Counted from the stretch's first letter, positions 1 through 64,000 are shown. The stretch: 64,000 nt of DNA from an uncultured Prevotellaceae bacterium (GCA_947307015.1 CAMZHV010000001.1:12846-76845), one strand, 5' to 3'. Numbers and translations: made by a program. The notes: generated by a model from the sequence alone, not told the origin.

Positions 1-31
1 CTATAGGTCAACACCGTTTAGATTAGCGCCG

Positions 32-39
32 CAAAGGTA
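32..39 (-). promoter_or_regulatory. Putative -7 promoter box TACCTTTG (TAnnTTTG) pointing out of the window
   Basis: Exact match to the Bacteroides-type -7 consensus on the minus strand. It lies downstream of the stop of the 100..4404 gene. The target gene is not in the window. Confidence 0.3.
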
Positions 40-99
40 CTCATTATTTCTTAAATAAAAGTCATAAAGTGGTAGAAAAAAGAAAGAGGAGGTCATTTC

Positions 100-3000
100 T
101 TATCGCCTTGACGTATTATAATTATATAGGAGGCCGCCGTTGGCTGTCTGACCTGCTGCATCGATGGCGATAGTGGTCTTCTGCGAGTTATTGAAGAGGC
201 GGACGTGGGCATGTCCGTTGGCGTCGAGCTTCAGTTCGGGATTCCAATAGAGCGTACGGCGGTAGTCCTTCTGACCTTCCTTGGGCGGATTGCGCTGATA
301 GTCGGGGCTGTAGAAATCCTCCTGGAAGGCAAAGCCGTCGAGGATGTAACGGCGGTCGCGGTAGGTGGCACGCTGGGAACCGTCCTTATAGCGATGGATG
401 TCCACGATGACTTCGGGCTGGTTGCTCTGCTCGTAACGCTCGTCGCCCTCACGGCGCGGCGAATAGTCGGTGTAGATGTAAATCTTGTCGAGGTTGCTCA
501 GCAGGCTGAAGCGCGCGCGCTCCAAAGGACCGTACCAGAAACTTGCAGGTTTGCCGTCTAAATAAGTCTTTGAGGTGTAGTGACGGTACATGCCCATATC
601 GCCTATCTTGACGCCTGTTATGCCACTGGTGGCATTGGAATAACCGCCGAAGAATCCAGCATCCATGGACTCGTTATGGGCTTGGTAAGCATCAATGACG
701 TAGGCGGGTTTGGAGAGGTCGACGTGCCGTAAGCCGCCGTGGCGGGTGCGCACGGTGATCTGGTCGAGCAGATGAGTGCCGTCGGTTAGCAGACGGGGTG
801 ATAAGTAGGTGGTATCGCGCAGTGGCGCATTGTGTACCTGATAATAGGTATAGGGCTTAATCCAGCGGGGGTAGGGAAAGTTGAGACGCACATAGTATTC
901 GGGGAAATCGCCGAGGCGCCCTGCCATGAGGTCGTATTCCGTCTGCCTGTCTATCTGTACCCAAGCGTGTGGTTTACGACGGTGTAATCCATCCCATTTC
1001 TTCTTCCATTTGGTGGTGTCGCTGGCACCGAGGAAGAATTCGCATTGCCCCTCGAAGCGCGGCAGATCGATTTGGAAAGTGCCGTTTGTGGTCTCCGTCT
1101 CGCCGACGAGGAAGTCGTTGGGGTCGTAGAGATTGATGAACTCGGCGTGTACGCGCACCTCCTTCTTCACGGTGCCACGCTCGATATAACGCCGTGCGGC
1201 GAGTTTGCGTTGCCTGCGCTGCTGCTCCTGATAGAGACGGTTGGTGCGGAAGCTGAGAACGTTGTAGTCCGTAGATTCCCAGTCGTTCCCTTGTAGAGAA
1301 TATATGCCATGCCAAGTGTCGGAGATGGCACCTATATTACTGCGCTGCTCGTAGATAGGGCTGAGGTTCCAAGCCATATTCCTGCGGCTATAGCCCACGG
1401 GCAAGCCTTGATGAAAATCGTTGGCATGGAAAGCTGTCGGACGGCCGTCGGCCTCGAAGAGCGGGTTCGACTGTTGCTCGCTCAGCGAAGGCGTCTGTTC
1501 CATCATGAAGCGCTCATGGTCGGCAGCCACATCTTGGAAAATATTGTCGCGCTCTTCCATAAGGCTCCAGTAGCGGTTCACGGTGCCGGTGACAATTTGC
1601 GTGTGTTCGGCGGGATGCGTGATGTCCCAAGCTCCCTTGATGGCCATATCCTGCCAGTTGAAGCGTCGCCAGCCCTGTGTCAGCATGAGCAGGTCGAGGG
1701 CGCGTCGGTGTTCCTCGTCGTCTTTTTCAAAGAAGTAATCGGGTTGCGGCACGAAGCCCTTGATTTCTGAGGCTAAGAGCAGCTCGGTCATGATGTTTCC
1801 GCTGTCGAAGGTGTTGTCGGAGTGGATGACATCGCGTACTGTCAGCGACACGGTTTGATCGGGCATGAGATGGGCAGAAGTGACGTCGAAGTCGATGCGT
1901 TCGAACGGCTCATACTGCTCCTTCTGACCCGTGAACTGTAGCGTTGGCTGCATGAGCTCAGGGTTGGTGACGAAGAAGAGTCGGTCGGCGTAGATATGAC
2001 CGATGGAATCGAAGACGGTGATCTGGTAGACGCCTGGGGAAGACTCTCCCCCCGCCCTCCCTGTTAGGGAGGGAGTAAAATGAATTTGAGAATGGGGGGT
2101 GGGGCTCATTTCTTCGAAGAACGCCACCTTCCCTTCGTTCATCACGGTGATGCCCAAGGGCTGTTGGGCAGCGAGACCTGCTGCGGCGATGTCGAAGAGC
2201 CAGTCTCCTGTAATCGTGTCACGGCGCACCTGCAAAGCCACGCCTTCGGACTTGATGTCTTTGATGTCCTGACTGACGGTCACTGGCTTCTTTGTGTCCT
2301 TGGGCTGCTCGTCGGGTGTGAAAACTGCCTCGTATTTCACCCCTTCCTGGGGCGTGAAGATGAAGGTGCCGCGGCCTCGGTTCTCAGTTATCACGGAGTC
2401 TACTACCTCGCCTTGATCGTTTTTGACTTTTATGATGTCTTTTTTCACGCGAAGGCATAGTGAGCCTTCCTTCATTTCACCCTCACTCGTTGCCGCCTCA
2501 AAGGCTACGCGGCAGGGCACACCTGCAACGAGATTGCCTCCCTCGGGGAAGAGGGAGAGGCGCAGTTCGGGGGCTTTAGGTTCGCTCTTAAAGTAGCGGC
2601 GCAACGGACGGAAGGTCATATCGCGGTAGAAATCACCCTCCTCCTTGGGTTTGTCGTAGACGGGGAAGACGCGCGAGTAGAGCTTCTCGTAATCGCGGAA
2701 GAAGTCCTTGGCCATTGCCTTGTTGTAGAAGCTGTATTCCGTTGACCACGCATGGAAGTGCTCCGTCTGCCCCCAGTTGAGCTGCCAGCGCGTGTAGGCA
2801 CGAAGCTCGAAGTAACCGGAATAGAGCGTGTCGGGCAGGGCAAAGAAGCCGTGACCGCGGCCTTCCTTCATCTCCACCAGCTTACGTTCGACCATGTAGC
2901 CGTCGTGGTTCCATAGCTCGGCATACAGCACGCGGGAGATGCGGCTTGGTTTGTCGTCGTTCGTACGGCGGGTGTAGGCAGCAAACCAGATGGTGTCGCC

Positions 3001-4404
3001 GAGGAAATAACTGGTGTTGTCCATGTGAACATAGACCTTCTCCTGTGGGATGAAGGTGCCGAAGCGTTCGAGGCGATCAACCAGGCGTTCCATTGGCGGT
3101 AGTGAAGCCTGATAGGCTGCGACGCTGTCGAGGCGCGCCTGCAGCAGATCCACAGTACCTTGCGCGATGGCCTGTTCCTCTGCAGTGCGTTTGATAATTT
3201 CATTATTGGCCCAGAAGGTGCTGTCGTATCCTGCTTCAGAAATGGCACTAAGCATATTCTCACGTGCACGCGCGCTTTTCTTTATTTTAAGGTGCGACTG
3301 GCCTTCCGTATTGAAGAGCATCGTGCGCGTCTGGAAGTCTCCCCATTTGGTTTGCATAGACAGGTCAGCGACTTCGGGGTATTTGTGGTCATAGCGATAG
3401 TCGATATGGAAATCCAGCGTCACGGGTATTACCGTAGCACTACGCAGGCTCCCCTTGCCGAAACTGATTTTCATGTTTTCCACTTGTCCGTCGAAAGCCA
3501 GCACGCTGAGCGTCCTGCGGTCGACATAGAGCGTACCTGTCATGATTGGCTGCTGGATGTCAAGGTTTTCGTTGCGTTTGAAATGGACGATATAGAGCTG
3601 TTGATCGGCATCTGCCGCTTCCTCGAAGGTAATATCGTAGTATTTTTTGAAGTATGAGATATTGCTGGTCTTCCTTTCTTTTTTTGCAGCACGATGTGCC
3701 CAGTCGTAGTAGTAGCTTTGCTGATGGTTGTAACCCGTGAAGCCCTTCTCGGGCAACGGAGTCAGCAGACGGTGCCAGAAGCTGGCATCGAGCGTCATTG
3801 GGCCTAACTCCAGGACGTGATGCAGGTTCATGTCGCTCAAATTGGACTCTGCCCACTGCTTCTGTGTTAATGCACCATGACGCCCTGTGAGGAAGGTCAG
3901 TTCGCGTAGGTTTACTGCCGAGCGTGCGCTGATGAATGCCTCCACGATGTCCTGCTTGCGGCTGATGACCGATGTTTGACGGTAGAAGAACTGTGCTGTC
4001 TTCGATTTCTTGCGATTGAAGGCTTTCTCCATCTGCTTGGCCACTTGTGCCAGGATGCTCTCGATGGCAGTCACCGTCACCTCGGAGAGCGTCGATGAGA
4101 GCATCTTCATCTTGATGGTTTTCGGTAGTTTGTTGGCGCGCAGGGTCAAGGTTTCACGGCCAATGCACGTCAGGCGCACGACATCCGAGGAATCAGCAGT
4201 GATGCTGAATTCTCCATCGAAGTTCGTCAGCGTGTTGTTCTCCTCGCTGACATAAACGCCCACTAACGGCAATGCCTCACCCGATTCAGCATCGATCACG
4301 CGTGCTGAGAAGGTTGCTTGCGCCATCGTGGTAAGGGTGGCTGCCAGCAACAAACAAACTGCCAGCACGCGTCGCCATTCTATAATAAAAACCTTCGTTT
4401 CCAT
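100..4404 (-). CDS. Large secreted protein: CarboxypepD_reg-like N-terminal domain followed by an MG2/alpha-2-macroglobulin-like region
   Basis: 1434-aa ORF. Signal-like N-terminus (LLLAATLTTMAQA), then ARVIDAESGEALPLVGVYV...NFDGEFSI, typical of carboxypeptidase-regulatory-like domains. Carries a 66-nt in-frame module at 2042-2107. Confidence 0.6.
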   Translation of the reverse strand: METKVFIIEWRRVLAVCLLLAATLTTMAQATFSARVIDAESGEALPLVGVYVSEENNTLTNFDGEFSITADSSDVVRLTCIGRETLTLRANKLPKTIKMKMLSSTLSEVTVTAIESILAQVAKQMEKAFNRKKSKTAQFFYRQTSVISRKQDIVEAFISARSAVNLRELTFLTGRHGALTQKQWAESNLSDMNLHHVLELGPMTLDASFWHRLLTPLPEKGFTGYNHQQSYYYDWAHRAAKKERKTSNISYFKKYYDITFEEAADADQQLYIVHFKRNENLDIQQPIMTGTLYVDRRTLSVLAFDGQVENMKISFGKGSLRSATVIPVTLDFHIDYRYDHKYPEVADLSMQTKWGDFQTRTMLFNTEGQSHLKIKKSARARENMLSAISEAGYDSTFWANNEIIKRTAEEQAIAQGTVDLLQARLDSVAAYQASLPPMERLVDRLERFGTFIPQEKVYVHMDNTSYFLGDTIWFAAYTRRTNDDKPSRISRVLYAELWNHDGYMVERKLVEMKEGRGHGFFALPDTLYSGYFELRAYTRWQLNWGQTEHFHAWSTEYSFYNKAMAKDFFRDYEKLYSRVFPVYDKPKEEGDFYRDMTFRPLRRYFKSEPKAPELRLSLFPEGGNLVAGVPCRVAFEAATSEGEMKEGSLCLRVKKDIIKVKNDQGEVVDSVITENRGRGTFIFTPQEGVKYEAVFTPDEQPKDTKKPVTVSQDIKDIKSEGVALQVRRDTITGDWLFDIAAAGLAAQQPLGITVMNEGKVAFFEEMSPTPHSQIHFTPSLTGRAGGESSPGVYQITVFDSIGHIYADRLFFVTNPELMQPTLQFTGQKEQYEPFERIDFDVTSAHLMPDQTVSLTVRDVIHSDNTFDSGNIMTELLLASEIKGFVPQPDYFFEKDDEEHRRALDLLMLTQGWRRFNWQDMAIKGAWDITHPAEHTQIVTGTVNRYWSLMEERDNIFQDVAADHERFMMEQTPSLSEQQSNPLFEADGRPTAFHANDFHQGLPVGYSRRNMAWNLSPIYEQRSNIGAISDTWHGIYSLQGNDWESTDYNVLSFRTNRLYQEQQRRQRKLAARRYIERGTVKKEVRVHAEFINLYDPNDFLVGETETTNGTFQIDLPRFEGQCEFFLGASDTTKWKKKWDGLHRRKPHAWVQIDRQTEYDLMAGRLGDFPEYYVRLNFPYPRWIKPYTYYQVHNAPLRDTTYLSPRLLTDGTHLLDQITVRTRHGGLRHVDLSKPAYVIDAYQAHNESMDAGFFGGYSNATSGITGVKIGDMGMYRHYTSKTYLDGKPASFWYGPLERARFSLLSNLDKIYIYTDYSPRREGDERYEQSNQPEVIVDIHRYKDGSQRATYRDRRYILDGFAFQEDFYSPDYQRNPPKEGQKDYRRTLYWNPELKLDANGHAHVRLFNNSQKTTIAIDAAGQTANGGLLYNYNTSRR
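2042..2107 (+). repeat. Type-A GC module (GACTCTCCCCCCG + CCCTCCCT-GTT-AGGGAGGG) plus degenerate partner tail GGGGGGTGGGGCTC, in frame in a CDS
   Basis: Near-identical to the arms at 21852, 21951, 34589 and 34696. Translated on the minus strand as [22 protein letters not shown]. Confidence 0.85.
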
Positions 4405-4480
4405 AATATTGTAATCTTTACGTTATATCGATATTTTGAATTTCATTATTTTGGTATTATCCTCTAAGGAGGCAGGAGTT

Positions 4481-5263
4481 TCACTTTACCCTTGTTTCCT
4501 GTAGCATCTTTTGTTCAAAGCGTGAGAGGGGACGGGGCTTGTGAGAGGTAACGGGCGGATTCTTTTCTTCTTTCTTCTTTTTGGAGAAGAGGCGCTGGAA
4601 GAAGGACTGTCGTGGTTGGGGCATTCGGCTGTTGACAAAAGTGCGCGCGCTACTTGTTGGTGTCTGGAGGGTGGCAGTTGGAACCCTTACCACTTCGGTC
4701 ATTGGTCTTTCCTGCTCATGTCGTAGCACGTATGCCTCATGCGGTGTCAGTTTCCATTTCCACACGACATAGTCGCGGAAGCGGGGCAAAAGGTCTTTTA
4801 ATGTGGTGTATATTGAGTCATCGACGAGCAACTCTGTAAGGCTGTTTGTGTGGATGATTCTCTCGATGGAATCAGGGATTTCTGCATCAGGATTGAACAC
4901 AGGACGCACCGTGGGGATATGCAGGCTTCGGATAGCACTATGCACGCCCATCCATCGGTGTTGCTCGTCGGCAATGAAGTCGAAGATGCGCGTTGTCGTT
5001 GGTAAAGGCTCAAACACCAACACGATGTCCTCGTTCAGCGTGTCGATGCGAAGCAAGGGATGGTGGCTGTCGGCCTCATCGGAGAGGGAAGCTGTTGAGG
5101 GTACCGTCCACATGGCGTCGCTGCCGCCGTTCTGCAGGCGCAGACGTGTTTCCGTCTGTCCCAACTCCACGGCAGCTATGCTCCCGCCCCCGCCCGTCTC
5201 AATGATTGCTTCGGGTTGGAACATCGTGATAATCTGCATCATTATGATTCCAAGTGTCATCAT
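4481..5263 (-). CDS. Hypothetical protein
   Basis: 260-aa ORF between two co-directional genes. I recognise no motif. Several candidate Met starts. Confidence 0.45.
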   Translation of the reverse strand: MMTLGIIMMQIITMFQPEAIIETGGGGSIAAVELGQTETRLRLQNGGSDAMWTVPSTASLSDEADSHHPLLRIDTLNEDIVLVFEPLPTTTRIFDFIADEQHRWMGVHSAIRSLHIPTVRPVFNPDAEIPDSIERIIHTNSLTELLVDDSIYTTLKDLLPRFRDYVVWKWKLTPHEAYVLRHEQERPMTEVVRVPTATLQTPTSSARTFVNSRMPQPRQSFFQRLFSKKKKEEKNPPVTSHKPRPLSRFEQKMLQETRVK

Positions 5264-5272
5264 GAACTTAAT

Positions 5273-6667
5273 TTATATCGTGAGCAGTACGTCATCCAAG
5301 GGCCGCTCGGGATCTGTCTCGCCAAAACCGTCCTTCTTCAATTTGAGCTTGCGGTGTTTTACGGCTGACACAGTGATGAGGTAAATGCTGGCTATCACCT
5401 GATTAGTAAGCTTCATGCGGGTGAGCATACAGAGCTGGATGTCCTCCTCGCTGAACTCGGGGTGCCGTGTCCGCAGGCGTGTCACGAAGCCGCTCGTGGT
5501 GCTGTCGAGAAGTTGCTCCACGTCGAGCCATTCCCTGGCGCTGAGTTGTTTTTTTCTGTCACCCTCTTCGCGCAGCCGCCGTAATACCTCGTTTTTCTCG
5601 AGGATGAAATGTTGTAGCAGCTGTATCTTTTGTCCCTGTTGTAGCAATCGTTCCTCCATTAGCTCGCGCTCGCGCAGTTCTGCCTGCAGGCGCTGTTGGT
5701 GCATCATTCGGCGATGACGGCTAAGCATGATGAGGAAAGCAACGGTCATCATGGCCACTACGCTGATGCCTATAAGCATCCATTGTGAAAGCTTTTGGCG
5801 GTAGGCCATCCGCTCTGCCTTGCGTTCCTGTTCGAGTGTGGCACGGAAGTAGACATCTTTCTGTTGCAATGCCGCAAAGAACACCGCTTCGGCGCTTGCA
5901 AAGGCTGAGTCTAAGAGCACAGGTAATCCCTCGAGGTCACTTTCCATGATGGCGATTTCGGCTAAATGGCGCTCTGCAATATACTGTGTCTTTGCATTAG
6001 GCAGTCGCCGCAAGTCCTCGTAGATGGCTCGTGCCTGTGCCAGCGAGTCGCACTGTAGGTAGCAGTTGGCTAAGATGAAACGTGGCTCGATGTCGGTGCT
6101 GTCCGTACCTTTCATGTTGATTTCACGTGCGATGCGCAACGCTTCCATAGCATCACCTTCAACCAAGCTGAGGTTTGCAAGTCGGCTGACGGCTATCTGA
6201 TGACTTGCGCTGTCAGAGAGGCATAGATTATATAAGGAACGTGCGCGAGTGTTGTCACCCGTCTGCTCGTACAAACCTGCTAACGTTAGTTTGATGGCAT
6301 AACTTAATTTTGCGATTTCATCGGCGCTTTTGACATTCTTTGTGGTCGCTTCATTCTCTGCGCGCTTCACAGCCTCTTGTGCTTGCTCGGCCAAAGCGAT
6401 TGCCTCATGTTCGTCTGTCCATTGCAGCTGTGCTGACAACAGGAGGCAAGCACGAGCTCCTGTCATCTGATCTTTGGCTGTTTCTGCCTCGCGAATGGTT
6501 GTACGCAGCAGGTCTTCGTAGGCTTTCACGCTGTCTGGCGAAGTCTGATGAAGTTGCTCTGCTGCCGCTAAGCAGGCCGCTGGCGACAGCTGGGCATCCC
6601 TCGTTTCGCAGGCAGCAAAAATTGCTGTCAGTGCGAGAAAGCAGTATGTAAGAAGGGCCTTTTTCAT
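5273..6667 (-). CDS. TPR-repeat lipoprotein-like regulator with a TM helix, coiled coil and C-terminal LuxR-like HTH
   Basis: Start moved to MKKALLTYCFLALTAIFAAC (lipobox-like), because a TACCTTTG box lies at 6690-6697, inside the longer ORF. C-terminus EEDIQLCMLTRMKLTNQVIASIYLITVSAVKHRKLKL resembles an HTH. Confidence 0.55.
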   Translation of the reverse strand: MKKALLTYCFLALTAIFAACETRDAQLSPAACLAAAEQLHQTSPDSVKAYEDLLRTTIREAETAKDQMTGARACLLLSAQLQWTDEHEAIALAEQAQEAVKRAENEATTKNVKSADEIAKLSYAIKLTLAGLYEQTGDNTRARSLYNLCLSDSASHQIAVSRLANLSLVEGDAMEALRIAREINMKGTDSTDIEPRFILANCYLQCDSLAQARAIYEDLRRLPNAKTQYIAERHLAEIAIMESDLEGLPVLLDSAFASAEAVFFAALQQKDVYFRATLEQERKAERMAYRQKLSQWMLIGISVVAMMTVAFLIMLSRHRRMMHQQRLQAELRERELMEERLLQQGQKIQLLQHFILEKNEVLRRLREEGDRKKQLSAREWLDVEQLLDSTTSGFVTRLRTRHPEFSEEDIQLCMLTRMKLTNQVIASIYLITVSAVKHRKLKLKKDGFGETDPERPLDDVLLTI

Positions 6668-6689
6668 AGCCTTTGCGATTTTTTCGCTG

Positions 6690-6697
6690 CAAAGGTA
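6690..6697 (-). promoter_or_regulatory. Putative -7 box TACCTTTG for the TPR/HTH regulator gene
   Basis: TAnnTTTG match 22 nt upstream of ATG 6667. Confidence 0.5.
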
Positions 6698-6854
6698 CGG
6701 CCTTTTCCGCAACCCACCAAAAGAAAGGTGTGGAAAAATCACATTCCACACCTTGCAGTCTTTCGTCTCATTTTCAGCTTTATAAATGCAACACTACCAT
6801 AAATAGGTGTGGAAAAGTGCAAAAACGGGCGAAAAAGGTACTTCTCATAGATGC

Positions 6855-8702
<1,848 letters not shown>

Positions 8703-8824
8703 AGTTTAATTGGATTTTTTCGTTCTTCTATTTACAGTCTTTGTATATATCTTTTGTATTTGTAGGGACACAACGAATGCGCTGCAAGCTTTCCTTTTGA
8801 TAGTGCTACTGCTGAAAACGGCGG

Positions 8825-8832
8825 CAAAGGTA
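8825..8832 (-). promoter_or_regulatory. Putative -7 box TACCTTTG for glmS
   Basis: TAnnTTTG match 122 nt upstream of the glmS ATG. Confidence 0.4.
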
Positions 8833-8902
8833 GCAAAAAGAAAGCAAACAGCCATGCTTTTAGAGCAAAAAGTTTGCTAATGTTGTATTTTTCTATTCTT
8901 TG

Positions 8903-9556
8903 TCAGACAATGATGTTCCCGTCCTTCATGTGAATAGTGCGGTCGGTGGTGGCGGCGAGTTGCTCGTCGTGGGTGACGATGACGAAGGTTTGGTGCATCT
9001 CGTCGCGGAGGCGGAAGAAGAGGGCATGAAGCTCGGCTTTGTTGGCGCTGTCGAGGCTGCCACTGGGCTCATCGGCAAGGACGACGGCGGGCTTGTTGAT
9101 GAGGGCTCGTGCCACGGCGACGCGCTGTTTCTCACCGCCGGAGAGTTCGGCGGGCTTGTGAGTGGCACGCTCGCTGAGCCCCATGAATGACAGAAGTTCT
9201 TCGGCGCGCTGACGTGCCTCGCGGCGGCTGGTTCCAGCGATGAGTGCTGGTATCATGACATTCTCCAATGCTGTGAATTCGGGCAGGAGCTGATGGAACT
9301 GGAAGACGAAGCCGATATGCTGGTTGCGAAAGCGTGCCAGGGCTTTCTGCGAGAGGCGGCTGACATCCGTGTCGTTTATGACAATGGTGCCGCTGTCGGC
9401 GCGGTCGAGGGTTCCCATAATCTGCAGCAATGTGGTCTTGCCAGCACCGCTGGGGCCAACGATGCTGACGACCTCGCCCTGTGCGATGTCGAGGTCAATG
9501 CCTTTGAGCACTTGCAATGAGCCGAAGCTTTTGGTGATATTCCTGAGTGTTATCAT
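8903..9556 (-). CDS. ABC transporter ATP-binding protein (LolD/MacB-type)
   Basis: 217 aa. Walker [10 protein letters not shown], signature [15 protein letters not shown], Walker B VVLADEP. Confidence 0.9.
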
Positions 9557-11649
9557 TTTCTAATCTTATTGAGCCATTCTTCGAAGAGGAGTTGGCGCTG
9601 GGTGACGCTCTGTCCGTTGGGTGCGAAGACAGAGAGTGATTCCTGCGGGTCGCCGTACTGGTCGGGATAGAGGAGAATGACGTTGTGGTTGGCGAAATGG
9701 CGGGCGATGTAGGCGGGCAAGGTGCCCTGAGCGGGCGTATGAGATATGAATCCCGCGCGCGCGGTGACGATGACGAGGAGCTGGTCGGTGTTGACTTCCG
9801 AGGGCAGGCGTGTCAGTAGGTTGCCGAAACCTGATTCCACCTTCACTTCCATCATCACGGAGGGATGGTGTTGGGTGAGATAATCTCGGATGTAGTAACC
9901 CGTGTCATCGAGGGTGTGGAAGCGCATTGGCTGCCCCGTGAGCTCGCCGATGCGGCAGAGGTGTTCGAGCCATTTGTAGAAACCTACTTCGTACTCGGCC
10001 TTGGCGGGTACGGCCACGACGATGCGCCGCAGTGTGCCAAGGGGCACGAGCAGGCGCACGATGAGTGCTTCGCGGTGTGTCGTGGCGAGTACGCTTTGTG
10101 CTACGATGCCGAGTTTTCCCGCAGGTTTACCATCCTCGTCTTCGTGCAACCCTAAGATGATTTCGCCAGCATCGACTTCCTTCATCGTATGGGTGATGGC
10201 GCTGGCCACGTTGGAACTGACGCGGCTCATGGTGGACATCGTCACGTTGGCAGCGGCGGCTATCTTACGCGCTTTCTCCAAATTGCGCTGTCCCTGTGCC
10301 CGCAGCACGTCGTCGGGGTCATCGTCCATGGAAACGGCGAGTCCCATGACGCTGTCGGCGATGTGCGGATTGCGTATCATGATGGAGAGCTGTGTCATGG
10401 CATCCACGGTCTTGGGATAGGCGTAAGCCGTGAGGCACTTGCCGTGGTAGCTGCCTCGGTTACGATCCAGCTCATTGGTGCGCAGGGCCAACTCACGTGC
10501 GGCCTTGCCAGTAGCCAGTGAGCTGATGATGCAGGAGCAGAGGATGAGAATCACGGTAGTGTTGAGCACCTGGGCATCCATCAGTTCCACACCAGGTTGT
10601 GTGCCGATCATGACGATGGCGAGGGCTCCGGCAGCGTGGGAGTTGGTGAGGCCGAACATCATCAGGCGGTCGGCGCGCGGCAGTTTGCACAAGCGCTGCA
10701 TCAGGAGTGCCGGCAGCCATTTCCCGAATGTTGCCACGGCGATGATGATGGCGCAGAGCATCAGGATGCGGGTGTCGTGGACGAGAATACCGACATCGAT
10801 AAGCATTCCCACACCGATGAGGAACCACGGCACGAAGAGGGCATTGCCGACGAACTCGATACGTGTCATCAGTGGTCCACCGTGGGGCACAACGCGGTTC
10901 AGGACAAGGCCGGCAAGGAAGGCACCCAAGAGACCTTCGAGGCCTACGAAGACGGCGAGGAAGGCGCTGATGAACACCATGGCGAGGATGAAAACATACT
11001 GCGTCACGGCATCTTCATTGCGACGCAGGAACCAGCGACCTATCTTCGGGAAGGCATAGGACACGCAGGTTATATACAGCACAATACCCACGGAGAAACG
11101 CACCCAGTACCACGCATCGCCACCACCGCGTTCATGTTGCACGACGATGGCCAGCATGAGCAGGGCACCGAAGGAGGCCATAGCCGTGCCGAGGATAGAG
11201 TAGACGACACTTGGATGCTTACCCAAGCCGTAGCGGCCGACGATGGGATAGGTGACGAGGGTGTGAGAGGCGAGTATACAGCTCAGCAACAGTGAAGCTG
11301 GCACGGTAAAATGTAGGGCGTAGCGCGCCACGAGATACCCCAGTACACCCGGCACGAGGAAGGTGAGAAAGCCGAAGCCTACGCCTGCATGCCCGTGTCG
11401 ACGGAAACTGCCCATATCCATCTCCAAGCCGGCGAGGAACATGATATAGTAGATGCCGACCTGTCCGAAGAGTTCGAACGAAGCATCGCGAGCCAGTACA
11501 TTGAAACCATGTTCACCCAGCACTACACCAGCCAGGATGAGGCCGATGATGTGCGGCACATGCAGACGCCTGAAGATGATGGGCGCCAGTAGCAAAACGA
11601 GCAACATGACGAGGAAAATCCACGTCGGATTGGTGATCAAAGGTTCCAT
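9553..11649 (-). CDS. Cation:proton antiporter (CPA family) with a large C-terminal cytoplasmic domain
   Basis: 698 aa. About 12 predicted TM helices of the Na+/H+ exchanger type, then a soluble C-terminal half. 4-nt overlap with the downstream ABC ATPase gene. Confidence 0.85.
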
Positions 11650-11656
11650 TGCGGTG

Positions 11657-11664
11657 CAAAGGTA
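11657..11664 (-). promoter_or_regulatory. Putative -7 box TACCTTTG only 7 nt upstream of the antiporter ATG (leaderless geometry)
   Basis: Minus strand reads TACCTTTG-CACCGCA-ATG. Confidence 0.45.
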
Positions 11665-11668
11665 GTAA

Positions 11669-11703
11669 AAAGTTTAAAGTTTAAAGGTCAAAGTGTGAAG
11701 TTT
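11669..11703. repeat. Five tandem AAAGTTT-like heptamers directly upstream of the antiporter -7 box
   Basis: aaagttt aaagttt aaaggtc aaagtgt gaagttt, read directly from the sequence. Confidence 0.7.
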
Positions 11704-11864
11704 TTGTTGTTTGCATGGCAATTTGTCGTTCATCTGCGGAAAATGTTAAGCTTTTTCGATAAAAAGATGCAAAAAAGAGCGGTGGCACTTGTTTTGTGTC
11801 ATGAAAAGGGACGCTTTTGTGATATTTTGGAATGTGATACCCCGCGTATTTTATAAAAAAGATG

Positions 11865-11872
11865 TACTTTTG
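11865..11872 (+). promoter_or_regulatory. Putative -7 box TACTTTTG for korA
   Basis: TAnnTTTG match 40 nt upstream of ATG 11913. Confidence 0.5.
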
Positions 11873-11912
11873 CAGCGTTAAGTCAGATTATATCAAACCT
11901 TAAAGTCATTAT

Positions 11913-13802
11913 ATGGCAGATAGTTTAAACATCCAAGAGCTGGAGCAGGTGGTGGTCCGCTTCTCCGGCGACAGCGGCGACGGTATGCAGCTCGCCGGCA
12001 ACATCTTCTCCACGGTATCGGCTACCGTGGGCAACAGTATCTCCACGTTCCCCGACTATCCCGCCGACATCCGCGCTCCGCAAGGCTCGCTGACGGGTGT
12101 GAGCGGCTTTCAGGTGCACATCGGTGCTGCTCAGGTCTATACGCCTGGTGACCAGTGCGACGTCTTAGTGGCAATGAACGCAGCAGCCTTCAAGACACAA
12201 CTGCGTTATGCCAAGCCTAACGCCACGATCATCATCGACACCGACTCCTTCACGAAGAAGGACCTCGACAAGGCGGAATTCAAGACCGACGACTACATCG
12301 CTGAGATGGGCGTTGACCCCGACCGTGTCATCGCCTGTCCGCTGACCACGATGGTCAAAGACGCGCTGGCCGACACGGGTATGGATGCGAAGAGCGTGCT
12401 CAAGTGCCGCAATATGTTTGCGCTGGGCCTCGTCTGCTGGCTGTTCAGCCGCGACCTGAACGTGGCTTTCAACTTCCTGCGTGAGAAGTTCGCCAAGAAG
12501 CCGGCCATCGCCGAGGCTAACATCAAGGTGATTCAGGCAGGTTACGACTACGGTCACAATACGCACTCCAGCGCGATGAACGTCTATCGCATTGAGTCGA
12601 AGGAAAAGAAGCCCGGACGCTACATGGATATCACAGGCAACAAGGCCACAGCTTACGGCTTCATCGCTGCTGCCGAGAAGGCTGGCTTGCAGCTCTACCT
12701 CGGCTCCTATCCCATCACCCCTGCTACGGATGTGCTTCATGAACTTTCGAAGCATAAGAGCCTAGGTGTGAAGACGGTGCAGTGTGAGGACGAAATTGCA
12801 GGTTGCTCATCGGCTGTTGGTGCAAGCTTTGCCGGTGCATTGGCTGTGACCTCCACCTCCGGTCCTGGCATCTGCCTCAAAAGCGAGGCAATGAACCTGG
12901 CGGTCATCATGGAATTGCCACTCGTCGTCCTCGACGTACAGCGCGGAGGTCCTGCTACGGGTCTCCCCACGAAATCGGAACAGACGGACCTCTTGCAGGT
13001 ACTCTTCGGTCGCAACGGTGAGAGCCCGATGCCTGTGATGGCAGCTCTCTCACCAACGGACTGCTTCGCAGCGGCTTACGACGCTTCGAAGATGGCGTTG
13101 GAGCACATGACGCCCGTCGTGCTCTTGACCGATGCTTTCATCGCCAACGGCAGCGGCGCCTTCAAACTGCCTGACCTCGAAAAGATGCCTGCCATCAAGC
13201 CGCCGTATGTGCCCGAGGAGCTGCGCGGCAGTTGGACGCCTTATATGCGTGCTGAAAACGGCGCCCGCTACTGGGCTGTACCGGGGCGCGAGGGCTTTGA
13301 ACATATTCTCGGCGGACTGGAGAAGGACAACAAGACAGGTGCCATCAGTACCAATCCCGAGAACCACGACCTCATGACGCGTCTGCGTGCTGAGAAGGTG
13401 GCCAAGATCCAAGTCCCCGACCTCGAAGTGGAAGGTGATACCGCAGACGCCGACCTGCTGATAGTAGGCTTCGGTAGCACCTACGGACATCTGCACGCGG
13501 CAATGGATGAACTGAGAGGAGTGGCGGCCCCCCATTCGGCCCCCAGGGGGGCTACGGATGTTAATCCCTATAAAGTGGCTCTTGCACAATTCCGTTATCT
13601 GAATCCCTTACCCGCAAATACAGCAGAGGTACTGAAGCGTTACCCAAAAGTAGTTGTCGCCGAACAGAACATGGGACAATTGGCTTCATATCTTCGCATG
13701 AAAATTGATAATTTTGTTCCCAAACAGTTTAACCAAGTCAAGGGCCAACCTTTCGTTGTTAGCGAATTGGTAGAAGCATTCAAGCAAATATTGGATGAAT
13801 AA
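11913..13802 (+). CDS. korA: 2-oxoglutarate/2-oxoacid:ferredoxin oxidoreductase subunit alpha (fused gamma-alpha type)
   Basis: 629 aa. FSGDSGDGMQLAG..., PITPATD and QRGGPATGLPTKSEQTDL motifs. Carries an in-frame module (VAAPHSAPRGATDV) at 13526-13560. Confidence 0.9.
   Translation: MADSLNIQELEQVVVRFSGDSGDGMQLAGNIFSTVSATVGNSISTFPDYPADIRAPQGSLTGVSGFQVHIGAAQVYTPGDQCDVLVAMNAAAFKTQLRYAKPNATIIIDTDSFTKKDLDKAEFKTDDYIAEMGVDPDRVIACPLTTMVKDALADTGMDAKSVLKCRNMFALGLVCWLFSRDLNVAFNFLREKFAKKPAIAEANIKVIQAGYDYGHNTHSSAMNVYRIESKEKKPGRYMDITGNKATAYGFIAAAEKAGLQLYLGSYPITPATDVLHELSKHKSLGVKTVQCEDEIAGCSSAVGASFAGALAVTSTSGPGICLKSEAMNLAVIMELPLVVLDVQRGGPATGLPTKSEQTDLLQVLFGRNGESPMPVMAALSPTDCFAAAYDASKMALEHMTPVVLLTDAFIANGSGAFKLPDLEKMPAIKPPYVPEELRGSWTPYMRAENGARYWAVPGREGFEHILGGLEKDNKTGAISTNPENHDLMTRLRAEKVAKIQVPDLEVEGDTADADLLIVGFGSTYGHLHAAMDELRGVAAPHSAPRGATDVNPYKVALAQFRYLNPLPANTAEVLKRYPKVVVAEQNMGQLASYLRMKIDNFVPKQFNQVKGQPFVVSELVEAFKQILDE
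13526..13560 (+). repeat. Type-B GC module, left end (GGCCCCCCATTC + GGCCCCCAGGGGGGCT + ACGGATG), in frame in korA
   Basis: Differs at 3 of 35 positions from the corresponding end of the 90-nt element in thrC (28400-28434, reverse complement). Confidence 0.85.
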
Positions 13803-14170
13803 TGAGCTACGACTACCAGACTGCCGATTCTGCTCTATATCACATATTGCGTGAAAATGCTGCATACAATAGGAATCACCCCACAGAAGCAGAAGCACTG
13901 CTTTGGGAATTCTTGGGTGCGGATGGACTGGGAGTTACATTCAAAAGCCAACATATTATAGGTGATTATATCGCGGATTTTGTATGTTTGACTTCCAAGT
14001 TAATCGTTGAACTCGACGGTGGATACCATCAACTCGCACAACAGCAAATAAGTGATGAGCAACGTACAGAATGGTTAGAAAGCAGAGGCTTCAAAATCAT
14101 CCGATTCACAAACGAAGAACTATTTCACAACGTTGACAAAGTATTAGATACGATAAAAGATAATCTATAA
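13802..14170 (+). CDS. DUF559 / Vsr-like endonuclease-domain protein
   Basis: 122 aa. DFVCLTSKLIVELDGGYHQ...EQRTEWLESRGFKIIRFTNEEL matches the DUF559 (PD-(D/E)xK, Vsr-like) pattern. TAATG overlaps with the korA stop and with the korB start. Confidence 0.85.
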   Translation: MSYDYQTADSALYHILRENAAYNRNHPTEAEALLWEFLGADGLGVTFKSQHIIGDYIADFVCLTSKLIVELDGGYHQLAQQQISDEQRTEWLESRGFKIIRFTNEELFHNVDKVLDTIKDNL

Positions 14171-15231
14171 TGAATACTAATTCCAATGCAAACGTAGCCC
14201 CCTCGGGGGCCGAAGGGGGGGCCGCTACTTGGATGGCTTCCGATTATAAGAAAGGGCAGCCGAGGTGGTGCCCGGGATGCGGAGATCATTTCTTCCTGGC
14301 ATCTTTGCATAAGGCGCTGGCCGAAATTGGCGTAGCGCCCAAGGACATCGCCGTCATCAGCGGTATCGGTTGCAGCAGTCGTCTGCCCCATTACATGGCC
14401 ACCTACGGCATGAACACCATTCACGGTCGTGCTGCCGCCATCGCCACTGGTGCGAAGGTGACGAATCCCAAGCTGGATGTGTGGCAGATCAGCGGCGACG
14501 GCGACGGCTTAGCCATTGGCGGTAACCATTTCATCCACGCCAACCGCCGAAACATCGACCTGAACATAATCCTGCTGAACAACCGTATCTACGGTTTGAC
14601 GAAGGGTCAGTACTCGCCCACCAGCCCTCGTGGCTTCGTCTCGAAGTCCAGCCCTTATGGCACTGTCGAGGATCCCTTCCGCCCCGCTGAGCTATGCTTT
14701 GGTGCCCGTGGTCATTTCTTCGCTCGTGCCGTGGCCACTGATGCTCCTGGTACCATCGAGGTACTGAAGGCTGCCCATGACCATAAGGGTGCCAGTGTCA
14801 CCGAGATCCTTCAAAATTGCGTCATCTTCAACAATGGTACGCACGATAGCGTCTATGACAAGGACGGCCGCAAGAAGAACGCCATCTACGTGCGTCACGG
14901 CGAGAAGCTCGTCTTTGGCGAGAACAACGAATTCGGTCTCGTGCAGCAGGGCTTTGGTCTCAAGGTCGTGGAGATTGGCAAGGACGGCTACACGCTCGAC
15001 GACGTTCTTGTCCACGATGCACACTGCGAGGACAACACGCTGCAGCTGAAGCTCGCCCTCATGGGCGATGGCGACGGTTTCCCCATCGCCCTCGGCGTCA
15101 TTCGCGATGTGGCAGCGCCCACCTATGATGATGCTGTCACCGCACAGATCGCAGAGGTCAGCGCCGCGAAGAAGTATCACAACTTCGCCGAGCTCCTCGA
15201 AACAAACGATATTTGGGAAGTTCGCGAGTAA
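14170..15231 (+). CDS. korB: 2-oxoglutarate/2-oxoacid:ferredoxin oxidoreductase subunit beta (TPP-binding)
   Basis: 353 aa. WCPGCGDH and GDGDGLAIGGNH motifs. An alternative in-frame ATG at 14233 lies just after the type-B module. Confidence 0.9.
   Translation: MNTNSNANVAPSGAEGGAATWMASDYKKGQPRWCPGCGDHFFLASLHKALAEIGVAPKDIAVISGIGCSSRLPHYMATYGMNTIHGRAAAIATGAKVTNPKLDVWQISGDGDGLAIGGNHFIHANRRNIDLNIILLNNRIYGLTKGQYSPTSPRGFVSKSSPYGTVEDPFRPAELCFGARGHFFARAVATDAPGTIEVLKAAHDHKGASVTEILQNCVIFNNGTHDSVYDKDGRKKNAIYVRHGEKLVFGENNEFGLVQQGFGLKVVEIGKDGYTLDDVLVHDAHCEDNTLQLKLALMGDGDGFPIALGVIRDVAAPTYDDAVTAQIAEVSAAKKYHNFAELLETNDIWEVRE
14194..14223 (-). repeat. Type-B GC module, right end (GTAGCCCCCTCGGGGGC + CGAA + GGGGGGGCC)
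   Basis: Inverted partner of 13526-13560. Resembles the other end of the thrC element (28345-28373). Read as VAPSGAEGGAA if korB starts at 14170. Confidence 0.8.
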
Positions 15232-15238
15232 TTTATTC

Positions 15239-15366
15239 ACAACGAATTTCACGAATTAAACGAATTCAGGTTGCGCAGTGTAAGAATGATCTTCGAATAG
15301 GTGTCATTCGTTATCAATCTTTGCTACACATAGAAAGTAATTCGTAAAATTCGTGTAATTCGTTGT
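15239..15366. repeat. AT-rich inverted-repeat element; each arm is three ACGAATT-type repeats
   Basis: Left arm acaacgaatttcacgaattaaacgaattc (15239-15267). The right arm (15337-15366) is its reverse complement, 26/30 by hand alignment. 69-nt spacer. Confidence 0.7.
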
Positions 15367-15385
15367 TCTAAAAGAAATATTTGAA

Positions 15386-16249
15386 GTGGACATCATCACC
15401 AGTACACAGAACCCTAAGATCAAGTTCTTGTTGGCGCTTCAGCAGAAATCGTCGGAGCGCCGCAAGAGTGGATTGTTCGTGGTCGAGGGACGGCGTGAAC
15501 TGGAACATTGTTTGGAGGCTGGTTACGAGGTGGAGAGCATATTTACGGACTCTCCCCCCGAACCAGTCCAGTCGGAACACTTAATAGTTCCGTCTTTCAG
15601 GCACCCTATAAGGGAGGGAGTGGTTACCTATGCTGTTTCCCGCCATGTGTACGAGCGTATCGCCTATCGAGGTAGCACTGAAGGTGTCATCGCTGTGGTG
15701 CGTGCCAAAGAGCACACTCTCGAGGATCTGCTCCCCTCCTTGACGGAAAAGGCTACGGGTAGGCAAGCTTTGCTCGGGAATGGGGTTGGGGGTGAGTCTT
15801 TATTTATTGTTTTGGAATCCGTGGAGAAGCCCGGTAATCTCGGCGCTGTGTTGCGCTCTGCTGATGCCGCTTCTGCCACTGCTGTCATCGTCTGCGACCC
15901 GCTGACCGATCTCTACAACCCCAACCTCATCCGTGCCTCCATCGGTGCCTGCTTCACTGTACCTACCGTAGCGTGCACGTCCGAGGAGTGTATCACGTTC
16001 ATGAAAACGCACGGTGTGCAGATCCTTACGGCACAGCTACAGGATTCCGAACTCTACTACGACACCGATATGACTGGCCCTACCGCCATTGTCATGGGCA
16101 CCGAATCTACAGGCCTCACCGACCTCTGGCGCCAAGCAGCAGATGCTCACATCCGCATCCCCATGCTTGGACACCTTGACTCTCTCAACGTCAGCGTTAG
16201 CGCAGCCATCCTCCTGTTCGAGGCGGTGCGCCAACGCTCTTCTCATTGA
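15386..16249 (+). CDS. TrmH/SpoU-family RNA 2'-O-methyltransferase
   Basis: 287 aa, GTG start. LESVEKPGNLGAVLRSADA, MGTESTGL and LNVSVSAAILLFE SpoU motifs. Two in-frame module insertions. Confidence 0.85.
   Translation: MDIITSTQNPKIKFLLALQQKSSERRKSGLFVVEGRRELEHCLEAGYEVESIFTDSPPEPVQSEHLIVPSFRHPIREGVVTYAVSRHVYERIAYRGSTEGVIAVVRAKEHTLEDLLPSLTEKATGRQALLGNGVGGESLFIVLESVEKPGNLGAVLRSADAASATAVIVCDPLTDLYNPNLIRASIGACFTVPTVACTSEECITFMKTHGVQILTAQLQDSELYYDTDMTGPTAIVMGTESTGLTDLWRQAADAHIRIPMLGHLDSLNVSVSAAILLFEAVRQRSSH
15548..15620 (+). repeat. Type-A module interrupted by a ~41-nt insert with its own hairpin (CGGAAC...GTTCCG), in frame in trmH
   Basis: GACTCTCCCCCCG ... CCCTATAAGGGAGGGAG. Translated as DSPPEPVQSEHLIVPSFRHPIREGV. 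Confidence 0.65.
15731..15798 (-). repeat. Degenerate, expanded type-A module in inverted orientation, in frame in trmH
   Basis: CTCCCCTCC...GGGGTTGGGGGTGAGTC. Translated as PSLTEKATGRQALLGNGVGGES (compare [11 protein letters not shown]). Confidence 0.55.
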
Positions 16250-16429
16250 CTACCAATCGATTTCCCATTCGCCTTTGACGCGATTTTCTTCATCGCTGTC
16301 ATCGGCATTGGGATCTATCTGTGGGTCGCCTTGGCCTTTACCACCACCATTGTAGGAGCTGTTGACCATGACGTGCTGACTTTCTATATTGACCACTTGA
16401 GTCATTGGTTGAAAATATATCTTTTTCAT
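16250..16429 (-). CDS. Small hypothetical protein (59 aa), doubtful
   Basis: ATG 12 nt after the stop of the 1337-aa gene. MKKIYFQPMTQVVNIESQHVMVNSS..., Gly-rich middle, acidic C-terminus ending EWEIDW. No recognisable domain. Confidence 0.3.
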   Translation of the reverse strand: MKKIYFQPMTQVVNIESQHVMVNSSYNGGGKGQGDPQIDPNADDSDEENRVKGEWEIDW

Positions 16430-16441
16430 AGTCAAGCCTTT

Positions 16442-19400
16442 TTATCTGATTGCAACCTTGTGACCATTGACAATATAAATACCGGGAGCCAATGGTTCAC
16501 GTTTCACTTTCCTTCCGCTCAGATCATATATCACGCCACTCTCTTCACTTGCGATAGTGGGTTTGATACCATCTATGCTTTCTTCTCCGTCGAAATGAAG
16601 GACAAAGTCCTTGACGTTCTGAGTAATGGATGATGGGAACTGGAAGTAGGCGCGGCAAGCCTTGAGGGTACGAGCCTTTGCTGTGTGCTTCAGGAGGTTG
16701 CCGGCAGTCAAGTAGTAGATGTCATCGTTGGCGGGCGTAATATTGAAGGCATCGTAGTAGCCGATGAACTTTACATTACCTTCTGCCATCGAGATGGTCC
16801 GATCTGCGAGGGCGGTGTTGACGAGGGTGACATTCATGAATGTCGGCGCTACAATTTCCTCATTACTTTCATTCCATTTGATGATATACGGTACACCAGC
16901 TTGTAATTCATTCACGTCTGCAAAGGTGAGGCTGACGGTGGTGCCGTCCATTGTGGCATCGCTGAGCGTCTTAGCCACTGCACCTTCTATTGGTGTCCCT
17001 GTGAAAGATATGTTGTCATCGGGATTGCTGTCGCTCACAATGAAAGGCAGGCAGATGGTGTTCCATTCGCCATCCCTGTACAGTGTGCGGTCGCTGAGTG
17101 TCACGTTACAGAGTTGTTGATCATTGTTTGCAATAATAGCACTATTCTGTTCCGAAGCATCTGCCAGTGTGATGGTGACTCGTTCCGAACTCTGCTTCTG
17201 GCGGTAGATTTGCGGTAGATTTCCTGTAGCAGAACTATAGCATGAGAAGATTGGAGTCCCGTTATTGGGGTTGTAACGGATGATATTCCGAGTATAAGCC
17301 CCCTGGAATGTAATGGTAGCCGTTCCCGAATTTATCGAAATGGACGCCTTGGCATTATCATCGGCTGTCTCTTCTGTTCGAAGGTAATTTTTACTGCTGC
17401 TGGCCGCATAGAGATAGCCATTGCCCACGTTGAACAAGAAATTATCTCCGTTTTTCTCCAAAGTGATGACCTGCGCATTATTATCAGGTGTCAGGGTTCC
17501 ATCACTATTCTTCGTAATGGATACAGCAGCACGATTGTTGTCGTTCTGAGTTGTTCCCAATACCATAGATTTATCGTTGTCTACGTCTGATGCAATTAGA
17601 ATTTTGTCTCCTTCCGCCAACGTGCTGGCATCAGTTACTAATTCGTAGCCATTGCTAACTATTGTCTCCTCATTATCGTAATCTTCATCTGTCGGACATA
17701 CATAATTATTGCAGCTAAAAGCCTCGTCAGCCTTCTTACCCCAGATGTACACTTCCAAACCGGGATAGTCAATGAAGGGGTTGCGGTTTTTCTGAAGGGC
17801 GTAGACTGCCTCGTTGCGTGCCGTCTCCTTATCGCTGACGGGGTCGTTCTTTGCCCATTTGATCAGCATCTTCAGCTGCCATTCTGAGAGACCTGGATAA
17901 GTGTTGCCGTCGAGGGTGGGACGAGATTCGGTATAGTTTGTGTACCAGTCGTGCAGCTTCTCCTCATAGCATATCACCATATAAAAATAGGTACGCGCAA
18001 AGTCACCCTTGTACTCATCGGCGGGTTCAAATACTGTGCCCTTGTATCCGGGGTCTGTACATGAGCCGAGTTTGCTGAAATCGTTGGTCGACTTATAGCT
18101 GTCGCCCGCTGTTTCACCGAGGGGATAGTTGGCGCGCTTGCCGTTGACGAAGCCGTCGGTGGGATAGATATGATGGAGGTCTGTATACATCGGTGTGTTA
18201 CTACCGAACCAGCTCTGTGGGAAGGAGTGTTCGCGGTTGTAGCAGTCGCCTTCTTTGCTATAATTGGAACCGCTTGTTACGGGATCATAGTTGGTGATAT
18301 TGGAGTACATATCCCATATCTTGCCATCGCTGCGTATATCGGTGGTCATGAAGGCTGACCAAAGATTGTCATATTGCAGTTCGGTTCGGTTGTAGATGAT
18401 TCCACTGAGGGCTGTCTTCAATTCCGCGCCTTTCTTACCGTCGGCTGCCAGATAGTATGTCAGTGCCGAGGGCTCATCGCCGCCGCCACCTGTGCCATTG
18501 TCAACATAGGTGACCTTCACCTGCTTAATTCGTCGGTGCCCACTCGTACCACTGATGGTGAATGTGACAGACGAGGCGCTACCTGTCCATGTACCATCGT
18601 CGTTGTATGTCCCAATATTTGTCGTGATTGAGTTGTTGGTCTTATCACCCGAACCGAAATTGAGTTCAATCTTGACGATAGTCTTGGAAGACGCAACTGT
18701 CATGGAGTTACTACCGTAGAGACGGATGGCTGTTCCCTCAGTATAATAGGTCGGTGTGTTGCTATTTGTCCCTTTGTCGAACGTGATGGAGCAATTCGTT
18801 CCTGTGACGTTTTCGATCTTTTGGGCATTTGCATAGCCCTTTTGCGAGAAGTCAAAGCTCTCTTTCGTTTCCTGGTCTTCCTCCTCAGTATTGCTTGCTT
18901 CCTCCCCTTTGAAATTAAAGGATATGGTGCCGTCAGCGTTCTGTGTGATATCTTCGACTGACGCGTTCAGGTAATTAGTGCCGTCGGTGTTTGCGTTATA
19001 GAGTTTTGCAGCAGGCGTTGTGTTCTTACCAAACGAATTGACAGCCCCATAAGGATAGGGATCGGTGGCCATACCTGCAGTAGTATAATACTTAGTGTCA
19101 TTATACATGGTATATTGATAATTATTGTCTGCTGCAATCCACGTCATACGCTGATGGCTGGGAACATCGTTCGGCGTATTACTCGCCCAAATGCTTGCAT
19201 CGTAGTCCACATGGAGGATGAGCAGCCCCTCGCCAGGCAGAGCGGCATCCCATCCCATCTTTTGACGGTTCTCCAAGAGTAAGTATTCGTCGCGATTCCC
19301 TGGGTTGTAGATGACATAGCTCTCGCCTTCCGCTGTTAATGCCTTCATGTTGCTAATGGTCTGCGTCGTGGTCAGCTCGATGGGCGTTTTCCAACCAGCC

Positions 19401-20455
19401 ACCCAGCGCTCGTAGCTGGTGTAGCCTGCGGGCTGGTGACCGTTGCCGTTGTATGATCCGCTGTCCATGAGATCCCAGTAGCCCATACCCTGACCGCCGC
19501 TGTAGTCCGTGTCGTAGAAGTCGGGATATCCGAGGCAATGGCTGAACTCATGGCACATCGTACCTATGCCGGCAATCTCGCCTGAACCGCTCAACTCGCC
19601 GCCACAGGCATAGGTGTTGATTTTCACACCGTCGAGCGTCTGTGCCCCACTGCCATCATTATAGTATTTAGCTTCGTTAAGTGTCCACTCATGTGGCCAA
19701 ATGGTAGATGAGGCACCGCCGTCGGCCTCTCCTTTACCAGCATAGACCACGTAGACCTGCTCCACTTCGCCATCGTCATTCCAGTCGTAGTTGGCGTAGT
19801 CGACCTGCGAATCGGCCAGCTTTAGTGCTTCAATAACCATCTCTGCTGGGTGCTTGTCGTTCCCCTCGCTGTCGTTCTCCCCATAGTAACTCCGAGCTTT
19901 CGACACTGTGACAGGTCCCACGACATCGAAATTCAACTTAAACTGTCCATCGCTCTGCGCATAGAAATAGTCGTACATCGACCCTTTGAAATCTCCCTCG
20001 GAGAGACCCACTTCATTGGCGATGCGCTGGTAGAGCGCATTATCATTGGCTTCCTGGAAAGAGGCATTAGAGAAATTAACCAGGATAATCAAACCCTTCT
20101 TCTCGCCTATAATTCCGCCAATCTCGCCGACACGCTTCGGCGCCAGGCGCCTCATACGGCGGCTGTTGACCTGTGAGCGGCGAGCCTGCGCCTTCTTAAC
20201 CACCTCTTGTCGATTCACTTGCTGGAATATTTCCGTACCGTCGACATCGAGGTATGCCTTGCCGTTGGAGGCCAGCCAGTAGTGACCGTGTTCGTCGCCC
20301 ACGAGTGTCGCCGTGACTGTGGTGTTGTCTGTCAATGTGAGTTTCTTGGTGATGCCGGGTTTGGCCGGCACGGCAAATGCGCTCAGCGCTATCAGCGCCA
20401 TCATGAGCGTGCAAAAGAATTGTTTCTTCATATAGATTGGATAGGATATAATCAT
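16442..20455 (-). CDS. Secreted fusion protein: M6 (immune inhibitor A-like) metalloprotease + endonuclease I domain + T9SS C-terminal sorting domain
   Basis: 1337 aa with a signal peptide. HEFSHCLGYPDFYD zinc site. NREHSFPQSWFG...LHHIYPTDGFVNGKRANYPLG...RNPFIDYP (endonuclease I). C-terminus VIYDLSGRKV...GIYIVNGHKVAIR (T9SS CTD). Confidence 0.85.
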   Translation of the reverse strand: MIISYPIYMKKQFFCTLMMALIALSAFAVPAKPGITKKLTLTDNTTVTATLVGDEHGHYWLASNGKAYLDVDGTEIFQQVNRQEVVKKAQARRSQVNSRRMRRLAPKRVGEIGGIIGEKKGLIILVNFSNASFQEANDNALYQRIANEVGLSEGDFKGSMYDYFYAQSDGQFKLNFDVVGPVTVSKARSYYGENDSEGNDKHPAEMVIEALKLADSQVDYANYDWNDDGEVEQVYVVYAGKGEADGGASSTIWPHEWTLNEAKYYNDGSGAQTLDGVKINTYACGGELSGSGEIAGIGTMCHEFSHCLGYPDFYDTDYSGGQGMGYWDLMDSGSYNGNGHQPAGYTSYERWVAGWKTPIELTTTQTISNMKALTAEGESYVIYNPGNRDEYLLLENRQKMGWDAALPGEGLLILHVDYDASIWASNTPNDVPSHQRMTWIAADNNYQYTMYNDTKYYTTAGMATDPYPYGAVNSFGKNTTPAAKLYNANTDGTNYLNASVEDITQNADGTISFNFKGEEASNTEEEDQETKESFDFSQKGYANAQKIENVTGTNCSITFDKGTNSNTPTYYTEGTAIRLYGSNSMTVASSKTIVKIELNFGSGDKTNNSITTNIGTYNDDGTWTGSASSVTFTISGTSGHRRIKQVKVTYVDNGTGGGGDEPSALTYYLAADGKKGAELKTALSGIIYNRTELQYDNLWSAFMTTDIRSDGKIWDMYSNITNYDPVTSGSNYSKEGDCYNREHSFPQSWFGSNTPMYTDLHHIYPTDGFVNGKRANYPLGETAGDSYKSTNDFSKLGSCTDPGYKGTVFEPADEYKGDFARTYFYMVICYEEKLHDWYTNYTESRPTLDGNTYPGLSEWQLKMLIKWAKNDPVSDKETARNEAVYALQKNRNPFIDYPGLEVYIWGKKADEAFSCNNYVCPTDEDYDNEETIVSNGYELVTDASTLAEGDKILIASDVDNDKSMVLGTTQNDNNRAAVSITKNSDGTLTPDNNAQVITLEKNGDNFLFNVGNGYLYAASSSKNYLRTEETADDNAKASISINSGTATITFQGAYTRNIIRYNPNNGTPIFSCYSSATGNLPQIYRQKQSSERVTITLADASEQNSAIIANNDQQLCNVTLSDRTLYRDGEWNTICLPFIVSDSNPDDNISFTGTPIEGAVAKTLSDATMDGTTVSLTFADVNELQAGVPYIIKWNESNEEIVAPTFMNVTLVNTALADRTISMAEGNVKFIGYYDAFNITPANDDIYYLTAGNLLKHTAKARTLKACRAYFQFPSSITQNVKDFVLHFDGEESIDGIKPTIASEESGVIYDLSGRKVKREPLAPGIYIVNGHKVAIR

Positions 20456-20471
20456 AAGTAGGTGTTCGTCC

Positions 20472-21074
20472 TTACTTTGTTCGCGTCAGCGTGAACTTTT
20501 GGGGCTTCTTGCCCTTACCGTTGTCCAAGATGCCGGAGAGCTTCTTGCCGTCAGGGCTGAGGTAAAGCGTATCGAGCTCACCGCTGCTGTCTTTTAGGAT
20601 GACGAGGTTGCCCTTGACCTGATAGGTGGCTTTCTCCGATGAAGGTGCCACAGCCAACGCCGCCTTCATGGCCTTACGCTTCGCCCAGCCTATACCTGCG
20701 GCTTTCATTGCGTCTTCGCTGACGGACATATCCACCTTCATCACAGCTTTCTCCTCGGTTTTGAAATTGAGGGTGATGGCGGTTTTCATACCTTTCTGGA
20801 GAGCAATCATCATGTTTTGAGCATCCTTAATCTGCTTTTCCACTTCAGCTATCTCCTCTGCGGTGAGCTCGCGCCCTTTTTTCTCTTTAAACTTGGTATA
20901 GGCTGTTGTTCTGAGGGAGTCCAGTTTCTGGTCCATCTCGCTCTTCAGCTTGTTCATTTCATCAGCGAGGATATTTGCGTTGTAATAAGTGCGTCCGACC
21001 AGATTGGTCTGTGCCGAGGTACTCATGGCTACCATCATGGCGACGAACAGCCAAACGAAACGATATTTCATCAT
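20472..21074 (-). CDS. Secreted hypothetical protein
   Basis: Start moved to MMKYRFVWLFVAMMVAMSTSAQ (signal peptide). Lys/Glu-rich helical region. No motif recognised. Confidence 0.55.
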   Translation of the reverse strand: MMKYRFVWLFVAMMVAMSTSAQTNLVGRTYYNANILADEMNKLKSEMDQKLDSLRTTAYTKFKEKKGRELTAEEIAEVEKQIKDAQNMMIALQKGMKTAITLNFKTEEKAVMKVDMSVSEDAMKAAGIGWAKRKAMKAALAVAPSSEKATYQVKGNLVILKDSSGELDTLYLSPDGKKLSGILDNGKGKKPQKFTLTRTK

Positions 21075-21157
21075 TATTGTTGGTATCTTGTTGTTGAATA
21101 GGATATGCTTATCGAAGAAAAAAGGCGTGTGGGAAGTATCGTGGTAAGCGTTGATCC

Positions 21158-21916
21158 TCAAGAGGCTTCTGCTTTCAGCAAGGCTTCAGCGATGATGAGG
21201 TCGAAAGGTGTGGTGATCTTGATATTCTCACGGTTGCCATCGACGAGGGTGACGGGATGCCCCAGGGCTTCGACGACAGAGGCATCGTCGGTAAAGGTGT
21301 CGCAGTAGGGCTGCTTGTAGGCTTGGAGAAGGAGGGAGTGCGTGAAGACCTGTGGGGTTTGGACAAGGCGCAGCTTCGAGCGGTCAATGGTAGCGGACAC
21401 CCCCTCCCCAGTGTGAGAGGGAAGAAGTTGGCGCACGGTCTCGACGACAGGGACGACGGGGACGACGGCGGCGTGCTCACGGGCAGCTTCGAAACAACGA
21501 CGGATAACATCAACGGAGACGAAGGGGCGCACGCCGTCGTGGACAGCAACCAAACTCCCCTCCCTCACGGGGGCGGGGGAGAGGCTTCTTAACCCGTTCT
21601 TTACACTATGAAACCGTGTTTCGCCGCCATCGACGATAGTATGTGGCAGGGTGAAAGCGTGCTGACGGCAGAGGTCGCGCCAAAAGTCCTGCTGGTCATG
21701 TGGCAGGACAAGCACGATGCGTATGCCAGAAATAGCACGCTCGAAAGCTTCAAGCGTGTGCATCAGCACGGGACGTCCCCCGATAGGAAGGAACTGCTTA
21801 GGCAGGTCGCTGCCCATCCGCAGTCCTTTGCCTCCGGCAACGATGATGACAGACTCTCCCCCCGCCCTCCCTATTAGGGAGGGAGTAGATTGTTTTGCTA
21901 TTGGATTATCTTCCAT
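21158..21916 (-). CDS. ispD: 2-C-methyl-D-erythritol 4-phosphate cytidylyltransferase
   Basis: 252 aa. [43 protein letters not shown] and LVQTPQVF motifs. The N-terminal 22 aa are encoded by repeat spacer + arm. Confidence 0.9.
21555..21585 (-). repeat. Short type-A variant in frame in ispD
   Basis: Reverse complement GCCTCTCCCCCGCCCCCGTGAGGGAGGGGAG. Translated as [10 protein letters not shown]. Confidence 0.6.
21852..21885 (+). repeat. Type-A module (left arm of the DJ-1|ispD doublet), translated in ispD
   Basis: GACTCTCCCCCCGCCCTCCCTATTAGGGAGGGAG. 33/34 identical to the reverse complement of 21951-21984. Confidence 0.9.
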
Positions 21917-21950
21917 AAAAAGATAATAATCAGTTCTTGTTAGGTAACCG

Positions 21951-21984
21951 CTCCCTCCCTAACAGGGAGGGCGGGGGGAGAGTC
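21951..21984 (-). repeat. Type-A module (right arm of the DJ-1|ispD doublet)
   Basis: CTCCCTCCCTAACAGGGAGGGCGGGGGGAGAGTC. Ends 5 nt from the DJ-1 stop codon. Confidence 0.9.
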
Positions 21985-21989
21985 TGTTT

Positions 21990-22532
21990 TTATCTATACA
22001 ACATCCCCTGTCTGAGCGCGTCGGCGGTGGCCTTGTCCTTCATCATCTCAACGATGGTATAGCCGAACTCGAAGACGGCGGCTGGACCTTTACCGGTGAT
22101 GTATTGTCCGTCAACTTCGACGAGGGCACCGGTGCAGGTGGCTCCCTTGAGCTCGTCCTCGAAGCCGGGATAGCAGGTGGCACGCTTGCCGTCGAGCAGA
22201 CCGATACGTCCAAGCACGAGGGGGGCGGCACAGATAGCTGCTATGGGACGTCCGATGTAGGCGTGGTCGCGGACACGTTCCACGAGGGCGTGACATTCGG
22301 CGAAGTTCTTTGCACCAGGCATACCGCCGGGCAGCACAAGCAGTTCAGCATCGAAGAAGTCGATATCCTTGAGCAGGGCATCACATTCGACGCGGATGCC
22401 ATGAGCACCCGTGATGATGCGCTCGTCGGTGATAGAAACGATCTGCAGGTCGAGGCCTGCGCGGCGGATGATGTCTGCAGTGCCGAGGGCTTCTATTTCC
22501 TCAGTGCCAGTGGTAAAGAATAGATAAATCAT
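21990..22532 (-). CDS. DJ-1/PfpI (ThiJ) family protein
   Basis: 180 aa. LVLPGGMPGA and AAICAAP (nucleophile-elbow Cys) motifs. Confidence 0.9.
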   Translation of the reverse strand: MIYLFFTTGTEEIEALGTADIIRRAGLDLQIVSITDERIITGAHGIRVECDALLKDIDFFDAELLVLPGGMPGAKNFAECHALVERVRDHAYIGRPIAAICAAPLVLGRIGLLDGKRATCYPGFEDELKGATCTGALVEVDGQYITGKGPAAVFEFGYTIVEMMKDKATADALRQGMLYR

Positions 22533-22543
22533 AGTAATTTGAC

Positions 22544-22572
22544 AATTATACGATTTTACGATTTAACAATTA
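22544..22572 (+). repeat. ACGATTT tandem motif (contains the 16-mer ACGATTTTACGATTTA) upstream of the DJ-1 gene
   Basis: The identical 16-mer recurs at 23387-23402 in the same orientation. Confidence 0.75.
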
Positions 22573-22586
22573 CGGGAATTGATAAG

Positions 22587-23348
22587 TTATTTCAAACAAG
22601 CAAGATATCTCTTGATAGTCTCTTCGAGGCCAAGGTAAAGGGCGTCGCAGATGAGGGCGTGACCGATGCTCACCTCGTCTGTCCAGGGTATCTGCTGGTG
22701 AAAGTAGGCGAGGTTGTTGAGGCTGAGGTCGTGGCCGGCGTTGAGGCCGAGGCCGAGGTCGCGGGCTGTTTGGGCGGCGCGGATAAAGGGGGCGATGGCG
22801 GCAGCACGGAGGCGATTACCCTCGGAAGAACCCTCGGAAACCGTGATGGCGGCCATTGCGGCGGCGTAGGGCTCGGTGTAGAGCTCCACGCGGTCAGCAC
22901 CGGCACGGGCAGCGTAGTCAACCATCGCTTCGTCGGCGTTGACGAAGATGCTCACGCGGATGCCAGCGGCCTTGAAGCGGGCTGTGACGTCGGTGAGGAA
23001 GTCGAGGTGTGTGCGGGTGTCCCAACCGTGGTTCGAGGTGATCTGGTCATGGCCGTCGGGCACGAGGGTGACCTGGGTGGGGCGGTTCTCAAGGACGAGG
23101 GCGATGAATTCCGAGATGGGATTGCCCTCGATGTTGAACTCCGTTGTCAGCAGCGGCTTCAAATCGCGCACGTCCTGATAGCGGATGTGGCGCTGGTCAG
23201 GACGGGGATGTACGGTGATACCCTGTGCGCCGAAGCGCTCGCAGTCCTGTGCCACACGCAGCACGTCGGGATTGTTACCGCCGCGTGCATTGCGGATGGT
23301 GGCCACTTTATTGATGTTTACGCTGAGTTTTGTAGGCATAACAGTCAA
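22587..23348 (-). CDS. pdxJ: Pyridoxine 5'-phosphate synthase
   Basis: 253 aa. [29 protein letters not shown] and NAGHDL motifs. The start could be the Met 3 codons downstream. Confidence 0.93.
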
Positions 23349-23368
23349 ATATAATCCTATTCTCGGCG

Positions 23369-23376
23369 CAAAGGTA
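23369..23376 (-). promoter_or_regulatory. Putative -7 box TACCTTTG for pdxJ
   Basis: TAnnTTTG match 20 nt upstream of ATG 23348. Confidence 0.5.
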
Positions 23377-23380
23377 ATGC

Positions 23381-23408
23381 AATTTTACGATTTTACGATT
23401 TACAATCT
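23381..23408 (+). repeat. ACGATTT tandem motif (16-mer ACGATTTTACGATTTA) directly upstream of the pdxJ -7 box
   Basis: Second copy of the 22550-22565 16-mer. Confidence 0.75.
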
Positions 23409-23446
23409 ACTATTTATTTGTTTTTTTCGGGTAAATAAGCAAATTA

Positions 23447-23473
23447 TCTATTGTCCATTGTCCATAATCCATT
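23447..23473 (-). repeat. Solo ATTGTCC-heptamer arm related to the argB element
   Basis: tctattgtccattgtccataatccatt; compare 54284-54317. Confidence 0.55.
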
Positions 23474-23482
23474 AAAAAGACG

Positions 23483-23490
23483 TACCTTTG
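23483..23490 (+). promoter_or_regulatory. Putative -7 box TACCTTTG for tRNA-Ala
   Basis: 26 nt upstream of the mature tRNA 5' end. Confidence 0.5.
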
Positions 23491-23516
23491 CACTGCCAAA
23501 GCCAGAAATGGCGCAT

Positions 23517-23590
23517 GGGGATATAGCTCAGCTGGCTAGAGCGCGGCGTTCGCATCGCCGAGGTCGCGGGTTCGAATCCCGTTATCTCCA
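23517..23590 (+). tRNA. tRNA-Ala (anticodon CGC)
   Basis: Cloverleaf read by eye. Acceptor stem GGGGATA/TATCTCC with a G3:U70 pair. Anticodon stem CGGCG/CGCCG with loop TTCGCAT. T-arm GCGGGTTCGAATCCCGT. No encoded CCA. Confidence 0.9.
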
Positions 23591-23641
23591 CTCCTGTGGG
23601 CTGCCTCGTCAGCCATTTTCCCCTTTTTGATTTCCCCGCCT

Positions 23642-24526
23642 ATGCGCAAGCTTCGTTTTGCCCTCTTTGGTAATGTTTTTCAAGCCAAAAAATCATCGTC
23701 CGTGCAGAAGCTCCTCTGCCTGTTGGAAGAGCGGGAGGCTGATTTGCTGGTCGATGCCAACTTCTATCATTTCCTTATCGATGACCTACAGATTGCCATG
23801 CCGCCGTCGGCACGCGTGATCAACGATGATGTCTTCGATGCGGATGTGCTCATCTCCATGGGCGGCGACGGCTCGTTCCTTGAGGCTGCTCGGCGCGTGG
23901 GCGACAAGGGCATCCCCATTGTCGGCGTGAACATGGGCCGTTTAGGTTTCTTGGCGGACATCGTCCCCGAGGACATCGAGACCGTCATACAGCAGATCTA
24001 CGACGAGGACTGCTGTGTCGAGGAGCGCTGCGTGTTGCAATTATCATACGACCAGGGTGCGCCCGAAGGCTATCCATACGCGCTCAACGAGGTGGCTGTG
24101 CTCAAGCGCGAGCTCTCGTCGATGATTTCCATCCGCGTGGATATCAATGGCGAATACCTGACCACATATCAGGCTGACGGTCTGATTATCAATACGCCGA
24201 CGGGCTCTACAGGTTATGCCCTCTCTGTCGGCGGACCTATCATGCAGCCTGGCAGCCGCACGCTGGGCCTGGTGCCTGTGGCGCCTCATTCGCTGACGGT
24301 GCGTCCGTTGACGCTGACTGATGATGCGGTGATCACGCTCACGGTGTCATCACGCAACCATCGCTTCCTCGTGGCGCTCGACGGTCGCAGCGAGCAATGC
24401 AGTGAGGACGTGCGGCTGACTATTCGTCGCGCTCCCTACACCGTCAAAGTGCTTAAACGCCCAGGTCAGAGCTTCTTCCGCACACTAAGAACAAAGCTCA
24501 TGTGGGGAACGGATGTTAGGGAATAA
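23642..24526 (+). CDS. nadK: NAD kinase
   Basis: The track ORF starts at a TTG; the first ATG gives MRKLRFALFGN. GGDGSFL and TPTGSTGYALSVGGPI motifs. Confidence 0.9.
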   Translation: MRKLRFALFGNVFQAKKSSSVQKLLCLLEEREADLLVDANFYHFLIDDLQIAMPPSARVINDDVFDADVLISMGGDGSFLEAARRVGDKGIPIVGVNMGRLGFLADIVPEDIETVIQQIYDEDCCVEERCVLQLSYDQGAPEGYPYALNEVAVLKRELSSMISIRVDINGEYLTTYQADGLIINTPTGSTGYALSVGGPIMQPGSRTLGLVPVAPHSLTVRPLTLTDDAVITLTVSSRNHRFLVALDGRSEQCSEDVRLTIRRAPYTVKVLKRPGQSFFRTLRTKLMWGTDVRE

Positions 24527-24555
24527 CACCCACCCCTGCCTCTACCTTTCGGGAG
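24527..24555 (+). repeat. Degenerate C-tail module (left arm of the nadK|ABC doublet)
   Basis: CACCCACCCCTGCCTCTACCTTTCGGGAG. Fills the gap between the nadK stop and ATG 24556. Confidence 0.5.
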
Positions 24556-26340
24556 ATGTGTTATTACCATAATAATATGACAGGAAAAGGAAACAATCAG
24601 CCAAAGGATACTGCTCCCCTCCCCGCAAAAGATAAGCGGGGGGGTGGGTCTGCTTATTTGACACGACAGCTGATAGCCTGGTTCTGGCATATTTTCATGC
24701 AGGTGAAGCTGCAGTCGTTCATCAATGCGATGAGCGGCATTATCCGTGTGGCGCTTGATTTTGCTTTCATCTGGGCCACGAAGGTGACCATCGATATAGC
24801 CACAGGCAATTTCTCGCCTTCATCCTTTATCCCCAAACCCTCCACCTTATTCAGTGCTGGCGTTCTGCTCATCAGCATCATGGTGCTGCAGATGGCTTTG
24901 GGCTATCTAAGGCGCTGGATTGCTGCACTTTTGGGCGTTGAGGCGCAGAACAGGATGCAACGCCACATCTTCGAGCATCTGTTGCGCAGCGAATGGCACG
25001 GTAAAGAGCGCCGTCACAGCGGCGATGTCCTCAACCGTTTGATCAGCGACAGCACCACGGTTGTCACCGTGGTCACGGATACGGTACCGCAGGCGTTGGC
25101 CGTGCTGGTGCGCCTCGTGTGTGCATTCTTTTTTCTTTACTCCATGGATGCCATGCTGGCGGTGGGCGTTATTGTCATCCTGCCGCTCTTCATCCTGCTC
25201 AGCCGCCTCTATGTCCATCGGATGCGTGCCATCACGCGTGAAGTGCGGAAGACCGACAGCCGCGTGCAGGCCATCTTGCAGGAGAGCGTGCAGCACCGCC
25301 TCGTACTGAAGACCTTGGAGCGTGTGCCGCTCCTTGTCCAAGCGCTGTCTGATTTGCAAGCCACACTACGCAGTCAAGTGCGCCACCGTACGCTCTTCTC
25401 CTCCACTTCCAACCTGGTGGTTAACATCGGTTTCGGTGCAGCCTATCTCTTCACCTTCCTCTGGAGTGTGAACCGTCTTTCTGATGGCACCATCACCTTT
25501 GGCATGATGACCGCCTTCATCCAGTTGTGTGGTCAGATACAAGGCCCCTTCCGCGAACTGACACGTTTCATCCCGGCCATCATCAGCAGCTTTACGTCAG
25601 CCGAACGTCTCATGGAGCTCGAAGAAACGCCCCTCGAGGAAGACGGTGAGCCTATTCGTTTCGAACGCGGTGCAGGCATACGTCTCACTGATGTCACTTT
25701 CGCCTATGACGACTACAGCCGTACCATCCTCAGCCATGCCACCTACGATTTTGCGCCCGGCTCCACAACAGCCGTCCTGGGCGAGACGGGGGCGGGCAAG
25801 ACAACACTGCTCAGGCTGGTGCTCGCCCTGCTAAAACCGCAACAGGGGACGGTGGAGATCTACGAACCTGCCACAGGGCGCGCCGTACAGGTCAGCGCCC
25901 GCACACGTTGCAACCTCGTCTATGTGCCACAAGGCAATTCACTCTTCAGTGGCACCTTGCGCTGGAACCTGCAGATGGGTAAGCCCGAGGCGACGGACGA
26001 AGAGCTGCATGAGGCGTTGCGCTTGGCCTGTGCCGATTTCGTGCAGACGTTGCCCGATGGCCTCGACACGCGCATCGGCGAGGGTGGCGCAGGTCTCTCT
26101 GAAGGACAGGCGCAGCGCATAGCCATCGCCCGTGCTCTCCTGCGTCAAGGTTCGGTGTTACTGCTCGACGAAGCCACCAGTGCCCTCGACCAGCAAACAG
26201 AGAAGCAACTGATAGAGAACCTTGTGGAACACCATAGCCACCTCTCCGTGAAGCCTACGCTCATTTTCATCACTCACCGCCCTGCCATCGTGAACTACTG
26301 CTCGCAGGTCATCACGTTTAAGAAATGTTCAGCTTCCTGA
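24556..26340 (+). CDS. ABC exporter, fused permease/ATPase (MsbA-like)
   Basis: 594 aa. Six-TM ABC_membrane region, Walker A GETGAGKTT, LSEGQAQRIAIARAL, Walker B LLLDEATSALD. The N-terminus contains a repeat arm, so the start is uncertain. Confidence 0.85.
   Translation: MCYYHNNMTGKGNNQPKDTAPLPAKDKRGGGSAYLTRQLIAWFWHIFMQVKLQSFINAMSGIIRVALDFAFIWATKVTIDIATGNFSPSSFIPKPSTLFSAGVLLISIMVLQMALGYLRRWIAALLGVEAQNRMQRHIFEHLLRSEWHGKERRHSGDVLNRLISDSTTVVTVVTDTVPQALAVLVRLVCAFFFLYSMDAMLAVGVIVILPLFILLSRLYVHRMRAITREVRKTDSRVQAILQESVQHRLVLKTLERVPLLVQALSDLQATLRSQVRHRTLFSSTSNLVVNIGFGAAYLFTFLWSVNRLSDGTITFGMMTAFIQLCGQIQGPFRELTRFIPAIISSFTSAERLMELEETPLEEDGEPIRFERGAGIRLTDVTFAYDDYSRTILSHATYDFAPGSTTAVLGETGAGKTTLLRLVLALLKPQQGTVEIYEPATGRAVQVSARTRCNLVYVPQGNSLFSGTLRWNLQMGKPEATDEELHEALRLACADFVQTLPDGLDTRIGEGGAGLSEGQAQRIAIARALLRQGSVLLLDEATSALDQQTEKQLIENLVEHHSHLSVKPTLIFITHRPAIVNYCSQVITFKKCSAS
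24614..24650 (-). repeat. C-tail module variant (right arm of the nadK|ABC doublet), in frame
   Basis: CTCCCCTCCCCGCAAAAGATAAGCGGGGGGGTGGGTC. Translated as APLPAKDKRGGGSA. Confidence 0.6.
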
Positions 26341-27308
26341 AGAATTGGACGTTGCCTGTGGCCATCACCGTGGGTGCCGTCGCCTATCTTGTGTTCGCCC
26401 TTGTGCCGGAACTCGATTCAGCAGGCGATGCGCTCTGTCCTGTCTTCGAGACGTTGCTGCCCATCACCATCTTCTTCACCCTCTTTGTCACCTTCTCCAA
26501 AGTGGACTTTCACCTGATGCGCCTGCGCCGCTGGCATCTCTACATCCTGCTGACGCAGCTGTTGCTTATTGCTGCGTTGGTTTCCGCCGTCCTATTCCTT
26601 TCCTCTGAGGGGCTAGGAAACTCCCCCTTTTCAGGGGAAAAGCTTCTTCTCGAAGCCATCCTCATCTGTGTCATTGCTCCCTGCGCTGCAGCTTCGCCCG
26701 TGGTGACGGCCAAACTCGGAGGCGACCTCACCCAGATGACGACCTTCGTGCTGCTCTCTTCCGTTGTGATGGCTGTGCTCATCCCCGCCGTCTTTCCCCT
26801 CTTGGAGCCTCATGAGGGTGCCACCTTCCTTACGGCTTTTCTGACTATTCTGCAACGCCTCTCGTTTGTCCTGCTATTGCCATTGGCTTTAGGTGCCGTG
26901 GTGCACCATTGGGTCAAACCGCTCTACGAATGGTTTAAACGAACGCCAGACTTAGGTTTCTATCTCTGGAGTGTGTCGCTGGCCATAACTTCCGGCATCA
27001 CTATCCGCAATATCAACCTTAGCCACGATGCCAGCCATATATTAGGTGATATTGCATTGCTGACGCTCATCACCGCCGTGGCGCAGTTCGCCATCGGTCG
27101 TCTGATTGGATGGATAGTTGGGGAGAAGGTTTGTACGGGACAGGCTATGTTTCAGAAAAACACGGGCTTGGCCATCTGGATAGCCTACACCTATCTCACC
27201 CCTGATGCCAGCATCGGGGCGGGATGTTATGTATTGTGGCAGAATATCATCAATTCCTATGAGCTTTGGCAGCACCGGCGCGCAACCAAAGGTCATAGGA
27301 ATAAGTGA
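26325..27308 (+). CDS. Polytopic membrane transporter (bile acid:Na+ symporter/SBF-like; function uncertain)
   Basis: 327 aa, about 9-10 hydrophobic helices. Overlaps the ABC gene by 16 nt. Confidence 0.5.
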   Translation: MFSFLKNWTLPVAITVGAVAYLVFALVPELDSAGDALCPVFETLLPITIFFTLFVTFSKVDFHLMRLRRWHLYILLTQLLLIAALVSAVLFLSSEGLGNSPFSGEKLLLEAILICVIAPCAAASPVVTAKLGGDLTQMTTFVLLSSVVMAVLIPAVFPLLEPHEGATFLTAFLTILQRLSFVLLLPLALGAVVHHWVKPLYEWFKRTPDLGFYLWSVSLAITSGITIRNINLSHDASHILGDIALLTLITAVAQFAIGRLIGWIVGEKVCTGQAMFQKNTGLAIWIAYTYLTPDASIGAGCYVLWQNIINSYELWQHRRATKGHRNK

Positions 27309-27309
27309 G

Positions 27310-27342
27310 ATAACGACCTTTGAGAGGGGAAAAGGAGGTTAT
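27310..27342. terminator. Possible bidirectional hairpin between convergent genes
   Basis: ataacgaccttt / aaaggaggttat arms (10/12 complementary), 9-nt loop. Overlaps the thrC stop. Confidence 0.3.
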
Positions 27343-28799
27343 TGCTGGAGGAGGAAAGCTTTGAAGTCGGCAAAATCCTTGCTCATGGCGACCGACTTCT
27401 TCTCGCCGCGCATGAAAGCCTGCAGCTTTTCGGGGATGGGAAGATCGATGCCGAGGATGCGGTCTACGGTGTCCTTGAATTTGGCGGGATGAGCGGTCTC
27501 AAGGAAGACGCCGACTTCGCCGTCTTGCAGCTGCTCTTTCAAGGCGCGATAACCGCACGCGCCGTGAGGATCAAGGATATAACCCGTGCGAGCATAACAA
27601 TCACGCATTGTCTCGGCAATCTGGTCGTCGGTGTAGGTGGCGCCGGAGATAAGGGGCCTCTCCCCCAACCCCTCCCCCGAGAGGGAGGGGAGTGGCTGTG
27701 CATAGCCTCTTTTACTTAACACTTCCATGACATCCTCACGACTGTAGAGGTCGAGGATGCGGGCGAAATTTGAGGGATCACCGACATCCATTGCATTGGC
27801 AATGGTCTGTTTCGAGGCTTTCGGCGTATACACACCTGTCTGGAGGTAGTTGTAGAACACGTCGTTGGCGTTGTTCGCCGCAATGAAACGTTTCACGGGC
27901 AGCCCCATGACGTGGCCGAACAGTGCCGAACAGATATTGCCGAAATTGCCGGAGGGGACGCAGATGACACAATCGGCTGCCCCACCGCCAACCCCTCTTC
28001 TCGTCAGGGAGGGGATAAGTTGCGCGTAAGCATAGAAATAATAAAACGCCTGCGGCAGGAAGCGGGCCACGTTGATGCTGTTGGCCGAGGTGAGGCGCAT
28101 GTGGGTATTCAGCTCCTGATCCATAAACGCCGACTTCACCAGTGCTTGGCAGTCATCGAAGACGCCATCGACCTCAATGGCCGTGATGTTTTGGCCGAGC
28201 GTCGTGAACTGACACTCCTGAATGGGCGACACCTTACCCTTCGGATAGAGCACATAAACATGTATACCCTCCACGCCGAGGAAGCCGTTGGCCACAGCCG
28301 AACCAGTGTCGCCGGAAGTGGCTACGAGTACATTAACCATGGAAGCCCCCCCTACTGCCCCCGAGGGGGCTTCTATTGTTTTGCGATTAGAGGACTTTAC
28401 ATCCGTAGCCCCCTCGGGGGCTGAATGGGGGGCCAACATATACTGAAGCAGGCGTGCCATAAATCTCGCACCCACATCTTTAAAAGCCAGCGTGGGGCCG
28501 TGGAAGAGCTCGAGGGCATAGATATTGTCCTCGACTTTCACGACAGGACAGTCGAAGGAGAGGGTGTCATAGACGATACGACGGAGGGCATCGGCTTCGA
28601 CATCTTCGCCGAAGAAGGCATCAGCGACGCGATAGGCCACCTCCTGGAATGTGAGGCCTGCCATTTCGTCCCAGAACGATTCAGGCAGTTGCTTGATGAC
28701 TTCGGGCATATACAGGCCGCGATCTTCGGCAAGGCCGCGGACGACAGCATCACGCAAAGTAGCGCGGGCAGCGGTATGGTTGGTGGAGTAGTAGAGCAT
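27339..28799 (-). CDS. thrC: Threonine synthase
   Basis: Start moved to MLYYSTNH. FKDVGARFMARLL, ATSGDTGSAVANGF and VPSGNFGN motifs. Three in-frame repeat insertions. Confidence 0.93.
   Translation of the reverse strand: MLYYSTNHTAARATLRDAVVRGLAEDRGLYMPEVIKQLPESFWDEMAGLTFQEVAYRVADAFFGEDVEADALRRIVYDTLSFDCPVVKVEDNIYALELFHGPTLAFKDVGARFMARLLQYMLAPHSAPEGATDVKSSNRKTIEAPSGAVGGASMVNVLVATSGDTGSAVANGFLGVEGIHVYVLYPKGKVSPIQECQFTTLGQNITAIEVDGVFDDCQALVKSAFMDQELNTHMRLTSANSINVARFLPQAFYYFYAYAQLIPSLTRRGVGGGAADCVICVPSGNFGNICSALFGHVMGLPVKRFIAANNANDVFYNYLQTGVYTPKASKQTIANAMDVGDPSNFARILDLYSREDVMEVLSKRGYAQPLPSLSGEGLGERPLISGATYTDDQIAETMRDCYARTGYILDPHGACGYRALKEQLQDGEVGVFLETAHPAKFKDTVDRILGIDLPIPEKLQAFMRGEKKSVAMSKDFADFKAFLLQQ
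27656..27692 (+). repeat. C-tail + hairpin module variant in frame in thrC
   Basis: GCCTCTCCCCCAACCCCTCCCCCGAGAGGGAGGGGAG. Translated as PLPSLSGEGLGERP. Confidence 0.65.
27979..28015 (+). repeat. C-tail + hairpin module variant in frame in thrC
   Basis: GCCCCACCGCCAACCCCTCTTCTCGTCAGGGAGGGGA. Translated as PSLTRRGVGGGA. Confidence 0.6.
28345..28434. mobile_element. 90-nt type-B doublet (REPIN/MITE-like), in frame in thrC
   Basis: Two inverted type-B ends (28345-28373 and 28400-28434) separated by 26 nt. 30 codons (PHSAPEGATDVKSSNRKTIEAPSGAVGGA) inserted between LQYMLA and MVNVLVATSGDTG. Confidence 0.8.
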
Positions 28800-28811
28800 A
28801 CTATAAAAAAA

Positions 28812-28844
28812 CCACCCCAACCTTCCCTGTGAGGGAGGGGGTGG
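28812..28844 (+). repeat. Type-A variant (arm of the apgM-like|thrC doublet)
   Basis: CCACCCCAACCTTCCCTGTGAGGGAGGGGGTGG. Lies 12 nt upstream of the thrC ATG. Confidence 0.7.
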
Positions 28845-28861
28845 AATGATTTGTATAATGG

Positions 28862-30172
28862 TTATTGATTATCTAATGTATCTACTCCCTCCCTCACAGG
28901 GAGGGTAAGGGGTGGGTCTGTCATAAACAACTTAATGAATTCATCGCCTTCGATGAGACCATAGGCGCCTTCGCGGGCAGCATCCTCGTCGAAGGTCTGC
29001 ACACTATCTGGCTCTATGCCGGGGTAGTAGATGGCAAAGGGGATGGGCTCGGCGGTGTGAGTGCGTAGCTCGCAGGGCGTGGGATGGTCGGGTAAAAGAG
29101 CAATGGCGAGGTCATCCGTCATTTCGAACGCATGAAGGATAGGCTGAATGAGCCGATGGTCGAGGTCTTCGATGGTCTGGAGCTTGAGGGGGACTGAACC
29201 ATCGTGACCAGCCTCGTCGCTGGCTTCGACGTGGAGATAGACGAAGTCATCACCGCTGCGAAGGGCCTCGATGGCAGCCTGTGCCTTACCCTCGAAGTTA
29301 GTGTCATAGAGACCTGTAGCACCAGGGACGTTGATGACGCGCAACCCGGCATAATGTCCGATGCCGCGGATGAGGTCTACGGCCGTGATCACGGAGCCAC
29401 GACGAATCTGCGGGAAGCGTTCGGTGAGCGGCACCATCTGCGGACGATAGCCGCCGCCCCATGGCCAGATGCTCGAAGCCATATCTTTACCCTCGCGCGC
29501 GCGTTCTTTATTTAATTCATGCAAAGGCAGAAGTTCTTGGGAACGGCGAATGAGGTCGCATAGCAGGTCGGCGGTCTCAGCGGGGGACAGGACCTCTCTT
29601 TGCTTCCCCTCAAAGGGGAGGGTGGAATCTTCAGCGCAGGTATCTGCCGAGGGGACCTTGTCGCGCCATGTCTGAAGGGGCACATCGTGTGGCGGTGTAC
29701 ATTTAAGGTGCTTGTTGCCGCCTTTGATGACCAACAGGTGACGGTACTGCACGCCCGTATAGAAATGTACGCGGTCGTTGGCTAAGTGTTCGTTGAGGTA
29801 TCGGATGAGGACGTCGCCTTCCTCCGTTTCGAGGCGTCCGCAGGAGTGGTTCTTGATGATGTCACCCTCGATGCAAACGAGGTTACAGCGTAGGGCAAGG
29901 TCACCTTCTTCCAGTTCCACGCCTATGCTGGCGGCTTCCAGCGGTCCACGACCCTCGTAAACGACGTGTTGGTCGTAGCCCATGATGCTGCTGTTGGCCA
30001 CTTCACTACCCGGATGAAAACCATCGGGAATGGTCTTCAACAATCCGCAACGACCATTACGCGCCAACCAGTCCATGGCGGGCGTGTCGGCGTATTGAAG
30101 GAGTGTCTTGTCACCGAGTGAAGGCACGTGCCAGTCGGCCATGCCGTCGCCAAGGATGATTAGATGTTTCAT
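28862..30172 (-). CDS. Cofactor-independent phosphoglycerate mutase-like (apgM family) protein; probable non-canonical homoserine kinase of the thr operon
   Basis: 436 aa. MKHLIILGDGMAD... metalloenzyme-superfamily N-terminus. Sits between thrA and thrC. The C-terminus runs into a repeat arm. Confidence 0.8.
   Translation of the reverse strand: MKHLIILGDGMADWHVPSLGDKTLLQYADTPAMDWLARNGRCGLLKTIPDGFHPGSEVANSSIMGYDQHVVYEGRGPLEAASIGVELEEGDLALRCNLVCIEGDIIKNHSCGRLETEEGDVLIRYLNEHLANDRVHFYTGVQYRHLLVIKGGNKHLKCTPPHDVPLQTWRDKVPSADTCAEDSTLPFEGKQREVLSPAETADLLCDLIRRSQELLPLHELNKERAREGKDMASSIWPWGGGYRPQMVPLTERFPQIRRGSVITAVDLIRGIGHYAGLRVINVPGATGLYDTNFEGKAQAAIEALRSGDDFVYLHVEASDEAGHDGSVPLKLQTIEDLDHRLIQPILHAFEMTDDLAIALLPDHPTPCELRTHTAEPIPFAIYYPGIEPDSVQTFDEDAAREGAYGLIEGDEFIKLFMTDPPLTLPVREGVDTLDNQ
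28885..28918 (-). repeat. Type-A module (arm of the apgM-like|thrC doublet), forms the C-terminus of the apgM-like protein
   Basis: Reverse complement GACCCACCCCTTACCCTCCCTGTGAGGGAGGGAG. Translated as DPPLTLPVREGV. Confidence 0.85.
29592..29624 (+). repeat. Hairpin module variant in frame in the apgM-like gene
   Basis: CCTCTCTTTGCTTCCCCTCAAAGGGGAGGGTGG. Translated as STLPFEGKQRE. Confidence 0.5.
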
Positions 30173-32598
30173 ATATTAGCAATAGACATGATGTCCGCAA
30201 ACACACCGGCGGCAGTGACGCTGGCACCGGCTCCGTAACCCTGGATGAGCATGGGATATTCGCGGTAGCGCTCAGTGGTGAGCATGACGATATTATTGCT
30301 GCCTTCGAGGCTGTAGAAAGGATGACCTTGAGGTATCTCGGCCAGCGACACGGAGGCCTTGCCGTCTTCGAACTTAGCCACGAAACGCCAGCGCTTGCCT
30401 TCGGACTCGATCTGACTGCGGCGTGCCTCAAAGTCGGCGTCGAGCGATGGCAGGTCGTGCCAGAACTGCTCCACATCGCCGGCGAAGAATGCTTCGGGGA
30501 TGAACAGATGAGCGTCCACATCGACCTGCTCCACACGGTAGCCGGCCTCGCGAGCCAGGATCACCAGCTTGCGGATCACGTCCGTACCGCTGAGGTCGAT
30601 GCGCGGGTCGGGTTCGCTGTAGCCCTCGGCCTTGGCCATTTTCACGGTCTGGCTGAAGGGCACGTCGGCGCTGATTTTGTTGAAGATAAAGTTCAGCGTG
30701 CCGCTGAGGACGGCCTCGATGCGCAGGATCTTGTCGCCGCTGTGGATGAGGTCGTTGATGGTGCGGATGATGGGCAGACCGGCTCCCACATTCGTCTCGA
30801 AGAGGAACTTGACACCGCGCTTCTGGGCGATGGTCTTCAGCTCGTGGTAGTTCTCATAGTCGCTGCTGGCTGCCAGTTTGTTCGCGGCGACAACGTTGAT
30901 GTTATGCTCCAGGAAGTCCTTGTACAGGCTGGCCACCTCGGGCGAAGCTGTGCAGTCGACGAAGACGGAATTGAAGATGTTCATCCCCACGACCTCGTCG
31001 CGCAGGCGCTGCACGTCGCTTTCCGGCGCGCTGTCCAACTGTTCGCGCCAATTACCAAGGCTGAGACCCTCGCGGGAGAAGATGGCTTTCTTGCTGCTGG
31101 CAAGACCCACGACGTTGAGCTTCAGGCCGTGCTCCTGCTTCAGTTTCTCCTGCTGCTGTGCAATCTGTTCGATGAGCGAGCGCCCTACGGTGCCTACGCC
31201 GCACAGGAAGAGGTTCAGCACCTGATATTCGGAGAGGAAGAACGCATCGTGGATGACATTCAGCGTCTTGCGGAGATACTGCGAGTTGACGACAAACGAG
31301 ATGTTGGTCTCCGAAGCACCTTGGGCACAGGCAATGACGCTGATACCCGAACGTCCAAGCGTCCCGAAGAGTTTACCTGCAATACCGGGCGTGTGTTTCA
31401 TGTTCTCGCCCACGACAGCCACTGTTGCCAGCCCGCCCTCGGCTTGCATACGGAACATGGCTCCCGTCTCGATCTCCTTGGCAAACTCCTCGTTGAGCAC
31501 GCGGCACGCCTCGCGGGCATCCTCGTCGCGAACACCGATACTGGTGCTGTTCTCCGAAGAGGCCTGCGATACCATGAACACCGAGATACCGTTTTCGGCC
31601 AGCACGGAGAAGATGCGGCGGTTGACACCGATGACACCGACCATCGAAAGACCCGACACGGTGATGAGCGTCGAACCCTTGATGCTGGAGATGCCTTTGA
31701 TGAGGCGGTTGTCAACGGCCACGTCCTTGGTGATGATGGTGCCGGGAGCCTCGGGGTTGAAGGTATTCTTGATGCGGATGGGGATATTCTTGACGCAGAC
31801 AGGATAGATGGTCGGGGGGTAGACTACCTTGGCACCGAAGTTGCACAGCTCCATGGCCTCGATATACGAGAGTTCGGGGATGACGTAAGCCGATGAGATG
31901 ACGCGCGGGTCGGCAGTCATGAAGCCGTCGACATCCGTCCAGATCTCCAGCACGCTGGCATCGAGGGCGGCGGCGATGATGCTGGCGGTGTAGTCCGAAC
32001 CGCCGCGACCGAGGTTCGTCACCTCGCCGCTCTCAGCGTCGGTGGAGATGAAACCCGGCACGAGGGAAACTTGAGGCAGCGTCTGCCACGTCTTGCGAAC
32101 AAGCTCGTTGGTGAGCTCGCTGGCCAGTAGGGAGCGTCCGCCCTTGACCTCCGTCTTGATGAACTCGCGGCTGTCATACCAGCGTGCACCGTTGATGAGC
32201 GTCGCCACGATATAGCTGCTGAGGCGCTCGCCGTAGCTGACGATGGCAGCCTGGGTCTTCGGCGAGAGGTCGCGGATAAGGTACACGCCCTGGAAGATGG
32301 AGCGCAGCTCCTCGAGGAGACCGTCGATGAGGCCGATGAGCTCGTCGCGCTTGGAACCCGCTGGGATGACGGTGTTGATCATCGCGTGATGGCGCTGCGC
32401 AATTTCTGCGAATGCCGTCAGGTAGGTCACGTCGCCGGCAAGGGCCAGCTGCGAGGTCTGGAGGAGCTTGTCGGTGATGCCGCCGAGTGCCGAGACAACC
32501 ACGATGACGGGTTCCGTCTCTGCCTCAACGATACGTTTGACACTGAGTATGCTATCTGCGGAGCCCACGCTGGTTCCGCCAAACTTAAGAACTTTCAT
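30169..32598 (-). CDS. thrA: Bifunctional aspartokinase / homoserine dehydrogenase
   Basis: 809 aa. MKVLKFGGTSVG aspartokinase N-terminus, ACT region, homoserine dehydrogenase C-terminal half. Confidence 0.95.
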   Translation of the reverse strand: MKVLKFGGTSVGSADSILSVKRIVEAETEPVIVVVSALGGITDKLLQTSQLALAGDVTYLTAFAEIAQRHHAMINTVIPAGSKRDELIGLIDGLLEELRSIFQGVYLIRDLSPKTQAAIVSYGERLSSYIVATLINGARWYDSREFIKTEVKGGRSLLASELTNELVRKTWQTLPQVSLVPGFISTDAESGEVTNLGRGGSDYTASIIAAALDASVLEIWTDVDGFMTADPRVISSAYVIPELSYIEAMELCNFGAKVVYPPTIYPVCVKNIPIRIKNTFNPEAPGTIITKDVAVDNRLIKGISSIKGSTLITVSGLSMVGVIGVNRRIFSVLAENGISVFMVSQASSENSTSIGVRDEDAREACRVLNEEFAKEIETGAMFRMQAEGGLATVAVVGENMKHTPGIAGKLFGTLGRSGISVIACAQGASETNISFVVNSQYLRKTLNVIHDAFFLSEYQVLNLFLCGVGTVGRSLIEQIAQQQEKLKQEHGLKLNVVGLASSKKAIFSREGLSLGNWREQLDSAPESDVQRLRDEVVGMNIFNSVFVDCTASPEVASLYKDFLEHNINVVAANKLAASSDYENYHELKTIAQKRGVKFLFETNVGAGLPIIRTINDLIHSGDKILRIEAVLSGTLNFIFNKISADVPFSQTVKMAKAEGYSEPDPRIDLSGTDVIRKLVILAREAGYRVEQVDVDAHLFIPEAFFAGDVEQFWHDLPSLDADFEARRSQIESEGKRWRFVAKFEDGKASVSLAEIPQGHPFYSLEGSNNIVMLTTERYREYPMLIQGYGAGASVTAAGVFADIMSIANI

Positions 32599-32621
32599 GA
32601 ATACTTTTTCTATTTGGGATG

Positions 32622-32629
32622 CAAAAGTA
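32622..32629 (-). promoter_or_regulatory. Putative -7 box TACTTTTG for the thrA operon
   Basis: 23 nt upstream of ATG 32598, downstream of the recQ terminator hairpin. Confidence 0.5.
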
Positions 32630-32631
32630 GT

Positions 32632-32651
32632 GAAAAACGCCCGAAGGGCGT
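32632..32651 (-). terminator. Rho-independent terminator after recQ
   Basis: Minus strand reads ACGCCC-TTC-GGGCGT followed by TTTTT. Confidence 0.6.
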
Positions 32652-32700
32652 GCCCTGCGTCAAAGAATTACGCCTTTTGCCCTCAAAAAAGCAATTTATA

Positions 32701-34656
32701 TCAAGAGGCAGCGGCCTCCTGCGGCGTCGAAAGCGCGATTTCCTCTTCCTCCATCATCTGATGGAGCACGCGGCCCACGACGCTGTCGGGGATGTCTGGG
32801 AAATGGAAGTCGAGGAATGATGTCGGCTTCTGCTCGGCAACGAAGGCGAGGATGCGCTGGCGCACGAAAGCGTCGTCAATGCGCGGCAGCGGGCTCCGCT
32901 CGGTGCAGTTGTCGCAATGTCCGCAGTCTTGAGCATCCTTCTCGCCGAAGTAACGCAGGAGGTAGCGGCTGTGGCATTCCGAGGTCTCGAGGTAGCCGAT
33001 CATCGTCTGAATGCGTTGTTCGAGTTCGCGCTTGCGGTCGCGATAAACGGATGGCGGCAGCACGATGTCGTCACTCTCGACGCGCCGCTGTCTGAAGGTG
33101 ATATAGGGGATGAACTTACGCGGCACGAACTGCAGGATATGCCGGCGGCTGAGCTCCACGAGCTGCTCGCTGACCTCTGCCTCACCTACGCTTAGGGCGT
33201 GGGCTATCTCGCCTTCGTCGATGTAGGCATACTCGCTGAAGATGCCTGTACACGTCCGCAGCAGGTGCTGCAACACGCGCTCCATCAGGGGCGGAAGATG
33301 ATAGGTGTAGAGCTCTTCGCGGTGGCAGCTCATCATCACGCGGCTGTGGTTTTCCTCCGCATCGGCCCATTCGATATAGCCGGCTCGCGACAGCAGCTGC
33401 AAGGCGTTGTAAGCCCGCACGGGAAAATGGTGGAACGTGCGACAGAACTCCTCCAGATTGAACTCTCGCGTGATGCCAAAGCCGTCGCCCATGGCTAACT
33501 GCAGGAAATAGCAGGCATCCTCGTAGACCTTCCTGACGTAATCCTCTGGCGGGTAGGTGTCTTCGATGCGGCGGCGTAGCACAGCGATGGAGCGGCTGTC
33601 GTAGAGAAGCACGGCATGAGCCTGCTGGCCATCGCGGCCGGCACGCCCTGCCTCTTGGAAATACGCTTCGGGGGAGTCGGGGACGTCGGTGTGGACGATG
33701 AGCCGCACGTCGGCCTTGTCAATACCCATGCCAAAGGCGTTTGTGGCCACCATCACGCGGATCTCGCCGTGCTGCCACGCCGCCGCCCGCTCGTTCTTCT
33801 CGCGATTCGTCAGGGCGGCATGGTAGTGAGTTGCCGTGATGCCCTGCGACACGAGCCACGAGGCCAGTTCGCGCGTAGCCTGACGGCTGCGGGTATAGAC
33901 GATGGCAGAACCGGGCACGCGGATAAGCAATTCCTGCAGCTCCTGTTCACGCGACTGTCGGATGCGGCGGACGGAATAGATCAGGTTCTTGCGTTCGAAG
34001 CTCATCCGCTTGACATTAGGCTCACGGAAGCCTAATTGCCGTTGGATATCTTCGACGACGGGCGGTGTGGCGGTGGCCGTCAGGGCAAGCACTGGCGCGT
34101 CGGGCAGCAGCTTGCGGATTTGGGAAATCTCGGTGTAAGACGGGCGGAAGTCGTAACCCCATTGCGAGATGCAGTGGGCCTCGTCCACCGTGATGAAGCT
34201 TACCTGCATGTGTCTGAGCTTGGCCTGAAAAAGCTCCGAGGACAGGCGCTCGGGCGAGACATAGAGGAATTTGTAATTGCCAAAAATGCAGTTCTCCAAC
34301 GCCGTAATCACCTCGTCGCGCGTCATGCCCGTATAGACGGCAGTGGCCTTGATGCCTTTCTCGCGGAGGTGCATCACCTGATCCTTCATCAAGGAGATCA
34401 GCGGGCTGATGACCAGGCACAACCCCTCCTGCGCCAATGCCGGCACCTGAAAGGTGATGCTCTTGCCGCCGCCCGTAGGCATAAGCCCTAAGGTATCCCT
34501 TCCCGCCCCAATACTCTCAATGATGTCCTGCTGAATACCACGGAAGGAAGAGAAACCGAAATAATGGTGTAAGATAGAACAATAAACAGACTCTCCCCCC
34601 GCCCTCCCTATCAGGGAGGGAGCAGTCACATGCGCCAGTTGCTCCTTTCCGTTCAT
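32701..34656 (-). CDS. recQ: RecQ-family ATP-dependent DNA helicase
   Basis: 651 aa. FRGIQQDII (Q motif), MPTGGGKS, DEAHCISQWGYDFRP, ATNAFGMGIDK and QEAGRAGRDG motifs. The N-terminal 23 aa are encoded by spacer + repeat arm. Confidence 0.92.
   Translation of the reverse strand: MNGKEQLAHVTAPSLIGRAGGESVYCSILHHYFGFSSFRGIQQDIIESIGAGRDTLGLMPTGGGKSITFQVPALAQEGLCLVISPLISLMKDQVMHLREKGIKATAVYTGMTRDEVITALENCIFGNYKFLYVSPERLSSELFQAKLRHMQVSFITVDEAHCISQWGYDFRPSYTEISQIRKLLPDAPVLALTATATPPVVEDIQRQLGFREPNVKRMSFERKNLIYSVRRIRQSREQELQELLIRVPGSAIVYTRSRQATRELASWLVSQGITATHYHAALTNREKNERAAAWQHGEIRVMVATNAFGMGIDKADVRLIVHTDVPDSPEAYFQEAGRAGRDGQQAHAVLLYDSRSIAVLRRRIEDTYPPEDYVRKVYEDACYFLQLAMGDGFGITREFNLEEFCRTFHHFPVRAYNALQLLSRAGYIEWADAEENHSRVMMSCHREELYTYHLPPLMERVLQHLLRTCTGIFSEYAYIDEGEIAHALSVGEAEVSEQLVELSRRHILQFVPRKFIPYITFRQRRVESDDIVLPPSVYRDRKRELEQRIQTMIGYLETSECHSRYLLRYFGEKDAQDCGHCDNCTERSPLPRIDDAFVRQRILAFVAEQKPTSFLDFHFPDIPDSVVGRVLHQMMEEEEIALSTPQEAAAS
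34589..34629 (+). repeat. Type-A module (arm of the recJ|recQ doublet), translated in recQ
   Basis: GACTCTCCCCCCGCCCTCCCTATCAGGGAGGGAGCAGTCAC. 39/41 complementary to 34689-34729. Confidence 0.9.
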
Positions 34657-34688
34657 TAACTATCAAAAAATGAAAACAAATCTTGAAG

Positions 34689-34729
34689 GTGACTGCTCCC
34701 TCCCTTTTAGGGAGGGCGGGGGGAGAGTC
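34689..34729 (-). repeat. Type-A module (arm of the recJ|recQ doublet)
   Basis: GTGACTGCTCCCTCCCTTTTAGGGAGGGCGGGGGGAGAGTC. Ends 6 nt from the recJ stop. Confidence 0.9.
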
Positions 34730-34735
34730 TTCTCC

Positions 34736-36457
34736 TTATTCCTCGCTCGGCCTGATATCCTCAATCTGCAACTGCACCTCGCCCCGCTTATGCGTGTTCT
34801 CCTCCACCGTGTAGCAGATGTCGAACGCCCGGCGACTCTTGATGAAGCGAGCCTGCGAGCTCTGGCCGAAAGCGATGCCGCTGACGACGTTGTGGCTCTT
34901 GTTGTCCACCAGCTCCAGCTTGATGTGTTCCTGGTGATGACCTACCACCTTGCTGGTGCCGTAGTCGTACACATGCTCCGTGCAGAACAGCGGCTTCTGA
35001 TTGTCCGGGCCGAAAGGTTGGAACTTGCGCAGGTCGTTGAAGAAGCGATGGCTGATGTCCTTGAAGTCCAACATTCCGTCGATATTCAGGTCGGGCTGGA
35101 TCTGCGATTCGAGGATGTTCTCATTGACATATTCCTCGAAGCGGCGCTTGAATTCGGGCACGTTCTCCACCTTCATCGATAGACCGGCAGCGTAGGTGTG
35201 ACCGCCGAAGTTCTCTAAGAGGTCGCGGCAGCTGTCGATGGCGCGGTAGACATCGAAGCCTCCGACGGAGCGTGCCGAGCCCGTGGCCATATCGTCGGTA
35301 CGGGTGAGTACGACAGCCGGACGGCAGTACACCTCTGTCAGTCGCGAGGCCACGATGCCGATGACGCCTTTGTGCCACTCCTCGTTGTAGATGACGATGG
35401 CGCGCTGCTCGTGGTTGTGGTCGAGCTTCTCCACGATGTCGTTGGCTTCCTGCGTCATCTCCTTGTCGAGGTCTTTGCGCTGGTCGTTATAGGCGTTAAT
35501 CTGCAGGGCCATGCGATGTGCACGGTACGGGTCACGCTCCACAAGCAGGGCCACGGCTTCGCTGCCCTTCTGCATACGTCCCGAGGCGTTGATGCGCGGG
35601 CCGATCTTAAAAATGATGTCGCTCATCGTGATCTCGCGATCCAGCAGGCCGCAGATCTCGATGATAGCCTTCAGCCCCACGCTCGCCTTCGAGTTGATCT
35701 GCTTCAGGCCGTGATAGGCCAGCACGCGGTTCTCGCCTAAGATAGGTACGATGTCCGAGGCGATGCTCACGGCGCACAAGTCCAGCAGCGGCACCAACTG
35801 CGAGAAGGGGATACCGTTGTCGATGGCAAAAGCCTGCATCAGCTTGAAGCCCACACCGCAGCCCGACAGGTGTTCGTAGGGGTAAGTGGCATCTACGCGC
35901 TTGGCGTTGAGGATAGCCACGGCGGGCGGCAGCTCATCATCCGGCACGTGGTGGTCGCAGATGATGAAGTCGATGCCTAACTCCTTGGCGTAGGCAATCT
36001 CCTCGTTGGCCTTAATGCCACAGTCCAGGACGATGATAAGTCCCACGCCCGTCTCATGAGCGAAGTCCACGCCCTGTTTGCTCACGCCATACCCCTCCTC
36101 GTAGCGGTCGGGGATGTAAAAATCGATGTTGGTTGTGAACTGTTGCAGGAAACGGTAGACCAAAGCTACCGCCGTGCAACCATCCACGTCGTAGTCTCCA
36201 TACACTAAGATACGTTCCTTGCGTCCGAGAGCCAGGTTCAGCCGATCGACAGCAACCCGCATATCACGGAAAAGAAAAGGATCAAGCAGTTCGTTGAGCT
36301 GCGGCCGGAAGAAACGTCGCGCCTCCAACGAATTGGTGATGCCGCGATCCAGTAGTAGCAGGCCGAGAGCGGGGTGAATACCCACGTCGGCGGCCAAGGC
36401 CTCAGCTGCTTCCTGTCGTTCGGGTGTAGGAGGTTCGTAATTCCATTTGTAGTTCAT
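34736..36457 (-). CDS. recJ: Single-stranded-DNA-specific exonuclease RecJ
   Basis: 573 aa. DHH motifs (VYGDYDVDG, DCG, ICDHH) and DHHA1 (GGHTYAAG). Confidence 0.93.
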   Translation of the reverse strand: MNYKWNYEPPTPERQEAAEALAADVGIHPALGLLLLDRGITNSLEARRFFRPQLNELLDPFLFRDMRVAVDRLNLALGRKERILVYGDYDVDGCTAVALVYRFLQQFTTNIDFYIPDRYEEGYGVSKQGVDFAHETGVGLIIVLDCGIKANEEIAYAKELGIDFIICDHHVPDDELPPAVAILNAKRVDATYPYEHLSGCGVGFKLMQAFAIDNGIPFSQLVPLLDLCAVSIASDIVPILGENRVLAYHGLKQINSKASVGLKAIIEICGLLDREITMSDIIFKIGPRINASGRMQKGSEAVALLVERDPYRAHRMALQINAYNDQRKDLDKEMTQEANDIVEKLDHNHEQRAIVIYNEEWHKGVIGIVASRLTEVYCRPAVVLTRTDDMATGSARSVGGFDVYRAIDSCRDLLENFGGHTYAAGLSMKVENVPEFKRRFEEYVNENILESQIQPDLNIDGMLDFKDISHRFFNDLRKFQPFGPDNQKPLFCTEHVYDYGTSKVVGHHQEHIKLELVDNKSHNVVSGIAFGQSSQARFIKSRRAFDICYTVEENTHKRGEVQLQIEDIRPSEE

Positions 36458-36507
36458 TTATGTTGTTTTTTATCCTATTTCTTTTCACGCTGCCCTATAA
36501 TGAGCGC

Positions 36508-36515
36508 CCAAAAGT
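36508..36515 (-). promoter_or_regulatory. Putative -7 box TACTTTTG for recJ
   Basis: 50 nt upstream of ATG 36457. Confidence 0.45.
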
Positions 36516-36702
36516 ACACAAAATATCGCAAAACTGTGCAAAAACTAATGCTAATAAACGCTAAACACCCTCATTTTACCTATTTTCAATGAAAATAGTG
36601 TCCCTTCAGACACGTTGCAGCTAAATTAATCCACGATTCACACTTTGATTACCTACTCTTTTCAGGTTCCAGGAAACTCTTGAACTCTTAGTAAAATTGT
36701 TT

Positions 36703-36764
36703 GCAGCATCGTGAATCTGCAATTGACGATTCACGATGCTGCAATTGACGGTTCGCGATGCTGC
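36703..36764. repeat. 15-bp perfect inverted repeat (GCAGCATCGTGAATC / GATTCACGATGCTGC) overlapping a 22-nt tandem duplication
   Basis: aattgacgattcacgatgctgc (36721-36742) is followed by aattgacggttcgcgatgctgc (36743-36764). Confidence 0.75.
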
Positions 36765-36791
36765 AACAAAAAGTTATAGGCGTTGAGGCGT

Positions 36792-36845
36792 ACAAAGCTG
36801 GACGTTCGCCCAAAGCTGGACGCTTGTCCAAAGTTGGAGGTTTGC
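36792..36845. repeat. Three tandem 18-nt repeats (CCAAAGCTGGACGnTTGn)
   Basis: acaaagctggacgttcgc / ccaaagctggacgcttgt / ccaaagttggaggtttgc, directly downstream of the alkaline phosphatase stop. Confidence 0.75.
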
Positions 36846-36857
36846 CTATTTGCTTGC

Positions 36858-38282
36858 CTATTCCACTTCGTAGCCGGCAATCTTAGCCATGCCCGGAGCT
36901 ATCTCGATGTTGTCGATACGGCCTTGGAAGATCTCGGTGCCAGGGCCAACAGCAAAGATGGGGACGTAGCCGTTGGAGTGTCCGCCGCTGGCCCAGCTGA
37001 TCATGGCGACCTCAGAGAGGATGTGCTTCGTGGTCTCGCAGAGGTCACCGATGCGGTCGCGCACAGCCTTGCTGTCGGGGTCGGCGTTGCTTTCAGTGAC
37101 GGCTTTCTCGATGTCGTTCCAACGACGCTGTATGCGCTCCTGCTGGGCATCCTTGAGCTTGATGCCTGCTCCGAAGCCCATGAGGTCGCGCAGCTGCTTC
37201 TCGACAGCAGTCCACGTGAACTTCTTCGGTGCCTTTTTGTATTGGTCGCGCAGGATGGACTTGAACTCATTGATGCTGCGACGCTGGTACTTGAGCAGGT
37301 CGGTGTGGATCTCGTAGGGACCTACGCCCATAGCCATACCGCCCGTCTCATGGTCGGCGCTGATGACGATGATGGTCTCGTCGGGGTGCTGCTGATAGAA
37401 TTCGTAGGCGACCTTGACAGCCTTGTCCATATCAAGCACCTCGTTGATGGCGGTGCCGATGTCGTTGCTGTGGCATGCCCAGTCAATCATGCCGCCTTCA
37501 ATCTGGAAGAAGAAGCCATCGGTGCCTTTATTCGAGAGATAGTTGATGCCGGCACGAACAATCTGCTCGAGGGTGAGGTCGTCCTTGTTCTGGTCGAGAG
37601 AGTAGGGCAGCTGATCGCTGGTGAGATGCTCGTTCCTCTTGTCGCTCTGGAAGAGGATGAGCTTGTCAGCCTTCAGGCCTTTCTTCTGATACTCCTTGTA
37701 GCCTTTTAGGATGGTGTAGCCTGCAGCCTTAGCCTGCTCATGCAGCGAAGGGCCGCCGTCCTTGACATGGGGCGTATGGAAGTCTGCTGCGGAAAAGAAG
37801 TCGAAGCCGCTCTTGCACAAGTCCTGACCAATCTCGTAGTACATGTTACGGTTGGGCTGGTGGCCGTAGAAGGAAGCGGGCGTAGCGTGCGTGATGGATA
37901 CTGTCGTGGCGATGCCCACGGCTTTGCCAGCTTTCTTGGCCCAGGTGGCAATGCTGGTGCAGGGCGTCTCCAGGTCTTCAAGCACGCCGATGGCGCCGTT
38001 CTTGGTCTTCTTGCCCGTAGCGAGCGCCGTGCCGCCAGCAGCGGAGTCGGTGACGCCATTGGTGGCAGAATAGGTGTTGACAAGTCCCACAACGGGGAAG
38101 CTGGCCATGAGGATAGGTTCGATACCAATCTTGCCCTTCAAGGCTGCCTGATAGGTCTCGGTGACGTTGATCTGGTTGACGCCCATGCCGTCGCCGATGA
38201 AATAAAATACATACTTGACCTCAGCGGAAGCCGTGAGGGCGATGAGTGTTGCCAATAGGCAACTGAGAAGACGATGTTTCAT
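36858..38282 (-). CDS. Alkaline phosphatase (PhoA family)
   Basis: 474 aa with a signal peptide. FIGDGMG, TDSAAGGTALATG (active-site Ser) and ADHETGG motifs. Confidence 0.9.
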   Translation of the reverse strand: MKHRLLSCLLATLIALTASAEVKYVFYFIGDGMGVNQINVTETYQAALKGKIGIEPILMASFPVVGLVNTYSATNGVTDSAAGGTALATGKKTKNGAIGVLEDLETPCTSIATWAKKAGKAVGIATTVSITHATPASFYGHQPNRNMYYEIGQDLCKSGFDFFSAADFHTPHVKDGGPSLHEQAKAAGYTILKGYKEYQKKGLKADKLILFQSDKRNEHLTSDQLPYSLDQNKDDLTLEQIVRAGINYLSNKGTDGFFFQIEGGMIDWACHSNDIGTAINEVLDMDKAVKVAYEFYQQHPDETIIVISADHETGGMAMGVGPYEIHTDLLKYQRRSINEFKSILRDQYKKAPKKFTWTAVEKQLRDLMGFGAGIKLKDAQQERIQRRWNDIEKAVTESNADPDSKAVRDRIGDLCETTKHILSEVAMISWASGGHSNGYVPIFAVGPGTEIFQGRIDNIEIAPGMAKIAGYEVE

Positions 38283-38285
38283 TAT

Positions 38286-38320
38286 AGTTAAGAGTTAAAA
38301 GTTAGGTGTTTAAGGTTTAA
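38286..38320. repeat. Five tandem AGTTAAN/GTTTAA-type heptamers directly upstream of the alkaline phosphatase ATG
   Basis: agttaag agttaaa agttagg tgtttaa ggtttaa. Confidence 0.6.
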
Positions 38321-38368
38321 GAGGGGAGGGGACCTCGGCTGGTGCCGAGGGCACGGTGGTGGGGTTGG
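38321..38368 (-). repeat. Single C-tail + hairpin module variant at the PPIase|alkaline phosphatase junction
   Basis: Minus strand reads CCAACCCCACCACCGTG-CCCTCGGCACCAGCCGAGG-TCCCCTCCCCTC, starting right after the PPIase stop. Confidence 0.4.
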
Positions 38369-39067
38369 TTATTCGACGATTGTTTTGATGATCATGACAT
38401 CCTCAAGGGGGCGGTCGTTCTTGTCTGTGGCTACGGCCTGTATAGCCTTGACGACCTTCATGCCGTCGATGACGCGACCGAAGACGGTGTAGGTGCCGTC
38501 AAGGTGAGGCGAGCCGCCATATTGCAGGTAGTCGTTCCACATATCGCGTGTCATCTCAATGCCCTGCTCGGCGAGGGCAGCACGCTGCTTGCCCAAGGAA
38601 CTTTCACCCCACGAGCGGCCATAAACGATGTAGAACTGCGAGCCGCTACTGCGCATCTCGGGATTCACATCGTCGCTTTCGCGGGCTGCTGCCAGCGCTC
38701 CGCGCACATGATAAAGCCAGGGGAGGTCGAACTCGGCAGGAAGCGTATAGCCTGTATCTCCTTCACCCAAAGGCTTCTCGCGTGAGGGCGATACAAGTTG
38801 CCCGTCCACCGTCTTCACGCGGCTGTCGGGATCGCCGCCCTGAATCATGAAGTCCTTGATGACGCGGTGGAAGAGTGTGCTGTCATAGAAACCTGCACGA
38901 CAGAGTTTCACGAAGTTATCGCGGTGCTTCGGCGTCTCGTCGCTCAGCTCTACGCGTATGGTGCCTGCCGTTGTCTCTATACGAATACGCTGCTTCTTCG
39001 GCTTGGCCTGAAGAGCCATACCGAAGAGCAGCGTAAGCGTGATAATCAGCGCGATTCGTTGTTTCAT
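38369..39067 (-). CDS. Peptidyl-prolyl cis-trans isomerase (cyclophilin type), secreted
   Basis: 232 aa with a signal peptide. FHRVIKDFMIQGGDP and SGSQFYIV motifs. Confidence 0.92.
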   Translation of the reverse strand: MKQRIALIITLTLLFGMALQAKPKKQRIRIETTAGTIRVELSDETPKHRDNFVKLCRAGFYDSTLFHRVIKDFMIQGGDPDSRVKTVDGQLVSPSREKPLGEGDTGYTLPAEFDLPWLYHVRGALAAARESDDVNPEMRSSGSQFYIVYGRSWGESSLGKQRAALAEQGIEMTRDMWNDYLQYGGSPHLDGTYTVFGRVIDGMKVVKAIQAVATDKNDRPLEDVMIIKTIVE

Positions 39068-39071
39068 GCCG

Positions 39072-39079
39072 CAAAGGTA
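39072..39079 (-). promoter_or_regulatory. Putative -7 box TACCTTTG only 4 nt upstream of the PPIase ATG (leaderless geometry)
   Basis: Minus strand reads TACCTTTG-CGGC-ATG. Confidence 0.45.
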
Positions 39080-39158
39080 AACTTTTTTTGGCAGAAACCG
39101 ACCATCATTCCCTAAAAAAATGATGATGGACGCGCAGAAAGATGATTGAGCGGCCTCG

Positions 39159-42100
39159 TCAACGCACTACCTTGCGGCCATTGATGACGTAGATGCCCGG
39201 ACGAACGATGCTGGTGACACGGCGTCCTGAGAGGTCATAGATGGCGTCGGACGGTGTATGAATGTCTTTCACAACGTCTGAGATGGCATCGGTGAAGTCG
39301 CTGCCGAAGGTGACCATGATATTCTCGTTCATCGAGGCCATGTAGATGCTGATGGAGGTGAAGAAGGCAGACTCTGCAATCTTACCTGACATAGACACAG
39401 GAAACTCGCCGAGGTAGGGACCTATCCATTCGATAGAGGAATCGCTGCCCGGCTGAATTGTGATGTTGTTGGAGGCCATGAACATATACAAGTCCTTGTC
39501 AGCCACCTGGACGGGCAGGATGTTCGTCAGCAGGATGGTGCCGATGGGTGTCTTTACGCCATCCTCGGTGGCGAGCCAGAAGTCGTTGAGCGAGAGGTTG
39601 ATCGTGCCGTCCTCGTTGACGGTCATCGTCACACTGGCATCTTCAGGATAGCTTGTCTCGCCGTTGACCGTGACGAAGATCGTGGATGTATAGGTGCAAT
39701 CGCGAAGGATTTTGTCCTTCTCTTCACCGCCGCCGCCGATTTCCGGCCAACCCTGGTCGGTGCCGAAGGTGACGTGGATGACGCCTACGCCAGCCATATT
39801 GATGTCGATGACGCAGTAGAGCTTGTCCTCGCCGACCTTACCATTGAGCGACACGGGAATAGTGCCGAGCATGGGACCCATCCACATCACGTTCGGGTCG
39901 TCGCCAGCGCTGATGGTGACGTTCTCGGAGGTCTTGAACGTAGCATAGGCTTTACCGGCACGAATCACGTAAGGCACGCTCTGCAACACGATATTACCGA
40001 CGCCCATGACCTCACCGTCCTGTTCCATCTGGAAGTTCTCAAGCATAAGATCCAGCGTTTTGTTTTCATCGTTGAAGACGACTTTGATGTTCGTCTGAAT
40101 CGGCTCATTAGCCATACCGTTGAGGGTGACGACGAGGTTGTCTGTGTAGACATGCGTGCCCTTCAACTCAATCATCTCGTCGTGATCGGGATTGGGATCG
40201 TGATCAATGAGGTCTGGGTCATCCAACTCGTTGATGAGCGATTCGCCGAAGATGACTTCAATATTCTGATTCAGTTTGGACATCATGTCAATAGTGATCT
40301 TCACGAGCAGCGAGTCGTTGCGGATGAGGCCGTCCATTACGATGGGCACATCTCCCAAGGCGGGCCCCATCCACGTGACACCGCTGGGCATGTCGCCGTC
40401 CTGTATCACGATATTGCGTTCCTCGTGGAAAGTCATGTCGCTGTTGAAGTGCATGTCTTCCACCTTAATCGTACCAACGTAGGTGGGATTGTCCACATCG
40501 CCCATCGTGAAGTTGCGCAGGATAAAGTTTGTCACGCCGTTGTCCATCTCCTCGAGAGTGATGGTGGCGCGTTTGGGCGTGCTGGAATAGTCGTTGACTG
40601 TGACCTTGATGAGGTCAGGATAGTCTTTGGAGTTGACAACCTGCGGGCCGAAGAGCACGGTGTAGGTGTTCTGGTTGGAGGGATTCTCGGCGATGTCAGA
40701 GCCACTCACCGTGATGGTCAGCAGTTTCTGCACCTCATCGAAGCTCGTCGTGATGGTGGCACCGCGGCCGTTGCTCTTCAGCGTGAGGAGCGACGGATCA
40801 TAGTCCGTCATCACACGTGCCTGACCGCCAATAAATTCTAACGTCGTGCCGTTGTAGGTTGCCTCGCTGAGCTCGCTATTGTACACAAATTCGAGGTCAT
40901 CCACCTCAAGGATGTTGTTATCCTTCATGTTGTCATGAGTCCAGTAGTCGGCACTGGAGATGATGATGTTCATCTTCTCAGGCAGTTCGGAAGCCGCAGC
41001 CGGCACATAGTTGAGGGGCACCGTGATGGCCTGCCAATTGCTGTTCTGCGTCGTGGTGAAGGCGTAGTCGCAGTAAGCGATGAGCTGCCCGTCGCCAGTG
41101 ACGTTGTTGTCCTTGCCCATGATGGCGCGGTCAACATTCTCGGCTTCGGTGTTGGGCGAACCGTTCTTACCGATCTTGCTCTTGAAGGTTCCCTTCCAGA
41201 GATAGACGATGATGCGTGCTGCCTCGTCGCCATCATTCAATGTACGACGGAACATTCCGCGGATGGCATCGGGACGACGGTTGAAGCTCTGACCGCCGTA
41301 AGTGCCGCCGTCGTGATCGCTAAGCGATGTCGAGGTGTGATAGAACCAGGGCGTACCAAGGGTGATATAGGCAGGATGGACGTAGTGATCCCACATAAAG
41401 ATGGTAGGATCCGTGGTCTTGTTCGTGAGCTTCACCGCATTGCCGGACAAGCCATCCGTTTTCTCTACCATTTCTGCCCTCTTGGTGCTCAGCAACACCT
41501 TATATTCCACGCTGCTGCCATTCCACCCCTCGGGTTCTATGCCTGGACGCTTCTGCTCGTTAGCTCCAACGAGGATGGTCTTGTCACAAGCTTCCTTCCA
41601 CAGTTCGAAGGAGCCGTTGGGAATAAGCGCACTGCCTGTGGTGGGTTCATCAGGATCAATGATCGGACCTACTGGCTCATCGGGATTCTCGTTGCCTGTG
41701 AAGGTGATGGTGTAGGAATGTTTGTTCTCGGGGTTGATACTGATGTCATCACCCTCAATGAGGATGCTCAGCGTGAGGCTGCCCTCGTCATAGCTGCGCG
41801 TGACCTTGGCACCCTGTCCCTTGATGCGCAAGCGCAGGAGCGTCTCGTCATACTGGCCGTCGATGGTAGCCGTGTTGCCTGTGAAGTTCACAGCACTGCC
41901 ATTCCAGATGGCGTTCTCCAACTCACTGTAGTAGAGGAACTCCACGTCGTCGGCAATCATCCAGTCGTTCTTGTTGCCCTTGCCGGGCTGACCGCTCGTC
42001 ATCAATGAGATGAGGGCGTAGGCAGGACGTGTGCCGTCGGTGACATCGTAGGTCAAGGGGATGATGACCTCCTGCCAGTCGTCGCTGTTGGGGATGGCCG

Positions 42101-42626
42101 CATGTTCGCCCTTAGCGATACGCACTGCCGTGATATTGTTCGCAGCGGGATCCTGGAAGTAACCGTCGGTATGCAGACTACAGCTGGCACCGGCACCATA
42201 TTCACACGATGACTTTGCCCAGAAGCGGAGAGCATCGGGAAGGCCCGTGAAAGGCTGGTTGAAGTCAGGGTCGGACGTGTCAGAGTAGTTGTAGTTGCCC
42301 GTGGCATCGGTAGCACTCGTGCTGCCCATATTGATGCGGCCAGTGGTCAGGTTGCCCTGTGCTACCACGCCGAAAACCGATCGTCCAAAGATGCGGGCGG
42401 CAGCCGAACCGGAGTGAGCGTCGGAGGATTTCTCGACCTGCTTACCTCCCATACTGGAAAGTCCTCCAGAGGCCGTCAGGAACGAATTCCAATGTGCGGG
42501 CTCAATGCTGTTTTCGCCCTCGCGCTCCCACTGTTCAAAACTACCGTTCTGGATCTGATACTGCGCCTGCACCGTCATAGCGGAAGCCAACGCAGCAACT
42601 AAGAAACATAATTTTTTCATTTTCAT
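39159..42626 (-). CDS. Large T9SS-secreted protein: two PCMD-like N-terminal modules, repeated lipocalin/calycin-like modules, C-terminal sorting domain
   Basis: About 1155 aa from MKMKKLCFLVAALASAMTVQAQ (the ORF extends to 42662). IQNGSFEQWE and IPNGSFELWK PCMD-type openings. Three similar LxNFxM...VG.I modules. C-terminus AIYDLSGRRV...GIYVINGRKVVR. Confidence 0.75.
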   Translation of the reverse strand: MKMKKLCFLVAALASAMTVQAQYQIQNGSFEQWEREGENSIEPAHWNSFLTASGGLSSMGGKQVEKSSDAHSGSAAARIFGRSVFGVVAQGNLTTGRINMGSTSATDATGNYNYSDTSDPDFNQPFTGLPDALRFWAKSSCEYGAGASCSLHTDGYFQDPAANNITAVRIAKGEHAAIPNSDDWQEVIIPLTYDVTDGTRPAYALISLMTSGQPGKGNKNDWMIADDVEFLYYSELENAIWNGSAVNFTGNTATIDGQYDETLLRLRIKGQGAKVTRSYDEGSLTLSILIEGDDISINPENKHSYTITFTGNENPDEPVGPIIDPDEPTTGSALIPNGSFELWKEACDKTILVGANEQKRPGIEPEGWNGSSVEYKVLLSTKRAEMVEKTDGLSGNAVKLTNKTTDPTIFMWDHYVHPAYITLGTPWFYHTSTSLSDHDGGTYGGQSFNRRPDAIRGMFRRTLNDGDEAARIIVYLWKGTFKSKIGKNGSPNTEAENVDRAIMGKDNNVTGDGQLIAYCDYAFTTTQNSNWQAITVPLNYVPAAASELPEKMNIIISSADYWTHDNMKDNNILEVDDLEFVYNSELSEATYNGTTLEFIGGQARVMTDYDPSLLTLKSNGRGATITTSFDEVQKLLTITVSGSDIAENPSNQNTYTVLFGPQVVNSKDYPDLIKVTVNDYSSTPKRATITLEEMDNGVTNFILRNFTMGDVDNPTYVGTIKVEDMHFNSDMTFHEERNIVIQDGDMPSGVTWMGPALGDVPIVMDGLIRNDSLLVKITIDMMSKLNQNIEVIFGESLINELDDPDLIDHDPNPDHDEMIELKGTHVYTDNLVVTLNGMANEPIQTNIKVVFNDENKTLDLMLENFQMEQDGEVMGVGNIVLQSVPYVIRAGKAYATFKTSENVTISAGDDPNVMWMGPMLGTIPVSLNGKVGEDKLYCVIDINMAGVGVIHVTFGTDQGWPEIGGGGEEKDKILRDCTYTSTIFVTVNGETSYPEDASVTMTVNEDGTINLSLNDFWLATEDGVKTPIGTILLTNILPVQVADKDLYMFMASNNITIQPGSDSSIEWIGPYLGEFPVSMSGKIAESAFFTSISIYMASMNENIMVTFGSDFTDAISDVVKDIHTPSDAIYDLSGRRVTSIVRPGIYVINGRKVVR

Positions 42627-42645
42627 TTCATATTTCATGTTTGAT

Positions 42646-43419
42646 TCAATATCTGTAAGCAACGCCTATCTTGGCGTAAAGGGGATACATGTTAAACGGC
42701 ACCGTTTCAAAGGAGTCTGGGAAAATGCTGCTCAAACTCCAGTCGAAGGCACCGAAGACGTTCAAGTGTTTCATCGCCTTGTACTCGAACATAAACTCCA
42801 GGCCCCAATAAAAATGGTTCATGTTGCCGGAGAAATCGTAGGTCGCGGGGTTGTCGTCCGTGATCTCGATCTTCTGTCCCGTGGGATCGCCCTCGCGGAG
42901 GTAGCCGTCGGTGACCTCGCCGTCGAATGTTCCTTTGGCAAGGAATGAGAAGAAGGGACCGACACCGATATTCCAGCGTGGCGACAGACGGCACGTGGCT
43001 GTCACAGGCACGGAGATGCCCGTCATCGTCGTATTCGTTATGTCCACGCCCGTGAAATTACCTTCCATGTAATTGTTACCCTGAGTAATACCCATACGGT
43101 AGTTCTTGACATTTGCATTCGTGCTGAAGCCTTCATGGAAGAAATGGACGCCAGCCTGTAGGCCGAAGCGACGGGAGAACATGTGATAGTAGTCGGCGCC
43201 AAAAGTGATGCCGCCCAAAGGCTCGAAAGCATTGATGGAACGAATCTCAGGAGGAACGGGCAACGGCGATGTGCCGCCGAGGACGAAGCCTACGCGGACA
43301 ATCCATCCGCCGTTTGTCAGACCGCCGGGACCCCAAGTTGTCCATTTGTCATTCTCTTGTGCAACCAGTGCTGTCGAAAGGCTGAGCAGCACGGCGAAGA
43401 GCGATATCTTGTGTCTCAT
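42646..43419 (-). CDS. Outer-membrane beta-barrel (porin-like) protein
   Basis: 257 aa, signal peptide ending VAQ, alternating beta-strand pattern, C-terminal aromatic residue (GVAYRY). Confidence 0.65.
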   Translation of the reverse strand: MRHKISLFAVLLSLSTALVAQENDKWTTWGPGGLTNGGWIVRVGFVLGGTSPLPVPPEIRSINAFEPLGGITFGADYYHMFSRRFGLQAGVHFFHEGFSTNANVKNYRMGITQGNNYMEGNFTGVDITNTTMTGISVPVTATCRLSPRWNIGVGPFFSFLAKGTFDGEVTDGYLREGDPTGQKIEITDDNPATYDFSGNMNHFYWGLEFMFEYKAMKHLNVFGAFDWSLSSIFPDSFETVPFNMYPLYAKIGVAYRY

Positions 43420-43441
43420 ACGTACCTATATATTTATCTTA

Positions 43442-44653
43442 TCAATACTCACATTCTATCGTTACATTGTCTATCCACAGCGTGCTGCCCACGGCACCAC
43501 AGAAATTGCCTCCGTCGGCACTCGAAGTGAAGACGATGGCCATCGAATAGTTCTCGCCCTCTACATCTTCCTGGCTGAGTTCAGTTGTATAGACGATGGG
43601 CAGTTCGAACTTTGTCCACTCCGAACTGTTCATGACCACGTCCTCGCTATTGATGCGGGCCTTACCCACTACATATTCTGCGTTGGGATTCTTCTGGGGA
43701 TTGGTCTCCAAGATGTTTCCATCCATCTGTATACGATTGCCCTGCGCATCCGCATTGCGATAGATGACGCAATAGATGTCGGGGTAGTCGATCTCGCCAG
43801 GCAAGGCATTACCCTGACGATCCTGCTTCGTAGCGCCGGGCTGATATTTATAGTAGCCTGACATCTTCACTGGCTTATGGGCATAGGGATGGCCCATCTT
43901 TGTGGCTGCCAATGCATTGCGCAAGGCATTCGCCACGTCAAAGCTTCCGGCGAATAGGTTGCCGGCAGCGATTCTCATATTGACCATCGCACCGAAGCCC
44001 TTCGTATCACTGGTTGTCAAACGGACGCAGTTCTTACCGTCGACACCCGTATGCTCCTCGGGGCAAGTGGGATATTCCTGCGGTTTAGCCGAGCTTACGC
44101 TGAGACGGTAGCCAGGATTGCCTGTAGCCCACCACGGCGATACGGGAACGTTGGGTTCATGCCATTCGTAGAAGCTGCCACGCTCGTCTAACTGGTAATA
44201 GTCGTCAAAAGAGAAATAGAGGTCACCGCCGCCACGGACACGTGGCATGACGCTGACGCCATAGTCGCGGTGGTAGTTTCCATCTTCGGAGTGTACGCGG
44301 AACATCACGACCTGGGCATTGGAAAAATCGACGACGTCACCGTTCACGAAGGGCACTTCGCGGTTGTTCAACGCATCTAAGCGGAAGATTTGCGCACCAG
44401 GCGTGACCTGCATATACAGGGGCATCTGCGTCACTACGACATCATAACGTGTCTGGAAGACTATCGCGGTCTCCGCCGAGGGCACCTCATAGAGGGTGTC
44501 ATAAGAATGGAAGAACATCTCTTCCGGCACGTCCGTATGAACCCATATTTTTTCGATGTCGCACTCGGCATTGGCCGGTTCGTCGCCGAAGCACGAGGCG
44601 AATTGCAGGGCACCCACAATGGGCAAAAGGGCGATGATATGTGTTTTCTTCAT
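43442..44653 (-). CDS. PCMD-domain lipoprotein
   Basis: Start at MKKTHIIALLPIVGALQFASC (lipobox). WWATGNPGY...IAAGNLFAGSF...MSGYYKYQPG pattern of the putative carbohydrate metabolism domain. Confidence 0.7.
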   Translation of the reverse strand: MKKTHIIALLPIVGALQFASCFGDEPANAECDIEKIWVHTDVPEEMFFHSYDTLYEVPSAETAIVFQTRYDVVVTQMPLYMQVTPGAQIFRLDALNNREVPFVNGDVVDFSNAQVVMFRVHSEDGNYHRDYGVSVMPRVRGGGDLYFSFDDYYQLDERGSFYEWHEPNVPVSPWWATGNPGYRLSVSSAKPQEYPTCPEEHTGVDGKNCVRLTTSDTKGFGAMVNMRIAAGNLFAGSFDVANALRNALAATKMGHPYAHKPVKMSGYYKYQPGATKQDRQGNALPGEIDYPDIYCVIYRNADAQGNRIQMDGNILETNPQKNPNAEYVVGKARINSEDVVMNSSEWTKFELPIVYTTELSQEDVEGENYSMAIVFTSSADGGNFCGAVGSTLWIDNVTIECEY

Positions 44654-44742
44654 GTTCTCTGCAATCAAAAAATGTGTGAAGTGTGATGTGAGTAAAAGCT
44701 ATTAAATGTGTAAATCTTGTTAACGTAGCCATAAAAACGGCA

Positions 44743-44750
44743 CAAAGGTA
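44743..44750 (-). promoter_or_regulatory. Putative -7 box TACCTTTG for the PCMD / beta-barrel / T9SS-protein operon
   Basis: 89 nt upstream of ATG 44653. Confidence 0.4.
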
Positions 44751-44885
44751 ATACTTTCTCCTTAAATAATATCAAAAAAACGGTAATATCGGCGTTTTGT
44801 ACCGAATTTTCCCTTCTCTACGCATTATTTTCACGACAGAGGAAAAGATTTTTGCGATTCCTTTCGCTTTTTTTGATTTTCTATA

Positions 44886-44893
44886 TATCTTTG
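44886..44893 (+). promoter_or_regulatory. Putative -7 box TATCTTTG for DUF4492-cydAB
   Basis: 74 nt upstream of ATG 44968. Confidence 0.45.
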
Positions 44894-44967
44894 TCCCGCA
44901 ATCGAATCACTCGAGCCCATTTCTAAACATCTTGACCTAACAAACCTACATTCCTAACCACCTGATA

Positions 44968-45237
44968 ATGTCCAAAGAAAGCTTTTGGCGCCGTGCCATC
45001 AACCTCTACTATGATGGTTTCCGACAGATGACGCTGGGTCGCACGCTCTGGCTCATCATCGGCATCAAGCTTTTCGTCATCTTTGTTATCCTCAAAATCT
45101 TCTTTTTCCCCGATTTCATCGGGCAAAATGCCGAAAAAGGCAAGGAAGCAGAGTTCGTGGCTGGGGAGTTGAGTAAAAGAACAGACCCACCTCCTGCCCT
45201 CCCTGTGAGGGAGGGTGATAATACCTGTCAAGAATAA
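44968..45237 (+). CDS. DUF4492-like small membrane protein preceding cydAB
   Basis: 89 aa. WRRAINLYYDGFRQMTLGRTLWLIIGIKLFVIF, position upstream of cydA. The C-terminal part is encoded by a repeat arm. Confidence 0.75.
   Translation: MSKESFWRRAINLYYDGFRQMTLGRTLWLIIGIKLFVIFVILKIFFFPDFIGQNAEKGKEAEFVAGELSKRTDPPPALPVREGDNTCQE
45184..45217 (+). repeat. Type-A module (left arm of the DUF4492|cydA doublet), translated
   Basis: GACCCACCTCCTGCCCTCCCTGTGAGGGAGGGTG. Translated as [11 protein letters not shown]. Confidence 0.85.
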
Positions 45238-45297
45238 TAAACTAATTAACAATTTAAAAGAATGACCCTAATAGCCTCCTTTACTCTAAACATTCAA

Positions 45298-45330
45298 CTC
45301 TCCCCATATAGGGGGAGCGGGGAGGGGGTC
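45298..45330 (-). repeat. C-tail module variant (right arm of the DUF4492|cydA doublet)
   Basis: CTCTCCCCATATAGGGGGAGCGGGGAGGGGGTC. Ends 10 nt before the cydA ATG. Confidence 0.6.
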
Positions 45331-45340
45331 TTTTAAACCT

Positions 45341-46900
45341 ATGAACCTTTTATCTATCGACCCTGCAGCCATCGACTGGGCGCGAGCGCAGTTTGCCCTC
45401 ACGGCCATCTATCACTGGCTCTTTGTCCCATTAACTTTGGGAGTTGGCCTCATCATGGCCATCATTGAAACAAAGTACTACCGCACAGGTGACGCGTTCT
45501 GGCGTCGTGCGGCACAATTCTGGCAGCGCCTCTTTGGCATCAACTTCGCCATGGGCGTAGCCACGGGCATCATCCTCGAGTTCGAGTTTGGCACTAACTG
45601 GTCCAACTACTCCTGGTTTGTCGGCGACATCTTCGGTGCGCCTTTAGCCATCGAGGGTATCGTGGCGTTCTTCATGGAATCGACCTTCGTGGCCGTTATG
45701 TATTTCGGTTGGGAGAAAGTGTCGCGAGGCTTCCACTTGGCTTCGACTTGGCTCACCTGGCTCGGCGCCACCATCTCGGCGTGGTGGATCCTCGTCGCCA
45801 ACTCATGGATGCAATATCCCGTGGGCTGCGAATTCAACCCCGACACCATGCGCAATGAGATGACTTCGTTCCTCGATGTGGCTCTCTCGCCCTTTGCCAT
45901 CGACAAGTTCTGCCACACCGTCATCTCATCTTGGATTGTCGGCGCCGTCTTCGTAGTGGCTGTTTCGGCATGGTACCTCCTCAAGAAACGCGAAGCCGAG
46001 CGCGCGCTGGCACTCAAGAGCTTACGCATCGGAGCCATCGTGGGACTCATCGCTGCTGTGCTGGCTGGTGCTACGGGCCACAAGTCGGCACAGACAGTCG
46101 CCGCCGTGCAACCCATGAAGCTCGCCGCCATGGAGGCGCTCTACGACGGCGGCAACGCTCAGGGACTCAAAATTATAGAAGGCATCGAGGTGCCCTACGC
46201 CCTCTCCTTCATGGCTACCAACGACTTCAACGGCTTCGTGCCCGGTATTAATGATATATTAAAAGGTTACACGCGCGAGGACGGCACAGTAGAACCGTCA
46301 GCTCAGGAGAAGCGCGAGCGTGGGCAGATGGCCATCACAGCCCTCGAGAACTACCGCCGCCTCAAGGCTGACGAGAAAACCTTTGCCGACCAGGATCCCG
46401 ACGGCTACATCACCGCTGCCAAGGAAAAACAGCTGGCTATACTCAAAGAGAATATGCCCTACTTCGGCTACGGGTATATCAAGGACGAGGCCGAATTGGT
46501 GCCTCCCGTGGCAGTCAATTTCTGGGCTTTCCGCGTGATGGTTGGCTTCGGCGGTCTCTTCATCCTCTTCTTCGCCTACATTCTTTTCCTCAACTGGCGC
46601 AAAAAAGATATTTCCTCGATGAAATGGCTACTTTGGCTCAGCATCATCCTCGTGCCCTGCGCATACATCTGCTCTGAAAGCGGCTGGCTCGTGGCAGAGT
46701 TTGGACGCCAGCCCTGGACGATACAAGATATGCTACCCGTCGCTGCCTCCGTCTCGGACATCGGTTCTGGCGCCGTCGCCACGACCTTCTGGCTTTTCCT
46801 CGCGCTCTTCACCACGATGCTTGCCGTGGAAATCAATATCATGTTGAAACAGATTAAAAAGGGAGATCCCCTCCTCACTCCCCCTCAAGGGGGAGAGTAG
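45341..46900 (+). CDS. cydA: Cytochrome bd ubiquinol oxidase subunit I
   Basis: 519 aa. ARAQFALTAIYHWLFVPLTLG and GRQPWTIQDMLP motifs. The last 11 codons are a repeat arm. Confidence 0.95.
   Translation: MNLLSIDPAAIDWARAQFALTAIYHWLFVPLTLGVGLIMAIIETKYYRTGDAFWRRAAQFWQRLFGINFAMGVATGIILEFEFGTNWSNYSWFVGDIFGAPLAIEGIVAFFMESTFVAVMYFGWEKVSRGFHLASTWLTWLGATISAWWILVANSWMQYPVGCEFNPDTMRNEMTSFLDVALSPFAIDKFCHTVISSWIVGAVFVVAVSAWYLLKKREAERALALKSLRIGAIVGLIAAVLAGATGHKSAQTVAAVQPMKLAAMEALYDGGNAQGLKIIEGIEVPYALSFMATNDFNGFVPGINDILKGYTREDGTVEPSAQEKRERGQMAITALENYRRLKADEKTFADQDPDGYITAAKEKQLAILKENMPYFGYGYIKDEAELVPPVAVNFWAFRVMVGFGGLFILFFAYILFLNWRKKDISSMKWLLWLSIILVPCAYICSESGWLVAEFGRQPWTIQDMLPVAASVSDIGSGAVATTFWLFLALFTTMLAVEINIMLKQIKKGDPLLTPPQGGE
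46865..46897 (+). repeat. C-tail module variant (left arm of the cydA|cydB doublet), forms the cydA C-terminus
   Basis: GATCCCCTCCTCACTCCCCCTCAAGGGGGAGAG. Translated as DPLLTPPQGGE, then stop. Confidence 0.65.
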
Positions 46901-46965
46901 TCACCTCTAAGAATCGATTCAAACTACTCATCTCTCATCTTTAATCTCTCATCTTTTCTCATATT

Positions 46966-48228
46966 ATGATTACTTTTAGTTCTCTCATAAGTCTATTACA
47001 AACCGCCCTTCCCATTGCGGGGGAGCAGGAAGGGTGGCTGTCTTATTCCTTTCTCCAACACTATTGGTGCTTCGTTGTCGCACTGCTCGGCGCCATCCTC
47101 GTGTTCCTGCTCTTCGTCCAGGGTGCCAACTCTGTAGCCGGCAGCCTTGGATACACAGAGGAGGGCCGTCGCCTCGTCTATAACTCCACGGGCCGCAAGT
47201 GGGAGTTCACCTTCACCACGCTCGTCACCTTTGGCGGTGCTTTCTTTGCATCATATCCCCTGTTCTACAGTACTTCATTCGGCAGTGCTTATTGGCTGTG
47301 GATGCTCATCTTGTTCACTTTCGTGGTTCAGGCGGTGAGCTACGAGTTCCAGAACAAACTTGGCAACTTCTTCGGCCCTAAACCCTTCCAGTTCTGCCTT
47401 ACCCTCAACGGCATCCTCGGCCCGCTACTCCTCGGCGGCGCCGTTGCCACTTTCTTCGAAGGTAGTAATTTTATTGTAGAAAAAGGAAACCTCATCACTG
47501 GGGCTGGGGGTGGGTCTCTCGTTATCTCCCACTGGGCCAACGCTTCTCACGGTCTTGACGCCCTACTCAACCCCTGGGTGCTTGTTTTCGGCTTTGCTGT
47601 CGTCTTCTTGGCTCGCACGTTAGGCATCCTCTACGTCATGAACAATGTCGATGACGAGGACATCCGCAGTCGTGGCAGTGTGCGTCTTATCGGCGCCGCC
47701 GTGCCCTTCGTCATCCTCTTCGTGGCCTACCTCGTACACTTGCTCCTTAAGGACGGCTATGCCTACGACCCCACCACCGGTGTTATCTTCATGGAGCCCT
47801 ATAAGTACCTGCACAACCTGCTCGACATGTGGTACCTCCTTATTATATTATTAACAGGTGTAGTCCTCGTGCTCTACGGCATCGCCATCGAAATCTTCGG
47901 TCGGTCAGATAAATTGTCAAATCGTAAATGGTTAAATAGTCAAATCAACAAGGGTATCTGGCCTGCTGGTATCGGTACCGTGCTTACCGTGCTCGCCCTG
48001 CTGCTTTGCTCCGCTTGGAACAACACCGCCTACTACCCCTCTACCGCTGACCTGCAGTCGTCGCTCACCATGCAAAACTCCTGCAGCAGCGAATTCACCC
48101 TACGCACCATGTTCTACGTCTCTCTCCTCGTCCCCTTCGTTCTGGCTTACATCATCTACTGCTGGCGAGCCATTGATGCTAAAAAGATCACCAAGGAGGA
48201 GATCATGGAAGGAGAGCATACGTATTGA
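46966..48228 (+). CDS. cydB: Cytochrome bd ubiquinol oxidase subunit II
   Basis: 420 aa. FLQHYWCFVVALLGAILVFLLFVQG is a typical CydB N-terminus. It is preceded by 24 codons from spacer + repeat arm that supply the only usable ATG. Confidence 0.9.
   Translation: MITFSSLISLLQTALPIAGEQEGWLSYSFLQHYWCFVVALLGAILVFLLFVQGANSVAGSLGYTEEGRRLVYNSTGRKWEFTFTTLVTFGGAFFASYPLFYSTSFGSAYWLWMLILFTFVVQAVSYEFQNKLGNFFGPKPFQFCLTLNGILGPLLLGGAVATFFEGSNFIVEKGNLITGAGGGSLVISHWANASHGLDALLNPWVLVFGFAVVFLARTLGILYVMNNVDDEDIRSRGSVRLIGAAVPFVILFVAYLVHLLLKDGYAYDPTTGVIFMEPYKYLHNLLDMWYLLIILLTGVVLVLYGIAIEIFGRSDKLSNRKWLNSQINKGIWPAGIGTVLTVLALLLCSAWNNTAYYPSTADLQSSLTMQNSCSSEFTLRTMFYVSLLVPFVLAYIIYCWRAIDAKKITKEEIMEGEHTY
47003..47037 (-). 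repeat. C-tail module variant (right arm of the cydA|cydB doublet), translated in cydB
   Basis: CCGCCCTTCCCATTGCGGGGGAGCAGGAAGGGTGG. Translated as ALPIAGEQEGW. Confidence 0.6.
47907..47945. repeat. AT-rich tandem NNNAAAT repeats in frame in cydB
   Basis: gtcaaat cgtaaat ggttaaat agtcaaat. Translated as DKLSNRKWLNSQI. Resembles the AAATCGTAAA motif upstream of pdxJ and the DJ-1 gene. Confidence 0.45.
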
Positions 48229-48803
48229 TGATTGTACGATTGCCGACGGCATATCTGGGGCCTGTGTCGTGGTATGCGGCATGGGCGAAGGCCGACGCAG
48301 TGATCGTGGAACAGCACGAGCACTACGTCAAGCAGACTTGGCGCAATCGCTGCCGCATCGCTATGCCCGACGGACCGCAGGACCTGATCGTACCCGTGGA
48401 GGCGGCAGCCAATCACACGCCTATCCGCGACATACGCCTCAGCGACCACGGCAACTGGCGCCACCACCACTGGAGCGCCCTGCGCACGGCCTACGGTAAG
48501 AGCCCCTTTTTTGAATACTACGCCGACGACTTCGCGCCCCTCTATGCACAGCGCTTCACCTTTCTCATCGATTTCAATGAGGCGCTGCGCGAGGTCGTCG
48601 GGCAGTTGTTGGATCTCGATGTTCCCGTACGCCGCAGTACGGCCTACGCCCCCACAGTACCATTCGCCGACTTGCCCGTGCCGGCAAAACATTACTATCA
48701 AGTCTTCAACCAACGTTTAGGCTTCCTGCCTAACCTAAGCATCGCCGACCTTCTCTTCAACCTCGGTCCTGAAGGCCTCCTCTACTTGACGTGTACTGAA
48801 TAA
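48225..48803 (+). CDS. WbqC-family protein
   Basis: 192 aa. PTAYLGPVSWY...QTWRNRCRI...HW.ALRTAYGKSPFFEYY pattern. ATGA overlap with cydB. Confidence 0.75.
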   Translation: MMIVRLPTAYLGPVSWYAAWAKADAVIVEQHEHYVKQTWRNRCRIAMPDGPQDLIVPVEAAANHTPIRDIRLSDHGNWRHHHWSALRTAYGKSPFFEYYADDFAPLYAQRFTFLIDFNEALREVVGQLLDLDVPVRRSTAYAPTVPFADLPVPAKHYYQVFNQRLGFLPNLSIADLLFNLGPEGLLYLTCTE

Positions 48804-48853
48804 GCTGACACTTTCTTGATTTCAAGAGTGTGTCAGCTTATTCAGTACACGTC
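48788..48853. terminator. 66-nt near-perfect palindrome (24-bp perfect arms) between convergent genes; probable bidirectional terminator
   Basis: gacgtgtactgaataagctgacac / gtgtcagcttattcagtacacgtc. The 18-nt spacer contains tcttga-tt-tcaaga. The left arm encodes the last 5 codons and stop of the WbqC-like gene. Confidence 0.5.
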
Positions 48854-48875
48854 AGATTATAGGTCAAGGGAAAGG

Positions 48876-51557
48876 CTATTCCTCTTGAATCAGGTGTACA
48901 TCACACTGCGGGAAGGCGATGGTGATACCCGCAGCGGTGAGGGCATCGTAGATGACTTCCTTTGCACGGTCGACGTATGCAATTTTCTCGGCAACGAGCA
49001 CTTGTTGCTTCACGCCGATGTCCACCGCGCTGTCGCTCATGTTGCTAACAATGACGTTGATGCCATACTTGGGATCCACAATCTCGCGGCCGTACTTGTC
49101 CTTGGTGCGCATCTTCTGCATAGCTTCCACCAGTACCTCGCGCACGTGCTTAACCTCCGTGCCGTAGGCCACACCCACTATCAGTGTGGTGAGCTCGTAG
49201 GAATTGTTGCGTGTGAGGTTGTTGAAGTTCTTGCCGAAGAGCGACGAGTTGAGGAACGACATCTCCGTACCTTCGATGGTCTCAGCCAGCACACACTGAT
49301 AGTTGATGGCAGTCACCTTACCTCGAATGCCGTCGCACTCAATCCAGTCGCCAACACGCAAACGTCCGCCCATCAGTTGGATACCATAGATGAAGTTGTT
49401 GATGACATCTTTCAGTGCAAGACCGATACCTGCCGACAGACCTCCCGCCACCAGGCCCAGCGAGCCTGTAGGTATTTTCCAAACGGAGATGACCACCATG
49501 ACAAATGACATCCAGATGATCACGCTGATGATGCTGTTGCCCAAAGAGAGGTTGATTTCATTGGGTCGGATAGAGGTGCGCTTGTGCCTACGCATGAAGG
49601 CAGCATAGCGTAAATACTGCCAGATGGCATGGACGGCCCGGCTGAAATAACACAGGACAAAGTAAAGGATCAAGAGGTAGATGATGCTCTGGCAGGAGAT
49701 CTGCAACATCACTGCACCATTCTTGTCGAAGAACAGGATGAAAGGATTCTCGTAGATCTTCACGTACAGGTCGTCGAAGTCGAACATTCCTAATGACAGG
49801 CGGACGCATAGCGGCAGGGAGAGCAGCACCATGACGGGTATGCCCACCTGACGGATGAGGTCGTAGAGCCAAGTGGCACCTAACAGCAACGACTCTCGGT
49901 CCTCGCCCGACACGTAGGTGATGCGGCTGCGCATGGCATCCAAGCGCTTGTCCAACCACCGCTGCTTATACTGGCTCATCAAATCCAGGAGGCAGAACAC
50001 GGTGAGCCATGCAGCCAACAGGAAATACCACCACACGAGAATGAGCAGCGCCACAAAGGTGTAGCCTAAAAAAGCAAAGACGAAGGCACCGAAGTAGACC
50101 GCCAGCGACACCCATCCCAGGGTGCTATCGATGGAGGCGGCCTTGCCGTTGACCTTGATACAGCAGAACAGCTGCCATACCACTACCAGAAACAAGATGG
50201 GCGGGAAGAGGAATACCATGAGCTTGTCTGGCATAAAGGTAATGCGGCAGGAGATGATGACCAGTACGATCAGGAAGGTGGCAGAATAGAGCAGGAAACC
50301 TGGACGGAACTGATCGGGCTTCACGCGCAGCAGCAGCGAGCCCGAAATCGCAATGAGCAGCCATAGGAAGGTGTTAACGTGCTTGACACCCAGATAGATA
50401 TATTCATCTCCAGATAAGCCATATAAGGAGAATCCAAAGACCAGAAAATAGACGATGGTGCCCGTTAGTATCGAAATGATGGACAATTTTGTCTTGGGGA
50501 CATAGCGTTTCAACCTCGTGAAACGGTAGAGCAATTTAAGCACCAAGAGGGTCATGAGCCAGAAAAAGAACAGCACGACCACTTGAATGATACAGAGGAG
50601 CAACAGCAAGGTGTTTTCAGCCTTGCTGGACCACTGCTGAGTGACTACTTCGCTACTGTTTTCGTCAGCCACTTTTTGCTCAGCATCATCATTACCCAGA
50701 CCCTCCGTCAATTCTTTCAGGCTATACTGCCCTCGCACATCCACCATCGCCTTGCTCCAATAGTAGTCGGGATTGGCGAGGATGTCGAGGAAGGGCGTCT
50801 GCCCCTCCACAAAGACATAGTGCTCAAGCGCGTGATAACGCTTCTCGGCATAGTCGTAGGTCTCCTTCATGCGCAAATAGGCCTCCTGATAATGCGAGCT
50901 GTCGGCAATCACGGTGGCGCGGTTGTCGGCGTTCTTCTTCAGGATCTCTGAGGCAAAGAAGATGCATGAATCACGCAGCGACTGACCTATTGAATCGAGG
51001 ATGAAGGGTGCCGAGAGCGAATCCTTGAAGGCAATCCTGATGATTTCTTTTTCGACCGAGGAGATGGAATCCGAGAAGTGAAGGTCCAACGAGTCGTTAT
51101 GATAGAGGAGGCTGTCGGGTACGATCTCCACCTCTATCTCCTTCATCATCGGCGGCAGCCTGCGCAGGGCTTCGATGAGGCGGGCATAGCGGTCTATCTC
51201 GTAGTTGAGGCTGTTGACGATGTTGTCGTAAGGTCCTCTGTCCTTACTGAAAGCCTGGTATGAGGCCGTCACCTTCTTCAAGGCGTATGCGAGGTCGAAC
51301 GTCATCTCCTGCTCCTGCGTGTAGAGGAGGATGGAGAGTTCGTTCGATTCGTTGATGACGTCAATCATCCGTTGATGTTGGCGCTCATAATCGTCATTGA
51401 ACCGCTGCTGGGCCTCAGCCCGCTGCTGAGAAGTCTTTTGCAGCTCCGTGCAAAGCTCCAGAAGGGTATTTGACAATGAACGCCCGCTAACGATGGCCCA
51501 AAGCGGAATGGCGCACAGGCAGAGGGCAATGGCGAGTGCCAGTAGTTTCTTTCTCAT
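48876..51557 (-). CDS. Mechanosensitive ion channel (MscS family, MscK-like large form)
   Basis: 893 aa. Signal peptide, periplasmic helical domain, about 11 TM helices, MscS core (GDWIECDGIRGKVTAINYQCVLAET). Confidence 0.85.
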   Translation of the reverse strand: MRKKLLALAIALCLCAIPLWAIVSGRSLSNTLLELCTELQKTSQQRAEAQQRFNDDYERQHQRMIDVINESNELSILLYTQEQEMTFDLAYALKKVTASYQAFSKDRGPYDNIVNSLNYEIDRYARLIEALRRLPPMMKEIEVEIVPDSLLYHNDSLDLHFSDSISSVEKEIIRIAFKDSLSAPFILDSIGQSLRDSCIFFASEILKKNADNRATVIADSSHYQEAYLRMKETYDYAEKRYHALEHYVFVEGQTPFLDILANPDYYWSKAMVDVRGQYSLKELTEGLGNDDAEQKVADENSSEVVTQQWSSKAENTLLLLLCIIQVVVLFFFWLMTLLVLKLLYRFTRLKRYVPKTKLSIISILTGTIVYFLVFGFSLYGLSGDEYIYLGVKHVNTFLWLLIAISGSLLLRVKPDQFRPGFLLYSATFLIVLVIISCRITFMPDKLMVFLFPPILFLVVVWQLFCCIKVNGKAASIDSTLGWVSLAVYFGAFVFAFLGYTFVALLILVWWYFLLAAWLTVFCLLDLMSQYKQRWLDKRLDAMRSRITYVSGEDRESLLLGATWLYDLIRQVGIPVMVLLSLPLCVRLSLGMFDFDDLYVKIYENPFILFFDKNGAVMLQISCQSIIYLLILYFVLCYFSRAVHAIWQYLRYAAFMRRHKRTSIRPNEINLSLGNSIISVIIWMSFVMVVISVWKIPTGSLGLVAGGLSAGIGLALKDVINNFIYGIQLMGGRLRVGDWIECDGIRGKVTAINYQCVLAETIEGTEMSFLNSSLFGKNFNNLTRNNSYELTTLIVGVAYGTEVKHVREVLVEAMQKMRTKDKYGREIVDPKYGINVIVSNMSDSAVDIGVKQQVLVAEKIAYVDRAKEVIYDALTAAGITIAFPQCDVHLIQEE

Positions 51558-51569
51558 TTTGTCAATGGT

Positions 51570-52301
51570 TTACCAGTCGTCATCCTCGTTGCCCACAATG
51601 CCGTTCTTCACCGCCTCCTCGACCTTGTCCAGGATAGCGTTGGAATAGGCATGTGTCATCACTAGGGCCTTGGCACAGGTGCGCTTCTGGGCATCTTTCT
51701 CAACGAAGGGATAGTGCTTAGCTATTTCCCACTGCTCATCGTAGAGATTGGCATTGGTCTTGTCGTCGGCCTTGCGCTTGCCGTCCTGATTCGGCTTGTC
51801 ATTATTGTCGGTAGGGCTAAGCCATCCGCCACTTGTGTCCTGCAGGACATCGTAGTTCTGAACCGTATAGGTCACTCGCACACGTCCTTCCTTAATATCA
51901 AGACGTATGAGGGGGGTGATGCTGACGGTGTACTTGCTGAGGGTACCCATGTGTTCTACGATGCTGCGAATCGTCGAGGAGATGATGATGCAGCCTGCTT
52001 CCTTGTCGTTGAGGGTGATGGCATGCTTGTCCTTGAAAGTGGCCGTCGCCCAGTAGTTCAAGGCTACATAAAGTTGCTCCTTCGTTTTACCAGGCACCTC
52101 GATGACCTCCTGATACGTTAGACTGGCGTTCTTGTCGAGGGTCAGACTTTTGGCCAGATTAGCGGCTGCACTGAGCCACTTGTCGCCATATTTTTCCTTA
52201 GCATACTTTTCCAGGTCTTCGGTTTTCATCACCTGTGCCTGAACTCCGACCGCAGCTCCACACACACACAGGAGGACGGTCAACATCCATTTCTTAATCA
52301 T
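51570..52301 (-). CDS. Secreted protein, DUF4468-like (uncertain)
   Basis: 243 aa, signal peptide ending VQAQ. The TKEQLYVALNYWATATFKD...LNDKEAGCII pattern resembles DUF4468. Confidence 0.45.
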   Translation of the reverse strand: MIKKWMLTVLLCVCGAAVGVQAQVMKTEDLEKYAKEKYGDKWLSAAANLAKSLTLDKNASLTYQEVIEVPGKTKEQLYVALNYWATATFKDKHAITLNDKEAGCIIISSTIRSIVEHMGTLSKYTVSITPLIRLDIKEGRVRVTYTVQNYDVLQDTSGGWLSPTDNNDKPNQDGKRKADDKTNANLYDEQWEIAKHYPFVEKDAQKRTCAKALVMTHAYSNAILDKVEEAVKNGIVGNEDDDW

Positions 52302-52343
52302 AGTGCTCTTTTTTATGAGTTATTACTTAGTGATGTTTATGAT

Positions 52344-53459
52344 TTAAAAACTGTATCCGAGGCCGAGGCCAAGGACAGACTTGAACTGTATGCGCTCCTT
52401 CCTGATGCCATCTCTCTCGATGAGGGTTCCGTTGTAGTATTTCAGATGGGTTCCGAGCGTCACATTCAGCATCTTGAGAAGCTGGTAGGAGACATTGACA
52501 TCCCAATCTATATCAAAACGCCCAAACTGGCGGTTCAAATTGGAGTACTGGTAGTAGCCCTCATACACGTATGTAGGATCCTCTTTCTGAATTTCCTGCT
52601 CAAACGCTTCCTTGAGGGGGTATCCTTTACCTTGATATGGTGTGAAGAACGCGAGCGAGGAGCGGAGTGTCAGTTTCTCGTATTTGTAGTCGATAGCACC
52701 CTTGAAAGAGAGGCCGAACTCGCAACGGTAATTGCGTAACTCCAAGGCGGGTTCCTTGTTGTCGAGCTTAATAAACTTGTAAGTACCGTATTTAATCTGC
52801 ATATCCGTGCGGAAATCGAAGTAGTCGTCAGGTAACGGTTTGCCTGCCGCCGTCATGGCCTCCTTATATTCCTCGGTGTATTTCTTGTTCCACGCCTCGC
52901 TGACGTAGGCTGTGGTGATACGTCCCGCTACAGGTGACAGATACACGGAGAAGTCGCAACCGTTCACGCTCTTCTTCCAATCCAGACCGATGGAGATGTC
53001 GGTATAGGAAGGAGACAGCCACTTGGAGATGACAGGGTCGTATTCTTCACTTTTATACTCCCGACCGAGTGCATATTGGCTTTGGAAACTAGCGAGAACG
53101 GTAAGGTACCAATTCTTATGAAACTCCCAGCCGAACTTGGTGGCAAGCTTGATATTGTCGGAGGTTTTTTGAATCTGGTCATCAGCCTGGTCGATCCAGG
53201 TCAGGCCGAAATCGGTGTCGAAATGGGTTTCCCACGCGATGACGTCCTTCTTGTAGAGCAGGTGCAGCTTCGCAAATGTGAGGCCGTTGACATTGTTGTT
53301 ACCGCCAGAAGACCAATTGACCAGACTTGTCGCCGCCGCATTAAGCCCCAACTGGCCATCGAATGTCCACGCCTTCGCGCCCGTCTCTGCTTTTGCTTGC
53401 GCATACAAAGCGGAGACGGTCAGCATACAAAGAACGACAAAGACACTTATTCGTTTCAT
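52344..53459 (-). CDS. Outer-membrane beta-barrel protein, DUF3078-like
   Basis: 371 aa with a signal peptide. WTFDGQLGLNAAATSLVNWSSGGNN opening. C-terminal GLGLGYSF. Confidence 0.55.
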   Translation of the reverse strand: MKRISVFVVLCMLTVSALYAQAKAETGAKAWTFDGQLGLNAAATSLVNWSSGGNNNVNGLTFAKLHLLYKKDVIAWETHFDTDFGLTWIDQADDQIQKTSDNIKLATKFGWEFHKNWYLTVLASFQSQYALGREYKSEEYDPVISKWLSPSYTDISIGLDWKKSVNGCDFSVYLSPVAGRITTAYVSEAWNKKYTEEYKEAMTAAGKPLPDDYFDFRTDMQIKYGTYKFIKLDNKEPALELRNYRCEFGLSFKGAIDYKYEKLTLRSSLAFFTPYQGKGYPLKEAFEQEIQKEDPTYVYEGYYQYSNLNRQFGRFDIDWDVNVSYQLLKMLNVTLGTHLKYYNGTLIERDGIRKERIQFKSVLGLGLGYSF

Positions 53460-53482
53460 TTGTTTCAGAAGGTATGAGACGT

Positions 53483-53989
53483 TCAGAGGCCGAAGCCTTG
53501 GATAGCAGTGTATTGCTCGCGAAGCTTGGTGCGGGCACGGTGAAGGTAGACGCGCACCTGATCTTCGGAGAGGTTGAGCTGGACGGCAATCTCGTGGTAA
53601 GTGAAGCCTTCCACATCGCGGAGTCGGATGATGTCATCTTGCGGCGGTGTCAGCTGTGCGATGAGGTTGGCAATGAGTGCAGAATCGCCGATTTCATCGG
53701 GAGATTGAGTCGCCACGAGGGTATGTTCTACATCCGATTCGCCTTTGGGGGACATAGGCAGGGGAGCCATGCGGTCCATTTTTTTTCGACGGTCTAATGC
53801 CAGGTTCTTGGCAATCTGCATAAGCCAGTTAGGCATACTCTGTATCTGCGGCCATTCGCTGCGCCGCTCCCAGGCCTTGAGCATCGTGTCCTGCACCACA
53901 TCCTCTGCCTCAGCCTTGTCGACCGTGATGCTGAGCGCAAGACGATAGAGGCGATCGCGATGGGGAAGGATGGTGGTGCGGAAATCCAT
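53483..53989 (-). CDS. RNA polymerase ECF-type sigma-70 factor
   Basis: 168 aa. Region 2 (AEDVVQDTMLKAWE) and region 4 (RDVEGFTYHEIAVQLNLSEDQVRVYLHRARTKL). Confidence 0.9.
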   Translation of the reverse strand: MDFRTTILPHRDRLYRLALSITVDKAEAEDVVQDTMLKAWERRSEWPQIQSMPNWLMQIAKNLALDRRKKMDRMAPLPMSPKGESDVEHTLVATQSPDEIGDSALIANLIAQLTPPQDDIIRLRDVEGFTYHEIAVQLNLSEDQVRVYLHRARTKLREQYTAIQGFGL

Positions 53990-54888
53990 TATATCACTGT
54001 GCCGCCCTGAAGGTCATGGATGTTGGTGATGCGGACGCTGGCGACCCCTGCTCGCAAAGCTGCAAAAGCGTTCTCGAGCTTGGGGATCATTCCACCTGCA
54101 ATCGTACCGTCAGCCACAAAAGCGCGGAACTCAGGTTCTGTGAGATGCGGGATGAGAGTCGAGGAATCGGCGGGGTCGCGCATGACGCCGGGGAGCTCGA
54201 AGCAGAAGGTTAAAGTTAATGGACAATGGACAATGGACAATGGGCAATGAGTCCCATGCTTGTTCACTACTATTGCAGAAGCGTCATTGTCCATTGTCCA
54301 TTGTCCATTGTCGCATTTTGCCAAAGCGACAGCTACCGTCTGTGCCATCGTGTCGGCATTGATATTAAGCATATTGCCCTGACCGTCGTGCGTGAGGGGT
54401 GCGATGACGGGGGTGATGCCCATCTGGAGTAGTTGCAGGAGTTGGGTGCCGTCGGCACTGTCCACATCGCCAACAAAGCCGAAGTCGATGCCTTCGGGGG
54501 TGATTGGACGGCGATGGGCACGGATGAGGTTGAGGTCGGCACCGGTGAGTCCTAAGGCATTGACACCACGTGCCTGCAATTGTGCTACGATATTCTTATT
54601 GACAAGTCCGCCATAGACCATCGTCACAACGCGCAGCATCGCTGCATCCGTGATGCGGCGGCCGTCTACCATCTGACTCTCAATGCCAAGCTGTGCCGCT
54701 AACTTCGTCGCCGAGCGTCCACCGCCATGCACAAGCACCTTAGGCCCTTCAATTTTGACGAATTCATCGAGGAGAACGGCCAACTGCTCAGGGTCTTCAA
54801 CAACAGCGCCACCAACTTTTATCAAAGAAATGCTCCGACCTACGTGCGTGGGCTGGGACTCTTCTTTATTCAAGATACGTGTATCCAT
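53989..54888 (-). CDS. argB: Acetylglutamate kinase
   Basis: Start at MDTRILNK; the longer ORF to 55164 overlaps speA. IKVGGAVV, LVHGGG, NINADT and GGMIPK motifs. Carries a ~100-nt in-frame insertion. Confidence 0.88.
   Translation of the reverse strand: MDTRILNKEESQPTHVGRSISLIKVGGAVVEDPEQLAVLLDEFVKIEGPKVLVHGGGRSATKLAAQLGIESQMVDGRRITDAAMLRVVTMVYGGLVNKNIVAQLQARGVNALGLTGADLNLIRAHRRPITPEGIDFGFVGDVDSADGTQLLQLLQMGITPVIAPLTHDGQGNMLNINADTMAQTVAVALAKCDNGQWTMDNDASAIVVNKHGTHCPLSIVHCPLTLTFCFELPGVMRDPADSSTLIPHLTEPEFRAFVADGTIAGGMIPKLENAFAALRAGVASVRITNIHDLQGGTVI
54218..54317. mobile_element. MITE-like palindromic element with arms of four GGACAAT heptamers, in frame in argB
   Basis: Left arm aatggacaatggacaatggacaatgggcaatga (54218-54250). 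The right arm (54284-54317) is its reverse complement apart from 2-3 positions. 33-nt spacer. Confidence 0.8.
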
Positions 54889-56758
54889 AAAGTCCTGCTC
54901 TGTAATTGCTGATAAATTCTTTGCCTTCGGCTTCGGTGATCTTGCCATCCTTGATAGCGCGGCTGACCCATATCTCGAGTCGGCGGACGAGCTTCTTGGG
55001 ATCGTACTGCACATATTCGAGCACATCGGCAACGGTCTCGCCGTCAATAATCTGTTCGATGTCATAGCCCTCGCGATTGACCGTGATATGTACGGCGTTG
55101 GTGTCGCCGAAAAGGTTGTGCATATTGCCGAGAATCTCCTGATAGGCACCGACGAGGAAAACACCGATGTAGTAGTGCTCGCCTACTTTCACAGAATGCA
55201 AGGGGATATAGTTGGTCTGATGGCCACCGTTGACGTAGGTCGTAATCTTGCCGTCGGAGTCGCAGGTGATATCTTGCAGGGTTGCACTGCGCGTGGGCTG
55301 CTCACCCAGACGGGCGATAGGCATGATGGGGAAAAGCTGGTCGAGAGCCCATGAGTCGGGCATCGACTGGAAGAGGGAGAAGTTGCAGAAATACTTGTCG
55401 GCCATCTGCTTATCCAAGGCACGCAGCTCGTCGGGGACGTGCTTTTGGTGGTGTGCAAGCTCGGCAACCTCGTGACTGATAGCCCAATAGATGGACTCAA
55501 TCTGTGCGCGTGTCTTGAGGTCGATGATGCCGTGACGGAACAGGTCGAGGGCTTCCTCTCGGATGTCCTCAGCATCATGCCAGTCTTCGAGCAGCGAGCG
55601 GTTGGAGAGTTTGTCCCAGATCTCCGTGAGGTCGTGAACAAGCTTGTGGTCGGCTTCGCTCGGCTCAAAGTCTTCAGGCATCTGCGGCGCACAGACGCTC
55701 TCGAGGACATCGACGATGAGCACGCTGTGGTGTGCAGTCAGCGAACGTCCGCCCTCAGTGATGATGTTGGGATGAGGTATGTCGTTCTTGTTAGCTGTCT
55801 CGACGAGGTTGTAAACACAGTCGTTGACATACTCCTGAATGCTATAGTTGACCGAACTCTCTGAGTTAGAGGAGCGTGTGCCGTCGTAATCGACACCGAG
55901 GCCACCACCACAGTCAATAAACTCTATGCCGAAGCCCATGGCATGGAGCTGCGCATAGAACTGAGCGGCCTCGCGCAGGGCGGTACTGATGCGACGTATT
56001 TTGGTGATCTGGCTACCGATATGAAAGTGAAGGAGCTTCAGGCAGTCACGCAGGCCCATCTCGTCAAGCAGCTGCAGGGCCATGAGCAGCTCGGAGCTGT
56101 TGAGGCCAAACTTGGAGGCATCGCCGCCGCTCTCACTCCACTTGCCAGAACCGTTGGCGGCCAACTTGATGCGAATGCCAAGGTTGGGACGTACGCCTAA
56201 ACGCTGTGCGGTCTCGGCGATGATCTTCAATTCGGGCAGTTTCTCAATGACGAGGAATACGCGCTTGCCCATCTTCTGCGCCAGCAGCGCCAGCTCGATG
56301 AAGTTCTGGTCCTTGTGGCCGTTGCAGATAATGAGGCTGTCGGAGTCCATATTCGTGGCGAGCACGGCATGGAGCTCAGGCTTGGAGCCGGCTTCAAGAC
56401 CGAGGTTGTAGCGCTTACCGTGGCTGATAATCTCTTCGACAACGGGTCGCATCTGATTGACTTTCACGGGGAAGATGATGAAATGCTCGGCCTGGTAATC
56501 GTACTCTTTGGCAGCCTTTCGGAAACATTCGTCGGTCTTCTCGATACGGTTGTCAAGGATGTCGGGGAAGCGCAGGAGCACGGGCGCCGTAACGTGCCGC
56601 GTGGACAGTTCGTCGATGACGTCTTTCAAATCTATCTGCACGCCATTCTTCTTGGGCGTCACGTAGACATGTCCCTTGTCGTTAATACCAAAATAGTTGA
56701 CACCCCAGCCCTTGATGTTATAGAGCTCTTCGGAGTCTTCAATACGCCACTTTTTCAT
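54866..56758 (-). CDS. speA: Biosynthetic arginine decarboxylase
   Basis: 630 aa. Full-length SpeA-type PLP decarboxylase (FPVKVNQ, GLEAGSKPEL, CGGGLGVDYDG). Confidence 0.95.
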   Translation of the reverse strand: MKKWRIEDSEELYNIKGWGVNYFGINDKGHVYVTPKKNGVQIDLKDVIDELSTRHVTAPVLLRFPDILDNRIEKTDECFRKAAKEYDYQAEHFIIFPVKVNQMRPVVEEIISHGKRYNLGLEAGSKPELHAVLATNMDSDSLIICNGHKDQNFIELALLAQKMGKRVFLVIEKLPELKIIAETAQRLGVRPNLGIRIKLAANGSGKWSESGGDASKFGLNSSELLMALQLLDEMGLRDCLKLLHFHIGSQITKIRRISTALREAAQFYAQLHAMGFGIEFIDCGGGLGVDYDGTRSSNSESSVNYSIQEYVNDCVYNLVETANKNDIPHPNIITEGGRSLTAHHSVLIVDVLESVCAPQMPEDFEPSEADHKLVHDLTEIWDKLSNRSLLEDWHDAEDIREEALDLFRHGIIDLKTRAQIESIYWAISHEVAELAHHQKHVPDELRALDKQMADKYFCNFSLFQSMPDSWALDQLFPIMPIARLGEQPTRSATLQDITCDSDGKITTYVNGGHQTNYIPLHSVKVGEHYYIGVFLVGAYQEILGNMHNLFGDTNAVHITVNREGYDIEQIIDGETVADVLEYVQYDPKKLVRRLEIWVSRAIKDGKITEAEGKEFISNYRAGLYGYTYLE

Positions 56759-56799
56759 TTTATTATTGGGGGAGGTAAAAGGTTATGGGGATGGGGGCA

Positions 56800-57327
56800 T
56801 TAAATTTTCAGCATTTGTCGGATGAGTGTTACGCTCTCCTGGATTTTGGTGAAGTTGTCGAGGAGAGAGACGTCAAGGGAGTATTTGGCCTTGGAATAGA
56901 AGGCTTCGCGCTGTGACACAGTCTCGCGAACATAAGCTTCCAGCTCTTCGGGGCTCTTGCCCTCGATGAGCGGCCGCTTACCCTTGCCCATGCGGAGGTG
57001 CATGGCGAGGACTTCGGGCTCGGCCTTGAGATAAACGGTGTCGGCCAGCGAGTTCATATAATCCATGTTGTCGTAGAAGCAGGGCGTACCGCCGCCGCAG
57101 CTGACAACGACATTCTCGAACTCAGCCACTTCATGCAGCATACGACGTTCGAGGTCGCGAAAGCCCTGCTCGCCTCGCTCGGCAAAGATTTCGGGGACGC
57201 TCTTGTGGTAGCGCATGGTGATGTACCAGTCGAGGTCGTAGAAATAGACACCCAGTTCCTGTGCCAGCGCCTTACCGACAGTCGTCTTGCCGGCACCCAT
57301 GAAACCAATAAGAATAATCCTGATCAT
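56800..57327 (-). CDS. aroK: Shikimate kinase
   Basis: 175 aa. GFMGAGKTTVG Walker A, FRDLE, GGG. Confidence 0.92.
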   Translation of the reverse strand: MIRIILIGFMGAGKTTVGKALAQELGVYFYDLDWYITMRYHKSVPEIFAERGEQGFRDLERRMLHEVAEFENVVVSCGGGTPCFYDNMDYMNSLADTVYLKAEPEVLAMHLRMGKGKRPLIEGKSPEELEAYVRETVSQREAFYSKAKYSLDVSLLDNFTKIQESVTLIRQMLKI

Positions 57328-59675
57328 GACTTGCGACGGATAAAACGGCGTTTAGTCGTGGGATTTGCCTTGGACTTCTCGTCCGCCTCGCGGATAACGG
57401 TCATGCACTCTTCGAGGGTCAGCTCCTGCGCATGTTCCTGCTGCGCCTTAGTAAGGCGGTAGTTGTCCCCTTTGTAGATCATGTAAGGCCCGAAGCGTCC
57501 GTTTACAATCTCAAGGTCGGGCTCCCCATCGAAAGACTTGATATGACGATCGGTATCGTTGCGCCGTCTCTCCTCGATGTGTGCAATGGCCTCTTCGAGC
57601 GTGATAGCCAACGGATCGGTCTGCGGGGGCAATGAGATGAATTTCTTCTGGAACAAAACGTAGTTGCCATAACGTCCCGTGCCCACGGTGATGTCCTCGC
57701 CCTCGAACTGTCCGAGCAGGCGCGGCAGGCGGAAGAGCTCCAGCACCTCGTCGAGGGTGACGGTCTCTATACTCTGTCCCTTCCTGAGCTGTGCGAAGCG
57801 TGGCTTCTCCGTATCCTCGGCAGAGCCGATCTGCGCCACGGGTCCGAAGCGCCCTATCTTCACACTAACGCACTTGCCCGTCGCGGGGTCGGTGCCCAGC
57901 ACACGCTCGCCTGCCCTCAGTTCGTTTTTGACGTGAAGCGAGGTCTCTACCTGAGGCTCAAACTCCGTCCAGAACTGACGTATCATCTCCGTCCAGGCTT
58001 CCTTGCCGTCGGCAATGGCATCGAATTCCTTCTCAACGTCGGCAGTGAAGTTGTAATCCATGATTTTTGGAAAGTATTCCATGAGGAAGTCGTTGACGAC
58101 GAGACCGATGTCAGTGGGCAGCAGGCGTCCGCGTTCAGCGCCGAAGACGGCGGTGTTCTGTTCGGCTGTTACATTTTGGTCGCGCAAGTAGAGCGTCGTG
58201 AACGTGCGCTCGTCGCCGCTCTTGTCACCTTTGACGACATATTCGCGCTGTTGGATGGTGCTGATGGTGGGTGCGTAGGTCGAAGGACGTCCAATGCCCA
58301 GCTCCTCAAGCTTGCGCACAAGGCTGGCTTCGTTGAAACGTGAAGGACGCTGCGTGAAGCGCTCCATGGCCTGCACCTCGACGCGCTGTAGGCTGTCACC
58401 CGCAGTGAGTGGAGGAAGGATGACGGCGCTCTCGTTCTGGCGTTCTTCGGCCTCGTCGTTGTCGGTCTCGCGATAGACCTTGAGGAAGCCGTCGAATTTG
58501 ATGACCTCACCTGTGGCCACGAACTGCTCGTCGCGGTTGCTGATGGTGATGGTGGCTACGGTCTTCTCCATCTCTGCATCGGCCATCTGGCTGGCAATGG
58601 TGCGCTTCCAGATAAGGTCGTAGAGGCGGCGCTCCTGTGTCGTTCCCTCGGTGAGCTCGGTGCGATCCATATAGGTGGGGCGGATGGCTTCGTGTGCCTC
58701 CTGAGCGCCTTTAGAGGAGGTGTGGAACTGGCGCGTCTTGACGTATTCCTCGCCCATGATCTCCGTGATGACATTGCGACTGGTGCCGAGAGCAAGCGAA
58801 GAGAGGTTGACGCTGTCCGTACGCATATACGTGATGAGTCCGCTCTCATAGAGGTGCTGCGCCACAAGCATGGTCTGCGAGACGGGGAAGCCCAGCTTGT
58901 GGGCCGCTTCCTGCTGCAAGGTGCTCGTCGTAAAAGGCGGTGCGGGTGAGCGGTGTACGGGGCGCATCTGGATATCCTCGACGGTCAGTTTGGCATCCTT
59001 GATGCTGTTAAGGAAGGCCTCAGCCTCCTTACGGGTGGCAAAGCGGCGGTTGAGTTCAGCGCGCAGCTGGCTGCCGTCGGCTTTGGCGAGGATGGCCGTC
59101 ACACGGAACCAAGCCTCGCTCTGGAAAGCCTGCACTTCGCGCTCGCGCTCCACGATGAGGCGCACGGCGACGCTTTGCACGCGACCAGCGCTGAGGCTGG
59201 GCTTCACCTTACGCCAGAGCACGGGTGAGAGCTTGAAACCTACGATGCGGTCAAGCACGCGGCGTGCCTGTTGGGCATTGACAAGTCCCATCTCCACCTG
59301 TCGCGGGTGCTCGATGGCTTCGAGGATGGCGGGTTTGGTGATCTCGTGGAACACGATGCGCCGCGTCGTTTCGGGCTTCAAACGCAGCACTTCCTGCAAG
59401 TGCCAAGAGATGGCTTCTCCCTCGCGGTCTTCATCGGATGCGAGCCATACGAGGTCCGCCTTCTTGGCGTTCTGCTTGAGTTGTGATACAATGTGTGTCT
59501 TGTCGGCAGGTATTTCGTACTGCGGCAAGAAAGAATTGAGATCTACGCTGAAGTCTTTCTTCTTCAGGTCGCGGATATGTCCGTATGAGGACATCACTTT
59601 GTAGTCCTTACCAAGGAATTTCTCTATAGTCTTGGCCTTGGCAGGGGACTCTACGATGACGAGATTTTTAGGCAT
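57324..59675 (-). CDS. topA: DNA topoisomerase I
   Basis: Start at MPKNLVIVESPAKAKTIEKFLG (TOPRIM). ITYMRTDS active-site Tyr region. A -7 box at 59706-59713 argues against the longer ORF. Confidence 0.95.
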   Translation of the reverse strand: MPKNLVIVESPAKAKTIEKFLGKDYKVMSSYGHIRDLKKKDFSVDLNSFLPQYEIPADKTHIVSQLKQNAKKADLVWLASDEDREGEAISWHLQEVLRLKPETTRRIVFHEITKPAILEAIEHPRQVEMGLVNAQQARRVLDRIVGFKLSPVLWRKVKPSLSAGRVQSVAVRLIVEREREVQAFQSEAWFRVTAILAKADGSQLRAELNRRFATRKEAEAFLNSIKDAKLTVEDIQMRPVHRSPAPPFTTSTLQQEAAHKLGFPVSQTMLVAQHLYESGLITYMRTDSVNLSSLALGTSRNVITEIMGEEYVKTRQFHTSSKGAQEAHEAIRPTYMDRTELTEGTTQERRLYDLIWKRTIASQMADAEMEKTVATITISNRDEQFVATGEVIKFDGFLKVYRETDNDEAEERQNESAVILPPLTAGDSLQRVEVQAMERFTQRPSRFNEASLVRKLEELGIGRPSTYAPTISTIQQREYVVKGDKSGDERTFTTLYLRDQNVTAEQNTAVFGAERGRLLPTDIGLVVNDFLMEYFPKIMDYNFTADVEKEFDAIADGKEAWTEMIRQFWTEFEPQVETSLHVKNELRAGERVLGTDPATGKCVSVKIGRFGPVAQIGSAEDTEKPRFAQLRKGQSIETVTLDEVLELFRLPRLLGQFEGEDITVGTGRYGNYVLFQKKFISLPPQTDPLAITLEEAIAHIEERRRNDTDRHIKSFDGEPDLEIVNGRFGPYMIYKGDNYRLTKAQQEHAQELTLEECMTVIREADEKSKANPTTKRRFIRRKS

Positions 59676-59705
59676 AACTATCGCTTCTTTTTCGATTAGT
59701 GGGCG

Positions 59706-59713
59706 CAAAACTA
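59706..59713 (-). promoter_or_regulatory. Putative -7 box TAGTTTTG for topA
   Basis: 30 nt upstream of ATG 59675. Confidence 0.45.
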
Positions 59714-59761
59714 CATAAAAAAAGCGAACTATACCTTATATATATAAGAAAAAAACATTTT

Positions 59762-60565
59762 TTAGGCCTTTTCCGTGCCTTTTAACCCTTCTTTTCGCAC
59801 CGCAAGGATGCCCACATAGAGGAAAAAGAGGCTCACGAGACCCAATAGGCCGGCACCCACAGGGCCGCCCACAAAATGGATCAGCGAGTCGTCATCGGGC
59901 GAGAGGAACCCCAGCAGGCAGGCGAAGGAGTTGTTGAAGACGTGGATGCAAACGGGGGCTGCCAGCGAACCCGTCCACCAATAGGCAAAGCCCAACATGA
60001 TGCCGAGGACTAAAGCCACCACCATCTGCGCGGGATTCAGGTGGACGAGCGAGAAGATGGCTGCGCTCAGGCCAATGGAAACCGCCACGCCCTGATGGGC
60101 GTACTTACGCAGCAGACCGTTCATCACACCGCCGCGGAACAATAGTTCCTCGGACAGCGGCCCCAGCACGGCCACCGTGATCAATCCGAAGGGGTTGTAC
60201 ATGATGGTCTCCATATCCTGATCAGAAAGCAGGTTGGGCAGGTCGGGTAAGAACGCTTCCTGAATAAGATTGGTCAGGATGATAAGAGGCAGGGCCAGCA
60301 GAAAGGCCAGCAGCGTGCGGCGCCCCATGCTGCCACGCAAGCCTGCCACGGTGCTTGCCCATGTGATATTGTGTGGACGAAAGAGGAAGAAGAGCAGGAT
60401 AGCCAACACATTAGCCAAGAAGAGCGCCGTGACCATATATTCCCCCGACATACCAACTTGATGGTTCTTGATCAGCGAAAAGGCAAAAGCAAGGACGATG
60501 GCCGTGATCTGACTGACAATAAAGAGGATGATGTATATCCACCAATCTGTACGTAAGTTCTTCAT
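59762..60565 (-). CDS. CPBP-family intramembrane glutamic endopeptidase (CAAX protease-like)
   Basis: 267 aa, polytopic. SEELLFRGG and FSLVHL motifs. Confidence 0.85.
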   Translation of the reverse strand: MKNLRTDWWIYIILFIVSQITAIVLAFAFSLIKNHQVGMSGEYMVTALFLANVLAILLFFLFRPHNITWASTVAGLRGSMGRRTLLAFLLALPLIILTNLIQEAFLPDLPNLLSDQDMETIMYNPFGLITVAVLGPLSEELLFRGGVMNGLLRKYAHQGVAVSIGLSAAIFSLVHLNPAQMVVALVLGIMLGFAYWWTGSLAAPVCIHVFNNSFACLLGFLSPDDDSLIHFVGGPVGAGLLGLVSLFFLYVGILAVRKEGLKGTEKA

Positions 60566-60577
60566 CGTTTCAAAGAT

Positions 60578-61501
60578 TTACAATGTATATTTTTTTGTTT
60601 TCAACGCGTCCAAAGCCTGCACCTTGTCAGCTTCCAGCTGTTTTGCCAGCTCTGCTTCGCTGCTGAACCGTCGCTCCTCGCGCAGGCGGGCGATAAAAGA
60701 TAGGGTGAGGACGTGGTCGTAGAGGTTGCCATGGAAGTCGAAGAGATGGGCTTCGATGCTCACGTCTTCGCCATTGTCTATCGTAGGTCGACAGCCGATA
60801 TTGAGCATTGCAGCTCCTTCCCATCTGTCCCCCAAATGAGAGAAGCAACTAACCCAGACAGCATAGACACCACGCGCAGGCAGCAACTTGGCAGCATCAA
60901 CGGCTTGGAGGTTGGCCGTTGGGAAGCCGAGCTGGCGCCCAACTTCATGCCCATGTACAACGTGCCCCGACCATGTGTAGGACCGTCCGAGCAGCTGGGC
61001 AGCCGTTGCGACATCCCCTTCCTCAAGGGCTCGTCGTATGGCCGAGCTGCTGACATGTCCACCCTCCAACGCCTTCGCCAGCACAACGTCTATGCCCACT
61101 TCGCGCCCATACGCTTGATAATCCGCAAAGGTCTCAGGCACAGCCCCTCGCCGTCCGAAATGATGGTCGTAGCCGATGACGAGCACAGTGGCACCGAGTT
61201 GGTCGCACAACACCTGCTGCATGAAATCACGGGCGCTGAGCGATGCCATCATTTGGTCGAAAGGCAGCACGAAGATGTCATCGACGCCTGTTGCCCTAAG
61301 CAGCGCCATCTTCTCTTCAGCCGTTGTCAGCTGAGGCGGTACGCTGTCAGGGGCAAACACAGCACGAGGATGGCGGTCGAAGGTGATGAGCAACGAGCGT
61401 GCATCGCGCCGCCGTGCCTCGTCCTGCACTTGACGGATGAGGCACTGGTGACCGCGATGCACGCCGTCGAAGAAGCCGATAGAACAAACAGCCCCTCCCA
61501 C
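60578..61501 (-). CDS. ribF: Bifunctional riboflavin kinase / FMN adenylyltransferase
   Basis: 307 aa, GTG start. IGFFDGVHRGHQ; riboflavin kinase C-terminal half (GFPTANL, EAHLFDF). Confidence 0.92.
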   Translation of the reverse strand: MGGAVCSIGFFDGVHRGHQCLIRQVQDEARRRDARSLLITFDRHPRAVFAPDSVPPQLTTAEEKMALLRATGVDDIFVLPFDQMMASLSARDFMQQVLCDQLGATVLVIGYDHHFGRRGAVPETFADYQAYGREVGIDVVLAKALEGGHVSSSAIRRALEEGDVATAAQLLGRSYTWSGHVVHGHEVGRQLGFPTANLQAVDAAKLLPARGVYAVWVSCFSHLGDRWEGAAMLNIGCRPTIDNGEDVSIEAHLFDFHGNLYDHVLTLSFIARLREERRFSSEAELAKQLEADKVQALDALKTKKYTL

Positions 61502-61509
61502 GCTCTTTC

Positions 61510-62409
61510 TTATACCAAATGTCCTACAATTTCCTCCCTATCTCCAGGCAGCAGATCGATGATAGGTATCTCGATCATGGTGTAGCAGCCGGGCTGCTGA
61601 CGCATCGAGGCGCGAGCTACGTTGACGAGCACCTGAGCCGTGAGGGCAGGATTGTTGATCTTCATGTTGAACTCGAAGAGTTGGTTGTGTGTCTGGCCGC
61701 TGACACCCTTGCGCACGAGGTTCACACCGTGACCGACATCGTTCAGGTCCTTGACGCAGGGTACCTGATTGACGTGGGTCTCATCGTTGACGAAATAGGG
61801 GTCTGTGAGGATAGCCTGCTTGACGGTCTCGAAGTCGGCTCCGTCCTCCAGCTCGACATATACCATGCGGCGGTGAATACCCGTGCCAAGGGGGATGGTC
61901 ACGCTCAGCGCATCGCGAACACCTGCAATAGCACGAACAGCTACGCTATGTCCCATCGATCGGCCGGGGCCAAAGTTGGTGTAACTGATGCCCTTGGGTG
62001 CTAGGCTCTCCATGAGGGTACGCACGACGCTGTCCGATCCGGGGTCCCAACCTGCGCTGATGATGCTGACGGCACCGCCGGCCTTGGCGGCAGCGTCCAA
62101 CGAGCGGCGCAGCTCAACAATCTTCGTGTGGATGTCAAAGGAGTCAACGGTGTTGATACCCAGCGCCAGGATGTCCTTGGCATAGGCTTCCACGCTGCGC
62201 GTCGGCGTGGCGAGGATGGCTACATCCACGTCCTGAAGCTCGCGGATATCCTTCACAACCTTGTAGCCTTCGAGTTCTTTGGGCAGATCCTCGGCACCAC
62301 GACGGCGCACGATGCCGGCCACTTCCATATCAGGCGACTCAACGAGCGCCTCCAACGTGTACTTTCCGATATTGCCGTAACCTACTACGGCTGCACGAAT
62401 CTTCTTCAT
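61510..62409 (-). CDS. ddh: meso-Diaminopimelate D-dehydrogenase
   Basis: 299 aa. VVGYGNIGK Rossmann N-terminus and AGWDPGS motif, typical of Ddh. Confidence 0.88.
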
Positions 62410-62502
62410 TGTGTTTGTTCTTTTTTTATTTGTGGGGTTATTCTGTTTATTTGTAGGATTACGCTGTCATTCTCTTAACGGACATTTCTCACTAAGACGC
62501 TG

Positions 62503-62510
62503 CAAAGGTA
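62503..62510 (-). promoter_or_regulatory. Putative -7 box TACCTTTG for ddh
   Basis: 93 nt upstream of ATG 62409. Confidence 0.4.
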
Positions 62511-62626
62511 AACAAAAGTAACGCTTTGGCCAAATCTCAGCCCCAAAATATGTCTCAAAAAGTGCGATGATACGTCAGCAAAAGAGATTGTGACACGAGA
62601 GCGCACTTCCTTTCAGTTTTTTTACC

Positions 62627-62634
62627 TACATTTG
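62627..62634 (+). promoter_or_regulatory. Putative -7 box TACATTTG for the GPH-family transporter gene
   Basis: 38 nt upstream of ATG 62673. Confidence 0.45.
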
Positions 62635-62672
62635 CAGCGCAAAACGACCGTATTCATCAAAAAACAATATTT

Positions 62673-64000
62673 ATGTCAGACAAAAAACAACCCTCTGCCG
62701 CCGCACAGGCCAACGGCTTCTACCGCTTATCGTGGCTGCAGCGCATCGGCTTCGGCTCCGGCGACTTGGCACAGAATCTGATTTTCCAGACGACGTGCAT
62801 GTACCTGCTTTTCTTCTACACCGACATCTATGGTCTGGATGCCGTTGACGTCTCGGTGATGTTCACCATCGGTAATGTGGCCAACGTCATCTGGGATCCT
62901 ATCGTGGGCACCCTCATTGACAAGAGCAACCCGCGGTTAGGCAAGTACCGCTCCTACCTCGTGTTTGTGGGCATCCCGCTCACAGGCTTTGCCATCCTGT
63001 GCTTCTGGAACGGTTTTGCGCCCTCGCTGCTGTATGCCTACGTGACATATATATCCATGACGCTTCTCTATACGTTCATCAACGTGCCCTACGGCGCTTT
63101 GAACTCGTCGCTGACACGCGACACGGACGAGATCACCATCCTGACCTCCGTGCGTATGTTCATGGCGAACTGCGGCGGTCTGGCCGTAGGTTCAGGTCTG
63201 CCCATCCTCATCTCTTATTTCACCAACGAGGCACACGAAGGACTGCCCAAAGACTCAGCGGCGTGGTTCACCACGATGACCATCTACGCCCTCGTCGGCC
63301 TGGCTCTCCTCTTCTTCTGCTTCAGCCAGTGTAAAGAGCGCGTGGTCATGGATGCCAAGGAAAGCGCCAACGTGAAAGTTAGCGACCTGTGGATGGAATT
63401 CGGACACAACCGCCCCCTGCGCGTCATCGCCTTCTTCTTCATTACGGCCTTCGCTATGATGTCCATCGGAAACGCCGCTGGAGCCTATTTCATCAACAGC
63501 AACATGCACGGCTCGGCCGACCAGCTCAGCATCTTCATGGGTCTCGGCTCAGCCCCCTCGTTCATCTTCATGCCACTCGTGCCGATGATCAAGAGATTGG
63601 TGGGCAAGAAGAATATGTTCTACATCTTCCTGACCATCGCCATCGTTGGCATGGGCTTCCTCTATGCTGTAGCCAAGATGGAGAACCCCAGCATGACGCT
63701 CGTCTACATCGCTCAGTTCGTGAAGTCTACGGGTGTCATCGTTTCCACAGGTTATATGTGGGCGTTGGTGCCTGAGGTCATCTCCTATGGTGAATGGAAG
63801 AGCGGCAAGCGCATCGCGGGCATCGTGAACGCCCTTACCGGTATCTTCTTCAAGGCTGGCATGACACTCGGCAGCGTGGTGGCTCCCGCCATCCTAGCCT
63901 ATGTAGCCTACAACCCCGACGTCATCGACCAGACGCCCAAAGCTGAGGAAGGCATCCTCTGGCTCGTTTGCGTCATTCCCGCTGCCCTCCTTCTCCTTGC
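62673..64000 (+). CDS. MFS/GPH-family (glycoside-pentoside-hexuronide:cation symporter-like) transporter, 3'-truncated by the window edge
   Basis: Not in the ORF track because it runs off the end. My own translation gives MSDKKQPSAAAQANGFYRLSWLQRIGFGSGDLAQNLIFQTTCMYLLFFYTDIYGLDAV..., open to position 64000. The GFGSGD / FYTD pattern is typical of GPH transporters. Confidence 0.8.
   Translation, partial: MSDKKQPSAAAQANGFYRLSWLQRIGFGSGDLAQNLIFQTTCMYLLFFYTDIYGLDAVDVSVMFTIGNVANVIWDPIVGTLIDKSNPRLGKYRSYLVFVGIPLTGFAILCFWNGFAPSLLYAYVTYISMTLLYTFINVPYGALNSSLTRDTDEITILTSVRMFMANCGGLAVGSGLPILISYFTNEAHEGLPKDSAAWFTTMTIYALVGLALLFFCFSQCKERVVMDAKESANVKVSDLWMEFGHNRPLRVIAFFFITAFAMMSIGNAAGAYFINSNMHGSADQLSIFMGLGSAPSFIFMPLVPMIKRLVGKKNMFYIFLTIAIVGMGFLYAVAKMENPSMTLVYIAQFVKSTGVIVSTGYMWALVPEVISYGEWKSGKRIAGIVNALTGIFFKAGMTLGSVVAPAILAYVAYNPDVIDQTPKAEEGILWLVCVIPAALLLL

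Follow-up and report, generated by a model that had tools for sequence, protein, structure and literature searches.

The question raised by this locus is how a palindrome built of short tandem repeats can lie in the reading frame of argB, the gene for N-acetylglutamate kinase (NAGK), what kind of repeat it is, and how it came there. It was followed in a 64,000-nt stretch of DNA from an uncultured Prevotellaceae bacterium, which as a whole is referred to as the window (64 kb; Table 1). The preferred reading, to which a probability of roughly 55% was assigned, is that a locus-specific inverted pair of GGACAAT microsatellite arrays is translated in a tolerant, hypervariable linker of a functional NAGK.

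Table 1. Location of argB, its insert and the heptamer arrays in the window, counted from the first nucleotide
Feature	Position	Strand	Basis
argB (N-acetylglutamate kinase), 299 codons + stop, insert-bearing	53989..54888	-	ORF/translation, Pfam AA_kinase, PDB, AF2
33 in-frame codons CDNGQWTMDNDASAIVVNKHGTHCPLSIVHCPL, absent from orthologues	54217..54315	-	alignment; AF2 coil
Palindromic heptamer-array hairpin, whole element, 100 nt	54218..54317	.	repeat finder, TRF, RNA and DNA folding; 100% identity in L199, L200, L235
Arm A, AAT (GGACAAT)x3 GGGCAAT GA	54218..54250	+	repeat finder, TRF
Unique spacer of 33 nt, hairpin loop; minus strand codes ASAIVVNKHGT	54251..54283	.	repeat finder
Arm B, TC (ATTGTCC)x3 ATTGTCG CATT; inverted Arm A with 1 mismatch and one 1-nt indel	54284..54317	+	
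Solo degenerate GGACAAT array, about 3.4 units, 82% matches, intergenic	23447..23473	-	TRF, scan
Inverted ACGAATT-type 8-9-mer arrays (15241-15266, 15339-15363) with 72-nt spacer; intergenic, after stop codon	15241..15363	.	TRF

The hairpin and its host gene

Inverted arms were located by the repeat finder at 54222-54250 and 54284-54312 (29 nt, 97% complementary, 33 nt apart), and with the outer AATG/CATT and one C indel included, the palindrome was extended to its full length. Each arm contained 4.6 copies of a 7-nt unit at 96% matches in TRF, and tandem heptamer repeats were defined here by at least 3 such copies, head to tail. The first-pass annotation had described a palindrome of about 100 nt with arms of four GGACAAT heptamers, a right arm nearly reverse-complementary to the left and a spacer of 33 nt, all of which was reproduced. 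The ends resemble MITE-like terminal inverted repeats, the arms (29-33 nt) being tandem repeats themselves. When the window was scanned for (GGACAAT)2 with up to 2 mismatches, 9 matches were obtained against 0.43 expected, a number reached in 0 of 100 shuffles, and all 9 were confined to the hairpin or to 23443-23470. The latter region corresponds to a solo arm noted in the same annotation, which proved real though degenerate and lies 44 nt upstream of tRNA-Ala(CGC). RNA in argB sense was predicted to form a 25-bp stem (-55.8 kcal/mol, z = -8.3), and folding as DNA gave z = -8.35. No intrinsic terminator was called at the hairpin by the scan, the loop measuring 33 nt and the tails being UAACUUUAACC on the argB strand and GCAUUUUGCC on the other; a comparison with Rfam gave no family and only sub-threshold miRNA-like hairpin matches.

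The argB reading frame was taken from the start used in public gene calls, a later start being possible. It is flanked by speA (arginine decarboxylase) and by an ECF sigma-factor gene, the start of which is overlapped by the argB stop, and the order speA-argB-ECF sigma was retained in relatives. In a species-representative collection, the nearest genomes were uncultured rumen Prevotellaceae/Bacteroidaceae MAGs at ~75% ArgB identity. The Pfam domain AA_kinase was found on proteins identical or near-identical to the ArgB of the window, sequence matches in the PDB were NAGKs (E 5e-36), and the NAGK motifs KxGG, GGG, NxNAD and GGMxxK were invariant in both ArgB alignments (A1, A2). ArgB reads through the element as ...VALAK-CDNGQWTMDNDASAIVVNKHGTHCPLSIVHCPL-TLTFCFE..., with the addition running from 54315 down to 54217; the in-frame addition described earlier was real, its size being exactly 33 codons and not about 34. 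Alignment with orthologues showed that the inserted residues are absent from ArgB of genomes without the repeat. Tryptic peptides across the insert, as derived from the translation, include CDNGQWTMDNDASAIVVNK and HGTHCPLSIVHCPLTLTFCFELPGVMR.

Three strain variants of this ArgB were present in the protein collection, each with 299 aa and an identical insert peptide, and no insert-free allele of the same species was among them; the closest insert-free ArgB was P0002 (85% identical), with a different heptamer-rich loop. Nucleotide sequences were compared with L199 and L200 (two ENA samples) and L235 (a Logan assembly of another run). The hairpin was identical across the independent assemblies (ENA ERZ14210020, ERZ14210016, Logan SRR25912794 and the window), and its heptamer copy number did not vary among 3 strains of the species. 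Between the window and L199/L200, argB differed at 10 nt (8 synonymous, 2 nonsynonymous), and between the window and L235 at 43 nt (33 synonymous, 10 nonsynonymous), with a dN/dS of roughly 0.1. Downstream of the insert, the comparison with L235 showed 8 changes, 7 of them synonymous, and the frame after the insert is therefore under purifying selection. From these comparisons it is well supported that argB acts as a functional gene under purifying selection in the three strains. The claim of in-frame residence in a functional argB was thereby upheld, and of the decay expected of a pseudogene, which had been named as a counter-case, no sign was seen.

The inter-lobe linker in ArgB and its relatives

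NAGKs of the PDB aligned up to query residue 189/190 (residue 219 of the 2jj4 chain) and resumed at query residue 229/230 (chain residue 228); because the alignments stop at chain residue 219 and restart at 228, about 8 residues bridge the gap in solved NAGKs. In an AlphaFold2 (AF2) model of ArgB, built on alignment A2 (pTM 0.75), a helix (178-193) and a strand (224-229) were separated by coil (194-223), with pLDDT <50 for residues 196-218. The model superposed on NAGK structures with a TM of about 0.7, the core keeping the NAGK fold. As modelled, the linker that holds the insert joins the N-lobe helix NADTMAQTVAVALAK to TLTFCFE, the first strand of the C-lobe. This site is the connection that leads, in the amino-acid-kinase fold, from the last N-lobe helix, bearing the NxNAD motif, to the first C-lobe strand. 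A location between two conserved segments had been proposed beforehand, and both the PDB alignment gap and the low-confidence coil agree with it.

The stretch running from N[TI]NAD to CFE[KL] had a fixed length of 29 aa, with a conserved (Y/F)(Y/F)DV motif, in Bacteroides, Segatella, Paraprevotella and others, whereas in the rumen clade it ranged from 26 to about 80 aa. The host loop was shown to be structurally permissive, and its hypervariability to be confined to the rumen Prevotellaceae clade. Its contents differed between relatives: MDNGQWT-type peptides (GGACAAT orientation) were found in P0027, P0055, P0057, P0077, P0101 and P0115, CPLSIVH (ATTGTCC orientation) in P0109, IINHQSS repeats in P0080 and P0089, and CTCACCN units in P0002, with AAACGCT units also among the heptamer arrays. 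Peptides of GC-rich modules, e.g. PSLTGGVGGGS, occupied the loops of P0003, P0006, P0030 and P0100. Judged by these sequences, the linker is a clade-wide hypervariable site shared by heptamer arrays and GC-rich modules. The in-frame habit that had been ascribed to both holds in so far as the ArgB loop of relatives hosts both, while a discrete element family was not supported.

Four of these proteins (P0027, P0055, P0057, P0077) come from strains that are 94-96% identical, and their loop units differed in sequence and number. A 33/40-nt module was nested zero, one or two times in their arrays, in the form GGAC/CGCTCGGCTCAAAGAGACGCTTGACCCTTCAAG/AAT, and the proteins measured 320, 327, 331 and 342 aa, with the frame kept throughout. 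The loop variants were collected by protein search, which out-of-frame variants would escape, and the constant frame-keeping is in part an ascertainment effect because such frame-shifted variants are not retrievable in this way. The module was absent from the window, the spacer of which is unrelated to it (12/33 identical by eye). In the loops of relatives, the potential to form a hairpin was weak or absent (z -0.3 to -3.6). The related arrays were shown to change through gain and loss of units, nested small insertions and partial deletion of hairpins, always with preservation of the frame. The insert peptide probably has no function of its own.

Heptamer arrays beyond argB

The GGACAAT unit is dispersed, with two loci in the window and several in each of the sister MAGs CAMKTN01 and CAMVUB01. 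Arrays in general were surveyed by TRF in 575 kb, consisting of Bacteroidales DNA around argB and the window, and 109 arrays of period 7 were found, together with 15 of period 6 and 45 of period 8, all of diverse units. Among the neighbouring same-period arrays within 250 nt (n = 22), 11 were inverted pairs with reverse-complementary units and 1 was direct; the argB hairpin was the only intragenic one of the 11. It belongs to a dispersed class of tandem heptamer repeats (long SSRs) that is abundant in intergenic DNA of Bacteroidales and often arranged in inverted pairs. In two hairpins of the class (L209, L215) variant units were mirrored in both arms, which is consistent with inverted duplication. 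In the Segatella copri complex, a different heptamer hairpin after the argB stop was missing from L037 and present in L034, L038 and L040 (51 nt, AAG microhomology), a filled/empty pair which indicates that units are gained or lost as blocks.

Exact (GGACAAT)3 occurred in >118 loci of many phyla, and convergent (GGACAAT)2...(ATTGTCC)2 pairs at 27 loci from Acidobacteriota to Bacteroidota, every spacer being different. Of these hairpins in other genomes, 26/27 were intergenic or at gene edges, and most intergenic hairpins of the class directly followed stop codons. T-rich tails were present after 4/27 GGACAAT hairpins and after 2/48 GACAGTA hairpins; owing to this rarity, the intergenic hairpins are not canonical terminators. 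The 48 GACAGTA loci, by which hairpins of this unit are at least as common as those of GGACAAT, served as a control, an imperfect one since this unit is only 2 substitutions away from a rotation of GGACAAT. In viral contigs, three tandem copies of scrambled heptamers were found at 7, 0 and 7 loci, and of GGACAAT at 8. With controls about as frequent, the occurrences across phyla reflect a general propensity for 7-mers and not one spreading family, and the notion of GGACAAT as a special, horizontally spread unit was rejected.

Tandem GGACAAT is free of stop codons whichever of the six frames is read. The same was true of none of the 16 other heptamer units checked, which were mostly taken from intergenic arrays, and of about half of all possible heptamers. 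A 7-mer array uses three frames and an inverted pair both orientations, so that a translated hairpin needs openness in all six, and the survival of GGACAAT arrays inside genes was attributed to this property. In sister MAGs, solo GGACAAT arrays lay in frame in three genes, namely in an alpha-galactosidase (Melibiase_C domain; L083), in a THUMP-like/PG_1098-type protein (L126) and in the linker of a LamG/ricin-lectin protein (L129). The arm-derived peptides NGQWTMDN and HCPLSIV were the only parts of the insert recurring in other proteins; two peptide-level searches for a family of the insert yielded tiny spurious ORFs over arrays or unrelated repeat proteins.

A second in-frame hairpin was found in the rumen MAG RUI360 (L210), where (GGACAAT)n, a 36-nt spacer and (ATTGTCC)n lie 353 codons into a 971-aa ORF (P0123 gene) without a Pfam match. 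Its peptide, MENGQWTMDND-YSASPKSNQQG-IVHCPLSIAH, resembles the argB insert in architecture, and its spacer is close in length to that of argB (36 vs 37 nt). Ungapped identity between the two spacers was 42% (P = 0.07 against shuffles), and homology is not claimed. Orthologues had a hypervariable loop at this position too, filled with heptamer or GC-module peptides. In the species itself, five proteins carried the hairpin and five lacked exactly 22 residues, the long and short alleles being intermingled over strain backgrounds. The 66 nt missing from the short allele comprise the spacer and the inner part of both arms, and its junction, ATGGAAAATGGA/CCATTATCC, shows 1 nt of microhomology with a mini-palindrome left behind. 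Since the units left in the short allele keep the phase of those removed, the difference was read as a deletion; the alleles favour loss from an older hairpin over an insertion, as far as can be judged by comparing them.

In bacteria, tandem repeats of heptamers have been on record since 1990, and in 2007 they were shown to outnumber every other class of long SSR. As far as the cited accounts go, heptamers are the most abundant long SSRs in prokaryotes, and polymerase slippage has been proposed as their origin (PMC4679880; PMC4692102 citing Mrazek 2007). Dispersed, genome-specific examples are the cyanobacterial STRR, TAACTGA in Beggiatoaceae (PMC4679880) and, in Xanthomonas and Nostoc, GGGAATC and GGGGA(C/T)T, respectively (PMC4692102). 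The arrays described here share with heptamer SSRs the 7-nt unit in short tandem arrays (2-6 or more copies) and the many loci per genome, which are mostly intergenic and near gene ends. Variation between close strains, another trait of those families, was clear in the orthologous loop of another species at 94-96% identity and absent among the three strains of this one. What sets the argB arrays apart is their near-perfect inverted pairing, with a unique spacer enclosed, and their in-frame position in the interior of an enzyme gene; neither the hairpin arrangement nor the residence in a protein loop is emphasised for those families. In cyanobacteria, small dispersed repeats (SDR) of 21-27 nt were reportedly described by Elhai in 2008 (cited in PMC5861425) as nested in tandem heptamer arrays. 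A comparable case is the 33/40-nt module inside the ArgB-loop arrays of L204, L234 and L206, although the window, with its unrelated 33-nt spacer, lacks it.

Rickettsia palindromic elements (RPE) are palindromic inserts of about 100-150 bp that reside in frame in housekeeping and metabolic genes (Ogata 2000, reviewed in PMC10969869). Within what the review covers, they resemble the argB hairpin in being tolerated at fold-compatible surface positions of several unrelated genes, and a palindromic insert in frame at a fold-compatible site of a functional gene was indeed found here. By the same account, RPE families share full-length sequence and peptide, whereas here the arms recur as heptamers around a unique core, the arms are tandem repeats, and the host belongs to the Bacteroidota; a conserved full-length family in many genes was not found, only the arm peptides recurring. 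REPINs (PMC3116915) and REP/BIME likewise consist of an inverted pair of short repeats around a spacer, form long hairpins and are dispersed and mostly extragenic. REPINs are, however, extragenic and built on a REP motif tagged with GTAG or CGTC, neither of which is present in the tandem-heptamer arms of argB. Terminator-like mobile hairpins, such as SPRITE of S. pneumoniae as outlined in PMC10969869, share the position directly after stop codons with most intergenic members of the class, but differ in the T-rich tails, which are rare in this class and lacking from the argB copy. No description of such in-frame heptamer hairpins was found for Bacteroidota in the searchable literature, and the settling of such repeats in tolerant protein loops is apparently a wider habit that is undescribed. 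The known kinds represented here are heptamer SSRs and RPE-like in-frame palindromes, and their combination in argB is a new variant.

Origin and persistence of the argB hairpin

Under the microsatellite reading, replication slippage would create and lengthen the heptamer arrays, the second, inverted arm would stem from intrastrand template switching, i.e. an inverted duplication across the present spacer, and selection would keep only frame-preserving, stop-free versions where additional loop residues are harmless. Several observations run against it. GGACAAT recurs at many loci within single sister genomes and is read in frame in no fewer than four further genes (L083, L126, L129, L210), with which purely local slippage is hard to square; the in-frame hairpin of L210 matches that of argB in its arm peptides and nearly so in spacer length; and the complete identity of the 100 nt with L235 is unexpected for a neutral, slippage-prone sequence.

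In this comparison, 0/100 nt differed in the hairpin and 43 in the other 800 nt (5.4% of argB sites), the nearest differences being located 10 nt before and 1 nt after the element. Difference-free windows of 100 nt made up 10/801 of those in argB (1.2%; P about 0.012). First estimates from a Poisson model looked strong for both hairpins, and the empirical window test kept only the comparison of the window with L235; extra conservation of the L210 hairpin (L210 vs L238) was not significant in it, because divergence there is patchy. Extra conservation or recent spread of the argB hairpin is thus indicated by one comparison, for which a mosaic Logan contig is an alternative.

Mobility was examined by several routes. 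Further copies of the spacers were searched in JGI metagenome contigs with 22 nt (argB) and 24 nt (L210) as queries, giving 0 matches each, and copies sharing internal sequence, as in MITEs, were found neither there nor among the 27 hairpins with their differing spacers. The discrete mobile element family proposed in the first-pass annotation was not borne out, since the heptamer array is all that is shared, and the search for a target-site duplication it had suggested gave nothing convincing: the candidate at the 100-nt palindrome is the 2-nt AA, with a chance expectation of 1 in 16. Excision of 99 nt would give ALAK/TLTF and of 102 nt ALA/TLTF, and because both removals are in frame, the boundaries of the element cannot be fixed. 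Inversion of the spacer between the arms was considered as a mechanism and dropped: the frame would stay open in either orientation, but a segment of 33 nt is very short and no recombinase could be connected with it.

As the main rival, a possible though doubtful source of the element is a mobile hairpin of small size, non-autonomous and MITE-, REPIN- or RPE-like, which would have heptamer arrays as its ends, be moved in trans and insert in or next to heptamer or short palindromic sequences; within genes it would survive only in permissive loops. L210 speaks for it, with the same arms and a near-equal spacer length deep in an unrelated ORF of 971 aa and with alleles that differ by exactly 66 nt, have only 1 nt of junction microhomology and are intermingled over backgrounds, as do the filled/empty pair of the Segatella copri complex, the identity of the argB element in a strain diverged by 5%, and the nested module, present in 0, 1 or 2 copies in close strains and reminiscent of the small dispersed repeats of cyanobacteria. 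Mobility is harder to reconcile with spacers that are each absent from JGI metagenome contigs (window, L210), not significantly alike (P = 0.07) and different in 27/27 hairpins of other genomes, with a sole candidate duplication of 2 nt, and with the phase of the retained L210 units, by which deletion is favoured over insertion. Selection of the hairpin as a nucleic-acid structure, namely as an mRNA stem where ribosomes pause at the lobe boundary, as a target of RNase III or as an attenuator acting on the co-transcribed ECF sigma gene downstream, would account for the stem strength, for the absence of differences in 100 nt (empirical P about 0.012), for the position exactly at the domain junction and for the overlap of the argB stop with the sigma-factor start; it is nevertheless quite unlikely, given fast-evolving orthologous loops with weak or no hairpin, a non-significant replicate test in L210, the lack of an Rfam family beyond sub-threshold miRNA-like matches and the lack of a terminator-like tail.

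Three further readings were judged highly improbable: decay of argB to a pseudogene, misassembly as the source of the palindrome, and a programmed bypass by which translation skips the insert. Palindromes and repeats can be misassembled, but the element was identical in all four assemblies, and the low dN/dS together with the synonymous changes downstream argues against decay. Hairpin inserts that are bypassed in translation occur in T4 gene 60 and in the yeast mitochondrial 'byp' elements and set a precedent; the loop-insert variants retrieved by protein search, from which frame-shifted ones would escape, were nonetheless all frame-preserving and stop-free, as bypassing would not require, and for an in-frame, stop-free insert such a mechanism is unnecessary and was discarded. 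An RPE-like system in rumen Prevotellaceae, in which heptamer hairpins and, independently of them, GC-rich modules would spread actively, with homing to a limited set of permissive protein loops, was regarded as improbable. If it existed, inserts would be kept or repeatedly re-installed with nucleotide-level fidelity, giving hypervariable in-frame peptides in housekeeping enzymes such as ArgB, and some enzyme dedicated to the recognition of heptamer arrays or their hairpins would be needed.

With the inverted pair of microsatellite arrays as the preferred reading, the locus illustrates that heptamer repeats can form long perfect hairpins, live translated in a functional biosynthetic enzyme and make one inter-lobe linker hypervariable throughout a clade, alongside a second repeat class. 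It offers a tractable system for two questions, the origin and movement of such repeats and how much 'junk' a protein loop absorbs, combining a small, complementation-testable enzyme with alleles that occur naturally in insert-bearing and insert-free form and with another gene polymorphic for a 66-nt indel. For annotation, inserts of this kind matter in that they exaggerate the variation in protein length, and metabolic genes of rumen MAGs may acquire frameshift-prone sites through them. As a separate observation, the entire speA-argB spacer in L002 and L004 consisted of a GGACAAT-like array that supplied the argB start codon.

Repeat arrays in and around argB of related genomes

In the two closest species-representative genomes (L002 and L004), the entire spacer between speA and argB consisted of a GGACAAT-like heptamer array, the last unit of which supplied the ATG of argB. 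Within the ArgB-loop arrays of relatives, a 33/40-nt module (GGAC-CGCTCGGCTCAAAGAGACGCTTGACCCTTCAAG-AAT) was found nested twice in locus L204 and once each in L234 and L206, and was absent from L203 and L233, although these were otherwise 94-96% identical. The nested module recalls the small dispersed repeats of cyanobacteria, which likewise occur inside heptamer arrays.

Loci from the Segatella copri complex (L032-L075) carried the same array, AAGTGAAGAACGAAGAGTGAAGAATTC, at two places, behind the speA stop codon and behind that of argB; its full palindromic version was present in L075, L050 and L032, and the site was empty in L037. The ArgB N-terminus of the clade was also length-variable (P0003, P0012, P0016, P0027 and P0100, among other proteins; alignment A2, columns 1-75) and carried peptides of the GC-rich-module type (one 12-residue example). 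An insert of this peptide type, PPITITPHQFLPSQGRSGGVSTTQS, was seen in a third ArgB loop in locus L022.

Polymorphism of a second in-frame hairpin and strain differences

The GGACAAT hairpin residing in frame in a hypothetical protein of a rumen MAG (L210) showed a 66-nt presence/absence polymorphism within its species, loci L236 and L237 being short and L238 long. Between the window and L199, another strain of the window species, the 20 kb compared showed just two indels, one altering a T-run by 2 nt and the other 1 nt in size (62421, 62491). Both were intergenic, and the same region holds a 21-nt repeat in two copies (62425-62467).

Coordinates of repeat arrays and associated features in the window and in related loci
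Feature	Location	Remarks
Short inverted arrays	window 15241-15266 and 15339-15363	units ACGAATT[TA/AA] and AATTCGT..; 72-nt spacer
ATTTTACG octamer arrays	window 22537-22564 and 23382-23401	two intergenic sites, ~850 nt between them
tRNA-Ala(CGC)	window 23517-23591	
Tandem repeats	window 36717-36846	22-nt x2.3, then 18-nt x3 (CAAAGCTGGACGTTTGCC)
Heptamer arrays directly adjoining GC-rich palindromic modules	window 38286-38370 and 46870-46954	AGTTAAG-type; CTCATCT-type arrays
AT-rich array, period ~9 nt	window 47910-47945	inside ORF 46966-48228, + strand; TAAATTGTC AAATCGTAA ATGGTTAAA TAGTCAAAT
GGACAAT-like spacer array	L002 1715-1748; L004 2973-3006	
AAGTGAAGAACGAAGAGTGAAGAATTC array	L032-L075, about 2900-3000 and 3760-3860	downstream of speA and argB stops
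Nested 33/40-nt module	L204 2660-2739; L206 2612-2644; also L234	
In-frame GGACAAT hairpin	L210 4255-4395	in 971-aa hypothetical protein, rumen MAG

Further repeats of the window

The AT-rich array translates in frame to DKLSNRKWLNSQ within its 420-aa ORF and, on this reading, may be a further in-frame repeat insert. The 18-nt tandem repeat overlaps the start of another ORF (36783-37709).

The GC-rich palindromic modules adjoining heptamer arrays read gggaggggacctcggctggtgccgagggc... and tcccctcctcactccccctcaagggggagag; the two repeat classes were found together in intergenic DNA, as they were in the ArgB loop of relatives. The inverted array pair with the 72-nt spacer is built like the argB element but from another unit, and is intergenic, a stop codon lying 9 nt before its start.

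The second octamer array precedes the solo GGACAAT array by 50 nt and also lies upstream of tRNA-Ala(CGC). Within window 23450-23516, about 10 nt past the end of the solo array (here read as ATTGTCC) and ahead of the tRNA gene, stands a TAccTTTG motif, which resembles the Bacteroidetes -7 promoter element.
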